IMG/VR virus record: IMGVR_UViG_3300023252_000179
Coordinates: 1-39,590 of that record
DNA length: 39,590 nt
Strand: one strand, 5' to 3'
From: a virus
Taxonomy: Duplodnaviria > Caudoviricetes
Part shown: piece after piece, positions 1 through 39,590 of the stretch
Position numbering within the stretch: the stretch's first letter is position 1
Layout: every line of letters starts with the position of its first letter
The notes under the pieces: generated by a model
Told to the model about the DNA's origin: nothing
The model's input: only the letters and a program-made list of their open reading frames with translations
Database searches by the model: none
Made by a program: the position numbers and the translations under genes

Positions 1-1161
1 TCATCCACTTGCAAATTGATTCATCGTATCAATAGATTTAATTTCATCCTTTTCAAATGAATGTACATATACTTTCAATATCGTATTAGGATCATCCCCA
101 AGTATTTTTGCTACTGTAACAAGTGTTTCACCGCGGGCAAGTAAAATAGAAGCAACGGTATGTCTTAAACCGTGAGGTGATATTCTTCGTAATTCATACT
201 TATTACAAATCATATCGATTGCATCCTCGACATAAGTCAAACCGATTGGGCTACAACCTTGTCGCGATATGAAAACAAAATCCTCATCATTGTGTTGCAT
301 GCTATTATTCCATTTCTTTTTTATACACCAAGCTTTATATGTTTTTAATTGGACGTATAATTCGTCATTCATACTGATTTTCCTATAACCATTTTCACTC
401 TTCGGTGGTCCTAGTCCAGTTCTAGTACGAGCTTTATTAATCGAAATAGACTTGGTTTTAAAATCAAGGTCTTTCCAAGTTAATCCCATCATTTCGCCTT
501 TACGCATACCTGTCATTGCTAAAGTTAAAATAGATGTATATCTAGTTGTAGGATCGTTTTCTTTCACGCATGATAGAAAATGTTTTAGTTCTTCCTCTGT
601 ATAAAAGTTATCTTTGTCACTGGTAGGTGCAGCACTAAAATCCATTTTCTTAAAGCGATCTTTGGGCAGGATTTCTTCATCAACAGCATAAGATAAAGCA
701 GACTTAAACACTCTAAATATTCCTTGAATGGTTGCACGTTTTAACCTATATGAAACTAACACATCAATCAATTCTCTTTGTAGAGTCATTTTAGTGAGTT
801 TTTGTAATTTGTAATGGCCAATAAGAGGTTTAATATGGTTATTATAAGACTCTTGATAAAGGATATACGTGCCAGGACGCCACACGCTTTTTTTCATTTC
901 AAACCAAATTTCCATCCATTGAGCCACGGTTAAATTTGCATTTTCGACATATCTATCATTTCCATCTAATACGTTTGCTTTTACTTCTATCAAAGCACGC
1001 TCAGCTGCTAGTTCAGTATCAAAACCTTGCTGAGATTTTTCCTTTCGCTTTCCAAATCGATCATAGTATTTATAGCGAAAAGCATACTTCTTTTCATTTT
1101 CTGAATCCTTGTACCAGTAAATGCAATCTTTTTTAGTAGTATAAAACTTTTTCCTAACCAT
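1..1161 (-). CDS. int: Tyrosine integrase with N-terminal arm-binding domain
   Basis: TGMRKGE and HGLRHT...Y catalytic motifs; start set at ATG 1161 behind GGAGG (in-frame upstream starts exist at 1215 and 1227). Confidence 0.95.
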   Translation of the reverse strand: MVRKKFYTTKKDCIYWYKDSENEKKYAFRYKYYDRFGKRKEKSQQGFDTELAAERALIEVKANVLDGNDRYVENANLTVAQWMEIWFEMKKSVWRPGTYILYQESYNNHIKPLIGHYKLQKLTKMTLQRELIDVLVSYRLKRATIQGIFRVFKSALSYAVDEEILPKDRFKKMDFSAAPTSDKDNFYTEEELKHFLSCVKENDPTTRYTSILTLAMTGMRKGEMMGLTWKDLDFKTKSISINKARTRTGLGPPKSENGYRKISMNDELYVQLKTYKAWCIKKKWNNSMQHNDEDFVFISRQGCSPIGLTYVEDAIDMICNKYELRRISPHGLRHTVASILLARGETLVTVAKILGDDPNTILKVYVHSFEKDEIKSIDTMNQFASG

Positions 1162-1245
1162 TGTGATTTCCTCCGTTTTAGCACGAGCAGGTACATTGAA
1201 GAAAATCGTTTGCATCACTCCTTTCAAATGTAAATATTTTAAATG

Positions 1246-1259
1246 GGAATATATGTTCT
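1246..1259 (-). promoter_or_regulatory. Candidate LexA (SOS) box upstream of int
   Basis: AGAACATATATTCC on the minus strand, one mismatch from the Bacillus GAAC-N4-GTTC core, next to a TAAAAT -10-like hexamer. Confidence 0.4.
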
Positions 1260-1270
1260 TTTTTTATGTA

Positions 1271-1717
1271 TTAAAATAGCCCCTTACATTTCAGTTTTAC
1301 CAGCTCTAGCGGTACGTTATGTAATGAAGCTATATCGTAAATAGTTTTTTGTTCATCGTAATCAAATAAATTTTCATCTGGTATTAAAAGATGAGCAGCA
1401 AAAGTATTTGCTTCTATCTCTACTTTATCAACAGAGAAGAACGTATTTGTTCTCATGAAAGGGGTGTTTAGTTTAGTATGTAAAATTGCGTGACCTAATT
1501 CATGAGCACAAACAATAAGTTGTTCTTCGATATTTAAGTTACTGTTGATAAAAATAAACCTATTACGTTTTTCGTATTGATAAAAACCTTTTATATCGGG
1601 CGGTAGATCCCAATAAAAAATTTCTATTTTTAAATATTTGGCTAACGAAAATGGATTCCGGGTACTGTACTTTTTATATAAAGCCCCTACTTTTTGTTTA
1701 ACCCACTCCATCCGCAT
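1271..1717 (-). CDS. immA: ImmA/IrrE-family metallopeptidase (anti-repressor protease)
   Basis: CAHELGH zincin motif and EIEANTFAAHLL; lies between repressor and integrase. Confidence 0.93.
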   Translation of the reverse strand: MRMEWVKQKVGALYKKYSTRNPFSLAKYLKIEIFYWDLPPDIKGFYQYEKRNRFIFINSNLNIEEQLIVCAHELGHAILHTKLNTPFMRTNTFFSVDKVEIEANTFAAHLLIPDENLFDYDEQKTIYDIASLHNVPLELVKLKCKGLF

Positions 1718-1731
1718 CCCCTCGAATCGTA

Positions 1732-2157
1732 TTAATCTTCTTTATCTCTATATTTATTCGGAGTGTACTTTTTATTGTTCTTCTTTGCTAGACGTACACC
1801 AAATTCCATGGCTTCTAACAAAGATTCTTTTGCTTCATCGCTCATCGGTTCACCATCAAAAAGTAGGCCAGTTGCAGAGGATAAATCCTCGCGAAGTTCT
1901 GCCATTCGTTTAGCTATATCACGTTCATCTTTAGATTCTTTATTAGTAGTATTGGTTGTCTTACCCAGTAGATAGTCACTAGGACAAGATAAAGCGATGG
2001 ACAATCTAGCGATATCTTCAGCGCTTGGTTCGGTGTAACCACGCTCCCAATTTGAAATAACTTGTGGTGAAACAGAAATTTTTTGAGCTAACTGCATTTG
2101 TGTGTAGCGCAACTTTTTTCGTTGTTCTTTAATACGAGAGCCTATTATATCACTCAT
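1732..2157 (-). CDS. XRE-family phage repressor (ImmR/CI-like)
   Basis: N-terminal HTH (TQMQLAQKISVSPQVISNWERG); no S24 autoprotease domain, consistent with cleavage by ImmA. Confidence 0.92.
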   Translation of the reverse strand: MSDIIGSRIKEQRKKLRYTQMQLAQKISVSPQVISNWERGYTEPSAEDIARLSIALSCPSDYLLGKTTNTTNKESKDERDIAKRMAELREDLSSATGLLFDGEPMSDEAKESLLEAMEFGVRLAKKNNKKYTPNKYRDKED

Positions 2158-2195
2158 TTAAACACCTCTTTTCTATAAGAGTAGAATACCCAAAA

Positions 2196-2300
2196 CTAAC
2201 GGAATTTGATATATTACTAACGGAATTTGAGAAATTAATTATAAAAACGGTTGACATTAACGGAATTCGTTAGTATATTGTTATTAACGGATTACGTTAG
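2196..2300. promoter_or_regulatory. Lysis-lysogeny switch: operator array and rightward sigA promoter
   Basis: TTGACA(2251-2256)-17-TATATT(2274-2279); palindromes TAACG-N5-CGTTA at 2258-2272 (in the promoter spacer) and 2285-2299; degenerate CTAACGGAATTTGA copies at 2196 and 2217. Confidence 0.88.
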
Positions 2301-2318
2301 TCGAAATGAGGTGATAAT

Positions 2319-2576
2319 ATGATTTATGAGAATGTAAAAAAAATACGCATGGCACGCGGTATAACCAAAAGACGTGTAGCTAAGGGTGTAAATGTAACAG
2401 AAATGACTTACGGTCGTATTGAAAGTGGAATTAGTAAATTGAGTGCAGAACACTTAAAAATTATAGCTACAATACTTGGTGTTCCAGTAGCAACTTTTTT
2501 TGATGACAAACTAACGGATTCCGTTATAAAAGAGATTTCTAGTATTTCATTTTCTAAAGAAAGGCAATTGGCATAA
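2319..2576 (+). CDS. Cro-like XRE HTH regulator
   Basis: HTH (VAKGVNVTEMTYGRIESG); first gene divergent from the repressor; RBS GAGGTG. Confidence 0.88.
   Translation: MIYENVKKIRMARGITKRRVAKGVNVTEMTYGRIESGISKLSAEHLKIIATILGVPVATFFDDKLTDSVIKEISSISFSKERQLA
2512..2526. promoter_or_regulatory. Distal repressor operator inside the cro-like gene
   Basis: TAACGGATTCCGTTA, the most symmetric copy of the switch palindrome. Confidence 0.75.
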
Positions 2577-2627
2577 TCAGACCATTACTTAGAAATTGGA
2601 ACGAATTTAAACACAGGAGGTTTTGCC

Positions 2628-3407
2628 ATGAAACACTTGCAAGTTATTCACAAACAAGTTGTATTAACGAAAAAATTTGAAGTATACGGATCTTTAGATA
2701 ATCCGTTGTTTTTAGCTAAGGATGTAGCTAGTTGGATTGAACATAGTGACACATCCAAAATGATTCGTTCAGTAGACGAGGATGAGAAGGTAAAGAATAA
2801 TGTTCCTACCCTTGGTGGATTACAAGAATCCTGGTTCCTGACAGAAGATGGTTTATATGAAGTGTTAATGCAATCACGTAAACCTATAGCAAAACAATTT
2901 AAAAAACAGGTCAAAACCATTTTGAAAGACATCCGCCTTAAAGGTGGCTATATCGCTACAACCGAAGATGACGATGAAATGACAATCTTAGCGAAAGGAT
3001 TTCTAATAGCTCAAAAAACTATCGAAAGTAACAAAAGAAAAATTGTTGAACAGCAAATGTTAATTGAAGAACAAAAACCTAAAGTTCTATTCGCAGAAGC
3101 TATCCAAGCAAGTAAAACAACTATTCTTATTGGCGAATATGCCAAAATCTTAAAGCAAAACGGTGTAGACATAGGAAAAAAAAGACTTTTCGAATGGCTT
3201 AGAGATAATGGCTATTTAATCAAACGAAAAGGTTCTGACTATAACACACCGACTCAAAAGAGTATGGAGTTAGGTTTATTCGAAATAAAAGAAACACCAA
3301 TTCATCACACTAGTGGCGAAATCAGCATTTCAAGAACTTCAAAAATAACAGGTAAAGGGCAATCCTACTTTATTAATAAGTTTTTGACAAAGGAGGTTGC
3401 CATATGA
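2628..3407 (+). CDS. Phage antirepressor (BRO-N + KilAC/ANT)
   Basis: PLFLAKDVA...LTEDGLYEVLMQSRKPIAKQFK (BRO-N); KPKVLFA...ITGKGQSYFINKF (KilAC). Confidence 0.93.
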   Translation: MKHLQVIHKQVVLTKKFEVYGSLDNPLFLAKDVASWIEHSDTSKMIRSVDEDEKVKNNVPTLGGLQESWFLTEDGLYEVLMQSRKPIAKQFKKQVKTILKDIRLKGGYIATTEDDDEMTILAKGFLIAQKTIESNKRKIVEQQMLIEEQKPKVLFAEAIQASKTTILIGEYAKILKQNGVDIGKKRLFEWLRDNGYLIKRKGSDYNTPTQKSMELGLFEIKETPIHHTSGEISISRTSKITGKGQSYFINKFLTKEVAI

Positions 3408-3625
3408 TCCAAGAGCAAATCGAAGATGATGTAACACTTTTCTGGGATATAGAAGACATCATTCGAGAAACCCGCTATAAAAAAACATTTCTAGAAGCGA
3501 ATCTGTTATGTGATCCGAGAATTAAACGGTTTGAAAGAAAGCCAAAACCAAGAAGTAAAAGAATATGGCTTGCAGGACCAACAAAAGAAACTATTAAAAA
3601 TATCATAATGAACGAATGGAATTAA
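3404..3625 (+). CDS. Small DNA-binding protein, probable excisionase-like
   Basis: 73 aa, wHTH-like pattern (WDIEDI...LLCDPR...KRIW), typical position, AGGAGG RBS. Confidence 0.55.
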   Translation: MIQEQIEDDVTLFWDIEDIIRETRYKKTFLEANLLCDPRIKRFERKPKPRSKRIWLAGPTKETIKNIIMNEWN

Positions 3626-3731
3626 AAATAAAAAAGCACGAGCAGGTGCAATTAAAACAGGAGAGGCCAGGGCAAATGGCCTCGTCAAACTACCAATCTA
3701 GTAAGAGGTTGGGGCAAATCAACCTCTTATC
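3626..3731 (-). ncRNA. Predicted antisense sRNA with two UUUGCCC-loop hairpins
   Basis: Hairpins 3663-3683 and 3702-3729; minus-strand TGGTCT-17-TATTAT (3763-3735) puts +1 at the base of the first hairpin; ends in a short GCAC/GTGC stem plus U-tract; complementary to several lytic mRNAs. Confidence 0.65.
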
Positions 3732-3810
3732 TCAATAATAAAGCTAACTTAGCAAAGAGACCATGCACAGAGTGCATATATGCAATTTAAGCATAAAAGG
3801 AGAGGGCAAT

Positions 3811-4089
3811 ATGGATATAGATGTTGGAAGTCTATTAAAAAAATGCCGTAAGAAGGCAAAGCTTTCACAGGAGGCATTCGCTGATTTAATGCACACGACT
3901 CAATCAACAATCAGCCGGATTGAAAAGAACATCATTGCATGCGAAGTAAGTTTCTTGCAAAAGGCTGCTAGATTAACAAATTCAGAGGATGTAGTGATTA
4001 CCGCATTATTCAGTGTAGATGCAATCGTACAGGTAGCAATGCAAATGCAAGTCACTTTTATAGGAGGATTATTCAATTGGATCCTTTAA
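3811..4089 (+). CDS. XRE-family HTH regulator
   Basis: LSQEAFADLMHTTQSTISRIE HTH; RBS AAGGAG before ATG 3811. Confidence 0.85.
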   Translation: MDIDVGSLLKKCRKKAKLSQEAFADLMHTTQSTISRIEKNIIACEVSFLQKAARLTNSEDVVITALFSVDAIVQVAMQMQVTFIGGLFNWIL

Positions 4090-4331
4090 AACTAATCAAC
4101 GACAAAATCATTAAAGAAAAAGCATGTATTGATGACTTAATTAAAGAAATTGCAATGCATACACAAAACGGACGATACCAGTTAGCAGCTGATCGTGGTT
4201 ATGACATGCAAAACTCAATCAATCGAATCCGACAGTTAGAAGGGCAAAAAGGGTTGTATTTAATAGCTCTTAAATATGTAGGAAAAGGAATAGACGTTGA
4301 GGTGGTGAAGAAACATGCGCATCAAGCCTAG
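4077..4331 (+). CDS. Hypothetical phage protein
   Basis: AGGAGG RBS, TTG start, overlaps neighbours. Confidence 0.7.
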   Translation: MDPLKLINDKIIKEKACIDDLIKEIAMHTQNGRYQLAADRGYDMQNSINRIRQLEGQKGLYLIALKYVGKGIDVEVVKKHAHQA

Positions 4332-4434
4332 AGCGTGGAGACATATGTCATTAAAGCAAAGGTTAATATATGTACATTTCTTTTGCGACAAGAAAGTATT
4401 AGAAAAGTTAAATGGCAATAAAAAAGCTGCTTAA
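4315..4434 (+). CDS. Small basic hypothetical protein (39 aa, MRIKPRAWRH...), not in the ORF track
   Basis: GAGGTG RBS, ATG 4315, TAA 4432-4434, overlaps the upstream gene end. Confidence 0.55.
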   Translation: MRIKPRAWRHMSLKQRLIYVHFFCDKKVLEKLNGNKKAA

Positions 4435-4538
4435 TCGCTGGAACGATTAAACAGCAGTGCGGTAATAGTCTACCCACATTATAACACAAAATCAGACGTT
4501 TGAAATATAAAGTGCTAAAGCACAAAGGGAGCCTAATT

Positions 4539-5276
4539 ATGACATTAGAAAATGCAATCAAAAGCGTATTAGAACAAAAGATGGTCGACGGCACAGTTGA
4601 AAAGTTGGTGGGAGAGAAGGTTGAACAAGGGATTGAACGTGCTCTAAATGATTTATTCGGATCATACGGCGACATCACAAAAGTAATAGAGAAGAAATTA
4701 AAAGATGTTATGGTGCCACAAATCGAAAGGCATGATTTTAGTAGATATTTAGTTAAATTGGATTCAGTTCTTACAGAACTTTCTAATGCTACTGCTAAAC
4801 AAAATAAAAAACTTTTGGATAACTTCGCAATTTTAATGAAAGATACGCCAAATAAAATTAATGCTTCAGAGATTTTTGAAAAGTGGATGAAGCTTTCTGC
4901 TGATGATATTGAGACGGAAGGTTTAGAAGTGGATTACGATGACCGTCCTACTTACGAAAGTGTAGAAGTATCACTTTCTTTCGAACAAATCGAGGGACGT
5001 TCGTGGTCATCATACGAAAACGGACAACTAATTTTTGAATGTGAACATGATGAACAATTGAATTTCATTGTGCCCTTACAGCGTTGGAAAACACTAGATG
5101 ATTATTGGACAATTACTGACCTACAAAATGTTGATATAACGTCCATTAAAAACATTAGTAAGTTTGAAGCATTCATTCGCTCATTAAAACAAAACTACTC
5201 AAAAATCTATGTAGATACTGAATACGAAACAGATCATTTATCTCCAACAGCCGAGCCAGAGGCTGAATGGTCTTAA
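4539..5276 (+). CDS. Hypothetical acidic phage protein
   Basis: Long ORF; start moved to ATG 4539 behind AAGGGAG. Confidence 0.75.
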   Translation: MTLENAIKSVLEQKMVDGTVEKLVGEKVEQGIERALNDLFGSYGDITKVIEKKLKDVMVPQIERHDFSRYLVKLDSVLTELSNATAKQNKKLLDNFAILMKDTPNKINASEIFEKWMKLSADDIETEGLEVDYDDRPTYESVEVSLSFEQIEGRSWSSYENGQLIFECEHDEQLNFIVPLQRWKTLDDYWTITDLQNVDITSIKNISKFEAFIRSLKQNYSKIYVDTEYETDHLSPTAEPEAEWS

Positions 5277-5289
5277 TAAAGAGACGTTT

Positions 5290-5375
5290 GCGAGTCGAAA
5301 CTCGCTCTCGTCAAGCAGCTTGTAAATGGTTGGTTAGCCGTTTCCTCTAAGGAATTTACAAGCTGCTTGATGGGA
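5290..5375 (+). ncRNA. Structured intergenic RNA element (22-bp stem closing a three-way junction)
   Basis: 5306-5327 pairs with 5354-5375 including G-U pairs; two inner mini-hairpins; extra hairpin 5290-5305. Confidence 0.5.
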
Positions 5376-5458
5376 AAAGCCATCAAAAAAACCACTGCGC
5401 GAACAGTGGCCTTAACAAATAAATATTTACATCATCATACCACAGGAGGGCAAAAAAG

Positions 5459-7483
5459 ATGAAGAAAATTGAGTTGGTAGTTTTAAAATTACGTGATTTT
5501 AAGGGCATTAAATCACTTGATATTCAATTAGACGGTGGCAATGCTGAAATTTTTGGTGACAACGAAGCAGGTAAAACTACAACATTTGATGCGTTTTTAT
5601 GGCTGTTGTTCGATAAGGATAGCAACAATAAAAAGGACTTTGCTATCAAGTCTTTAAACAGTGACGGATCCGAACAACACAACTTGGAGCATACGGTTGA
5701 AGGTACATTTTTAATTGATGGTGTGTTTGTTACTTTAAAGAAAATCTACAGAGAGGTTTGGACAAAAAAACGAGGTGCTGCAAACAAGGAATTTACAGGG
5801 CATACCGTAGACTACGCGGTGAATGATGTACCGCTAAATAAGAAAGAGTACACAGCCAAAGTTGCTGAGATTGTAGATGAAGAAAAATTCAAGCTCCTTA
5901 CATCGCCTACTTATTTTAACGAACAATTGAAGTGGCAAGAAAAAAGACAGCTGTTACTTGAAATCTGCGGTGACATTTCAGATGAAGATGTGATTGCATC
6001 AAATCAATCACTGGCTAAATTAAATGAACTTCTTAACGGTAAGTCGATGGAAGATATGAAGAAAATCATTACTAGCCAGAAAAAACAAATTAATGATGAG
6101 CTTGAAATGATTCCAGTACGTATTGATGAAATTAATAAAATGATGCCAGAAACGACTGTAGATATTGAAAAGATGCGTCAACAAGTTGAGCAAATCGAAG
6201 CTGATATGGATGAACTGCAGCAACAGAAAATCCGAGTGAAAAACGGTTCATCTGTACTTGATAAACAACGGCAGTTACAAGTGTTAGAAATGCACCAAAG
6301 CGACTTAAAACGCACTATTGAAGCTGATAGCATGCAAGAAATCAATAAGCTTCAAGTGCGTGTTCAGGAAGCGCAAGGCAACGTACAAATTATTCAATCT
6401 GAAATTAAACATAAAGAGAACTACAAAAACTCTAAGGAAAATGAGTTGCAACAGCTATCTAATGACATCCAGCGTACTGAAAATCAGTTAATTGAGTTAC
6501 GTAAAGATTGGGCACACCACAATAATACTCAATTTGAATATGAGGATAAATGCGAGTGTCCTACTTGTAAACAAGAACTACCTCTTGAACAAGTTGAGGC
6601 TGCTCGAAATGAAGCACAAGCGCAGTTTAATGAGGAAAAGGCTCGTAGGTTATCAGCTGTAAATGAAAAGGGAAAAACTTTAGCGCAAGAAAAAGAGCAA
6701 AAAGTAAATCGCCACAACGAAGTAAATGAAGATATTTTTAGCGCAAATATGGAATTGGATGCTGCTAAGAACAAGCTAGAAACAGCACAGAAAGAGTTAA
6801 GTAAATATCAAGATAAGTTACAGCAAGCCCAAACATCGGTGCCTGATGTGACAGTGACTGATGAATATAAATCTATCACTCTACAAATTGAAACATTACA
6901 AGCTGAAATTAAGCAGTTAAACGAACATGCTCATGAAGCTGTTGCTGGTATCGACGAAGAAATAGAAAAATTAAAGTTCATTCGTAACGGCTGCAACAAT
7001 GCGTTATCACAACACGCAAACATTGAAGCGAGTAAGGAGCGAATCATTGAGCTGGAAGATCAACAGGTGAAACTTGCTCAAGAGTACGAAAAGCTAGAGC
7101 AAACTACATTCCTTATCGAAGAATTTATCCGAACAAAGGTAAACATGCTCACTGAACGCATTAACAGCAAGTTCAAATATGCACGATTTAAGCTGTTTGA
7201 CACGCAGGTAAATGGTGGATTAAACGAGGTATGCGAAACGACATTTAAAGGCGTACCATACGGCACTGGCCTTAACAATGCAGCGAAAATCAATGTCGGC
7301 TTAGACATTATCAATACACTATCAGCACATTATGGCATCCTAGCACCTATTTTCGTGGATAATGCCGAAGCTGTAACCAAGTTTATAGATGTGGAAACTC
7401 AACTTATTAGCTTAGTTGTTTCTGAGAAGGACAAGCAGTTACGTGTTGAATTAGAACCAATCGAATACAAGGAGGCAATTTAA
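5459..7483 (+). CDS. SbcC/Rad50-like AAA ATPase with coiled coil
   Basis: Walker A GDNEAGKTT, CPTC zinc hook, PIFVDNAE Walker B; precedes RecT. Confidence 0.88.
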   Translation: MKKIELVVLKLRDFKGIKSLDIQLDGGNAEIFGDNEAGKTTTFDAFLWLLFDKDSNNKKDFAIKSLNSDGSEQHNLEHTVEGTFLIDGVFVTLKKIYREVWTKKRGAANKEFTGHTVDYAVNDVPLNKKEYTAKVAEIVDEEKFKLLTSPTYFNEQLKWQEKRQLLLEICGDISDEDVIASNQSLAKLNELLNGKSMEDMKKIITSQKKQINDELEMIPVRIDEINKMMPETTVDIEKMRQQVEQIEADMDELQQQKIRVKNGSSVLDKQRQLQVLEMHQSDLKRTIEADSMQEINKLQVRVQEAQGNVQIIQSEIKHKENYKNSKENELQQLSNDIQRTENQLIELRKDWAHHNNTQFEYEDKCECPTCKQELPLEQVEAARNEAQAQFNEEKARRLSAVNEKGKTLAQEKEQKVNRHNEVNEDIFSANMELDAAKNKLETAQKELSKYQDKLQQAQTSVPDVTVTDEYKSITLQIETLQAEIKQLNEHAHEAVAGIDEEIEKLKFIRNGCNNALSQHANIEASKERIIELEDQQVKLAQEYEKLEQTTFLIEEFIRTKVNMLTERINSKFKYARFKLFDTQVNGGLNEVCETTFKGVPYGTGLNNAAKINVGLDIINTLSAHYGILAPIFVDNAEAVTKFIDVETQLISLVVSEKDKQLRVELEPIEYKEAI

Positions 7484-7485
7484 CA

Positions 7486-8373
7486 ATGACAAATCAATTA
7501 GCGATTATTCAAAAAGATATTACAGATAGTGTAAACAACAAGTTAGGAGAACTACAAAAAGAAGGGTTAGTAATTCCGCAAAATTATAACGCTAGTAATG
7601 CATTAAAATCTGCATTTTTCAAACTGCAAGAAGTAAAAGATAAATCAGGTAAACCGGCATTAGAAGTATGTACTAAGGAATCTGTCGCTAACTCGTTATT
7701 AGATATGACAGTACAGGGGTTAAGCCCAGCAAAAACACAATGTTATTTCGTAGTGTATGGCACTCAGTTACAGATGCTTCGCTCATACTTTGGTACACAA
7801 GCTGTACTTAAACGCTTAAGCAATGTAAAGGATATTTGGGCGAATGTTATTTACAAAGATGATGTATTTGAATACGAAAACTACCACGGACGCGAACGTT
7901 TAATTAGTCATAAAACATCATTCGAAAATCGTGACAAAGACATTTTGGGAGCTTATGCGGTTGTTCAAACTGAAAGTGAAGAAATATTAACGGTTATGAC
8001 AAAAAAAGAAATCGAAGCATCATGGGGGCAAAGTAAAACATCTCAATCTGTTCATAAAAAGTTCCCTCAAGAAATGGCAAAACGTACAGTTATTAATCGT
8101 GCAGCCAAAGCCTTTATTAATACTTCCGACGATAGCGACTTATTGATTGATGCAATAAATCGATCAACTGAAGGTGAGTATGAACCAACAGTAAAAGACA
8201 TGGGGGATATTGAAGAAGTAAAACAAGAAATTGAGCAAAATGCTAATTCAGAGGATTTGGATATTAAGGAACAACCTTCTGCAACTGTTCAGGAAGCTGA
8301 ATTTGTAGAAGTACCGCAAAAACCGTTACAAGAACAACAGCAAGCATCATTTACTGATGGACCTGGTTTCTAA
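7486..8373 (+). CDS. recT: RecT-family single-strand annealing protein
   Basis: GLSPAKTQCYFV..G and QEMAKRTVINRAAK motifs; acidic tail. Confidence 0.9.
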   Translation: MTNQLAIIQKDITDSVNNKLGELQKEGLVIPQNYNASNALKSAFFKLQEVKDKSGKPALEVCTKESVANSLLDMTVQGLSPAKTQCYFVVYGTQLQMLRSYFGTQAVLKRLSNVKDIWANVIYKDDVFEYENYHGRERLISHKTSFENRDKDILGAYAVVQTESEEILTVMTKKEIEASWGQSKTSQSVHKKFPQEMAKRTVINRAAKAFINTSDDSDLLIDAINRSTEGEYEPTVKDMGDIEEVKQEIEQNANSEDLDIKEQPSATVQEAEFVEVPQKPLQEQQQASFTDGPGF

Positions 8374-9074
8374 TGATCCAAATCAAAACTCTAGCAACAG
8401 GAAGTAAGGGGAATTGCTATCACATTACAGACGGTAGCACCCCTCTACTCCTAGAGTGTGGTATCAGCTTCAAACAGATACAGCAGGGCGTTAATTTTGA
8501 GACTTCAAGCCTTAGTGGTGTACTTATTACCCATGAACACAAAGACCACTGTAAAGGCGTGGAATCGGTGTTAAATCGTGGGTTAGATGTTTATATGTCA
8601 AAAGGTACTCAAGAGGCTTTGCAGCTACAGCATCACCGTATTAATACAGTCGAAAGTAAGAAGCAATTTAGGGTAGGCACATGGACGATATTGCCGTTTG
8701 ATGTACAGCACGATGTAAATGAGCCGTTAGGTTTTTTGCTACAGTCAGACAACGGTAGCAAGCTGTTATTCGCAACAGATACTTACTATGTGAAATATCG
8801 ATTTACAGGTCTAACTCACATCATGATTGAGTGTAATTACGACCAGCAAACATTGGACGACAACGTAGAAAGTGGCCGTATTCATCCAGCAATGCGAAAA
8901 CGAGTTATGAGGTCACATTTTAGCTTAGAAAACCTACTCGAATTTTTTAGGGCAAACGATTTGAGCAAGGTTGAGGAAATACATCTACTGCACTTATCAG
9001 ATGGCAATAGCAACGTAGATCGTATCTTTAAAGCAGTTGCAAGGGCAACAGGCAAGATGATTTTTATTCCGTAG
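8373..9074 (+). CDS. Metallo-beta-lactamase-fold nuclease/hydrolase
   Basis: GSKGN, THEHKDH, HD, ATDT, LLHLS motifs. Confidence 0.9.
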   Translation: MIQIKTLATGSKGNCYHITDGSTPLLLECGISFKQIQQGVNFETSSLSGVLITHEHKDHCKGVESVLNRGLDVYMSKGTQEALQLQHHRINTVESKKQFRVGTWTILPFDVQHDVNEPLGFLLQSDNGSKLLFATDTYYVKYRFTGLTHIMIECNYDQQTLDDNVESGRIHPAMRKRVMRSHFSLENLLEFFRANDLSKVEEIHLLHLSDGNSNVDRIFKAVARATGKMIFIP

Positions 9075-9089
9075 GAGGGGCAAGGGCAA

Positions 9090-9869
9090 ATGGCTGAAAG
9101 AAATTTCAAGGGCGTATGGATTCCGAAAGAAATATGGCTAGCAAAGGAATTAGGGTGGTCGGAAAAAGTACTACTGGTGGAAATTGATTCATTAGACGGT
9201 GAGAATGGTTGTTTTGCATCTAATGAGTATTTGGCCGACTTTTTCAAACTATCAAAAGACCGCATTTCCAAGATGATTTCTAGTTTGAGAGATAAGGGAT
9301 ATATAACGGTTCAGCTTGTATATAAAGAGGGCACAAAACAAATTGATAAACGAATTATTCGCATTGTACGGCAACCATACCCTATAGGCGAAAACACCGA
9401 TACCCCTAGTCGAAAACAACGAGAGGGTCTAGGTGAAAACACCGATACCCCTATAGGCGAAAACGCCGAGGATAATAATACAGTAATTAATAATACATCT
9501 AATAATACAAGAGACAAAGACAGACAGTCGTCTAGTCCACTCATAAATATGAATTTCGAACCTATTAAACAACTATTTGAAAGCAATGTTCGTATCGCAA
9601 CATTGGCTGATTGCAACAACATACATGAATCACTGGAATTTTACGAACCAGAACTTATTAAAGAAGCAATCCTAACTGGATCTAACAGTGCTCGAAGCTT
9701 TAAGTACATTCTTTCGATTTTAGATAACTGGCGTAAAGAGCTTGGTGTAAAAACATACGCAGATTGGCAGGTGAAGATAGATGCAAAAAACGGACGACAG
9801 AATGGCAGCAGTAATGGAGGAGCTTCAAGCACGAAGCCAACTGTATTCGGAAACTATTGTAGCGATTGA
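9090..9869 (+). CDS. Phage replication initiator (N-terminal wHTH, DnaD-like C-terminus)
   Basis: CFASNEYLA wHTH; FKYILSILDNW DnaD-like motif; internal iterons. Confidence 0.88.
   Translation: MAERNFKGVWIPKEIWLAKELGWSEKVLLVEIDSLDGENGCFASNEYLADFFKLSKDRISKMISSLRDKGYITVQLVYKEGTKQIDKRIIRIVRQPYPIGENTDTPSRKQREGLGENTDTPIGENAEDNNTVINNTSNNTRDKDRQSSSPLINMNFEPIKQLFESNVRIATLADCNNIHESLEFYEPELIKEAILTGSNSARSFKYILSILDNWRKELGVKTYADWQVKIDAKNGRQNGSSNGGASSTKPTVFGNYCSD
9385..9510 (+). repeat. Probable replication origin: four 16-bp iterons plus AT-rich tract
   Basis: TAGKYGAAAACRMCGA at 9385, 9407, 9430 and 9454 (22-24 bp period), followed by AT-rich 9471-9510. Confidence 0.8.
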
Positions 9870-10623
9870 AGAAACTAACTACAACTGTCCAAAGTGTAAG
9901 GATACTGGCAGTTACTTAGTCCGCAAAAAGAATGGCTACTATATCCGAGGTGTTGAAGTTGAGCAGGACTATTATGTCGAATGCGAATGTAGCAAGATGC
10001 TCAAGATTAATAGACTCATTAAATCGAGTGCCATTACAGAAGAGTTTCAGAAAATGAGCCTTAAAAACTTCTCGACAGATAATGTTCATCCGAAAGTTGT
10101 TGAAATGAAAAGTAAGGCAAAACAGTACTATGCAGCCTTTGAAGAGATTAGAGGTTTCAGACAGAACAGCATCATGCTTATTGGACAACCTGGTTGTGGC
10201 AAGACGCATCTATTAACCGCCATATCTAACTACCTGATGCATGCAAAACAAGTGCCTGTTCTGTACTTCCCATATAAAGATGGCATGAACAATATCGCTG
10301 CTAACAACTTTGAACGAAAGAACGAAATTATGGATCGGATGAAAGAGGTTGATGTCCTGTTCATAGACGATTTGTTCAAGCCGATTGGCGGAAAAGTCGA
10401 TGTGAAAACGTGGCAGACCGAGGTCATCTTTGAAGTAGTCAACTATCGCTATCTGAACAACAAACCGTTACTAATATCCAGCGAGTTATCTCTGGACGAC
10501 ATGCTTTATATTGACGAGGCGCTTACAAGTAGGCTGTTTGAAATGGCTCAAGATTTCACGGTAACGATTCCAAAGGATATGAAAGTGAATTACCGATTAC
10601 GCAAGGTATTTGAAAATAGATAG
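9781..10623 (+). CDS. DnaC/IstB-like helicase loader ATPase
   Basis: CPKC...CEC zinc motif, GQPGCGKTHL, LFIDD; exact start uncertain. Confidence 0.9.
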   Translation: MQKTDDRMAAVMEELQARSQLYSETIVAIEETNYNCPKCKDTGSYLVRKKNGYYIRGVEVEQDYYVECECSKMLKINRLIKSSAITEEFQKMSLKNFSTDNVHPKVVEMKSKAKQYYAAFEEIRGFRQNSIMLIGQPGCGKTHLLTAISNYLMHAKQVPVLYFPYKDGMNNIAANNFERKNEIMDRMKEVDVLFIDDLFKPIGGKVDVKTWQTEVIFEVVNYRYLNNKPLLISSELSLDDMLYIDEALTSRLFEMAQDFTVTIPKDMKVNYRLRKVFENR

Positions 10624-10658
10624 AGGGGCGAACAGCCCCTTGATTGGAGGGTGAAGGG

Positions 10659-11039
10659 ATGGCAACAAATAAAATTGAACGGGTAGAAATCATCAATAAG
10701 TTAATTAAGTTCATTTCAGAACGTGGTCGTCGTTTCTTCTATTCTGGTTCAAATGACAGAACAGCTTCAATGATTTTGAAGAAAAATCGAGTTTATATTG
10801 TGGACCATAGAACAGGCCAAGAAGTTTATGCATATGAGGGGTTCTCGCATAAAGGGTTTTCGCATGGAGGTACATTGTGGGCGTTGGTATGTGACTTTTC
10901 TTTCTTTATTCGCACAGGTAAAAGTGCAAACGGTAAACATGGTTACGGTGGATTAAATAGTGGCGGTTGGGGCCATAGCGATGAAATTCAAAAAGAAATA
11001 ATCGATTTTGCCAAAGAGATTGGCTATTTGAAGGGGTGA
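10659..11039 (+). CDS. Hypothetical phage protein
   Basis: RBS GGAGGGTG, ATG 10659. Confidence 0.7.
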   Translation: MATNKIERVEIINKLIKFISERGRRFFYSGSNDRTASMILKKNRVYIVDHRTGQEVYAYEGFSHKGFSHGGTLWALVCDFSFFIRTGKSANGKHGYGGLNSGGWGHSDEIQKEIIDFAKEIGYLKG

Positions 11040-11045
11040 AACGAA

Positions 11046-11255
11046 ATGAATCCAGTATTTTTAGGCTTTGGAGTTATACCATACGCAATCATTATTTGGC
11101 ACATGGATGGTCAAGCAGAACACAGAACGATTTGTGGAGATGAGCAAGATATCCAAGACATGCTCAAGCGTCATCAAACTGAGGGGGATTTTTACAGCCG
11201 ATATGATGCGGCTAAGGTTTACTATCCAGAACAGAGAAAGGAAATGATTGCATGA
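11046..11255 (+). CDS. Hypothetical phage protein
   Basis: RBS AAGGGGTG; ATGA overlap with the next gene. Confidence 0.65.
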   Translation: MNPVFLGFGVIPYAIIIWHMDGQAEHRTICGDEQDIQDMLKRHQTEGDFYSRYDAAKVYYPEQRKEMIA

Positions 11256-11638
11256 GTAGAGAGATTAAGTTTCGGGCATGGGAAGCGAGAGTGAAAAAAT
11301 ATATTGATTGGGATAACTTCATGAATAATCCTTTTGGAACTTGGGGGATGAAGGCTATTAATAATGAACGTTATTACTTCCAACAATACACAGGCTTAAA
11401 GGACAAGAACGGCAAAGAGATTTATGAGGGGGATATTTTAAAAACTTCTTCAGTAAGTGGAAAAGGAGACATCATAACAACTATAGAGTGGAGTGAATTT
11501 AGTTGGAAAGAGAAATTAATTTATTCACCTATTCACCAATTTTACGAGTATTTTGATTTCTCAGATGAAACTGGTGTAGATTCCGAAATCATCGGCAACA
11601 TCTACGAAAACCCTGAACTACTGGAGGCAACAGCATGA
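11252..11638 (+). CDS. YopX-family protein
   Basis: REIKFRAW...[18 protein letters not shown]...[11 protein letters not shown] signature. Confidence 0.93.
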
Positions 11639-12147
11639 TAAACCGAGTTGTGATAGTTGGCCGACTTACTAAAGATCCTGAGCTTCGATATACACCAAAC
11701 GGAATTGCATCATGTCGTTTCACAGTTGCAGTCAACCGTACATTTAAAGGACAGAACGGTGAACAGGAAGCCGACTTCATAAATTGCCAGGCATGGCGCA
11801 AACAAGCCGAGAATCTAGCCAACTTCATGAAGAAAGGTAATTTAATAGGTTTGGAAGGGCGAATCCAAACAGGCAGCTATGAGGGGCAAGATGGCAAGCG
11901 AGTTTTTACTACTGACGTTGTAGCAGATAGCATTCAGTTTTTAGAACAGCGATCAAACAGCACAGGAGGCGCACAGAACACACCAAACTATCAATCTAGT
12001 ACAAATACAGGTGGAACGAATCAAACGCCACCACAGGGCAATTATGGCGGTAATAATAACCAGCCAAGTTATACGAGAGTGGATGAAGATCCATTTGCTA
12101 ATAGTAAGGGGCCGATTGAGGTTAGTGAGGACGATTTACCATTTTGA
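11635..12147 (+). CDS. ssb: Single-stranded DNA-binding protein
   Basis: [20 protein letters not shown] and DDLPF tail. Confidence 0.97.
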
Positions 12148-12158
12148 GGTAATTAGGA

Positions 12159-12341
12159 GTGATAAACATGGCGCAACTAAGAAAAATCTCCAAGGCTAGA
12201 ACATCAAGAGAATTAAGAAGAATGATAGCTGATGATACCGATAGAGGTTGGAGTGTAGGTAGTGAAGTGAAATACTTACCGGAATTTGCACGATCGTATC
12301 AAGTGTTAATGATATTTAATACTGAAAGCGAGGAAGCGTAA
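12159..12341 (+). CDS. Hypothetical phage protein
   Basis: Operon-packed ORF with RBS; start may be ATG 12168. Confidence 0.6.
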   Translation: MINMAQLRKISKARTSRELRRMIADDTDRGWSVGSEVKYLPEFARSYQVLMIFNTESEEA

Positions 12342-12466
12342 TGAAAAAGGGCAGCGAATTATTTGCGAAAGTCAAAATACACAAATTACGTGGTGAAAAG
12401 CCTACGGTCATTGAATTTAATGGGGAACGTTACGTAAAGGATAATCAGAATGTTGGGGGTAAATGA
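12341..12466 (+). CDS. Small hypothetical protein (41 aa, MKKGSELFAKVK...), not in the ORF track
   Basis: TAATG overlap upstream, ATGA overlap downstream, GAGG RBS. Confidence 0.6.
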   Translation: MKKGSELFAKVKIHKLRGEKPTVIEFNGERYVKDNQNVGGK

Positions 12467-13044
12467 TGATGGATTTAACAAAATTATTCGAAACACAGGC
12501 AGCATTGGACGAACACATCATGCTGGAGCATCCAGAATTACGAGGACAAAACAATCTGGATTGGAAACTACTAGCGCTACAAGTTGAGCTAGGCGAATGT
12601 GCGAATGAATGGCGTGGATTTAAGAAATGGAGTACGGACCAGAAACCACGAACAGAAGTATTAACTAACAACCCAGATAAAACTGACAAAAATAAACCAT
12701 GGTTAATGCGGAATTTCCTTCTTGAAGAGTATGCAGATGTTCTGAGTTTCGTTTTATCTATCGGCAATGAAATGCAAGAAAGTCTAGATTTATTTGGATA
12801 TTTATTATCTGAGAAGTACAAACAAGAAATACGTTATGCCGAAATGGATGTATGTGACCAATTCAGAAAACTATTTAGATCAATATCACTGTTAGACATG
12901 CATAGAAATATGGTGAATTTCGGTGAAGTGCTAGCTGATTTGATGGGGTTAGGTAAAGTGCTAAGATTTACAACTGACCAAATTGAAATTGCTTACTACG
13001 CTAAGAATAAGGTCAACCATGAGCGTCAGGAGAGTGGGTATTGA
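12463..13044 (+). CDS. dut: Dimeric (all-alpha) dUTPase
   Basis: ALQVELGECANEWRGFKKWS, LLEEYAD, KNKVNHERQESGY. Confidence 0.9.
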   Translation: MMMDLTKLFETQAALDEHIMLEHPELRGQNNLDWKLLALQVELGECANEWRGFKKWSTDQKPRTEVLTNNPDKTDKNKPWLMRNFLLEEYADVLSFVLSIGNEMQESLDLFGYLLSEKYKQEIRYAEMDVCDQFRKLFRSISLLDMHRNMVNFGEVLADLMGLGKVLRFTTDQIEIAYYAKNKVNHERQESGY

Positions 13045-13331
13045 TGAAGGCATACTCCGTTACAGAATGTGTGAGTTGGGAAAGAAGTACATTAGTATTT
13101 GCTGAAACAGCCAATGAAGCTAAAACGCGAGCTTTATGTGATGAAAATTTTGATGGTATTGCTTATACAGATTTAAGAGTGAATCGAGCTAAGTACGCTG
13201 ATGGTCATGAAAATGATAGTGAACGTGACTTGATGATTCTTAAAATTCGCAACGGATGGTGGTACGAAATAGATGGTCAATACATCGATTCAAATAACAT
13301 TAACGAAGCAATAGCAAACGGTTGGATTTAA
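13041..13331 (+). CDS. Hypothetical phage protein
   Basis: LVFAETANEAK motif common in small phage proteins; overlaps dut stop. Confidence 0.65.
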   Translation: MMKAYSVTECVSWERSTLVFAETANEAKTRALCDENFDGIAYTDLRVNRAKYADGHENDSERDLMILKIRNGWWYEIDGQYIDSNNINEAIANGWI

Positions 13332-13407
13332 CTAAATACACGCTGCTGGTAGAACAGCATTAGATTTTTTTATCAGCAGATGAAAAAGAGTGCTAATAGG
13401 AGGCAAC

Positions 13408-13824
13408 ATGAGTAAAGCGAAATACGGAAACAAAAAAGTTGTACATGACGGAATTACATTCGATTCAGCATTAGAAGCAAAGTATTACGATTACTTGAAA
13501 CACCAACAAGCACAAGGCATTGTGACAGCCTTTGAATTACAGCCAAGGTTCGTATTGTTGCCCAAGTTCGAAAAGAACGGCAAGAAATATCGTGAGATTG
13601 GTTACAATGCGGATTTTACTGTTCATTATGCAGATGGTCATACAGAAGTAGTTGACATCAAGGGGATGGTTACACAGCAATTTGAATTAAGGAAGAAGTT
13701 ATTTGAATATCGTTATCCGCATGAATTAAAGCTTCTAACGTATTCAAAGATTGATGGTGGTTGGATAACTCATGATGAACTAAAAAAGGCTAGGAAAGTA
13801 CGTAAAGAGTCTAAAGTCGGGTGA
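13408..13824 (+). CDS. DUF1064-family PD-(D/E)xK nuclease, putative resolvase
   Basis: KYGNKKV..DGITFDS..EA and YNADF...VVDIKG; AGGAGG RBS before ATG 13408. Confidence 0.87.
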   Translation: MSKAKYGNKKVVHDGITFDSALEAKYYDYLKHQQAQGIVTAFELQPRFVLLPKFEKNGKKYREIGYNADFTVHYADGHTEVVDIKGMVTQQFELRKKLFEYRYPHELKLLTYSKIDGGWITHDELKKARKVRKESKVG

Positions 13825-13828
13825 TGAA

Positions 13829-14038
13829 ATGAACACAGTACGCAAGGAAGTTAAACAACGCAGAGCCCGCCTAATCAATCAGCAGGACCACATAGCTTTT
13901 CTCAAATGCAAAAGGTGTCCGAAGCGTAAGGCTTATGATCCTAGTAAGAAATGCAGAGGATGCAAGGTTTATAGAGAACTAAGAGGAATTGGTAAAGAGC
14001 TAGAGCAGATTAGTCGGTTGCGTAAGTGGACTAGGTGA
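13829..14038 (+). CDS. Small basic zinc-finger protein
   Basis: CKRC...CRGC followed by LRGIGKEL. Confidence 0.7.
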   Translation: MNTVRKEVKQRRARLINQQDHIAFLKCKRCPKRKAYDPSKKCRGCKVYRELRGIGKELEQISRLRKWTR

Positions 14039-14093
14039 GTATTTGAAAGTTATTGTTCAGTAGCAATAAAAAAAGCGTTGCAATAAAGCAACG

Positions 14094-14282
14094 CTAGGTT
14101 TGTTTAATCTTAGAGAATTTTACAACACTAAACACAAAGCCTATCAATCCGCTAATAAAGAAAATATATGCTACTGGTATTGACATTGCTTCTAAGTTAT
14201 TTGTAAAGATTCTATATGCTCCTACTGAACATAATGCCAAACCACTTACCGAGCTAAGCAATGTTCTATTCTTTTCAGTCAA
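14094..14282 (-). CDS. Small two-helix membrane protein (moron)
   Basis: GGAGGTG RBS, TTG start, two hydrophobic segments, own terminator at 14068-14096. Confidence 0.7.
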   Translation of the reverse strand: MTEKNRTLLSSVSGLALCSVGAYRIFTNNLEAMSIPVAYIFFISGLIGFVFSVVKFSKIKQT

Positions 14283-14382
14283 AAAACCACCTCCAAATAT
14301 TGGTATATAAAATATGTTAACACAACTTTTATTTTTAGTTAACTAATATTTGAAGGTTTTAATGTCATGAAAACAAAAAAGC

Positions 14383-14414
14383 TTACTGAACAATATGAAG
14401 ATATTGTTCAGTAA
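14383..14414. repeat. 13-6-13 palindrome with half-site copies at 14051-14062 and 15210-15219
   Basis: TTACTGAACAATA-TGAAGA-TATTGTTCAGTAA. Confidence 0.8.
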
Positions 14415-14522
14415 ATGTAGCGTGCATAAATATGAAAAGAAAAAGGAGTAATTCCAACAAGGTTAATCACTCCTACAAAACTATTTTTTTGAAGTTTTAA
14501 TACAAAGAGAGTCTTTATATCT

Positions 14523-15068
14523 CTATACAATCGGACTTAACAATTTAAGGATAATAGAAGCATTTACGTTAGTTTGTGTGCCTCCTGCTAAAGTTTGAAG
14601 GATTACTGCTGCAGCGGAGGAATGATTTCTAAGTGTAAGTATACCGCCAGACGGTATAGCAATTATTGCCTGACCATTGTTTTGTTGAGTACCAGCACCT
14701 GAACCATAAACTGTTTCTGGAATCGGTACACCATTTAAAAATAATGTGAATTGGTTAGGTTCAACACCTGAGACGCTGAAAGTAACCTCGTAGATTCCTG
14801 GTCTTGTAACAAAAATTTCAGAGGTTCCAGGAACATGCGTAATTCCCGGAGTAACTATACCTGTTGAATCAAAAATAATATCTGCTTCTACAGCTACAGT
14901 TTCAGGACCTAGATTATATATATATCCATATTCGCAAAGACCACTACAAGGTGTTGGTATTATAGGAGGAATAGCGCCAGTAATTCCACAGAGATCAACA
15001 GCTCTGAAGGGTCCCGATTGGCTTCCGCATAAGCAAGAACGTTTATTACAGTTACTACAGTTATCCAT
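14523..15068 (-). CDS. BclA C-terminal-domain-like (exosporium/spore surface) protein without collagen repeats (moron)
   Basis: GIYEVTFSVSGVEPNQFTLFLNG...YGSGAGTQQNNGQAII...NVNASI; Cys-rich N-terminus; GGAGGTG RBS. Confidence 0.75.
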   Translation of the reverse strand: MDNCSNCNKRSCLCGSQSGPFRAVDLCGITGAIPPIIPTPCSGLCEYGYIYNLGPETVAVEADIIFDSTGIVTPGITHVPGTSEIFVTRPGIYEVTFSVSGVEPNQFTLFLNGVPIPETVYGSGAGTQQNNGQAIIAIPSGGILTLRNHSSAAAVILQTLAGGTQTNVNASIILKLLSPIV

Positions 15069-15464
15069 TTTTTCACCTCCATTTGTAGTATTTTATTCGC
15101 TTGAAATATCAAGTAGAGGGCCATTGGCTACAAACTAGTAATTTTGTTTATTTTAATATTGATGTTTTAAAGAAAATTGGTAGCATTGTTAAACCATTTT
15201 AAATAAAGGTTACTGAACATTTGAGGAAATAAATTAAAAAAGGATCACTGAGCTGTGACCCAAAATTGAGGGAGGTAGTGACTGTCAACTAGCGCCACAA
15301 CCAAATAAGTGCGTGCGATACACTCAATGTTAAAATGTGCAGATTTAAGTTACCTATACATTAAAAAAGCCGCAGCGTTTGCAGACGCTACAGCTCGAAT
15401 TGGTTTATGCCCTTTTAAGACAATCTGGTACATGTATTATAACACACTTAGGAGGGCAAACCTA

Positions 15465-15902
15465 ATGGGCAAACAAGGGCAAATTAAAGTTACGAAAGAG
15501 AATTTACTTCAGTGGATTGAGAATTATCGTTGGATGGTTGAAACAATTGAGGAAGCAAGACAGCCGGTAGCTAAGGTCAATAACAACAGTTACATTGGGG
15601 CTAAAACAGCTATGTATGGTATTGAGTCAACATTACCAAAGGCTAGTGGAGGTACAAGTGATCCTGTGTTTACAGAGGTACAACGTCGAGTATATTCTCT
15701 AAATTATCGCATTAAAGAATACGAGGAAAAGATTGCGGAAGTGCAAAACCGCATTCCGTTTGTAGAAGGCGATAGAGAGGTAGAAGTCCTTCATAGATTG
15801 CTAGATGGGGATAGCATGCGTGCTATTGGTAAGCATATGAGATTATCTAGCACGACAATTTTTAGAGTAAGAAATAATATTTTGAGCCAGATGATTAAGT
15901 AG
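15465..15902 (+). CDS. Late transcription activator (ArpU/RinA-like, sigma70 region-4-type HTH)
   Basis: C-terminal HTH (LDGDSMRAIGKHMRLSSTTI); last early gene; AGGAGG RBS before ATG 15465. Confidence 0.8.
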   Translation: MGKQGQIKVTKENLLQWIENYRWMVETIEEARQPVAKVNNNSYIGAKTAMYGIESTLPKASGGTSDPVFTEVQRRVYSLNYRIKEYEEKIAEVQNRIPFVEGDREVEVLHRLLDGDSMRAIGKHMRLSSTTIFRVRNNILSQMIK

Positions 15903-15921
15903 CCTTTTTGGCTACTTTTTT
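15898..15921 (+). terminator. Intrinsic terminator after the late activator
   Basis: AAGTAGCC-TTTTT-GGCTACTT plus T-run. Confidence 0.75.
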
Positions 15922-16027
15922 AATAACATTTGTTCAACAAATGGGCCATATTGCGAAATAAAAGACTTTTATGTAATATTGCCTAACGACGCTTTGGTAA
16001 CTTTCAATGGTTATTTATAAATAATTA

Positions 16028-16128
16028 TAGACAATAGATTTTAAAACATTTATACTTAACTAAGTTAACTTTCATATATCGTTTACATTATTTTTTTTGC
16101 TCAATTAGTTAACTAACTTAACTAATTG
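16028..16128 (+). promoter_or_regulatory. sigA promoter and MarR operator palindromes
   Basis: TAGACA-17-TATACT (16028-16056); TTAACTAAGTTAA (16056-16068); CAATTAGTTAA-N5-TTAACTAATTG (16102-16128). Confidence 0.75.
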
Positions 16129-16151
16129 TTAGAAGGGAGAAGTGAAATGTT

Positions 16152-16574
16152 TTGAAACAAAATCCTGATTTCTTTAATGCGTATAGTTTAGTGCATCGTC
16201 CTTTAACGAATCATACAAATCGTATTTTAGAGAAACATGAATTGTCGAGCTCTTATTGGCGTGTACTACGTATTTTAGAAAAAGCTGAGTCTAAAAACTT
16301 TGGAGACATTACAAATGCATTAATGATAGAAAAACCAGCCTTAACTAAAATCGTTAAAAAGCTTTCAACAATGGGGATTGTAGAAATTCAACGTGGACAA
16401 GATAAACGTGAAAAAATCGTAATGTTAACTGAATTTGGTAAGAAAAAAATTGATGCTATTCGTAGCGAACTTAATCCGTTTTTAGAGGCTGCAATCGAAG
16501 GTTTAAGTCAGGAACAATTAAATAGTGCGATTGAAGTACTAGAAATCATTAAAAAAAATATTACGAAATACTAA
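16152..16574 (+). CDS. MarR-family regulator
   Basis: IEKPALTKIVKKL...DKREKIVMLTEFG winged helix. Confidence 0.9.
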   Translation: MKQNPDFFNAYSLVHRPLTNHTNRILEKHELSSSYWRVLRILEKAESKNFGDITNALMIEKPALTKIVKKLSTMGIVEIQRGQDKREKIVMLTEFGKKKIDAIRSELNPFLEAAIEGLSQEQLNSAIEVLEIIKKNITKY

Positions 16575-16582
16575 GGTGAATT

Positions 16583-17800
16583 ATGGAAAAAATGAAAGAA
16601 AAATTATGGACGAAGGAATTTGTCACATTATCAGTTATCAATTTTGTTACTACAATCGTCTTCTTTTTATTAATGGTGACGATCGCAAAATATGCAGTTA
16701 GTGAATTCAATGTTTCGACGAGTACAGCAGGCTTGGCTTCAAGTATCTTCATTATTGGTTCACTGTTTGGACGTTTAGGTGGAGGTCGAATTATCGGTCA
16801 ATTGGGCAGTAAAAAGACATTATTCTATGGCTTAATTGGCTTTTTAATTACAACGTTACTTTACTTTGCAATATTTAATATTACTTTATTATTAATTTAC
16901 CGTTTATTACAAGGTGTAGCTGTTGGTTTAGTTGGTACTGCAATAGGTACAATTATTGCGCAAATTTTACCAGCCAATCGTCGAGGGGAAGGGATTGGTT
17001 ACTTCAGCTTAAGTGCTATTTTAGCTGCAGCTGTTGGACCATATATTGGTCTTTTACTAATGAAAAACTTTGATGGTTTTAATGTAATCTTTATTTTTAA
17101 TGCCATTTTAGCAGTTGTTGTTTTACTGATGTTCTTCGTAATAAAATTCCCAGAAAGTTTAACAAAACCAGTTCAATCTACTTCAACAACACAAGTACAA
17201 AATACTGGTATCTTATCTAAATTTATTGAGAGACGTGCAGTGCCAATTTCACTTGTTGCACTATTTGTTGGATTAGCCTATTCAGGTGTACTTTCATTTA
17301 TGTCGTTTTATACCGTTGAAATTGACTTAGAAAAAGTTGGTGGCTATTTCTTCTTAATTTACGCAATTGTTGTTATTCTAACACGCCCTGTCACTGGTAA
17401 GCTATTAGACGCGCGAGGCGCAAACATAATTATTTATCCATGCTTAATTATTTTTGCAATCGGTATGTATTTGTTTAGCTCTGCTACTACTTCAATTATT
17501 TTCATTATCGCTGCTATCTTCATCGGTATTGGTTACGGTAACTTTACTTCAGTAGCACAAGCCGTAGCTGTAAAAGAAACACCACGTGAAAGAATGGGCT
17601 TAGCTACTTCAACGTTCTTTATTTTTTATGATATTGGATTAGGCTTTGGTCCCTTTATTTTAGGGAAGCTTATCCCTTCAATGGGTTATCGCTCTATTTT
17701 TGAGTGGATGGTGGTAGTACTTGTAGTTTCATTCGTTTTATATTACTTTTTACACGGAAAAAAGGAATCTAATTCTCGAAAAATACTTACAAATAATTAA
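16583..17800 (+). CDS. MFS efflux transporter
   Basis: About 12 TM segments, motif A-like GRIIGQLGSKK, RRGEGIGYF; substrate unknown. Confidence 0.93.
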   Translation: MEKMKEKLWTKEFVTLSVINFVTTIVFFLLMVTIAKYAVSEFNVSTSTAGLASSIFIIGSLFGRLGGGRIIGQLGSKKTLFYGLIGFLITTLLYFAIFNITLLLIYRLLQGVAVGLVGTAIGTIIAQILPANRRGEGIGYFSLSAILAAAVGPYIGLLLMKNFDGFNVIFIFNAILAVVVLLMFFVIKFPESLTKPVQSTSTTQVQNTGILSKFIERRAVPISLVALFVGLAYSGVLSFMSFYTVEIDLEKVGGYFFLIYAIVVILTRPVTGKLLDARGANIIIYPCLIIFAIGMYLFSSATTSIIFIIAAIFIGIGYGNFTSVAQAVAVKETPRERMGLATSTFFIFYDIGLGFGPFILGKLIPSMGYRSIFEWMVVVLVVSFVLYYFLHGKKESNSRKILTNN

Positions 17801-17862
17801 AAGATTGCCTGCTAATCAATCTATTGAAATTAAGTAGTTAGGATAAAACTCTAACTAAATTA

Positions 17863-17903
17863 AAAAGACATTCATGATTGTATAATAATCGTGAATGTCT
17901 TTT
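17863..17903 (+). terminator. Terminator of the marR-MFS operon (possibly bidirectional)
   Basis: AAAAGACATTCATGATT...AATCGTGAATGTCTTTT. Confidence 0.75.
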
Positions 17904-18050
17904 AGTGTATAAAAAGGCAATTTATTAACGCTGTAAATCTGCATTATTCAACTGGCATCTCAACTCCAACTAACATAGCAGTTGAATAATGGTCTTCAAC
18001 AAAACCAGCTAATAGAGGCTGATTGTTATTCAAGAAACGGGCGCGATTTT

Positions 18051-18142
18051 GGAACAAATGGAACAAATGAAACAGATGTAACAAAAAGAACAAATGTAAA
18101 ACATGTAGCATGTTTTGTGATAGGAAAAACATGTTGTAAACT
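18051..18142 (+). promoter_or_regulatory. Late promoter with tandem 9-bp activator-binding repeats
   Basis: Seven degenerate GGAACAAAT units (18051-18113), then TTGTGA-16-TAAACT; this layout is known upstream of terS for RinA/Ltr-type activators. Confidence 0.7.
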
Positions 18143-18147
18143 CGGAG

Positions 18148-18543
18148 GTAGGTTCGGTGCGGTAAATGTTTCTTCCCTTGGTATTTATGAAATACTAAAT
18201 ATTAGGGAAAGACAGACCGACGACCGACCTGCGCTTGTCAGATTAGTCCGGAGCGCGACATACATGGCCGGCCCATATATTTAAAAAGATTAGGTATCTT
18301 AATTAATATAAAGGGCTAAAAATCGAAAGAAGGAGTGGTTATTATGTGAACTTCGTCCACTTTCCATTTTAATCAGTCAAACTTACTAAACGTGCACGGA
18401 AATGCACGAACACAATTCGATACAATAATTAACGTGGAGAAGAAGCTCTACCACGGTTGCTAGAAGTGAGCTAACTCGACAGTTTTACCACATTAGAATA
18501 ATAGACGAATGTAAGACCCCTTGAGCGGATTCGAGGGGTTTTT
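18148..18543 (+). ncRNA. Long structured late leader RNA ending in a terminator
   Basis: 85-nt rod 18148-18232, several further hairpins, terminator 18514-18543; no credible ORF. Confidence 0.55.
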
Positions 18544-18562
18544 ATTATGAAAGGGGAAGGTT

Positions 18563-18766
18563 ATGAAACCACAAATTGAAAATAGCTTTATGTATCATGC
18601 TCCAAAAGAAGGGCAACCAGAAAAGTACGAGGCAATTCGTGAAAAAGCGAAAGAGCTTGCTTACTTGATTGAAGAAGTGTGTCCTAACAGCCGAGAGAAG
18701 TCAGTTGCAATGACGAATCTTGAAACAGCTGTAATGTGGGCTAATGCTTCGATCGCACGTAACTAA
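18563..18766 (+). CDS. Acb2/Tad1-like hairpin protein, candidate immune-signal sponge
   Basis: F.YHAP...CPNSREKSVAMTNLETAVMWANASIAR resembles the Tad1 SRENA.A.T..EEALMW helix; recognised by eye. Confidence 0.7.
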   Translation: MKPQIENSFMYHAPKEGQPEKYEAIREKAKELAYLIEEVCPNSREKSVAMTNLETAVMWANASIARN

Positions 18767-18930
18767 GAGCCTTCGGATGAGGGCTTTTTCTTTTGCTTTG
18801 AAAACTGCATCAAACAGCCAAAACGCTTTGGGTCGAGAGGGTAGAGTTTGGTGTGGTTTTGAGAGTGGAATATAAATAAAGTGTTCCAATTTTTTACCTC
18901 TCAAAGTATGATTGAGTGGGAGGTAAAAAC

Positions 18931-19398
18931 ATGCAAAATATTACATATGACTTGGGTAATTTAGCAGATTGGATTAGTGCTATAGGGACGATTGGGGCTT
19001 TATTCTTTGCGATTTTTTTAGCAACAAAAGATACTAGAACAAAAATAGAAATAACAATTATTAATGACAGAAGAAGAATGCTTTTAAATGAAAAGAATCC
19101 AGATACATATGAAATATGTGTAGTTAATACTAGATCAAGAGTGATTCATCTGCGTTCGATGAGTATGTATGTTAAAGAAAGGAATAAAGAAAAAAAGAGA
19201 ATAGCCAGAATTACTGATGGACAAGAACCTATACTTGGTTCAATACAATTCGGAGAAATTAAGACACATAAAATAGAAAGCAATTATTCAATATCATATG
19301 AACAAAATGTAAAAGGAACAAAATTTTATGTAGTTTTTGAGGATATTACAGGAAAAAAATTTAAGAAGCGATTTAATATTAACACCTTGATAGATTGA
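18931..19398 (+). CDS. Membrane-anchored hypothetical protein (moron)
   Basis: N-terminal TM (DWISAIGTIGALFFAIF), very AT-rich, own -10 (TATGAT 18908) and terminator 19381-19408. Confidence 0.75.
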   Translation: MQNITYDLGNLADWISAIGTIGALFFAIFLATKDTRTKIEITIINDRRRMLLNEKNPDTYEICVVNTRSRVIHLRSMSMYVKERNKEKKRIARITDGQEPILGSIQFGEIKTHKIESNYSISYEQNVKGTKFYVVFEDITGKKFKKRFNINTLID

Positions 19399-19541
19399 AG
19401 GTGTTTTTCTTTTGCCTTGAAAAGTGAGTGTCGAGCAGTCCTCCTCTTACTGCTGAACTAGCGGTACTTGTTTTTGAGTGTGAAATACACATTACAATTC
19501 ATTTCCAATTAATCTATAATGGAGTTGAGGGGGTGAATAAA

Positions 19542-19760
19542 ATGGATATAAAAACGATTATTGAAAACTTGAATTCTGGAAATTATCTTATAGAACATAC
19601 AGTTGTAGAAGAGGGTAATAACATTGTAATTGTAGGTCATCTCCAAGATAAAAAAGATTCTTCAGGATTTGGAAGACATGAGTTTGTAATAAGAAACAAA
19701 ACAGAGCAAAGTCAATTCCTTGATGCTTATACAGAAAAACTGAAGAAAATTCTAGGATAA
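19542..19760 (+). CDS. Small hypothetical protein (moron)
   Basis: TTACAA-17-TATAAT (19492-19520), RBS GAGGGGGTG, terminator 19764-19793. Confidence 0.7.
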   Translation: MDIKTIIENLNSGNYLIEHTVVEEGNNIVIVGHLQDKKDSSGFGRHEFVIRNKTEQSQFLDAYTEKLKKILG

Positions 19761-19820
19761 TCCAATGCCACTTTTTTATATAAGTGGCATTTTAATTTTT
19801 AAAGCAACTAGCATAATGGG

Positions 19821-20288
19821 GTGATGCCATTGATTGAACGTAAATTAACAGTAAAGCAACAAGCGTTTGCTGATTTCTATATTGAGCTAGGGAATGCCAC
19901 AGAAGCTTATTTAAAGGCATATCCTAATGTTAAGAAGGAAGCGACAGCGAGAGCAGCTGGAAGTCGAATGTTAACAAATGTTAGCGTGAATTCTTATATA
20001 GAAGAACGCATGGAGGAATTGAAATCTGAACGTGTAGCTGACCAGCAAGAAGTACTGGAGACATTAACAGCGATTCTCCGTGGTGATGCTACTGCTGCAA
20101 CATTAAGAAGCATTGATGTGGGTGTACAAAAGATTGAAGAGAATATGCCACCTACTATGACAGAGCGAATAAGAGCTGCTGAACTAATCGGGAAACGACA
20201 TGGCCTATGGATTGATAAACAGGAGATTAACGCGACTGTTACGCCAGTTTTCGTGGATGATATAAGTGGTGATAGCAATGACAGTTAA
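19821..20288 (+). CDS. terS: Terminase small subunit
   Basis: LTVKQQAFADFY...NATEAY...RAAELIGKRHGLW. Confidence 0.93.
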   Translation: MMPLIERKLTVKQQAFADFYIELGNATEAYLKAYPNVKKEATARAAGSRMLTNVSVNSYIEERMEELKSERVADQQEVLETLTAILRGDATAATLRSIDVGVQKIEENMPPTMTERIRAAELIGKRHGLWIDKQEINATVTPVFVDDISGDSNDS

Positions 20289-21543
20289 AAAACTATCTGA
20301 ATTACTACCACCAGCATTTCATTCAGTTTGGCGAGCATCTATTGCAACCGATATTTTAAATGTCGTATGTAAGGGTGGTCGTGGTTCTGGTAAATCATCA
20401 GACATAGCTCATATCATCACGCAGTTACTTATGCGGTACGCTGTAAATGCTGTCGGTATCCGTAAAGTTGATAACACCATTGAGACATCGATATTCGAGC
20501 AAATGAAGTGGGCCATAAACGAACAAGGGGTGTCACACCTATTTAAAATCAATAAGTCACCGATGAGGATAACATACATTCCACGTGGTAACTACATGAT
20601 TTTTCGTGGTGCACAAGATCCTACTCGAATTAAATCTTTAAAGAGTGCAAACTTTCCTTTTGCACTTGCATGGCTAGAGGAATTAGCGGAATTTAAGACA
20701 GAAGAAGAAGTAACGACCATTACCAACTCATTACTACGTGGTGAGCTTGGGAATGGTCTTTTTTATAAGTTTTTTTATACGTATAACCCACCTAAGCGTA
20801 AACAGTCGTGGGTGAATAAGAAGTATGAAAGCTCATTTCAGCCTGATAACACGTTTGTTCATAAGTCTTCTTACCTTGATAACCCTTTTATCTCAAAGCA
20901 GTTTATCGAGGAAGCACAGGCTGCTAAAGAGCGTAATGAATTACGTTACCGTTGGGAATACCTCGGTGAAGCGATAGGGAGTGGTGTTGTGCCATTTGAT
21001 AACTTACAGATTGAAAAAGGTTCAATTACTGATGAAATGGTAGCGTCCTTTGACAATATCCGTAACGGTGTTGACTTTGGTTATGCTACAGACCCATTAG
21101 CCTTTGTCCGTTGGCATTATGACAAGAAGAAAAACGGAATCTATGCAATCGATGAAATTTATGGTGTGAAAATTAGTAATCGTAAGTTAGCAGAGAAATT
21201 GAAAGCTAAAGGCTACCAATCAGACCGTATAGCAGCAGAATCAGCCGAGCCTAAATCGATTGATGAATTGCGTGATGAATTAGGAATAAAACGTATTTAT
21301 GGCGTGAAAAAGGGCCCTGACAGCGTGGAATATGGCGAAGAGTGGCTGGATGATTTAGATTTCATTTGTATTGATCCGAACCGTACCCCTAACATTGCTA
21401 GAGAGTTTGAAAACATTGATTATCAAACTGATAAAGACGGTAATCCAATTCCTAGATTAGAGGACAAGGATAACCACACCATTGATAGTACTCGATATGC
21501 ATTTGAAGAGGATATGCGTGGTAGCACATACAGCTTCGATTAG
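20278..21543 (+). CDS. terL: Terminase large subunit, PBSX/SPP1 family
   Basis: GGRGSGKS, WLEE, YNPP, GVDFG, DNHTIDSTRY. Confidence 0.96.
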   Translation: MTVKKLSELLPPAFHSVWRASIATDILNVVCKGGRGSGKSSDIAHIITQLLMRYAVNAVGIRKVDNTIETSIFEQMKWAINEQGVSHLFKINKSPMRITYIPRGNYMIFRGAQDPTRIKSLKSANFPFALAWLEELAEFKTEEEVTTITNSLLRGELGNGLFYKFFYTYNPPKRKQSWVNKKYESSFQPDNTFVHKSSYLDNPFISKQFIEEAQAAKERNELRYRWEYLGEAIGSGVVPFDNLQIEKGSITDEMVASFDNIRNGVDFGYATDPLAFVRWHYDKKKNGIYAIDEIYGVKISNRKLAEKLKAKGYQSDRIAAESAEPKSIDELRDELGIKRIYGVKKGPDSVEYGEEWLDDLDFICIDPNRTPNIAREFENIDYQTDKDGNPIPRLEDKDNHTIDSTRYAFEEDMRGSTYSFD

Positions 21544-21557
21544 AAAGAGGTGAGAAC

Positions 21558-23066
21558 ATGACAGGATACTTTCCGTTCCAAGGTGCCGGAACTGATACGG
21601 ACAGACTCAATAACATTATTAACAACGGTTCATCCACCATTTTGAGCAACCTTAGAGTATTAGAAAAACAGATTAGTAAGTTTAAATCATCTGAACAATT
21701 AAAATGGATGCGTATTGGTGAAGCTTATTATGAAGGTGAGCAAGATATCTTAAAACGTAAACGTAAAGTTATCGGTAATGGTGGGCGGTTAGAGATTGCC
21801 GAGAACCTTCCGAATAACAAAATATTAGATAATCAGTATGCAAAACTAGTAGATCAAAAGGTTAACTTTCAACTTGGTAAGCCACTAACTATTGAAGCTG
21901 AAAATGAGACGTACCTGAAATTGTTGCAAGGTATTTTTGATAAACGTTTCCACCGTACTTTCCGAAACGTTGGTTATGACGCATTGAATGCGGGTATCGC
22001 TTGGTTATTTCCGTATTACAACGAGCATGGTGAGTTCACATTCAAACGTTTTTCAAGTCACGAGATATTACCATATTGGCAAGATGCAGAACGCACAGTA
22101 CTAGATTATGCGGTACGGATGTACACGGTTTTTGGCTATGAGGGGGATAAAGAAGTCATTACCGAGAAGGTGGAAATATACAGTACCGATGGAGTTAAAC
22201 GTTATGTTTGGTTTAACGGACAACTGGTAGTTGATGTGGAAAATCCCTCTGCTCCATACTTAACGGTAGTTGATGATGAAGGCAATGAAATGGGTATGAA
22301 CTGGCAACGTGTACCGTTAATACCGTTTAAATTTAACAGCAAGGAAATACCGCTAATCAAGCGTGTTAAGGCGTTACAAGATGGAATTAACATCATGCTC
22401 AGTGATTTTGAAAACAACATGCAAGAAGATGCTCGAAACACTATTCTTGTACTTCATAACTATGATGGGCAGGATTTAGGCCAATTCAGGCGTAATCTGG
22501 CTCAGTACGGTGCGGTTAAAGTACGTTCTGGTGATGGTGTAAAGGGTGGTGTCGAGACTTTAACAATCGAGGTCAATGCTGATAATTATAAATCCATTCT
22601 TTCATTGTTTAAGAAAGCACTCATTGAAAATGGCCGTGGTTATGACGCTAAAGACGAACGTATGGCTAACAACCCAAACCAAATGAACATCCAATCTATG
22701 TATAGTGATATCGAACTTGATGCAAATGGTATTGAGACTGAGTTCCAAGCATCCTTCGAGGAATTATTATGGTTTGTTAATCAACATTTAGCCAATACAG
22801 GCCAAGGAGACTTTGAAGGTGAACAGGTAAATATTGTGTTTAACCGCGATATCTTAATCAATGAAAAAGAAGTCGTTGAGGTATTAGAGAAATCACCTTA
22901 CTTATCAGAAGAAACAAAGATTGCCCAACATCCATATATAAAAGATGTGCAACTAGAATTAGAACGCAAGAAGAAGGAACAGCAAGAGCAAATGAATATG
23001 ATGGACAATTATGAAACGACCTTCCAAAAAAAGCAAGGTGATGTAGATGACCAAGCCGACGCGTAG
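21558..23066 (+). CDS. Portal protein, SPP1 gp6-like
   Basis: YYEGEQDIL, NQYAKLVDQ, VPLIPF; follows terL. Confidence 0.93.
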   Translation: MTGYFPFQGAGTDTDRLNNIINNGSSTILSNLRVLEKQISKFKSSEQLKWMRIGEAYYEGEQDILKRKRKVIGNGGRLEIAENLPNNKILDNQYAKLVDQKVNFQLGKPLTIEAENETYLKLLQGIFDKRFHRTFRNVGYDALNAGIAWLFPYYNEHGEFTFKRFSSHEILPYWQDAERTVLDYAVRMYTVFGYEGDKEVITEKVEIYSTDGVKRYVWFNGQLVVDVENPSAPYLTVVDDEGNEMGMNWQRVPLIPFKFNSKEIPLIKRVKALQDGINIMLSDFENNMQEDARNTILVLHNYDGQDLGQFRRNLAQYGAVKVRSGDGVKGGVETLTIEVNADNYKSILSLFKKALIENGRGYDAKDERMANNPNQMNIQSMYSDIELDANGIETEFQASFEELLWFVNQHLANTGQGDFEGEQVNIVFNRDILINEKEVVEVLEKSPYLSEETKIAQHPYIKDVQLELERKKKEQQEQMNMMDNYETTFQKKQGDVDDQADA

Positions 23067-24636
23067 TTATTGGCAAAAGCGTTTTGAGATGTTAGAACAA
23101 GCACAGCATAATAAATCAGCATCATACTATAAAGACCTCGAAAAAGCGTATATTCAAACCATGCAAGAAATGGAAAAGGATATTTCCCGATGGTATCAAC
23201 GTTTTGCTAAGAACAATGAAATTTCATTGGATGAAGCCAAACGGTTATTAAAAAGTGATGAATTACGTGAGTTTCGTTGGACAGTAGAAGAATATATCGA
23301 ATACGGCAAAAAGAATGCTATTAATCAGCAATGGATGAAACAACTTGAAAATGCTTCTTCTCGTGTCCATATAAGCCGTTTAGAGAGTCTGCAGTTACAA
23401 TTAAAGCAACCTGTAGAAAAGCTTTATGGAGGGCAAATTGAGAGTTTTGAACAATTGGTAAAAGAAACTTATCAGACGCAATACTATCAAACAGCATTTG
23501 AGGTGCAAAAAGCTTTTGAAATAGGCTTTACTTTGCAAGCACTGGATGAAACAAAGCTTACAAAAATAATTAGCAAACCGTGGACTGCTGATGGTCGCAC
23601 ATTTAGTCAAAAGATATGGCGAGATCGAAATATGTTGTTAGATACGTTGCATACAGAACTTATCCAATCAATGGCACGAGGCGAAGCTCCTAATCGTATG
23701 ATTTCAGCAATCACAAGAAAAATGAATACTTCACGCTCAAACGCTGCTCGTCTAGTTATGACTGAGTCAGCGTTTTTTAGTGCTGCTGCGCAAAAGGATG
23801 TTTATCAAGAGCTTGATGTAGAGCATTATGAAATCATCGCAACTTTAGATCATAAAACAAGTAGCATATGCCAATCCATGGACGGGAAGGTATTTAAGCA
23901 AGAGGATTTCGAACCTGGAGTTACAGCAAATCCATTTCATCCACATTGTCGTAGTACGACAGCGCCTTATTTTGAAGATGATTATAGCGAACGCATTGCC
24001 CGTGATTTAGACGGCCAAACATATTACGTTTCTAGCAATATGAAGTATGAAGAATGGTATCAAACGCAGGTTGAAAAACACGGTGAGCGAAAGATTGCTA
24101 TTGAAAAAAAGAAACGTAATAACAAAAGTAGTGATAAGTTACAGTTCGAAAAAACAAAAGAAATGATAGGTAAGCAAGGTCCTAATTCTTTGGATGCTTT
24201 CCAAGATTTAAAGTATAATAATAGCAATGAATGGAATTTGCTGAATGACTACAAGAAATCCAGAGAAAATAATATGATTTCTCCGTATACTTCATTTGAT
24301 GATTATGTTCTATATAAAAACAGAATCAATAACGAATTAATAGGAATAACAACTGCAGACGGTACGCTAATTAAGGCTCAGTCAAAACATTTTATTGAGC
24401 GTCTATTTGGTACGAATGAAGATCCTCATACTAAGCTAGCAAGGAACGGTGTGTCACTGGAGGAAATCAAAGAAGCTTTGCTGTATGGTAATGTAAAAGA
24501 GAGAGCGAACCAAAGTAGACAGTACATTGGTAATACTTGTGAGGTAAGTGTAAATCCTGAAACGGGTAACTTAATTCAAGTAAATCCTATATCATCGAGG
24601 AGGGGACAAAGTGAAACTAAAAAAAGAGGATTATGA
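23047..24636 (+). CDS. MuF/SPP1 gp7-like minor head protein with C-terminal putative toxin domain
   Basis: ARLVMTE, ATLD..TS.IC..MDG and PFHPHCRS MuF motifs, followed by an extension of ~180 aa. Confidence 0.88.
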   Translation: MTKPTRSYWQKRFEMLEQAQHNKSASYYKDLEKAYIQTMQEMEKDISRWYQRFAKNNEISLDEAKRLLKSDELREFRWTVEEYIEYGKKNAINQQWMKQLENASSRVHISRLESLQLQLKQPVEKLYGGQIESFEQLVKETYQTQYYQTAFEVQKAFEIGFTLQALDETKLTKIISKPWTADGRTFSQKIWRDRNMLLDTLHTELIQSMARGEAPNRMISAITRKMNTSRSNAARLVMTESAFFSAAAQKDVYQELDVEHYEIIATLDHKTSSICQSMDGKVFKQEDFEPGVTANPFHPHCRSTTAPYFEDDYSERIARDLDGQTYYVSSNMKYEEWYQTQVEKHGERKIAIEKKKRNNKSSDKLQFEKTKEMIGKQGPNSLDAFQDLKYNNSNEWNLLNDYKKSRENNMISPYTSFDDYVLYKNRINNELIGITTADGTLIKAQSKHFIERLFGTNEDPHTKLARNGVSLEEIKEALLYGNVKERANQSRQYIGNTCEVSVNPETGNLIQVNPISSRRGQSETKKRGL

Positions 24637-24883
24637 TTTTCTAGCGGAGCATGTACCTGAAATAGAAGAGTATGTGGAAAATAAAACAACCGATAGTCGC
24701 TTCGTTCATTTTGACTTAAGCGATGAAAACTTCCGGAATATCCAATCCGATATCAACTTTAGTATCGTTAGTCAGGGTATGGACCAACAAGATACTGTTA
24801 ATGAGATCGGTAAGAGATTGTATAAAATTTATGATTTATTACCGTATTTAGATGAACCAAATTTAGAATATTTTAATGTATAG
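24611..24883 (+). CDS. Putative immunity protein for the MuF toxin
   Basis: Small acidic ORF overlapping the muF stop, followed by terminator 24882-24918. Confidence 0.65.
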   Translation: MKLKKEDYDFLAEHVPEIEEYVENKTTDSRFVHFDLSDENFRNIQSDINFSIVSQGMDQQDTVNEIGKRLYKIYDLLPYLDEPNLEYFNV

Positions 24884-25020
24884 AGCACTGAACCGGTTAT
24901 TTATGGTTGAGTGCTTTTATTATGCTTATTCGTCTTTATAGCGCTTGTAGACGTTAAAGAACAAGTGTCCAAACGCTATCGTGCCGTTGCACGTAAAACA
25001 CGAATTAGGAGGCTAATCAG

Positions 25021-25614
25021 ATGAAAAAAGAAGATTTAATTGCAATGGGGTTAAGCGAGGAGCAAGCTGATGCTGTTGTTGGTAAATATGGAACAATGAT
25101 TCCTCAAGAACGCTTTGATGAGGTAAACACTGCCAAGAAAACACTCGAAGAACAAGTGAAAAATCATGAAACTCAGTTGAAGGGATTGCAAGATAAAGCA
25201 AAAGGTAATGAGGAACTTCAATCAACGATTACCGAGTTGCAACAGGCAAATGAAACAGCTAAAAAAGAATACGAGCAACAATTGAAAAATGAACGTATGA
25301 ATGCAGCACTAAAATTGTCATTACACAGCAAAGTACATGATATCGATTTGGTTGCTGGGCTCATTGATAAAACAGCAATCGAGTTAAATGAAGATGGAAA
25401 AGTAGCAAAAGGACTTGAGGAGCAACTTAAAACGTTGCAAGAATCAAAGTCCTTTTTATTTGTGCCAGAAAAGCAACAGCCGACATTCAAAGGTTGGAAT
25501 CCTGCTGGTGGAGAAAAGGGAGCAGATAGCGAATTAGACGCTGGTAGCGCATTCGCTAAACAGTTTAATGAAAAAGGTGCTGTGGGTTCTGATACTCCGA
25601 ACCCGTGGAGCTAA
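25021..25614 (+). CDS. Capsid scaffolding protein (GP20-like)
   Basis: MKKEDLIAMGLSEEQ..IPQERFDEVN, coiled coil, KSFLF. Confidence 0.9.
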   Translation: MKKEDLIAMGLSEEQADAVVGKYGTMIPQERFDEVNTAKKTLEEQVKNHETQLKGLQDKAKGNEELQSTITELQQANETAKKEYEQQLKNERMNAALKLSLHSKVHDIDLVAGLIDKTAIELNEDGKVAKGLEEQLKTLQESKSFLFVPEKQQPTFKGWNPAGGEKGADSELDAGSAFAKQFNEKGAVGSDTPNPWS

Positions 25615-25640
25615 TTTAATCAAAAGGAGGGCATACACAA

Positions 25641-25955
25641 ATGCCATATGTAAAAGGAGTAACAAATTACAACCGTATTAATTTTTTAGCATCTTCTAAG
25701 GTGCAAGCTTTCACTACGTTAGTAAGTGATTCAGGAATAACTGCTGATGCTAACGGAAAGAAAATCGTGAAAGCTGGAACAATCCTTCCTGCAAACGATG
25801 CTACAGCTAAAGGTATTCTTTACAACGATGTTGACGTAACAAACGGACCACAACCAGGTTCTTTAATTGTTGAAGCGTACATTTTAGAATCACGATTACA
25901 CACTGCGCCGTCTGCTGAAGCAAAAACAGCATTAAAAGAAATTAAATTTCGATAA
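25641..25955 (+). CDS. Head decoration protein
   Basis: GKKIVKAGTI...GIL..DVDVT.G; between scaffold and capsid. Confidence 0.75.
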   Translation: MPYVKGVTNYNRINFLASSKVQAFTTLVSDSGITADANGKKIVKAGTILPANDATAKGILYNDVDVTNGPQPGSLIVEAYILESRLHTAPSAEAKTALKEIKFR

Positions 25956-25975
25956 TTGAAAGGTGGAAAAACAAT

Positions 25976-27001
25976 ATGCCAGATATCTTAGAGTTATTTG
26001 ATAACAAAACTGTTCTTAGTTATTTAAAGGAGCGTAAATTAACACCGTTTTTGGGTGAGACGCTTTTCCCTGAAGTAAAGCACGATACACTTGAATTTGA
26101 ATATTTAGTAGGTGCCAGCAATCTGCCGGTTGCTGCTAAAATTCACGCTTTCGATACAGAGGCGGAAATCGGTTCTGTAGAGTTTGGTGAACAAGCACTT
26201 GAAGCAGCTTACATTAAAAAGAAATACCAAATTAAAGAGAAGGACTTAATCGCTCTACAATTCCCTCGTACACCACAAGAGCAACAGGTGTTAATGGGAC
26301 GCGTATTTAATTTAATTGATCGTGCTGTTGGTGATGTTCGTGCTGAAAAAGAAGTTATGCGTATGCAAGCGTTAGCGAATGGTCAGCTTTCACTTGCTAT
26401 GGAAGGTGGCGAAACATTAACTGTTGATTATAAAGTGCCGAATGAACATAAAGAAGCATTATCCGGTACAGATTTATGGAATTTAGAAACGGCTGATATC
26501 CTTGGTGATATTCAACGTTGGTCGGATGCATTAGACGAGAAACCAACGCGTGCTTTGACATCGACGACAATTCTTAGTCAGATTTTACGCAACGCAAAAA
26601 TTATTGCTGCTTTATTCGGTAAAGACAGTGGTCGAGTTGCTACTTTAGCTGATTTAAATGCATTTATGCAATCACATGGTTTGCCTACAATCGCGACATA
26701 TGATTCAAAGTACCGAGTACAGAACGCAAATGGGACATATACAACAATGCGTTACTTCCCAGAAAACAAATTTGTAATGTTTGGTGATGCTCAATTAGGA
26801 GAAACTCTTCATGGACCAACCCCTGAAGAATCACGCCTTCTACGCCAAGGTAATGAGGAAGTACAAAACGCGGGTAATGTCATCGGTATGATTTTTGAGG
26901 AAGGTTTAGATCCAGTATCAACTTGGGCAAAAGCAGCATCAACTGCAATTCCATCGTTCCCAGAAGCAAATAACGTATTCCAAGCACAGCCAATTGCATA
27001 A
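25976..27001 (+). CDS. Major capsid protein (gpE-like)
   Basis: 341 aa; LFP, EVMRMQALANG, VDYKVP motifs; position. Confidence 0.92.
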   Translation: MPDILELFDNKTVLSYLKERKLTPFLGETLFPEVKHDTLEFEYLVGASNLPVAAKIHAFDTEAEIGSVEFGEQALEAAYIKKKYQIKEKDLIALQFPRTPQEQQVLMGRVFNLIDRAVGDVRAEKEVMRMQALANGQLSLAMEGGETLTVDYKVPNEHKEALSGTDLWNLETADILGDIQRWSDALDEKPTRALTSTTILSQILRNAKIIAALFGKDSGRVATLADLNAFMQSHGLPTIATYDSKYRVQNANGTYTTMRYFPENKFVMFGDAQLGETLHGPTPEESRLLRQGNEEVQNAGNVIGMIFEEGLDPVSTWAKAASTAIPSFPEANNVFQAQPIA

Positions 27002-27014
27002 GGAGGCCATGTAA

Positions 27015-27296
27015 ATGAAATTAGTTGAAGTTATTGACATTCCAGTTCGTTATAATGGCGTAACCCATCCAAAAGGTGATTCGTTTGAGATGGAGGACGG
27101 CCATGTGAACGAAAAACTTGTAAAAGTTATCGGTGAGGTTGCTGCTAATCAATCTAATTCATTGGATAATCCGTTCGAAGGAATGTCTCTTGAAGAATTG
27201 AAGTTATACGCAGAACAACACAACGTAGACATCGGTAAAGCGACAACAGAAGAAGGAATTATCAAGAAAATCGAAGAAGCTCAAAAAGCTGAATAG
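27015..27296 (+). CDS. Small head-associated protein with HeH/Rho-N-like C-terminus
   Basis: MSLEELKLYAEQHNVDIGKAT. Confidence 0.65.
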   Translation: MKLVEVIDIPVRYNGVTHPKGDSFEMEDGHVNEKLVKVIGEVAANQSNSLDNPFEGMSLEELKLYAEQHNVDIGKATTEEGIIKKIEEAQKAE

Positions 27297-27307
27297 GACG
27301 TGATTGA

Positions 27308-27703
27308 ATGCTTGAAGAAGTGAGAGAGCGTTTAAAAGCGTTAGGAGTTACGATTTCAAATGAGCCGACTAGTACTGATGGTTTTTTATTAACTTTTGCA
27401 GTTAAAAAAACAACTGATCATATTAAAAACCAAACAAATTTAGATGTAATTCCTCAAGGGCTAGAACATGTCGCTATCGATATGGCTGTTGGGGAATTTT
27501 TGTTTGCTAAAAAATCGATGGGCTTACTAGATGTGAGCTCATTAGATTTTGACGTTGTAGCAAAACAAGTACAAGACGGCGATACTAATACGGTATTTGC
27601 AGTAAGCGAAAGTACAACGCCAGAAGCTCAGTTTAATGCCTTTATCAACTATCTTCTGCACTACGAAATCGATTTCGTAAAATATCGGGTGCTTACATGG
27701 TAA
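27308..27703 (+). CDS. Head-tail connector (adaptor)
   Basis: IKNQTNLDVIPQGL, QDGDT; position. Confidence 0.78.
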   Translation: MLEEVRERLKALGVTISNEPTSTDGFLLTFAVKKTTDHIKNQTNLDVIPQGLEHVAIDMAVGEFLFAKKSMGLLDVSSLDFDVVAKQVQDGDTNTVFAVSESTTPEAQFNAFINYLLHYEIDFVKYRVLTW

Positions 27704-28059
27704 GTGCGCGTAGAAAAGCTGTTGAGTCGTTGTATAAAGGTTTATGTACCGTAAAGGTATGGCAAGAGATTGAAGATCCAATTACTCATGTAACAAAACA
27801 TGATGAAGCGTCACTCTTTTCTGATACAAAGTGTAAGCTATCATACGAAAAACAAACGTCATCAACACCTACTGGCGGTCCGGCAGTAATTGCGCAGACT
27901 ATCAAGCTATTTATTGCTCCTGAGTTGGATATACCTGCAGGGTCAAAGATTATTGTGACTCAGCATGGTAAAACAACAGAATACTCAAGAAGTGGTGAGT
28001 CTGCTGTGTATAAGGACCACCAAGAAATAGTCTTAGAACTCTTTAGGGGGTATGCATAA
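27697..28059 (+). CDS. Head closure/stopper protein
   Basis: KLFIAPELDIPAGSKIIVT...HQEI; position. Confidence 0.75.
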   Translation: MVSARRKAVESLYKGLCTVKVWQEIEDPITHVTKHDEASLFSDTKCKLSYEKQTSSTPTGGPAVIAQTIKLFIAPELDIPAGSKIIVTQHGKTTEYSRSGESAVYKDHQEIVLELFRGYA

Positions 28060-28478
28060 TGGGTAGAGGTGGACGTGTTGATTTAAGACAGTTGAAGGCG
28101 TTTGAACGAAAACTAGCCAAGTTAGCAACTGCTGATTACGAAAAATTCTGTGAGGATTGTGCGAATGAATTAGCCGCTAGGTTGCTAGGTAAGGTGATTC
28201 GACGCACTCCAGTAGCGAAAGTAAATGGAGGAACTTTACAACGTGGATGGACAATTGGACAAGTAAAAAAGAGTGGTTCTGTCTACGAAATAGAGGTTAT
28301 TAATCCAGTAGATTATGCTCAGTACGTTGAGTTTGGGCATCGTACATCTAATAATCAAGGTTGGGTAAACGGTCGTTTTATGATGACTATATCAGCAGAT
28401 GAACTTGAACAACAGGCGCCAGCAATACTTGAAAGAAAACTCTTTACATTACTAAAGGGGGCTTTCGATGGAGATTAA
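28059..28478 (+). CDS. HK97 gp10-family neck protein
   Basis: RTPV..GTLQRGW, NPVDYAQYVEFGHR. Confidence 0.88.
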   Translation: MGRGGRVDLRQLKAFERKLAKLATADYEKFCEDCANELAARLLGKVIRRTPVAKVNGGTLQRGWTIGQVKKSGSVYEIEVINPVDYAQYVEFGHRTSNNQGWVNGRFMMTISADELEQQAPAILERKLFTLLKGAFDGD

Positions 28479-28890
28479 TGATATTCAAAATGCAATTTCT
28501 ATTAAACTTCATCAAGCGTTCGGAGAAGGTTATAAAAAATATATCGATGAAGTACCGCAGGGGTTTAAGACTCCTGCTTTTTTAATTCAATTTTTGAACT
28601 TAGAGCACATTAGACAAATAGGTGGACGATGGAAGGTAACAACACTGTTTAACGTGCAGTATTTCCCTAAAAACGGCATATCTGAGGCGTCAAACATGAC
28701 ATTGAAGGTACAACAAGCATTAAAAGAAATAACGCTGTTAAACGGCTCATTGATGCTAGGTACTGGTGCTAACAGTGAGTTAGTAGATGGCATCGGACAT
28801 AATTTCATTCGTTTCAATTTCTTCTTGCAAGATGTTGAAGAAAAAATATTTATGGGTTCACTTGAACAATATACGAAAACGAAAGGGTGA
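28468..28890 (+). CDS. Tail terminator protein
   Basis: QGFKTPAFLI, FNVQYFP; precedes the sheath. Confidence 0.78.
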   Translation: MEINDIQNAISIKLHQAFGEGYKKYIDEVPQGFKTPAFLIQFLNLEHIRQIGGRWKVTTLFNVQYFPKNGISEASNMTLKVQQALKEITLLNGSLMLGTGANSELVDGIGHNFIRFNFFLQDVEEKIFMGSLEQYTKTKG

Positions 28891-29114
28891 AAGTGTTGGC
28901 GAAAACAGAAGTACTTCAAGACAAAGCAAAAGCAACCACTGATGAAGTATCAAAAGCATTAGGAGCACCTGAATTTACAAAAACTCAAATAGTCAACAGC
29001 AACAAATACATTGCTCGTCGTGATGCATTAAATGCGTTGCTGAAAGATGACAAAACATACTCACTCACCGAAGTGGATGGGATTTTAAAGAGATTCGACA
29101 AAGGAGGTAAATAA
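28887..29114 (+). CDS. Small conserved tail-region protein
   Basis: FTKTQIV.S.KY..RRDALNALL...YSL.EV; precedes the sheath. Confidence 0.7.
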   Translation: MKVLAKTEVLQDKAKATTDEVSKALGAPEFTKTQIVNSNKYIARRDALNALLKDDKTYSLTEVDGILKRFDKGGK

Positions 29115-29115
29115 C

Positions 29116-30441
29116 GTGGCATTAGGTGGAGGTCCATTTTTAACTCAAAATAAAGTACTACCTGGTACGTATCAAAACTTTATTAGTGCGGCTCGTGCAT
29201 TCGTTAATCTATCAGACCGTGGCTACGCTGCATTACCAATCGCTTTAGATTGGGGACAAGATGATGGGGTGCTAACGGTGAACCTTGAAGATTTACAAAA
29301 GGATTCATTAAAGCTTTTTGGCTATGATTATACCCATCCAAAATTAAAGGGTATTCGAGACATTTTTAAAAATGCTATTACAGTATTTTTTGCAAAACTT
29401 AATTTAGGCGGTTCAGCCGCAGAAAATATTTATGCAAAAGCAAAGTATAAGGGCATTCGTGGTAATGATTTAAAAATTGTCATTCAAGCAAACGTAGATG
29501 AGCCTTCAAAATTTGATGTAAAAACGTATCTAGAAGCGATTCTAGTTGATGAACAAACAGTTACCACAGCTGCCGAACTAACAGCAAATGATTTTGTGTC
29601 ATTTAAAAGTGATGCAACTTTAGCTGTAACTGCTGGTACTCCTCTTTCTAGTGGTTCTAACGGAGCTACAGCATTAACTGCAGGCACGCCACATCAATTA
29701 GCTTTGGATGAATTAGAGGCATACGGCTTTAACACATTAGGTTGCTTATCCAATGAACAGACAATTAAAGATTTGTATGTGGAATACACAAAAAGGATTC
29801 GTGACCAAGTAGGTGGCAAGTTCCAACTAATTGGGCATAAATTAGGTGCTAAAGATCATGAGGGAATCATTGATACACCGAACGACGCTATTGGCGAAGG
29901 TGAAGAATTGTTTGGAGCAGTTTATTGGTTAACTGGCGCTGAGGCAGGCGTAGCAGTTAATAAATCCAATACAAACAAGAAATACGATGGTGAGCACACC
30001 CTTGATATGTCTGAAACTAAGACACAATCGCAATTAACCAACTTATTAAAAGGTGGGAAATTAGCATTCCATCGTGTTGGTGAGGAAATTCGTATTCTTG
30101 AAGATGTAAACACATTCACGTCTTTTACAGGAGACAAAAACGAAGATTTCTGTATGAACCAAGTAATTCGCGTGTTAGATCAAATTGCTATTGATACGGC
30201 TCAACTCTTTAACAATCGTTATCTCGGTAAAGTACCGAATGATAAAGATGGCCGAATTTCATTATGGAATGATATTGGTGCACATCGTATGGAAATGCAA
30301 CGTATTCGTGCGATCCAAAATTATAACAAGGATGACCTTACGGTAGATCAAGGGAATTCAAAAAAATCTGTTGTTGTGAATGAAGTTGTTATTCCAACAG
30401 TTGCAATGTCACAGCTTTATATCACTACTACGGTAGCTTAA
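29116..30441 (+). CDS. Contractile tail sheath (XkdK-like)
   Basis: MALGGGPFLTQNKVLPGTYQNF, NQVIRVLDQIA...YLGKVPN. Confidence 0.94.
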   Translation: MALGGGPFLTQNKVLPGTYQNFISAARAFVNLSDRGYAALPIALDWGQDDGVLTVNLEDLQKDSLKLFGYDYTHPKLKGIRDIFKNAITVFFAKLNLGGSAAENIYAKAKYKGIRGNDLKIVIQANVDEPSKFDVKTYLEAILVDEQTVTTAAELTANDFVSFKSDATLAVTAGTPLSSGSNGATALTAGTPHQLALDELEAYGFNTLGCLSNEQTIKDLYVEYTKRIRDQVGGKFQLIGHKLGAKDHEGIIDTPNDAIGEGEELFGAVYWLTGAEAGVAVNKSNTNKKYDGEHTLDMSETKTQSQLTNLLKGGKLAFHRVGEEIRILEDVNTFTSFTGDKNEDFCMNQVIRVLDQIAIDTAQLFNNRYLGKVPNDKDGRISLWNDIGAHRMEMQRIRAIQNYNKDDLTVDQGNSKKSVVVNEVVIPTVAMSQLYITTTVA

Positions 30442-30455
30442 AGGAGGGAATTTAC

Positions 30456-30971
30456 GTGGATAATAACAAAATATTAATTCCACTTAATTTACAGTATTTT
30501 GCGGAAGCTACTATGCATGCTCGTGATGCTATTCATGGCGCACAAGGTCGTGCGTATGTAACGATTGAAGAAAATCGTTATCTCTTTGCTCAATTAATTA
30601 ATTTAGAAGCACGTATGGATAAGACGAAAACACAAGTGCCTATTATGGGGCGTACTGGTAAAGGAAACAAGGCAACCGGTTGGGAAGGTACAGGTTCAGC
30701 AACTTTTTACTTCAATACATCCATTTTTCGTGAGCTATTAAAACGTTACAAAGATTCAGGGGAGGATATTTATTTTGATATTCAAGTAACAAATGAAGAT
30801 GGTAGTTCCACTGTAGGCACTCAAACAGTGATATTAATCGATTGTAATATGGATGGTGGCATAATTGCTATGTTAGATGCGGATGCCGACTATTTGGAAG
30901 ATTCATTCGACTTTACTTTTGAGGATTTCGAAATTCCGACTTCCTTTAGTATCGTGTCAGAAATGCTATAA
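30456..30971 (+). CDS. Tail tube protein (XkdM-like)
   Basis: GWEGTGSATF, YFDIQVTNED, DFTFEDF. Confidence 0.92.
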   Translation: MDNNKILIPLNLQYFAEATMHARDAIHGAQGRAYVTIEENRYLFAQLINLEARMDKTKTQVPIMGRTGKGNKATGWEGTGSATFYFNTSIFRELLKRYKDSGEDIYFDIQVTNEDGSSTVGTQTVILIDCNMDGGIIAMLDADADYLEDSFDFTFEDFEIPTSFSIVSEML

Positions 30972-31051
30972 AGTATATTTGTATTTTATACTTCACTTTT
31001 GAGAAATGATATAATGGAAATATTATACTTTGCAGAAAGTGGGGTAAGACT

Positions 31052-31855
31052 TTGAAATTTGCGGTAGGTAAAGTGGTCGGAAAGCTAAGCATTGTAGAAT
31101 TTCAAGGAAGAAATAAACATAGCAAAAAGCAATGGCTCTGCCGTTGTGAATGTGGAAATATGGTAATTAGGGAAGAAGGAAATTTAAGGAACACTAAAGT
31201 ACCGCATTGTGGTTGTTCTCCTGGATGGAAGGGCACAAATAAAAGATTTAAAGATTTAATAGGAGAACGATATGGTAGGCTTACAGTAAAGTATCATTTC
31301 GGTAAAAATAAACACAGTCATAATTTATGGTATTGCCAATGCGATTGTGGGAATTATTCAGTTGTTACGACAGCTGCTTTATCAAAAGGTGATACAAACA
31401 GTTGTGGTTGTTTAGCGAACGAACTGAAATCTAAAAGAACGATTACACACGGAATGACAAATACACGTTTATACAAGGCGTTTGCTAAAATGAAGGAACG
31501 CTGTAACAATCCTAATAGCAAAGACTATTTTCATTACGGTGGTCGTGGGATCAAGATATGCGAGATATGGTCTACTTTTGAAAAGTTTAAAAACTGGGCT
31601 TATAACAATGGTTATGAAGAACATCTAACCATTGACCGAATTGATGTCAATGGAGATTACGAGCCGTTGAATTGTCGTTGGGTTACTATGAAAGTACAAG
31701 GCAATAATAAACGGAACAATTTAAAAATAGTTTATCAAGGACAAGAAAAAACCTTAAAGCAGTGGTCAGAAGAGATGAATATAAATTACTCAACCCTATA
31801 CGGAAGAATAGTAAAAAGAGGTTGGGATATCGATAGAGCTATGGAGACTAGATAA
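31052..31855 (+). CDS. Free-standing HNH-type homing endonuclease
   Basis: Two W.C.C.CG...CGC repeats, YGGRGI.IC..W, TIDRIDVNGDYEP.NCRW...Q.NN. Confidence 0.85.
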   Translation: MKFAVGKVVGKLSIVEFQGRNKHSKKQWLCRCECGNMVIREEGNLRNTKVPHCGCSPGWKGTNKRFKDLIGERYGRLTVKYHFGKNKHSHNLWYCQCDCGNYSVVTTAALSKGDTNSCGCLANELKSKRTITHGMTNTRLYKAFAKMKERCNNPNSKDYFHYGGRGIKICEIWSTFEKFKNWAYNNGYEEHLTIDRIDVNGDYEPLNCRWVTMKVQGNNKRNNLKIVYQGQEKTLKQWSEEMNINYSTLYGRIVKRGWDIDRAMETR

Positions 31856-31870
31856 ATCTAGTCTCTTTTT
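31844..31870 (+). terminator. Intrinsic terminator inside the tail operon
   Basis: GAGACTAGA-TAAA-TCTAGTCTC-TTTTT. Confidence 0.8.
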
Positions 31871-31904
31871 ATTTACAAAAAAACAAAAAGGATAAGGTGA
31901 CTAT

Positions 31905-32327
31905 ATGAATTTAACAGCATTTTTAGCGCAAAACGCATTGAAAGCAGAAAATGAGAAAGTTGTTGTATCAAAACGCTTTGTTCAAGATGGTAAACCTATT
32001 AAATGGGAAGTTGCTGCTATTACATCTGATGAAGATGATCAATTACGTAAAGCCAATACAAAACGCATGCCAGTACCAGGTAAAAAAGGCGTTATGGTAC
32101 CTGAGACAAACTATACGGCATATTTAGCTGCACTTGCAGTGAAATGTACTGTATTCCCGAACCTCCATGATAAAGAGTTACAAAATTCATATGGGGTAAT
32201 GGGAGCAGAGGAATTATTGAAAAAGATGCTGTTACCAGGTGAATACGATGGGTACCTTGCAAAAATTCAAGAAATCAATGGTTTTGATGTTGGCATGGAT
32301 GAAGCAGTAGAAGAAGCAAAAAACTAA
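31905..32327 (+). CDS. Tail assembly chaperone (XkdN-like, gpG analogue)
   Basis: VFPNLHDKELQNSYGV..AEELLKKMLLPGEY, ends EEAKN. Confidence 0.9.
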   Translation: MNLTAFLAQNALKAENEKVVVSKRFVQDGKPIKWEVAAITSDEDDQLRKANTKRMPVPGKKGVMVPETNYTAYLAALAVKCTVFPNLHDKELQNSYGVMGAEELLKKMLLPGEYDGYLAKIQEINGFDVGMDEAVEEAKN

Positions 32328-32527
32328 TAGAGGACGGCGACTATGAAGCAAATGTTGCTTATTACTGCTTACATAAGCTCCATAAGTGGCCGTCAGAATT
32401 TGATTCATTGCCTAAATACGAAAAAGCATTCGTTGTAGCTGCTGTTCAAATAAAACTAGCTGCTGATGAAAAGGCTGAAAAAGAGGCTAAACGAAGTGGT
32501 AAAGGTAAGGGCAAGAGAAAACGATAA
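32318..32527 (+). CDS. -1 frameshift extension of the tail chaperone (gpGT analogue)
   Basis: Slippery A AAA AAC at 32318-32324; -1 frame open to TAA 32527 (LIEDGDYEANVAYYCLHKLHKWPSEF...); no own start. Confidence 0.85.
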   Translation, partial: KKLIEDGDYEANVAYYCLHKLHKWPSEFDSLPKYEKAFVVAAVQIKLAADEKAEKEAKRSGKGKGKRKR

Positions 32528-32600
32528 TTACCCACTAAGCTAAATTTATATAGTGAAATCTCTCTATATTTTGTATATTTGTGTATGAGGAGGGATATTA

Positions 32601-33302
32601 GTGAAATTTTTCTTGCGTCTTGCATCACTAATTTTATGGTTTTGGGCATTTGGTTTTTTGATAGGTGGAGTTTCTGTTACCATTCAAACTAATTACCACA
32701 TAGTAGCGATATTATTTTTTCTAATAATTATTAGTATATTTATATACTTAGGAATTTACTTATGGAAAAAGTCTATGAAGTATAATAAATCTGTCGATCA
32801 AGGAGAAACAGCAGCTGAGAGATTTGAAAGGGAAAGTGAAATTCCAGGTTCAAAGGCCCGTCAACAAAAATTAAATGCAGATATTTGTATACAAGTAAAG
32901 CATATGGCGGGTCTCCCTATAGCAGAGGGAGCAGAAATTTTTGTATACAGATGTGAAAATAAAGTTATATTTGAAAGAAACCAAGATACTATTGAATTGG
33001 ATATTTTGAAAGTTAGAGATATTTTAATTAAAACTGATGTCGAAATTCAGAAAAGTTATGTAAGTAGTACTGGTGGGGCTGTAGGTGGTTATGTACTATT
33101 CGGGGCATTAGGAGCCATGATTGGTGGACGAGCAAAAGAAAAGACGAGTACTATTATTGAAAAATACTTAATCTTTGCATATGAAAAAGGAAATGAATTA
33201 GATTATATCTCCATGGAAGTTACTAATGAACCAAATGCACTTTTATTTAACACAAACTACTATGAATTATCGAAAAATGAAAGAAGAATGACAAGTCTTT
33301 AA
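32601..33302 (+). CDS. Two-TM membrane protein (moron), possible superinfection exclusion
   Basis: Two N-terminal TMs, GAVGG..LFGALGAMIGG motif, AT-rich, own terminator 33301-33326. Confidence 0.7.
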   Translation: MKFFLRLASLILWFWAFGFLIGGVSVTIQTNYHIVAILFFLIIISIFIYLGIYLWKKSMKYNKSVDQGETAAERFERESEIPGSKARQQKLNADICIQVKHMAGLPIAEGAEIFVYRCENKVIFERNQDTIELDILKVRDILIKTDVEIQKSYVSSTGGAVGGYVLFGALGAMIGGRAKEKTSTIIEKYLIFAYEKGNELDYISMEVTNEPNALLFNTNYYELSKNERRMTSL

Positions 33303-33351
33303 GAGCGCCTATGTGGTGCTCTTTTTCTTTGCTTCGAGAGGAAGTGATAAT

Positions 33352-35565
33352 ATCGCAACAATTCGTACTGCTATCCAAATTCAAGATCGTATGAGTCAAC
33401 CCATGAGAGCGATGCATAACGCAGTATCAATGATGGTAAATCAGATGGAAGCAATGCATGTGGCGTCAGGACAAATGATGGATACTTCTAGTGTTGAATT
33501 AGCGCGGAGGGAATTAGCATCAGCAGCGCAAGCAATAAGTTCGATGGAGCAGGAAGTAAATAATGCTTCAGGGGCCCAACAAAGATTTACAAACAATATT
33601 AGGGACGGTACAAGTGCAGCAGACGGGTTGCTAAATAAAATCATAGGGATTGTTGGAGCTTATCTTAGTATTCGAACGGCAGGAAGTATTTTATCCATGG
33701 CTGATGATATAACAAATACAACTGCTCGTTTAGACATTATGAACGATGGTTTACAAACTACTGCTCAACTAAATGATAAAATTTTAGCCTCAGCCAATCG
33801 TACTTATTCATCATTTGATGATACTGCTGATATGATTGCAAAGTTGGGTATTTTAGCTAGTGAAGCATTCTCTTCGAATGATGAGATTATTGCTTTTGCA
33901 GAGCAATTAAATAAACACTTTACTATTTCCGGTACAGAATTACAGGGTGTTCAAGCAGTAATGCTTCAATTAACACAAGCTATGGCAAGTGGTGTATTAC
34001 GTGGTGAAGAATTAAATAGTGTGTTAGATAACGCACCAACAGTTGTAAGAAACATTGAAAAATATTTAGGTGTTACAAGAGCAGAGTTCCGCAAAATGGC
34101 TTCTGATGGACAAATAACTGCAGACATTTTAAAACGAGCCCTTTTTGCTGCAGCAGATGAAACAAATGCACGTTTCGAAAGTATGCCTAACACATTCCGA
34201 GATGTATGGACAGAAGCAATGAATAATATAAGTGCTCAATTCGGTGATTTTTTCAGTCGTTTAACATCGGTTTCTGATTCGAAAAATTTTCAAAAAGCAA
34301 TAGATGATATTGTATTTAGTATTGGTAGTCTCTCAAGCGTTGCGACACAAGCATTAGATTTGTTAATAACAGGCGGTAGCTTTGTTTATGATAATTGGTC
34401 AACAATAGGGCCTGTAATTGGAGCCTTAACAACAGTACTAACAGGATATGTAACAGCGTTGGTTGCTGTTAAGCTTGCAAAAATGGCAACAGTTATATGG
34501 ACTGCACTTTCAACTACAGCAACTTTAATATACGCTGCGGCAATAGGTGCTGGTACTGGTGCTACATGGTCAATGGTAGCAGCTGCTTGGGGGCTTAATG
34601 CTGCATTAGCTGCAAATCCAATTTTCATTATTATTATGGCTATTGCTTTACTTATAGGAATAATTTATTTGGCTGTAGCTGCTATCAATTATTTTACGGG
34701 GTCATCTATTAGCGCAACAGGAATCATTGCTGGTGCTTTTATGGTTTTAGGTACCTACATCTATAATGTGATTGCTTATTTGTGGAATATTTTTGCGGCA
34801 ATTGCAGAGTTTTTCGTCAATGTGTGGAGCCATCCGATGTATTCAGTGAAAAAATTATTCTACAATCTCGCTAGCAATGTATTAGATCGCACAATTGCTA
34901 TGTCTAGTGGGTGGGATAATTTTGCAACAGGCTTTGCGAATGCCATGATTGATGCCGTTAATATTGCAATCAAGGCGTGGAATTGGTTGATAGATTTATT
35001 ACCTACAGATATTGCAGCTAAGATTGGATTGGCAAAAGGAACCGAATTTTCACACCGAACATCAATAACAAGCGATTTAAAGAATATAAAAGGTGCATTA
35101 GGTGATTGGGTCGGTGAAACACCTGCTGACTATTGGGAAGCGCCTAAAATGGAAATGAAGTCATTGGGTGCTGCTTGGGATACAGGATACAATTGGGGGG
35201 CTAATTTATTCAACCGTGATAGTAATGAGAAGGATGATGCGGGAAAGGCCATTGAAGAGGCAATGAAAAATGCTCTAGGTGACAAATTAGATAAAGCGAA
35301 TCAAAACGGAGATAAAACAGCGAAGAACACAGCAAAAGCTGCTAAGTCGCTAGAAGGTGCAGGCGAGGACTTAAAGTATATGCGCGATTTAGCAGAGCGA
35401 GAGGCGATTAATCGTTACACAACTGCAGAGATTAATGTAGATATGAAAAATGAAAATCACATTAATAGTGAAATGGACATTGATGGTGTTATTGATAAAT
35501 TCGGTGAAAAAGTAGAAGAAACAATTGCAATGTTAGCGGAAGGAGGTCCGACAGAAAATGTATAA
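33352..35565 (+). CDS. Tape measure protein
   Basis: QLTQAMASGVLRGEELNSV tape-measure motif and hydrophobic middle; start probably ATC 33352. Confidence 0.9.
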   Translation: MATIRTAIQIQDRMSQPMRAMHNAVSMMVNQMEAMHVASGQMMDTSSVELARRELASAAQAISSMEQEVNNASGAQQRFTNNIRDGTSAADGLLNKIIGIVGAYLSIRTAGSILSMADDITNTTARLDIMNDGLQTTAQLNDKILASANRTYSSFDDTADMIAKLGILASEAFSSNDEIIAFAEQLNKHFTISGTELQGVQAVMLQLTQAMASGVLRGEELNSVLDNAPTVVRNIEKYLGVTRAEFRKMASDGQITADILKRALFAAADETNARFESMPNTFRDVWTEAMNNISAQFGDFFSRLTSVSDSKNFQKAIDDIVFSIGSLSSVATQALDLLITGGSFVYDNWSTIGPVIGALTTVLTGYVTALVAVKLAKMATVIWTALSTTATLIYAAAIGAGTGATWSMVAAAWGLNAALAANPIFIIIMAIALLIGIIYLAVAAINYFTGSSISATGIIAGAFMVLGTYIYNVIAYLWNIFAAIAEFFVNVWSHPMYSVKKLFYNLASNVLDRTIAMSSGWDNFATGFANAMIDAVNIAIKAWNWLIDLLPTDIAAKIGLAKGTEFSHRTSITSDLKNIKGALGDWVGETPADYWEAPKMEMKSLGAAWDTGYNWGANLFNRDSNEKDDAGKAIEEAMKNALGDKLDKANQNGDKTAKNTAKAAKSLEGAGEDLKYMRDLAEREAINRYTTAEINVDMKNENHINSEMDIDGVIDKFGEKVEETIAMLAEGGPTENV

Positions 35566-36238
35566 CTTTTTTCTAGATGGAGTTCAGTTTCCTGTCGCTC
35601 CTTCTGAAATGACCACGAAAATTAACGGTCGTAATGAAACGATAGTGCTGATGAATGACGGTGAAGTAAATATCATAAAGAAAACAGGTTTAACGGATAT
35701 TGAGTTTGAGGTATTGCTCCCAAACGTCAAATATCCGTTTTCTGTTTATCCAAATGGTTTTCAACCAGCTACTTATTATCTCGATAAACTAGAAAAATTA
35801 AAGGTATCTGATAAACCTTTTCAATTCATTGTCAACCGTATGATGCCGAATGGGAACCTACTCTTCGACACGAACATGACTGTCTCAATTGAGGATTACG
35901 AAATTAATGAATCCGCTGAAAACGGTTTTGATGTCATGGTAAATATTCGTTTGAAGCAATATAGGGCATATGGGAATAAACGGCTTGTCACTAAGCCTGC
36001 TACTACATCAGGTAGCGCTTCAAATACACCAACTGCTCAAAAGGCTGTTGTTGAACAAAAACGCCCTACAACGGGCAAGGAAACACCTAAAACACATACT
36101 GTCGTCAAAGGTGATACATTGTGGGCAATTGCTAAAAAGTATTTAGGTGATGGTTCTAAGTCAACCGAACTTGCAAAGCTCAATAACATTAGCAATCCAA
36201 ATGAAATTAAAGTTGGGCAGGTGATAAAACTTGGCTAA
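35558..36238 (+). CDS. LysM-domain tail tube initiator (XkdP-like)
   Basis: C-terminal LysM HTVVKGDTLWAIAKKY...NPNEIKVGQ. Confidence 0.9.
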   Translation: MYNFFLDGVQFPVAPSEMTTKINGRNETIVLMNDGEVNIIKKTGLTDIEFEVLLPNVKYPFSVYPNGFQPATYYLDKLEKLKVSDKPFQFIVNRMMPNGNLLFDTNMTVSIEDYEINESAENGFDVMVNIRLKQYRAYGNKRLVTKPATTSGSASNTPTAQKAVVEQKRPTTGKETPKTHTVVKGDTLWAIAKKYLGDGSKSTELAKLNNISNPNEIKVGQVIKLG

Positions 36239-37193
36239 ATCACAGCTGTATATTATGAGCAAAGGGCGTATTTTTGAATGTGCGGTAGAGGAAGGTGTCG
36301 AGTGGGAAACGCATCGTAAAGGCTCACCAGGCAAACTAACATTTAATATCATTAAAGATGAAGTGCTAGGCTTCCATGAAGGTGATGCTGTTCGTTTTGA
36401 TTATGATGGCCACAAGATATTTTTCGGCTTTGTATTTACGAAAAAACGGAATAACAACCGTCTTATCAGCGTCACTTGCTATGACCAACTGCGTTATTTT
36501 AAAAATAAGGACACATACGTATACGCCAATAAAACGGCTGCTCAAGTACTTCAAATGATTGCAGAAGACTTCAAGTTAAAGACAGGCATCATCGCTAATA
36601 CGAAACACGTCATTACATCAAGAGTAGAAGATAACCAAGAGCTATTTACTATCATGGATAATGCACTATCTGAAACGACTCTTAACACAGGTGATTTATA
36701 TGTACTGTATGACGATTATGGCGCGTTAAACCTACGGAATATTAAGATGCTTAAATCTGATTTACTCATTGACGAGGAATCAGGAGAATCCTTTGAATAC
36801 ACAACTTCAATTGACGAGAACACGTACAACAAAATCAAGTTAGTACGAGAAAATAAAAAAACAGGCAAACGGGAAATATACATTGCGCAAGATAGCTCCA
36901 AAATGAACGAATGGGGCATATTGCAAATGACAGATAAACTTGATGAAAACGAAAACGGTAAAGCAAAAGCTGATGGTATGTTGGCTCTCTACAATCGCAA
37001 ATCAAGGAAGTTACACATTAATAAAGTGTTTGGTGATCCATCGGTGCGCGGCGGTACTACGTTAGGGGTGCAAATGTATTTAGGTGATTTAACGGTTGCT
37101 AATTTCATGTTGGTCGAAACGGTAAAACACACCTTCAAAGAATCAGACCATCGTATGGACTTAAAGCTGATTGGCGGTGATTTTGTTGCGTAG
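36231..37193 (+). CDS. Baseplate hub (XkdQ-like)
   Basis: CYDQLRYFKNKDT, TYNKIKL, WGILQ. Confidence 0.88.
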   Translation: MAKSQLYIMSKGRIFECAVEEGVEWETHRKGSPGKLTFNIIKDEVLGFHEGDAVRFDYDGHKIFFGFVFTKKRNNNRLISVTCYDQLRYFKNKDTYVYANKTAAQVLQMIAEDFKLKTGIIANTKHVITSRVEDNQELFTIMDNALSETTLNTGDLYVLYDDYGALNLRNIKMLKSDLLIDEESGESFEYTTSIDENTYNKIKLVRENKKTGKREIYIAQDSSKMNEWGILQMTDKLDENENGKAKADGMLALYNRKSRKLHINKVFGDPSVRGGTTLGVQMYLGDLTVANFMLVETVKHTFKESDHRMDLKLIGGDFVA

Positions 37194-37554
37194 TATGGAA
37201 GATATTTTAATTGAGTTTCAAAAGATCGTTAAAGGCGTATTAAACGCTCAAAAGCTTTGTACTATTGTTTACGGCACTGTGGTTAGTATAGAGCCATTAG
37301 AAGTGTATGTTGACCAAAAATTAACGCTTAAAAAGGAACAATTGAAGCTTACTCGTGCGGTCATGGATTACGAAGTAGATATGACGGTTGAACACGAAAC
37401 AGAAATTGGCTTTGGCCCTGCTAGTCATACACATGATTATAAAGGACGTAAAAAGTTTAAAATTCATAACGGCTTAGTTGATGGAGACAAAGTAACCATG
37501 ATACGAGCGCATGGTGGTCAACAATACTTAATTATTGATATAGAGGTGGTTTAA
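37186..37554 (+). CDS. Baseplate spike (XkdR/DUF2577-like)
   Basis: YGTVVSIEPL, HTH metal tip, GGQQYLIID; start uncertain (TTG 37186). Confidence 0.82.
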   Translation: MRSMEDILIEFQKIVKGVLNAQKLCTIVYGTVVSIEPLEVYVDQKLTLKKEQLKLTRAVMDYEVDMTVEHETEIGFGPASHTHDYKGRKKFKIHNGLVDGDKVTMIRAHGGQQYLIIDIEVV

Positions 37555-37958
37555 TGATACCCCAGGTTGAAAATGATGGACTGACACTCGATTTTGAGGA
37601 AATCATTGAACCATCGAAGAACTATAAATTAATACATGACAAGAATCGCTGTGTTGGCTTTATTGATGAATTCGAAGCCATGAAACAGGCGATTTTTTTA
37701 ATGCTCTCTGTCGAGCGTTACGATCACATTATCTATACATGGAATGCAGGGTTTGAATCGAAAGATTTATTCGGTAAACCCACCTCTTATGTTGCTAGTG
37801 AAGTACCACGACGTATACAAGAGTGTTTGCTACACGATAACCGAATTAATGAAGTGGATTCATTTGTAGTGACAACAAAGAAAAATAAAGTTCATGTTGC
37901 ATATACAGCACACACTATCTTTGGTGATTTAATGCTTGAGAAAGAGGTTGAATACTAA
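37554..37958 (+). CDS. Sheath initiator (XkdS/DUF2634, gp25-like)
   Basis: AMKQAI..ML..ERY..IY, ECLLHDNRI. Confidence 0.85.
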   Translation: MIPQVENDGLTLDFEEIIEPSKNYKLIHDKNRCVGFIDEFEAMKQAIFLMLSVERYDHIIYTWNAGFESKDLFGKPTSYVASEVPRRIQECLLHDNRINEVDSFVVTTKKNKVHVAYTAHTIFGDLMLEKEVEY

Positions 37959-39049
37959 TGGCCGAACCATTTAATTTAGATATAACATTTGAAGAACTGA
38001 TTGCTCGTAAACTTGCAGGTATTGATGATTCTCTCGATAAGCGTGAAGTCACTTCATTAATTTATAACGCCACAGCAGCAAATAGTGTTGAAACGGTTCA
38101 AATGCTTTTTACATTAAAGAATTTCATCGACATGGTATTTGCTGACACTGCACCAAGTGAGTATTTACTTCGACGTGCTGCAGAACGTGGTTTAAAGCCT
38201 CTTGAAGCTACTTACGCCAAACGAAAAGGTGTCTTTAATATTGATGTACCTATCGGTAGTCGTTTCAGTTTGGACGATTTGAATTATGAAGTTATCGAGC
38301 GAATCGCAAAAGGTCAATTCATCTTGAAATGTGAAACAGCAGGTAATGTTGGTAATTTGTTTTCGGGGCAACTTATTCCCATTAACTATATAAATAATTT
38401 GGAGACAGCCATGTTAACCGATGTCTTGGTACCAGGAGATGACGAAGAAGAAACCGAAGCATTCCGCACTCGCTACTTCAATAGCTTTGAATCAACCGCA
38501 TTTGGTGGCAATAGAGCCGATTACAAAGAAAAGATAAGGAAATTGCCTGGAGTTGGTGGTGTACGTGTTTATCGCGCTTGGAATGGTGGAGGGACGGTTA
38601 AATTAGTCATAATTAACTCTCAATACGGGAAACCGACATCAACACTAATCGAAGAAGTACAAAAGGCTGTTGATCCATTAGAAAATCAAGGAGAAGGTAT
38701 AGGGACAGCTCCGATTGACCATATAGTAACTGTATTTGGTGTAGGAGAAACAGTCATTAATATTACATTGAATATCACGTATCAAGCAGGATGGTCATGG
38801 GCTGACATTGAGAGTCAAGTACAGCATGTAATCGATGATTATTTCAAAGAGTTAGCGGAAGAATGGGCCAAGGCTAACAGTTATGAAGAAGATTATACAG
38901 GAGTAGTTGTACGTGTTTCACAAATTGAATATCGATTACTAGGTATAACTGGGGTGCTTGATATTGCAAATACGCAATTAAATGGTAGTCAATCCAATAT
39001 TGCATTAGATGTTGAGTCCATTCCAAAACGAGGTGTTGTAAGTGGCTAG
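37958..39049 (+). CDS. Baseplate J/gp47-family protein (XkdT-like)
   Basis: CETAGNVGN, GGNRADYK, WNGGGTVK, APIDH.VTV. Confidence 0.93.
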   Translation: MAEPFNLDITFEELIARKLAGIDDSLDKREVTSLIYNATAANSVETVQMLFTLKNFIDMVFADTAPSEYLLRRAAERGLKPLEATYAKRKGVFNIDVPIGSRFSLDDLNYEVIERIAKGQFILKCETAGNVGNLFSGQLIPINYINNLETAMLTDVLVPGDDEEETEAFRTRYFNSFESTAFGGNRADYKEKIRKLPGVGGVRVYRAWNGGGTVKLVIINSQYGKPTSTLIEEVQKAVDPLENQGEGIGTAPIDHIVTVFGVGETVINITLNITYQAGWSWADIESQVQHVIDDYFKELAEEWAKANSYEEDYTGVVVRVSQIEYRLLGITGVLDIANTQLNGSQSNIALDVESIPKRGVVSG

Positions 39050-39590
39050 AGAAGTAGACATCATGGGTTATTTACCGTCCGTTTTGCATGAAATTAAAGA
39101 AATCGTTGCTATGGCTAACGTAGAAAAGCCTGTATTAGAAGCGTTATGGCAAGAAATCGAAAGCACCTTAAACAATCAATTTGTTGTAACAGCAGGTGAA
39201 AAAGGTGCTAGTCGTTACGAAAAAATGCTTAAGCTAAGTGTTCCAGCGTCTGATTCTATCGAAACACGTAGATTTCGTATTTTAACTCGTTATCAAGAGC
39301 AAGCACCTTATACTAATCGAGTCTTAAAACAATTGCTAGATAGCCTTTTGGGAGAGGGACAATATGAATTGCAATGTGATGTGGCTGCAAAGACCTTAAG
39401 TGTGAAAATCGAATTGACGGTTAAAGGTATGTTTGATGCGGTGGCAATTATGCTTGAACGCATTACACCTCAAAACATGATTCTAACCGTCCAATTACGA
39501 TATAACCAACACAGCACAATAGCCCGTTTTACACATGCTCAACTAGCAGCATTTACACATCAACAATTACGAGAGGAAGTGATGCCATAA
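39042..39590 (+). CDS. Baseplate wedge (XkdU/YmfQ, DUF2313-like)
   Basis: YLP, NQFV.TA, ETRRFRI, ITPQNM. Confidence 0.85.
   Translation: MAREVDIMGYLPSVLHEIKEIVAMANVEKPVLEALWQEIESTLNNQFVVTAGEKGASRYEKMLKLSVPASDSIETRRFRILTRYQEQAPYTNRVLKQLLDSLLGEGQYELQCDVAAKTLSVKIELTVKGMFDAVAIMLERITPQNMILTVQLRYNQHSTIARFTHAQLAAFTHQQLREEVMP

What the first reader, a model, noticed from the sequence alone, without database searches (positions are those of the whole stretch)
1159..1207. Integrase SD is locked in a hairpin whose loop is complementary to the early lytic transcript
Seen: on int mRNA, GAUUUUCUUC (1207-1198) can form 10 bp with GGAGGAAAUC (1174-1165), hiding the SD. The 23-nt loop covers 1180-1195 (plus strand AGCACGAGCAGGTACA), which recurs at 3635-3650 as AGCACGAGCAGGTGCA just after the xis-like gene. 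The one difference gives a G-U pair when the plus-strand lytic RNA binds int mRNA. Inference: the lytic transcript opens the hairpin and couples Int translation to xis expression, while the antisense sRNA, whose 3' end mimics the int loop, would compete. One ~100-bp locus would then regulate from both strands.
Basis: partly seen in the sequence, partly recalled or inferred. Interest (0 to 1): 0.85.

Follow-up and report, generated by a model that had tools for sequence, protein, structure and literature searches.

The report
Two RNA keys unlock phage integrase
This Lysinibacillus prophage and dozens of relatives carry a predicted hairpin over the integrase ribosome-binding site and a complementary sequence right after an excisionase-like gene, and relatives with intact ends carry a second one just across the attachment site, so these transcripts likely switch integrase production on when the phage must excise or integrate.

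Summary
In 61 of 85 distinct Bacillales int leaders, the loop of a predicted SD-hiding hairpin recurs 2-26 nt after the stop of a winged-helix xis-like gene, oriented so that lytic RNA pairs with int mRNA (3 of 85 on the other strand). The sequence changes between phages but stays matched, isolated mismatches favour G-U pairs 18:4, and no match covers the SD. Modelled SD access in the window rises from 0.06 to 0.92. New here: a second complementary stretch lies just past the att core on the int-sense strand in 15 of 16 prophage far ends and in cultured phages Spoks and phi575, mostly followed by a terminator. int read-through would reach it only in the circular attP form. Best model: Int translation is locked in lysogens, unlocked by the attP key for integration and by the xis key for excision, a positive mirror of lambda sib. 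All evidence is computational; the window lacks its att ends. The competing antisense sRNA is unsupported. The scan noted the xis key before on other DNA (e1-10058858). Ten paper searches and Rfam found no description.

The parts
1..1161 (-). Tyrosine integrase, 386 aa from ATG 1161-1159; its stop is the first codon of the window, so attL is outside the window
   Evidence: phrog_1 3e-66; Pfam Arm-DNA-bind_4, SAM_3, Phage_integrase; 81-93% identical to full-length Lysinibacillus integrases
1165..1174 (-). 3' arm of the lock hairpin, holds the SD GGAGG (1174-1170), 8 nt before the ATG
   Evidence: sequence; fold
1198..1207 (-). 5' anti-SD arm of the lock hairpin
   Evidence: fold; own arms pair better than foreign arms in 57 of 61 loci, control stretch no effect
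1180..1195 (-). Target in the hairpin loop: 4-bp apical stem 1181-1194 with C-rich 6-nt loop 1185-1190
   Evidence: apical stem covaries in 42 aligned leaders, 22 two-sided changes vs 10.9 shuffled
1213..1224 (-). Upstream SD-like AAAGGAGTG with overlapping ATG 1215; not the conserved int start, possibly a ribosome standby or stabilising site (inference)
   Evidence: present in 31 of 61 loci; ATG open in frame to int in 4 of 23
1247..1258 (-). LexA/DinR-like box (consensus recalled) upstream of the int leader
   Evidence: 22 of 85 leaders vs 4 of 85 in-gene controls
1271..2157 (-). ImmA-like metalloprotease (1271-1717) and repressor (1732-2157)
2193..2301 (+). Lytic promoter (2251-2279, 11 of 12 consensus) among repeated operator-like AACGGAATT sites
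2319..3407 (+). Cro-like HTH (2319-2576) and antirepressor (2628-3407); no terminator-like site on + between 2270 and 3660
3404..3625 (+). Xis-like protein, 73 aa, MerR-type winged helix
   Evidence: model pLDDT 86; TorI Z 5.5 (rmsd 3.1, 61 aligned), GIsul2 Xis 5.3 (2.6, 56), Pukovnik Xis 5.1 (2.3, 54), tied with MerR regulators; weak DUF771 hits in 8 of 60 members
3635..3650 (+). Key 1 (post-xis trigger): complement of the int loop, 4-bp stem with GAGCAG loop predicted fully unpaired
3663..3729 (+). Two hairpins with GGGCAA(A) loops after the trigger (3663-3683, 3702-3729); role not established
   Evidence: z -5.2 for 3600-3815; GGGCAA within 250 nt in 21 of 61 loci

Best explanation
The integrase mRNA is predicted to fold a hairpin over its ribosome-binding site, and two phage-made RNA stretches complementary to its loop likely open it: one right after the excisionase-like gene and, in relatives with intact ends, one just across the attachment site. 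Steps: (1) shown in sequence: lock, key 1 and key 2 exist, match within each element and change together between elements. (2) Predicted: two small stem-loops with complementary 6-nt loops kiss, the duplex extends to 13-32 bp over the loop and often the anti-SD arm, stops short of the SD, and the outer stem melts. (3) Inferred: after infection or excision the genome is circular, int transcription runs through attP into key 2 and ends at the terminator behind it, so Int is made without Xis and the phage integrates. (4) Inferred: integration moves key 2 to the far end of the prophage and the repressor silences the lytic operon, so int mRNA stays untranslated in the lysogen. (5) Inferred: on induction the cro-ant-xis transcript brings key 1, so Int appears together with Xis and the prophage excises.
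For: Same-strand copy of the leader in 61 of 85 distinct leaders vs 3 of 85 on the other strand, 99th-percentile shuffle threshold; two more positives lay beyond the fetched flank. All 61 begin 2-26 nt after the stop of the xis-like gene, 1.1-7.5 kb from int. 43 distinct 12-mers among them; nearest-neighbour swaps: own partner better 40, worse 1, tie 5 (partly circular). Isolated mismatches 18 G-U-compatible vs 4 reverse, Fisher 2e-5; 16 vs 4 distinct contexts, p 0.006; matched-segment mirror test 20 vs 9, p 0.009. No match overlaps the SD by 2 nt or more in 61 of 61; 28 cover an anti-SD base. Modelled SD access rises in 54 of 61; window 0.06 to 0.92, -17.3 kcal/mol. Key 2: 15 of 16 far ends beat all 20 random windows, other strand 1 of 16; Spoks and phi575 carry it past attP; real beats mirror 13 vs 3, p 0.013; terminator within 140 nt behind in 11 of 16 plus both phages vs 7 of 128 background; no sigma-A-like promoter just before it in 0 of 16, background 57 of 480. 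The L008 key 2 (int 92% identical) opens the window's own leader in the model, 0.06 to 0.92.
Against: No RNA, ribosome or reporter data. Key 2 cannot be seen in the window, which lacks both att ends. ViennaRNA forbids kissing complexes, so SD opening is partly built into the dimer model. The mirror test over the whole 52-nt region was null (32 vs 29, p 0.41). RNAalifold gave no consensus on the sequence alignment. Predicted SD pairing tracks the copy only loosely: 46 of 57 well-paired vs 15 of 28 weakly paired leaders. L065 and L069 keep an altered key 1 but no lock. L004, L049 and L055 also carry arm plus key on the attL side, so key 2 would be read in those lysogens; the L055 far-end key is degraded. 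6 of 16 have a terminator-like hairpin between core and key 2. Loci are related, so p values overstate independence.
Confidence: 0.72

Rival explanations
1. RNA pairing activates int, but key 2 is a separate small RNA from a promoter in the att arm (or a host promoter), perhaps shut off by Int bound at the adjacent arm-type repeats, rather than the 3' end of the int mRNA.
For: 6 of 16 have a terminator-like hairpin between core and key 2; key 2 follows GGGG arm-like repeats closely; attL-side copies in 3 loci.
Against: 0 of 16 and neither cultured phage has a sigma-A-like promoter in the 90 nt before key 2, below background; no terminator between int stop and key 2 in Spoks or between genome end and key 2 in phi575.
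Confidence: 0.12
2. The three copies are DNA sites for a protein (Xis, Int arm domain or a repressor) that controls int and xis transcription and att geometry; RNA pairing is incidental.
For: Key 2 lies next to arm-like repeats; excisionases that also act as transcription regulators are known (recalled); the neighbour has a winged-helix fold.
Against: Orientation follows the presumed transcript at both distal sites, which are opposite relative to int; G-U bias; matches of 25-37 nt into the anti-SD arm; bulged variants that keep pairing; key 2 lies outside the arm repeats, not between arm and core.
Confidence: 0.08
3. The pairing is real but represses int: the duplex recruits RNase III or blocks the 30S entry edge, keeping Int low during lytic growth.
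For: Duplex ends a median 19 nt before the start codon, near the ribosome footprint; 16-30 bp duplexes can be RNase III substrates (recalled); lambda lowers int during lytic growth (PMC5300877, passages).
Against: No match covers the SD in 61 of 61; the SD is already predicted paired in 60 of 61 MFE folds without the key; excision needs Int when Xis is made.
Confidence: 0.05
4. The int-sense copy after xis is the 3' end of a minus-strand sRNA that acts as decoy or antisense to the lytic RNA.
For: T-rich tail behind the copy in 46 of 61; promoter-like site pointing at it in 21 of 61.
Against: Hairpin median -3.5 kcal/mol, 0 of 61 meet both terminator criteria; the other strand has such promoters in 14 of 61; no minus-strand promoter near 3700-3900 in the window; the T-run is also simply the A-rich spacer after the xis stop.
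Confidence: 0.03

Closest known systems
Lambda sib retroregulation of int (PMC5300877, passages; Schindler and Echols 1981 seen only as a reference there)
   Same: An element downstream of int controls Int output; that it lies across att and is removed by integration is recalled, not read. Int and Xis are co-ordinated for excision.
   Different: sib lowers int mRNA; here the across-att element would raise translation. Here int and xis are on divergent transcripts and are linked by base pairing, and there is no sign of a CII-type pI promoter test.
[quoted passage not shown]
   Same: A prophage RNA binds a translationally inactive prophage transcript in trans and activates it.
   Different: IsrK is a discrete sRNA from the same locus as its target and controls an antiterminator; here the keys are segments of longer transcripts 1-48 kb away and the target is the integrase.
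P1/P7 c4 antisense RNA (PMC8201110, passages; c4-a1b1 alignment in PMC2864571 supplement)
   Same: Phage RNA with short complementarity to distant sites that co-vary and set specificity (co-variation recalled).
   Different: c4 regulates the antirepressor and is recalled to repress; no Rfam c4 match here.
Anti-antisense activators (DsrA/RprA on rpoS, RNAIII on hla) and synthetic loop-initiated riboregulators (all recalled)
   Same: Opening an SD-sequestering hairpin by pairing upstream of the SD.
   Different: Those are host sRNAs or engineered parts; none is tied to recombination state.
S. aureus 40-bp int UTR / sigma-H promoter (PMC2869324, passages) and Lacto-int motif (PMC2864571, table and supplement hits)
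   Same: Conserved structured sequence upstream of Firmicutes phage integrases.
   Different: The first is shown to be a promoter; Lacto-int rows show a hairpin upstream of, not over, the SD. Neither was linked in what I read to a distal complementary copy.

Membership tests
Lambda-type sib retroregulation | Regulatory element downstream of int, across att, on the int-sense strand | tested here: met
   15 of 16 prophage far ends and 2 cultured phages; not testable in the window itself
Lambda-type sib retroregulation | int and xis co-transcribed from one lytic promoter | tested here: not met
   int is on the minus strand, xis-like gene on the plus strand
Lambda-type sib retroregulation | Acts by nuclease-driven decay of int mRNA | not testable with these tools
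   needs RNA stability assays
c4-type phage antisense RNA | Match to the Rfam c4 model | tested here: not met
   no match at E up to 5 in window 1-6000 or at gathering score in 5 loci
c4-type phage antisense RNA | Target is the antirepressor operon | tested here: not met
   the only other copy in the window is the int leader
Translation-activating antisense RNA (anti-antisense type) | Target mRNA has a conserved SD-sequestering stem | tested here: met
   own arms pair better than foreign arms in 57 of 61; predicted only; RNAalifold on the raw alignment failed
Translation-activating antisense RNA (anti-antisense type) | Regulator pairs upstream of the SD, not on it | tested here: met
   61 of 61
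Translation-activating antisense RNA (anti-antisense type) | Regulator is expressed and raises translation | not testable with these tools
   needs reporter or toeprint data
Recombination directionality factor (Xis) | Small MerR-type winged helix | tested here: met
   fold shared with MerR regulators, so not specific
Recombination directionality factor (Xis) | Required for excision, binds att | not testable with these tools
   inferred from fold and position only
Int arm-type DNA site | Occurs in both att arms | tested here: not met
   0 of 21 int-proximal flanks hold a copy above threshold; the GGGG repeats, not this motif, occur in both arms

The most novel reading that the evidence does not exclude
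A clade of Firmicutes phages and islets senses its own recombination state with RNA: the int mRNA carries its own activator only when attP is intact, and the xis mRNA carries a second one, giving a protein-free two-key switch with dozens of natural, largely orthogonal lock-key pairs that would also insulate co-resident prophages from each other.
Probability: 0.55. Interest if true: 0.93.

Novelty: new variant of a known kind. Interest (0 to 1): 0.87.

Why it matters
Where int sits in the repressor's operon, as in many Gram-positive prophages, it is unclear how the phage keeps Int low in the lysogen yet supplies it for both integration and excision. This architecture gives a concrete, cheaply testable answer: a translational lock with one key per reaction, the integration key being physically uncoupled by integration itself. 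It would be the positive counterpart of lambda sib, an example of mRNA 3' segments acting as activators, and a natural library of loop-initiated riboregulators. Int activation also gates prophage stability and horizontal transfer in these hosts.

Tried and rejected
Rfam: nothing real. RNAalifold on a MAFFT alignment of 42 leaders: no structure, replaced by alignment-free cross-pairing. First scan with G-U-weighted scoring was not used for the mismatch test because it favours the result; neutral scoring was used. Whole-region mirror test null. Four soil metatranscriptome runs held only patchy low-depth contigs and say nothing on strand or expression. Foldseek and PDB sequence search gave no significant match for the xis-like protein. 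ATG 1215 as the int start: rejected. More distant int/xis pairs lack key 1: 0 of 24 with int profile E of 2e-76 or weaker, against 4 of 7 at 1e-90 or stronger, of 41 loci examined, 10 not scorable; T12, BMBtp16, SEsuP-1 and YPHTV-1 negative. Key 2 could not be tested in L001, L002 (records hold one att core only) or L006 (contig break). A degenerate pattern search for key 2 in 5 genomes was too strict and missed it. Two slips dropped: the L054 attL value came from the L055 flank (true flank), and the 'phi575 xis' row paired the leader with itself. Whether the attL-side copies are tandem elements was not settled (the BLAST step failed).

Full report
Setting. The window is a partial temperate phage of Lysinibacillus type: the integrase is 81-93% identical to full-length proteins in Lysinibacillus genomes. 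The order is int - ImmA-like protease - repressor on the minus strand, then cro - antirepressor - a 73-aa ORF - HTH on the plus strand. The contig starts at the int stop codon and its last ORF runs to the final base, so neither att end is present.

Observation. The 10-bp stem (1207-1198 with 1174-1165), the 23-nt loop and the 15-of-16 repeat at 3635-3650 are as described. The repeat is beyond chance. The hairpin alone is marginal (45 of 1000 shuffles). Both RNAs also fold a 4-bp stem with complementary 6-nt loops, CUGCUC in the leader and GAGCAG in the lytic RNA, the usual geometry of a kissing start (recalled).

Survey of key 1. I took the window, 8 close loci, phage Spoks and 80 genome loci with int 31-63% identical. 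Of 90, one had no callable start, one too little flank and three had duplicate leaders, leaving 85; three starts were corrected by hand. With neutral scoring, 61 of 85 have a same-strand copy above the 99th percentile of shuffles, 3 of 85 on the other strand. L001 and L003, counted negative, have the copy just beyond the flank held. All 61 copies start 2-26 nt after the stop of a small gene whose products align as one family with nearly invariant D, R, K, R (the profile check is circular). Its model is a MerR-type winged helix, matching excisionases and MerR regulators alike, so 'xis-like' rests on fold and position. The sequences differ widely (43 distinct 12-mers; Spoks and Staphylococcus phage phi575 have wholly different loops) yet match within each element. 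The module is clade-limited.

RNA or DNA. Isolated mismatches are 18 of the kind that give G-U in a lytic-RNA:int-mRNA duplex and 4 of the reverse kind (Fisher 2e-5; 16 vs 4 distinct contexts). Within matched segments the real duplex beats its mirror 20 to 9; over the whole 52-nt region the test was null, 32 to 29. In the window the single mismatch lies in the apical stem and does not by itself tell the strand. No copy above threshold lies in 21 int-proximal att flanks.

Activation or repression. The SD is paired to upstream bases in 60 of 61 MFE folds; own arms pair better than foreign ones in 57 of 61, a control stretch shows no such effect. Matches end a median 19 nt before the start and never cover the SD, although the scan window included it; 28 of 61 reach an anti-SD base. 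Modelled SD access rises in 54 of 61 and falls in 2; window 0.06 to 0.92. The model cannot form kissing complexes, so it shows that the duplex outcompetes the stem, not the pathway. Several leaders without the lock also lack the key (L057, L075, L078, L081, L111), but L065 and L069 keep an altered key, and the link between predicted SD pairing and the copy is loose (46 of 57 vs 15 of 28). ATG 1215 is open in frame to int in only 4 of 23 loci.

Key 2. Two xis-less islets had a leader-complementary stretch on the int-sense strand at their far end. In Spoks, whose att core is given in PMC13245101 (passages), the order on the int-sense strand is int stop, core, GGGG repeats, an 11-nt exact complement of the loop with flanking pairs, terminator. 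phi575 has a 14-of-14 complement 242 nt past the genome join. I fetched far ends for 17 of the 61 positives, chosen for long contigs; 16 had a core found as a direct repeat. In 15 of 16 the best duplex in the 420 nt past the core, at 147-273 nt, beats all 20 random windows; the other strand does so in 1 of 16. Real beats mirror 13 to 3, and a terminator follows in 11 of 16 against 7 of 128 background windows. No sigma-A-like promoter lies just upstream in any. Against the clean model: 6 of 16 have a terminator-like hairpin between core and key, and L004, L049, L055 carry arm plus key on the attL side too. L008, with int 92% identical and the same loop, has key 2, and it opens the window's leader in the model; for the window's own phage key 2 is therefore inferred.

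Mechanism. Lysogen: int mRNA locked, no key in reach. Infection or circular state: read-through across attP supplies key 2, in cis or trans, giving Int without Xis. Induction: the lytic transcript, with no terminator-like site between promoter and key, supplies Xis and key 1 together. Existence, placement and co-variation of the parts are shown; pairing and opening are predicted; the life-cycle roles are inferred.

Known or new. Rfam gave nothing. Ten full-text searches listed no paper describing this. I read passages of PMC2869324, PMC8637289, PMC5737381, PMC8040213, PMC2864571 (plus supplement hits), PMC5300877, PMC13245101 and PMC8201110, and the abstract and outline of PMC4825925. The library lacks most subscription papers, and the supplement of PMC5737381, which lists integrase-linked motifs as I recall, could not be read, so a prior note on the leader hairpin is not excluded. 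The scan itself noted key 1 on another genome (e1-10058858); that is a repeat of the idea, not support, and its short text does not mention an attP key (one search found no note on it). It works like an anti-antisense activator joined to sib-like retroregulation with the sign reversed, and belongs to neither family as defined.

Verdict. Real, widespread, co-evolving, and larger than first reported. Two-key activation model 0.72; RNA activation of int in some form about 0.84. Interest 0.87.

Noticed in passing
window 3663-3729 (+), and 21 of 61 related loci: Runs of hairpins with GGGCAA(A) loops follow the xis-like gene, also where key 1 is absent (L057, L078, L081, L111); they could be antitermination or protein-binding RNA elements. 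No Rfam match.
   Followed up: partly
window about 3742-3751, 17 of 61 loci: Palindrome-like AAG.TA.CTT before the next HTH gene, a likely operator.
   Followed up: no
window 1247-1258 (-): LexA-like box before int in 22 of 85 leaders, including leaders without the hairpin where AAAGGAGTGA is itself the SD; the lock may have been inserted behind an older SD.
   Followed up: partly
L119:217 and L122 (5908 in int-sense numbering): Small xis-less islets with broken or intact int keep key 2 at their far end among GGGG repeats; this led to the attP finding.
   Followed up: yes
L007 end, L214, L215, L216: An attR-like arm with a key (matching in three, diverged in L216) sits directly downstream of attL, suggesting scars of earlier integrants or tandem insertions.
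   Followed up: partly
L060, L064, L066, L117: 15-20 kb elements with the same lock and both keys; probably satellites or islands rather than full prophages.
   Followed up: no
L008, L004, L049, L002 att region: att repeats of about 95-137 bp that overlap the start of a coding frame on the opposite strand, much longer than usual cores.
   Followed up: no
L013:6992-7012 (Streptococcus phage T12): Record annotates a 'putative integrase regulatory element 1' before int; no distal copy found in 7 kb upstream.
   Followed up: partly
L127 (ON854455.1): Deposited as a Halomonas phage but its genes (Abh, CwlK, SpoIIIE-like, xis family hit) look like those of a Bacillales phage.
   Followed up: no
window 5306-5375 and 4426-4455: Strong inverted repeats (22-nt arms; 13-bp stem with T run on the minus strand) between early genes; relatives of the second recur in metatranscriptome contigs.
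   Followed up: no

What the first reader, a model, noticed from the sequence alone, without database searches (positions are those of the whole stretch)
3626..3731. Candidate multi-target antisense sRNA that could silence the lytic programme via twin UUUGCCC loops
Seen: two perfect hairpins, GAGGCCA-GGGCAAA-TGGCCTC (3663-3683) and TAAGAGGTTG-GGGCAAAT-CAACCTCTTA (3702-3729), share the same loop. A minus-strand TATTAT -10 (3735-3740) puts +1 at the foot of the outer hairpin, and a short stem plus U-tract ends the unit near 3626. Segment 3659-3680 (AGGAGAGGCCAGGGCAAATGGC) matches the SD+ATG of the replication initiator, 9073-9094 (AGGAGGGGCAAGGGCAAATGGC), at 20/22, and one difference becomes a G-U pair if the minus strand is the RNA. 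Inference: a ~105-nt trans-acting RNA uses loop seeds to occlude lytic RBSs, forming an RNA layer of the lysis-lysogeny switch, conceptually like P1 C4 or P22 sar but with many targets. I do not recognise it as a named family.
Basis: partly seen in the sequence, partly recalled or inferred. Interest (0 to 1): 0.92.

Follow-up and report, generated by a model that had tools for sequence, protein, structure and literature searches.

The report
Phage anti-RBS RNA braking lysis
This temperate phage carries a conserved ~100-base hairpin element, predicted to be a small RNA likely switched on by the DNA-binding protein next door, whose sequence is complementary to, and changes in step with, the ribosome-binding sites of the phage's own replication gene and likely late-activator gene, so it would act as an undescribed RNA brake that tips infection toward lysogeny.

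Summary
Observation confirmed; interpretation largely supported and extended. The twin hairpins form an invariant core in 58 distinct Lysinibacillus-type prophage alleles whose flanking genes swap. Diverged versions with new stems but the same loop occur in other genomes of the family. The 22-nt match to the initiator RBS is kept across at least six unrelated initiator families and changes in step with the element. Of element/target transitions, 41 of 44 are G-U compatible only for a minus-strand RNA. New here: a TA-N3-T hexamer lies exactly 21 nt from a palindromic operator in 41 of 43 alleles, and the operator changes with the adjacent XRE-HTH. That points to a CII/PaQ-like activated leftward promoter, so the RNA likely acts at establishment rather than maintenance. 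A sister module in Brevibacillus phage Abouo has a different seed that matches its own initiator and resolvase RBSs. The terminator is weak and present in only about half of the alleles. No transcript was shown: only unstranded contigs were available. No Rfam or literature match was found. The scan noted a similar principle in an Agrobacterium prophage (e1-5357044, not tested here).

The parts
3626..3728 (-). Predicted small RNA (~103 nt), +1 about 3728; 3' end uncertain
   Evidence: transcript inferred
3702..3729 (-). 5' hairpin, loop AUUUGCCC (seed 1); compensatory A-U/U-A pair across relatives
3684..3701 (-). Conserved linker, function unexplained
3663..3683 (-). Second hairpin, loop UUUGCCC (seed 2)
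3659..3680 (-). 22-nt arm (loop, 3' stem strand and anti-SD tail) complementary to the initiator RBS and start codon
3624..3649 (-). Weak terminator-like hairpin and U-tract; its loop is a degenerate third seed; present in 27 of 56 alleles
3735..3740 (-). -10 hexamer TATTAT of the predicted leftward promoter
3762..3778 (.). Operator O1 (N6-N5-N6 palindrome), centre about -42; predicted activator site
3779..3795 (.). Operator O2, tandem with O1, abutting the HTH gene's SD
3811..4089 (+). XRE-HTH protein (92 aa), predicted activator of the leftward promoter; its own RBS carries GGGCAA
9073..9094 (+). Main predicted target: RBS and start of the DnaD-like replication initiator (9090-9869)
15450..15485 (+). 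Predicted target: RBS and first codons, with three GGGCAAA copies, of the regulator 15465-15902 at the early/late boundary (likely late activator)
5443..5461 (+). Predicted target: RBS of the SbcC-like gene (5459-7483)

Best explanation
The element is likely a small antisense RNA, predicted to be made from a leftward promoter that the adjacent XRE-HTH protein would activate, and it would block translation of the phage's own replication initiator, likely late activator and recombination genes by pairing with a GGGCAA signature in their ribosome-binding sites, favouring lysogeny. Steps: (1) After infection or induction, the early operon (cro, ant, 73-aa gene, HTH) is transcribed (gene order shown; timing inferred). 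(2) The HTH binds O1 at about -42 and activates the sigma-A-type -10 pointing left (geometry and operator/helix covariation shown; activation inferred). (3) The RNA displays two or three UUGCCC loops, which nucleate on GGGCAA placed between SD and start codon. At the initiator, pairing extends to 22 nt over SD and AUG (complementarity and covariation shown; binding inferred). (4) Replication and late activation are damped; pairing at the HTH's own RBS gives negative feedback, and the sense transcript, a perfect complement, could titrate the RNA (inferred). It works like lambda CII-PaQ, using a Firmicute C-rich-loop mechanism in trans.
For: The core is invariant in 58 distinct alleles while flanks swap; 99.6% of stem cells are paired, with one compensatory pair (51 of 58 alleles aligned). 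52 distinct hairpins with many different stems share the loop. GGGCAA lies in 86 of 964 early-gene RBS windows against 1 of 250 host RBSs, concentrated in initiator (40 of 44), late-regulator (9 of 11), SbcC-like (6 of 7) and resolvase (8 of 15) clusters (counts for GGGCA). The initiator match holds across at least six unrelated initiator families. Short-form elements go with short-form targets (G090, G041, G088, G150, G075, G022). 41 of 44 transitions over 26 distinct pairs are minus-strand G-U compatible. Duplex -40.3, net -23.0 kcal/mol after opening both strands. TA-N3-T lies at 21 nt from O1 in 41 of 43 alleles and 18 of 32 more distant loci. Cross test: window RNA -43.8 on its own initiator against a best of -25.8 on Abouo; Abouo RNA -38.0 and -33.2 on its own resolvase and initiator against a best of -25.6 on the window.
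Against: No transcript, strand or start site was shown: the eight run-layings were unstranded contigs, some with obvious DNA carry-over. The plus strand folds better than the minus strand. Seed-only targets have a thin margin: one of 250 host regions scored better (-11.0) than the best phage target (-9.6). Alleles are related, so counts are not independent; the wobble asymmetry reduces to 10 against 2 position types, and 5 against 0 outside the SD, where G is favoured anyway. 31 differences are transversions. Two stems carry a pair that is G-U on the plus strand (G359; L319). Some phages have loop hairpins without an initiator match (G159, G359, G154). Several distant HTH loci show no clear anti-RBS match (G557, G550, G470, G403, L381-L383). 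No -35 was recognised and the terminator is missing in about half of the alleles.
Confidence: 0.72

Rival explanations
1. The leftward promoter is real, but its main job is P_RE-like: read-through antisense to the 73-aa gene, ant and cro that goes on to supply cI, with trans pairing secondary.
For: No terminator hairpin in 29 of 56 alleles, and only a 4-bp stem here. cI lies 1.6 kb downstream on the same strand. The promoter signature persists in distant loci with no clear anti-RBS match.
Against: It does not explain target covariation, the seed swap or the RBS enrichment. It is compatible with the best reading as an added role.
Confidence: 0.11
2. The plus strand is functional: GGGCAA loops are sites for an RNA-binding protein (a CsrB-like decoy for a translational repressor, or nut/put-like antitermination signals).
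For: The plus strand folds better (z -6.3 against -3.5). The loops equal the RBS motif. The element sits inside the early transcript.
Against: A protein reading the same strand predicts no G-U asymmetry (41 against 3). It gives no reason for a minus-strand -10 at a fixed distance. The Abouo seed is different and not loop-displayed, yet hits the same gene classes. No candidate RNA-binding protein was seen among the genes scanned.
Confidence: 0.09
3. The match is a duplicated RBS kept as a recombination boundary between genome modules, and the hairpins are incidental.
For: Both copies are direct repeats at module junctions; genes on both sides are freely swapped; small inserted genes inherit the initiator RBS.
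Against: Homology for recombination would not favour A-to-G and C-to-T differences in one direction, keep loops on changing stems, or recur with another sequence in Abouo.
Confidence: 0.05
4. The SD and ATG inside the second hairpin start a plus-strand leader peptide that controls downstream expression.
For: An SD-spacer-ATG opens a 20-codon frame at 3677.
Against: Linker indels of 1, 2, 4 and more bases change the frame among relatives.
Confidence: 0.03

Closest known systems
Lambda aQ RNA from the CII-activated paQ promoter (PMC12197685, part 2 of 6 read; CII activation recalled)
   Same: Leftward antisense RNA in the early operon that lowers the late activator and favours lysogeny; activator encoded in the early operon.
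   Different: aQ is described as acting in cis on one gene. Here pairing is in trans, at several RBSs 1.7-12 kb away. The activator is an XRE-HTH on N6-N5-N6 inverted repeats, not CII on direct repeats (recalled).
C-rich-loop sRNAs of Firmicutes: RsaE/RoxS, RNAIII (PMC2790875, passages read)
   Same: Several unpaired C-rich motifs that pair with RBSs and block initiation; 5' hairpin and 3' terminator layout.
   Different: Those are host-encoded and use UCCC against generic SD sequences. Here the seed is UUGCCC, reads a phage-private spacer word next to the SD, and the targets co-evolve with it. No Rfam match.
P22 Sar and P1/P7 C4 (Sar: PMC12197685; C4: recalled)
   Same: Phage RNA that occludes translation initiation to favour lysogeny; C4 uses two loops.
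   Different: Both act on the antirepressor message at their own locus. Here ant is a poor predicted target (-4.3 kcal/mol); the targets are initiator, late regulator and recombination genes.
Listeria phage lasRNA and Bacillus aimX transcripts (PMC7397523 and 10.1101/2025.11.23.689978, passages read)
   Same: Non-coding or antisense transcripts in Firmicute temperate phages.
   Different: lasRNA function is stated as unknown and it is expressed in lysogeny. aimX is pro-lytic, and that preprint finds it acts through a small protein, not through RNA pairing.

Membership tests
Any Rfam family (including C4, sar, RsaE) | Covariance-model match | tested here: not met
   Whole window at E<=1 gave one unrelated terminator-like hit; five related loci gave none at the gathering score.
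C-rich-box sRNAs (RsaE/RNAIII class) | Unpaired C-rich motif in several copies | tested here: met
   Two UUUGCCC loops plus a degenerate third; the motif is GCCC, not UCCC.
C-rich-box sRNAs (RsaE/RNAIII class) | Motif pairs with the SD itself | tested here: inconclusive
   The loop pairs with the spacer or the 3' edge of the SD; a separate tail covers the SD at the initiator.
C-rich-box sRNAs (RsaE/RNAIII class) | Expressed stable RNA that blocks 30S loading | not testable with these tools
   Only unstranded contigs were available.
Lambda CII-paQ | Activator-dependent leftward promoter in the early operon | tested here: inconclusive
   -10 at a fixed 21 nt from the operator in 41 of 43 alleles; activation not testable.
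Lambda CII-paQ | CII-family activator | tested here: not met
   The protein is HTH_3/XRE (PF01381; phrog_1373) beside inverted repeats.
Lambda CII-paQ | RNA encoded antisense within its target (cis) | tested here: not met
   Targets lie 1.7-12 kb away.
C4/Sar immI antisense RNAs | Target is the antirepressor message | tested here: not met
   The ant initiation region lacks the motif and ranks 21st of 56.

The most novel reading that the evidence does not exclude
Temperate phages across Bacilli share an unrecognised lysogeny-establishment module: a CII-analogous XRE activator, a promoter fixed 21 nt from its operator, and a trans-acting RNA that reads a private, co-evolving RBS code written into the initiator, resolvase and late-activator genes, with the seed swapped between host families (UUGCCC in Lysinibacillus relatives, another in Brevibacillus phage Abouo).
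Probability: 0.5. Interest if true: 0.93.

Novelty: new variant of a known kind. Interest (0 to 1): 0.83.

Why it matters
How non-arbitrium Firmicute phages establish lysogeny is poorly mapped; none of the 10 literature searches run here returned a CII/paQ equivalent or a multi-target phage sRNA acting on its own lytic RBSs. If true, this gives a named activator, promoter, RNA and target set that can be tested with reporters. Cultured phages that form stable lysogens (Jimmer-like cluster, PMC4909266 passages) carry the sister module. It would also be a clear case of RBS spacers evolving as an address code, and a source of orthogonal, activator-gated riboregulators for Bacilli.

Tried and rejected
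Rfam: no family. Named phages: no DNA match to the locus and no protein match for the window's HTH or the longer type-II HTH. RNA runs: 10 listed; X1-X4 laid on 1-12000 and X8, X7, X4, X9 on 3350-4000. All were contigs. X8 spans the element in a 10.9-kb contig at depth 201, which shows neither strand nor ends; taken as no evidence. A first covariance model and pair count used a mis-registered structure and were discarded (redone in 36, 37). The R2 search of 101 family genomes gave 8 hits: two known, one true diverged copy (G090), five judged chance. Rows dropped as chance pattern matches: 7 of 58, 6 of 21 non-Lysinibacillus, the 12 of 60 without the second hairpin. The terminator pattern gave 27 loci, 5 of them already known elements and the rest chance. 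A GGACAAG seed in distant loci was considered and not supported. Initiator homologues without the element: 0 of 38 inspected (42 of 80 loci printed) have GGGCA before the start, one has it in codons 3-4; a weak control, as hosts differ. Leader peptide rejected for lack of frame conservation. Supplements of the cited papers were not read; RNA-motif tables in them could hold this element.

Full report
Setting. The window is a near-complete temperate phage: integrase, ImmA-like protease and cI on the minus strand; cro, antirepressor, a 73-aa gene, the element, an XRE-HTH, SbcC-like, RecT, a DnaD-like initiator, DnaC, SSB, a resolvase, a regulator at the early/late boundary, then the late genes. 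Named genome records with the same core are all Lysinibacillus (15 of 21 hits; the other six are chance).

Observation. All coordinates check. The 20/22 match to the initiator RBS is the best non-self match in the window; the next is 16/22. GGGCAA occurs 24 times on + and 3 times on -, and sits in the initiation regions of the HTH, SbcC-like, initiator and boundary-regulator genes, the last with three copies. Rfam has no match.

Conservation. Pattern and protein scans gave 58 distinct alleles of the core. The core stays while the upstream gene and the downstream regulator are exchanged among unrelated types. On 51 of the 58, 99.6% of stem cells pair, with one compensatory pair (33 A-U, 16 U-A) and one G-U on the minus strand. 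Searches of 370 family genomes with the HTH led to diverged versions with new stems and the same loop; 52 distinct hairpins were counted. The terminator-like third hairpin has a seed-like loop but occurs in only 27 of 56 upstream alleles. Where it is missing, the upstream gene often ends in GGGCA/GAGCA, so a third seed copy tends to remain.

Targets. GGGCAA lies in 86 of 964 distinct RBS windows downstream of the element against 1 of 250 host RBSs (windows are not independent, 17 of 256 protein clusters carry it). It is concentrated in the initiator, boundary regulator, SbcC-like and resolvase clusters. The extended match is kept across at least six unrelated initiator families and is absent where the second hairpin is absent. 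One initiator family has GGGCA in L134, which has that hairpin, and lacks it in G162, G158 and G160, which do not. Two HTH loci without loop hairpins have 0 of 23 and 0 of 22 GGGCA RBSs. In diverged genomes the element is shorter, and so is the target; G041 and G088 show private changes shared by element and target. An accessibility-weighted seed scan ranks the boundary regulator, SbcC-like gene and initiator first of 56 window regions, but one of 250 host regions scores better, so seed-only targets are less certain than the initiator. The initiator duplex is -40.3 kcal/mol, -23.0 net of opening costs.

Strand. 63 of 91 loci gave an element/target pair under a score blind to direction (26 distinct pairs). 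Of 44 transitions, 41 are G-U compatible for a minus-strand RNA and 3 are not; 31 differences are transversions. By distinct position type this is 10 against 2, and 5 against 0 outside the SD. Internal stem mismatches are 4 minus-strand G-U, 1 plus-strand G-U and 6 other; one more plus-strand G-U was seen in L319. The plus strand folds better overall, which counts against.

Promoter. Between the element and the HTH lie two tandem N6-N5-N6 palindromes. A minus-strand TA-N3-T hexamer lies exactly 21 nt from the first in 41 of 43 distinct alleles, with variable middle bases, the sigma-A -10 signature. In 32 further, mostly more distant loci it is 18 at 21 nt against 11 at the next offset. The half-site tracks the HTH recognition helix: TQSTISRIE with TATGCA, TQSHVSKYE with TAGTCC, SRSCISK with TGTTCC/T. 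The operator centre is about -42, the class II activator position (own knowledge). Since the HTH gene lies in the cI-repressed early operon, the RNA likely acts at the decision after infection or induction, as CII-activated promoters do in lambda (inference). A longer second regulator type (phrog_1124) goes with a TATAAT allele and other sites; it was not analysed further.

Seed swap. A class-wide search (10 of 401 genomes) found distant HTH homologues. In G507 and G706 the predicted leftward RNA pairs with the phage's own initiation regions better than with any of about 600 foreign ones. The G507-type HTH is 98-99% identical to proteins of the cultured Brevibacillus phages Abouo, Davies, Jimmer1/2, Osiris and Powder. 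In Abouo the best targets are the resolvase gp73 and the initiator gp65; the sigma-like gp91 ranks fourth of 36. The cross test is clean: each RNA prefers its own phage's targets by 12-18 kcal/mol. Other distant loci showed no clear anti-RBS match, so the RNA arm is not universal.

Expression. Not shown. All runs were unstranded contigs.

Comparison. It works like lambda CII-paQ (an activated antisense brake on lytic commitment) and like RsaE/RNAIII (several C-rich loops on RBSs), but fails membership of each on tested features. Papers seen: PMC12197685 (part 2 of 6), PMC2790875, PMC7397523, PMC4909266, PMC2965217, PMC4152353 and 10.1101/2025.11.23.689978 (passages only). Ten searches found no description of this element; subscription papers and supplements were not covered. 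The label 'late activator' for 15465-15902 rests on position and a weak PHROG match (phrog_36); NCBIfam gave no ArpU hit.

Verdict. New variant of a known kind; interest 0.83.

Noticed in passing
window 3684-3701: The linker between the hairpins is almost invariant across 51 alleles although its flanks take indels; no target or structure explains it.
   Followed up: partly
window 3741-3750 and relatives: A palindrome AAGTTAACTT (AAGCTAACTT here) recurs just upstream of the -10 or, in diverged alleles, as a 5' hairpin of the predicted RNA; it may be a host-factor site.
   Followed up: no
window 7486, 11635, 13408: RecT, SSB and resolvase RBSs share GGAGGCAA; GGCAA is in 125 of 964 phage against 5 of 250 host RBS windows. 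Possibly weaker targets.
   Followed up: partly
L060:4771-5289: A second, 172-aa regulator type (phrog_1124) replaces the short HTH next to the same RNA core, with a TATAAT -10 and different upstream sites.
   Followed up: no
L395:4019-4141 (Abouo gp55): An annotated 40-aa hypothetical gene overlies the predicted promoter, operators and 5' part of the RNA, and may be spurious.
   Followed up: partly
window 5250-5420: Long nested inverted repeats and an A-tract lie upstream of the SbcC-like gene: a possible further structured element.
   Followed up: no
window 14523-15068 (-) and 16152-17800 (+): Cargo genes: a BclA C-terminal domain protein, and a MarR regulator with an MFS transporter between the early and late regions.
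   Followed up: no
window 2170-2310: Several AACGGAATT-like repeats around the cro promoter (2251-2279), likely cI operators.
   Followed up: no

What the first reader, a model, noticed from the sequence alone, without database searches (positions are those of the whole stretch)
15449..15483. GGGCAAA motif marks translation starts of key lytic genes, three copies at the late activator
Seen: GGGCAAA at 15454, 15467 and 15477 brackets the SD and ATG of the late activator (codons MGKQGQ). It also lies at the RBS of the Rad50-like ATPase (5448) and the replication initiator (9084, plus GGGCAAG at 9078), with GGGCAAT at the XRE gene (3804). Shorter GGAGGCAA versions lie at the recT (7471), ssb (11623) and DUF1064 (13399) RBSs. 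By eye I found only two exact plus-strand copies inside genes away from a start (4242, 23431). Inference: this is the target regulon of the 3626-3731 RNA. Alternatively a phage RNA-binding protein binds GGGCAAA and the plus-strand hairpins are a CsrB-like decoy.
Basis: partly seen in the sequence, partly recalled or inferred. Interest (0 to 1): 0.82.

Follow-up and report, generated by a model that had tools for sequence, protein, structure and literature searches.

The report
Prophage antisense RNA locks lytic genes
Many Lysinibacillus prophages carry a conserved ~100-base hairpin cassette whose reverse strand is complementary to the translation start of their own replication-initiator gene and to GGGCAAA copies at the likely late-gene activator, so it likely encodes an undescribed antisense RNA predicted to keep the dormant phage from replicating.

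Summary
The motif is real: 12 GGGCAAA copies, all plus strand, against 4.7 expected; five, not two, lie inside genes. It is the seed of longer matches to the cassette at 3626-3729. Hairpin B plus flank is a 20/23 copy of the initiator start; 43 of 48 cassette prophages keep a 19-21/23 match across unrelated initiator families, and a diverged phage changes both together. The third activator copy is the only invariant four-fold site of 46. A minus-strand -10 box sits before the cassette in 50 of 52 flanks. The linker pairs 18 bp inside ssb, not at its RBS; recT, ssb and XRE RBS copies are not conserved. Unexpectedly, the terminal hairpin co-varies with a copy in the integrase leader, which the plus strand would pair with. 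Best reading (0.7): a trans-acting antisense RNA blocks initiator and activator translation, favouring lysogeny. No Rfam match. Expression and strand are unproven: RNA runs gave contigs only.

The parts
3626..3729 (-). Predicted antisense RNA: hairpin A (3702-3729), linker (3685-3703), hairpin B (3663-3683), hairpin 3 (3636-3649) with U tract (3626-3635); UUUGCCC loops
   Evidence: fold z -3.97; 47 viral contigs share hairpin B exactly; compensatory AU/UA pair in hairpin A; no Rfam hit
3735..3740 (-). Predicted -10 box (TATTAT); no recognisable -35
   Evidence: TAnnnT 8-9 nt before the hairpin A stem in 50 of 52 unique flanks
3763..3794 (.). Two ATGCA-N5-TGCAT palindromes between the RNA promoter and the XRE gene; likely operators
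   Evidence: similar pairs seen in relatives; binding untested
3658..3680 (+). Sense copy of the initiator translation start (hairpin B plus flank)
   Evidence: 20/23 identical to 9072-9094
9072..9094 (+). Main predicted target: SD and start of the DnaD-type replication initiator (ATG 9090)
   Evidence: duplex -45.1 vs best of 322 host starts -30.5; ddG -27.1; DnaB_2/DnaD domains
15449..15483 (+). Three GGGCAAA copies at the likely late activator: SD (15454), codons 1-3 (15467), codons 4-6 (15477)
   Evidence: SD copy in 24 of 26, middle copy in 8 of 26, Gly5 codon GGG in 25 of 25 and the only invariant four-fold site of 46
15402..15419 (+). Anti-SD strand that pairs with 15447-15462 in cis
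   Evidence: fold; SD unpaired probability 0.02; visible in most of 21 relatives
15362..15444 (-). Second minus-strand unit: extended -10 (15444-15436), ~68-nt RNA covering the anti-SD, terminator 15396-15367
   Evidence: terminator; TGnTAnn(A/C)T in 38 of 39 unique leader flanks; fold
11983..12001 (+). Linker-complementary site inside ssb
   Evidence: 18-bp duplex, -25.5; ddG -27.2; present in most relatives reaching ssb; the 2 invariant four-fold sites of 38 lie in or beside it
5443..5461 (+). GGAGGGCAAA at the SbcC/Rad50-like ATPase start; secondary seed-only site
   Evidence: 13 of 13 unique homologues; duplex energy unremarkable
1181..1194 (-). Copy of hairpin 3 in the integrase leader, 6 nt before the SD (1174-1170; likely start ATG 1161), inside a stem that occludes the SD
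   Evidence: 13 of 19 third-hairpin prophages have such a copy; cognate identity 15.1/17 vs 11.3 non-cognate over 15 loci; window fold and cofold
3404..3625 (+). 73-aa gene ending at hairpin 3; DUF771-like, excisionase-like by position (inferred)
   Evidence: atlas look-alike DUF771 at 0.90, a lead only; no Pfam or NCBIfam hit

Best explanation
The cassette at 3626-3729 likely makes a ~100-nt minus-strand RNA that is predicted to base-pair in trans with the phage's own lytic mRNAs and block their translation, which would hold the prophage dormant. Shown by sequence: hairpin B with its 3' flank is complementary over 20 of 23 nt to the SD and start of the replication initiator; both loops are complementary to GGGCAAA at the activator, SbcC-like and resolvase starts; the linker is complementary over 18 bp to a site inside ssb. 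Inferred: transcription from the -10 box at 3740-3735; loop-first pairing that unzips hairpin B on the initiator start; weaker loop-only pairing at secondary starts; the in-codon activator copy staying available while the SD copy is paired in cis; a net effect of suppressing replication and late genes after leaky early transcription.
For: Initiator match: 19-21/23 in 43 of 48 cassette prophages, in front of at least five protein families under 45% identical (Pfam for examples). Homologues without a cassette have unrelated starts: 56 of 59 loci of the window's family and the non-Lysinibacillus-type loci of a second family. Covariation: L285 has three new stems with GGGCAA loops, and its initiator start is shortened in step. 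In one initiator family the motif is at or just after the start in 3 of 3 prophages with hairpin B and 0 of 3 without. Differences from the cassette at 17 unique initiator sites: 18 G-U-compatible for a minus-strand RNA vs 1 incompatible transition. Strongest duplex in the window and beyond all 322 host starts. Gly5 GGG invariance. -10 box in 50 of 52 flanks with changing downstream genes.
Against: No direct RNA evidence: 8 runs laid were contigs only, strand unknown; two begin inside the cassette, two run past the predicted start. No -35 box; a terminator-like third hairpin in only 19 of 48. Five of 48 lacked the initiator match, three with a broken seed despite an intact cassette (L050, L053, L076). 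The initiator motif persists in prophages or remnants with no detected cassette (G002, G004, G071, G178:C12, one in G184). A-to-G differences also improve the SD, and 19 C-to-G mismatches are not wobble. ssb sites show no wobble bias (9 vs 6). Stem G-U asymmetry is weak. Activator, SbcC and XRE duplexes are not above the host background; activator ddG only -7.0.
Confidence: 0.7

Rival explanations
1. A phage or host RNA-binding protein recognises GGGCAAA, and the plus-strand hairpins in the early mRNA are decoys or antitermination signals.
For: Plus strand folds as well or better (-37.2, z -5.7). L285 keeps loops while replacing stems. Seed-only sites at SbcC and resolvase need no long pairing.
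Against: Does not explain the 20-nt match including flank, the 18-bp linker match in ssb, or the conserved minus-strand -10 box. Initiator sites usually break the hairpin (C-to-G). Loops lack the GGA of Csr decoys (recalled). No RNA-binding family among the proteins scanned.
Confidence: 0.1
2. The activator copies reflect only a cis switch (anti-SD opened by the second minus-strand RNA), and the other RBS copies are SD composition inherited by descent.
For: SD copy is fully paired in cis and persists where no cassette was found. recT, ssb and XRE copies are not conserved.
Against: Cannot account for the initiator match across unrelated families, its covariation in L285, or GGG invariance at codon 5. 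GGGCAA occurs at 1 of 322 host starts. Probably true for the SD copy alone.
Confidence: 0.1
3. The matches are DNA-level direct repeats: operators for a phage protein, or recombination points between modules.
For: Initiator, ssb and integrase-leader copies are all direct repeats of cassette parts on one strand; genes change next to the cassette.
Against: Compensated stems, strict SD register and wobble-biased differences point to RNA. Deletion between the repeats would remove the immunity or recombination modules. A DNA operator remains possible for hairpin 3 and the integrase leader.
Confidence: 0.08

Closest known systems
c4 antisense RNA of phages P1/P7 (Rfam RF01695)
   Same: Small phage RNA with complementary sequences in loops that pairs in trans around a ribosome binding site and supports immunity (PMC12197685, section 9 read).
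   Different: c4 targets antirepressor mRNA in Proteobacteria. Here the ant start is unremarkable, the main match is the replication initiator, several mRNAs are matched, and there is no Rfam match.
CI RNA of satellite phage P4
   Same: RNA-based silencing of the phage's replication genes in the lysogen (PMC4825925, passage read).
   Different: CI is processed from the same transcript as seqA/seqC and causes termination. This RNA would come from the opposite strand and matches sites 2-12 kb away at translation starts.
Lambda aQ and OOP, P22 sar
   Same: Antisense control of a late regulator or switch gene (PMC12197685, Table 1 and passages).
   Different: aQ and OOP are listed as cis and each of the three has one target. 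The second minus-strand unit here covers the anti-SD, not the SD.
C-rich-loop sRNAs of Firmicutes (RsaE, RNAIII, FsrA)
   Same: C-rich loops pairing with SD regions of several mRNAs (PMC4152353, passages).
   Different: Chromosomal, aimed at host genes, generic UCCC. Here the seed includes a phage-specific spacer (UUUGCCC) rare at host starts.
Listeria phi10403S lasRNA and rliG
   Same: Prophage non-coding RNAs expressed in lysogeny in a similarly organised Firmicutes phage (PMC7397523, passages).
   Different: Function stated as unknown, no targets given; no sequence relation tested here beyond the Rfam scan.

Membership tests
c4 antisense RNA | Match to the Rfam covariance model | tested here: not met
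c4 antisense RNA | Target is antirepressor mRNA | tested here: not met
   ant start duplex -24.7, mid-range; no motif
c4 antisense RNA | Loop-exposed sequences complementary to an RBS region in trans | tested here: met
   by sequence and folding only
P4 CI RNA | Processed from the same transcript as its flanking targets | tested here: not met
   targets are direct repeats of the plus strand, so pairing needs the opposite strand
P4 CI RNA | Causes premature transcription termination | not testable with these tools
   needs transcript mapping
Cis-antisense phage RNAs (aQ, OOP) | Overlaps its target gene on the opposite strand | tested here: not met
   cassette is 5.4 kb from the initiator and 11.8 kb from the activator; met only by the second unit, over the activator leader
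C-rich-loop trans sRNAs (RsaE type) | C-rich loops complementary to SD regions of several mRNAs | tested here: met
   (prediction)
C-rich-loop trans sRNAs (RsaE type) | Homology to a curated family | tested here: not met
CsrB-like decoy | Many GGA-containing loops (feature recalled) | tested here: not met
   two or three loops, GGGCAAA, no GGA in the two main loops
CsrB-like decoy | Binds a translational repressor protein | not testable with these tools
   needs a pull-down
Any expressed sRNA | Discrete transcript of defined strand and ends | tested here: inconclusive
   contigs only

The most novel reading that the evidence does not exclude
One ~100-bp cassette is a two-sided RNA switch. Its minus strand silences initiator, ssb and late activator. 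Its plus strand, the 3' end of the excisionase-like mRNA, pairs with and opens the SD-occluded integrase leader, so Int is made only with Xis, and each strand neutralises the other. Because the minus-strand seeds are nearly invariant among prophages with different flanking genes, it would also act across co-resident and incoming phages as a repressor-independent immunity layer.
Probability: 0.3. Interest if true: 0.88.

Novelty: new variant of a known kind. Interest (0 to 1): 0.78.

Why it matters
Known phage antisense RNAs are mostly proteobacterial and single-target. This would be a Firmicutes prophage RNA assembled from copies of its own targets, reaching replication, late activation and possibly excision, with target sites kept while the initiator gene is swapped. 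It gives a testable function for the class of unexplained lysogen-expressed prophage RNAs and predicts cross-talk in polylysogens (3 cassette matches in G001, 5 in G182).

Tried and rejected
Rfam: no gathering-level hit in the window or three relatives; only chance-level matches at E 0.65-9.8. GenBank phages: no cassette match, only short ant hits. Peptide reading of the plus-strand mini-ORF starting in hairpin B rejected: the frame changes among relatives. Loop variants of hairpin 3 as wobble evidence for GGGCA targets dropped once they proved to co-vary with the integrase leader. Second minus-strand RNA as a sponge of the main RNA (ddG -8.5) and plus-strand cassette opening the activator anti-SD (duplex -15.4) are weak. 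RNA runs X1, X7, X9, X10 cover much of the prophage and may contain DNA; X13, X14, X15, X17 hold short pieces; none tells strand or level. A de novo scan for hairpin arrays with other loop words in the loci L160-L237 and L281-L383 gave only GGGCA systems and GC-rich noise. The L285-type pattern scan added no second example among 39 loci by that scan. Outside the genus: the model found no convincing hit among 151 family genomes (G065 looks non-phage), and the initiator pattern none among 370 order genomes beyond the 17 genus ones. Integrase-leader SD occlusion was computed for the window only; across relatives it is read by eye and remains open.

Full report
Setting. The window is a temperate myovirus-like phage: integrase, ImmA-like protease, repressor, Cro-like, antirepressor, recombination and replication genes, terminase, head and contractile tail. 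Close activator homologues lie in Lysinibacillus genomes (8 loci). The gene at 15465-15902 is called the late activator by position and weak similarity (phrog_36 E 1.4e-7; GerE/sigma70_r4/DUF1492 look-alikes); NCBIfam gave only weak response-regulator and sigma-factor matches.

Observation. All quoted positions are correct. There are 12 GGGCAAA copies, all plus strand, against 4.68 expected. Two are cassette loops, five are at starts and five are inside genes (4242, 8026, 8950, 23431, 26925). With a simple SD-based gene caller, GGGCAA lay in the 20 nt before 1 of 322 host starts (400 kb of G005), 57 of 617 unique early starts downstream of the cassette, 13 of 239 before the activator and 5 of 177 after it; in the window 4 of 17 early and 0 of 29 late. 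These phages are related, so counts are not independent. The shorter recT and ssb versions and the XRE copy fail the conservation test, though another XRE family at the same position has the motif in 7 of 23.

The cassette. Hairpin B occurs exactly in 47 viral contigs, always with the linker and hairpin A, between changing upstream and downstream genes. A model from 23 copies matched 23 of 49 genus genomes at E<=0.05, 18 of them below 1e-8. Hairpin A has one compensated pair (AU 13, UA 9 of 23); other pairs hardly vary and say little. A TAnnnT hexamer lies 8-9 nt before hairpin A on the minus strand in 50 of 52 unique flanks of several unrelated types, with no -35.

The initiator is the main match. 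Window 3658-3680 equals 9072-9094 at 20 of 23 positions. In 43 of 48 cassette prophages (47 relatives plus the window) the best copy is 19-21/23 and ends in an ATG. By the following codons it is an initiator in 41; in L048 and L073 it is another ORF, with a second 20/23 site. The proteins fall in at least five families; examples carry DnaB_2 or Phage_rep_org_N. Misses: L033, L045, L050, L053, L076; the last three have a changed seed. Of 59 N-terminal homologues of the window's initiator examined (of 80 fetched), the 3 with a cassette have the match and 56 do not. The duplex is -45.1 kcal/mol against a best host start of -30.5. L285 has three hairpins with new stems and GGGCAA loops, and its initiator start is shortened in step; this is one event. 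In the MES/MEG initiator family the motif is present with hairpin B (L145 in codons 2-4, L148, L157) and absent without it (L146, L149, L150). Against: the motif persists in several cassette-less prophages or remnants, which may be decay, contig edges or reliance on a co-resident phage.

The three activator copies. Among 26 unique homologues the SD copy is in 24, the middle copy in 8, and Gly5 is GGG in 25 of 25, the only invariant four-fold site of 46 (mean top frequency 0.66). The SD copy has a second explanation: an upstream anti-SD pairs it, and a minus-strand extended -10 (38 of 39 flanks) and terminator define a ~68-nt RNA over that anti-SD, which would free the SD (inferred). The in-codon copy stays mostly unpaired (0.67) and is the best candidate for loop contact, but the predicted binding is weak (ddG -7.0).

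ssb. The linker matches 11983-12001 as an 18-bp duplex (ddG -27.2), present in most relatives that reach ssb, with raised synonymous conservation nearby but no wobble bias. It may be a decay site or a sponge.

Integrase leader. 19 of 48 prophages have a third hairpin after the DUF771-like gene; 13 have a copy elsewhere in the fetched DNA, lying shortly before the integrase SD where the gene could be located. Six sequence types match in cis (15.1 vs 11.3 of 17; cognate best or joint best in 9 of 15 selected loci); co-inheritance of modules contributes. The integrase mRNA has the minus-strand version, so only the plus strand can pair with it. In the window the leader folds with the SD occluded, and the cofold with plus-strand hairpin 3 (16 bp, ddG -14.1) loses that stem. 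By eye L033, L043, L050 and L060 have similar occluding stems; this was not computed.

Expression. 23 runs hold part of a relative's cassette, 10 on record as RNA. The 8 laid were contigs: X13 and X17 begin inside the cassette and continue in the predicted direction, X14 and X15 run past the predicted start, and four cover much of the prophage. This is inconclusive.

Mechanism and comparison. Most likely (0.7) a trans-acting antisense RNA blocks initiator translation, with weaker loop contacts at the activator, SbcC-like and resolvase starts. It works like P1 c4 or P4 CI RNA but is not a member of either. Rivals: protein decoy 0.1, cis switch plus descent 0.1, DNA repeats 0.08.

Literature. 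Ten searches (listings and abstract starts) showed no description of this element; the library lacks most subscription papers. Read: PMC12197685 (passages, sections 9 and 15), and passages of PMC7397523, PMC2965217, PMC2864571, PMC4152353, PMC4825925. No supplements were opened; the list of 38 function-unknown sRNAs in PMC12197685 and motif tables outside Rfam could bear on novelty. Csr loop features and lambda CII logic are recalled. An earlier scan note on an Agrobacterium prophage describes a similar idea; it is unchecked and not evidence.

Verdict. Real, conserved and apparently undescribed; a new variant of phage antisense immunity. Interest 0.78, limited by the lack of any transcript evidence.

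Noticed in passing
window 4420-4485 (minus strand): A third short minus-strand unit with a strong terminator (z -5.67) and a TGnTATAAT-like box, upstream of the 4539 gene; no target sought.
   Followed up: partly
window 14074-14095, 14382-14415, 15242-15261, 13340-13360: Further minus-strand terminator-like hairpins in the early region.
   Followed up: no
window 3741-3750 and relatives: Palindrome AAGTTAACTT or a variant next to the cassette promoter in most relatives regardless of the downstream XRE type; exact copy at 16062 (not above chance in the window).
   Followed up: partly
L033, L040-L042, L049, L060-L063, L065, L078 (immunity region): A conserved non-coding-looking stretch on the lytic strand containing a 14/17 match to the minus-strand linker, just before an SD; absent from the window; no Rfam hit in L033 or L063.
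   Followed up: partly
relatives L032, L039, L047 and others: Unrelated upstream genes often end in L/P-R-A with GGGCA or GAGCA just before the cassette; some share 9-12 nt with their integrase leader.
   Followed up: partly
G001:C59 (L117, L144): Degenerate cassette but intact initiator site, in a genome with two intact cassettes: a candidate for control in trans.
   Followed up: no
window 16152-17800: MarR regulator plus MFS transporter between the activator and terminase.
   Followed up: no
window 14523-15068 (minus strand): BclA C-terminal-like domain gene inserted against the early operon.
   Followed up: no
window 1161: The integrase start is more likely ATG 1161 with SD 1174-1170 than TTG 1227.
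   Followed up: partly
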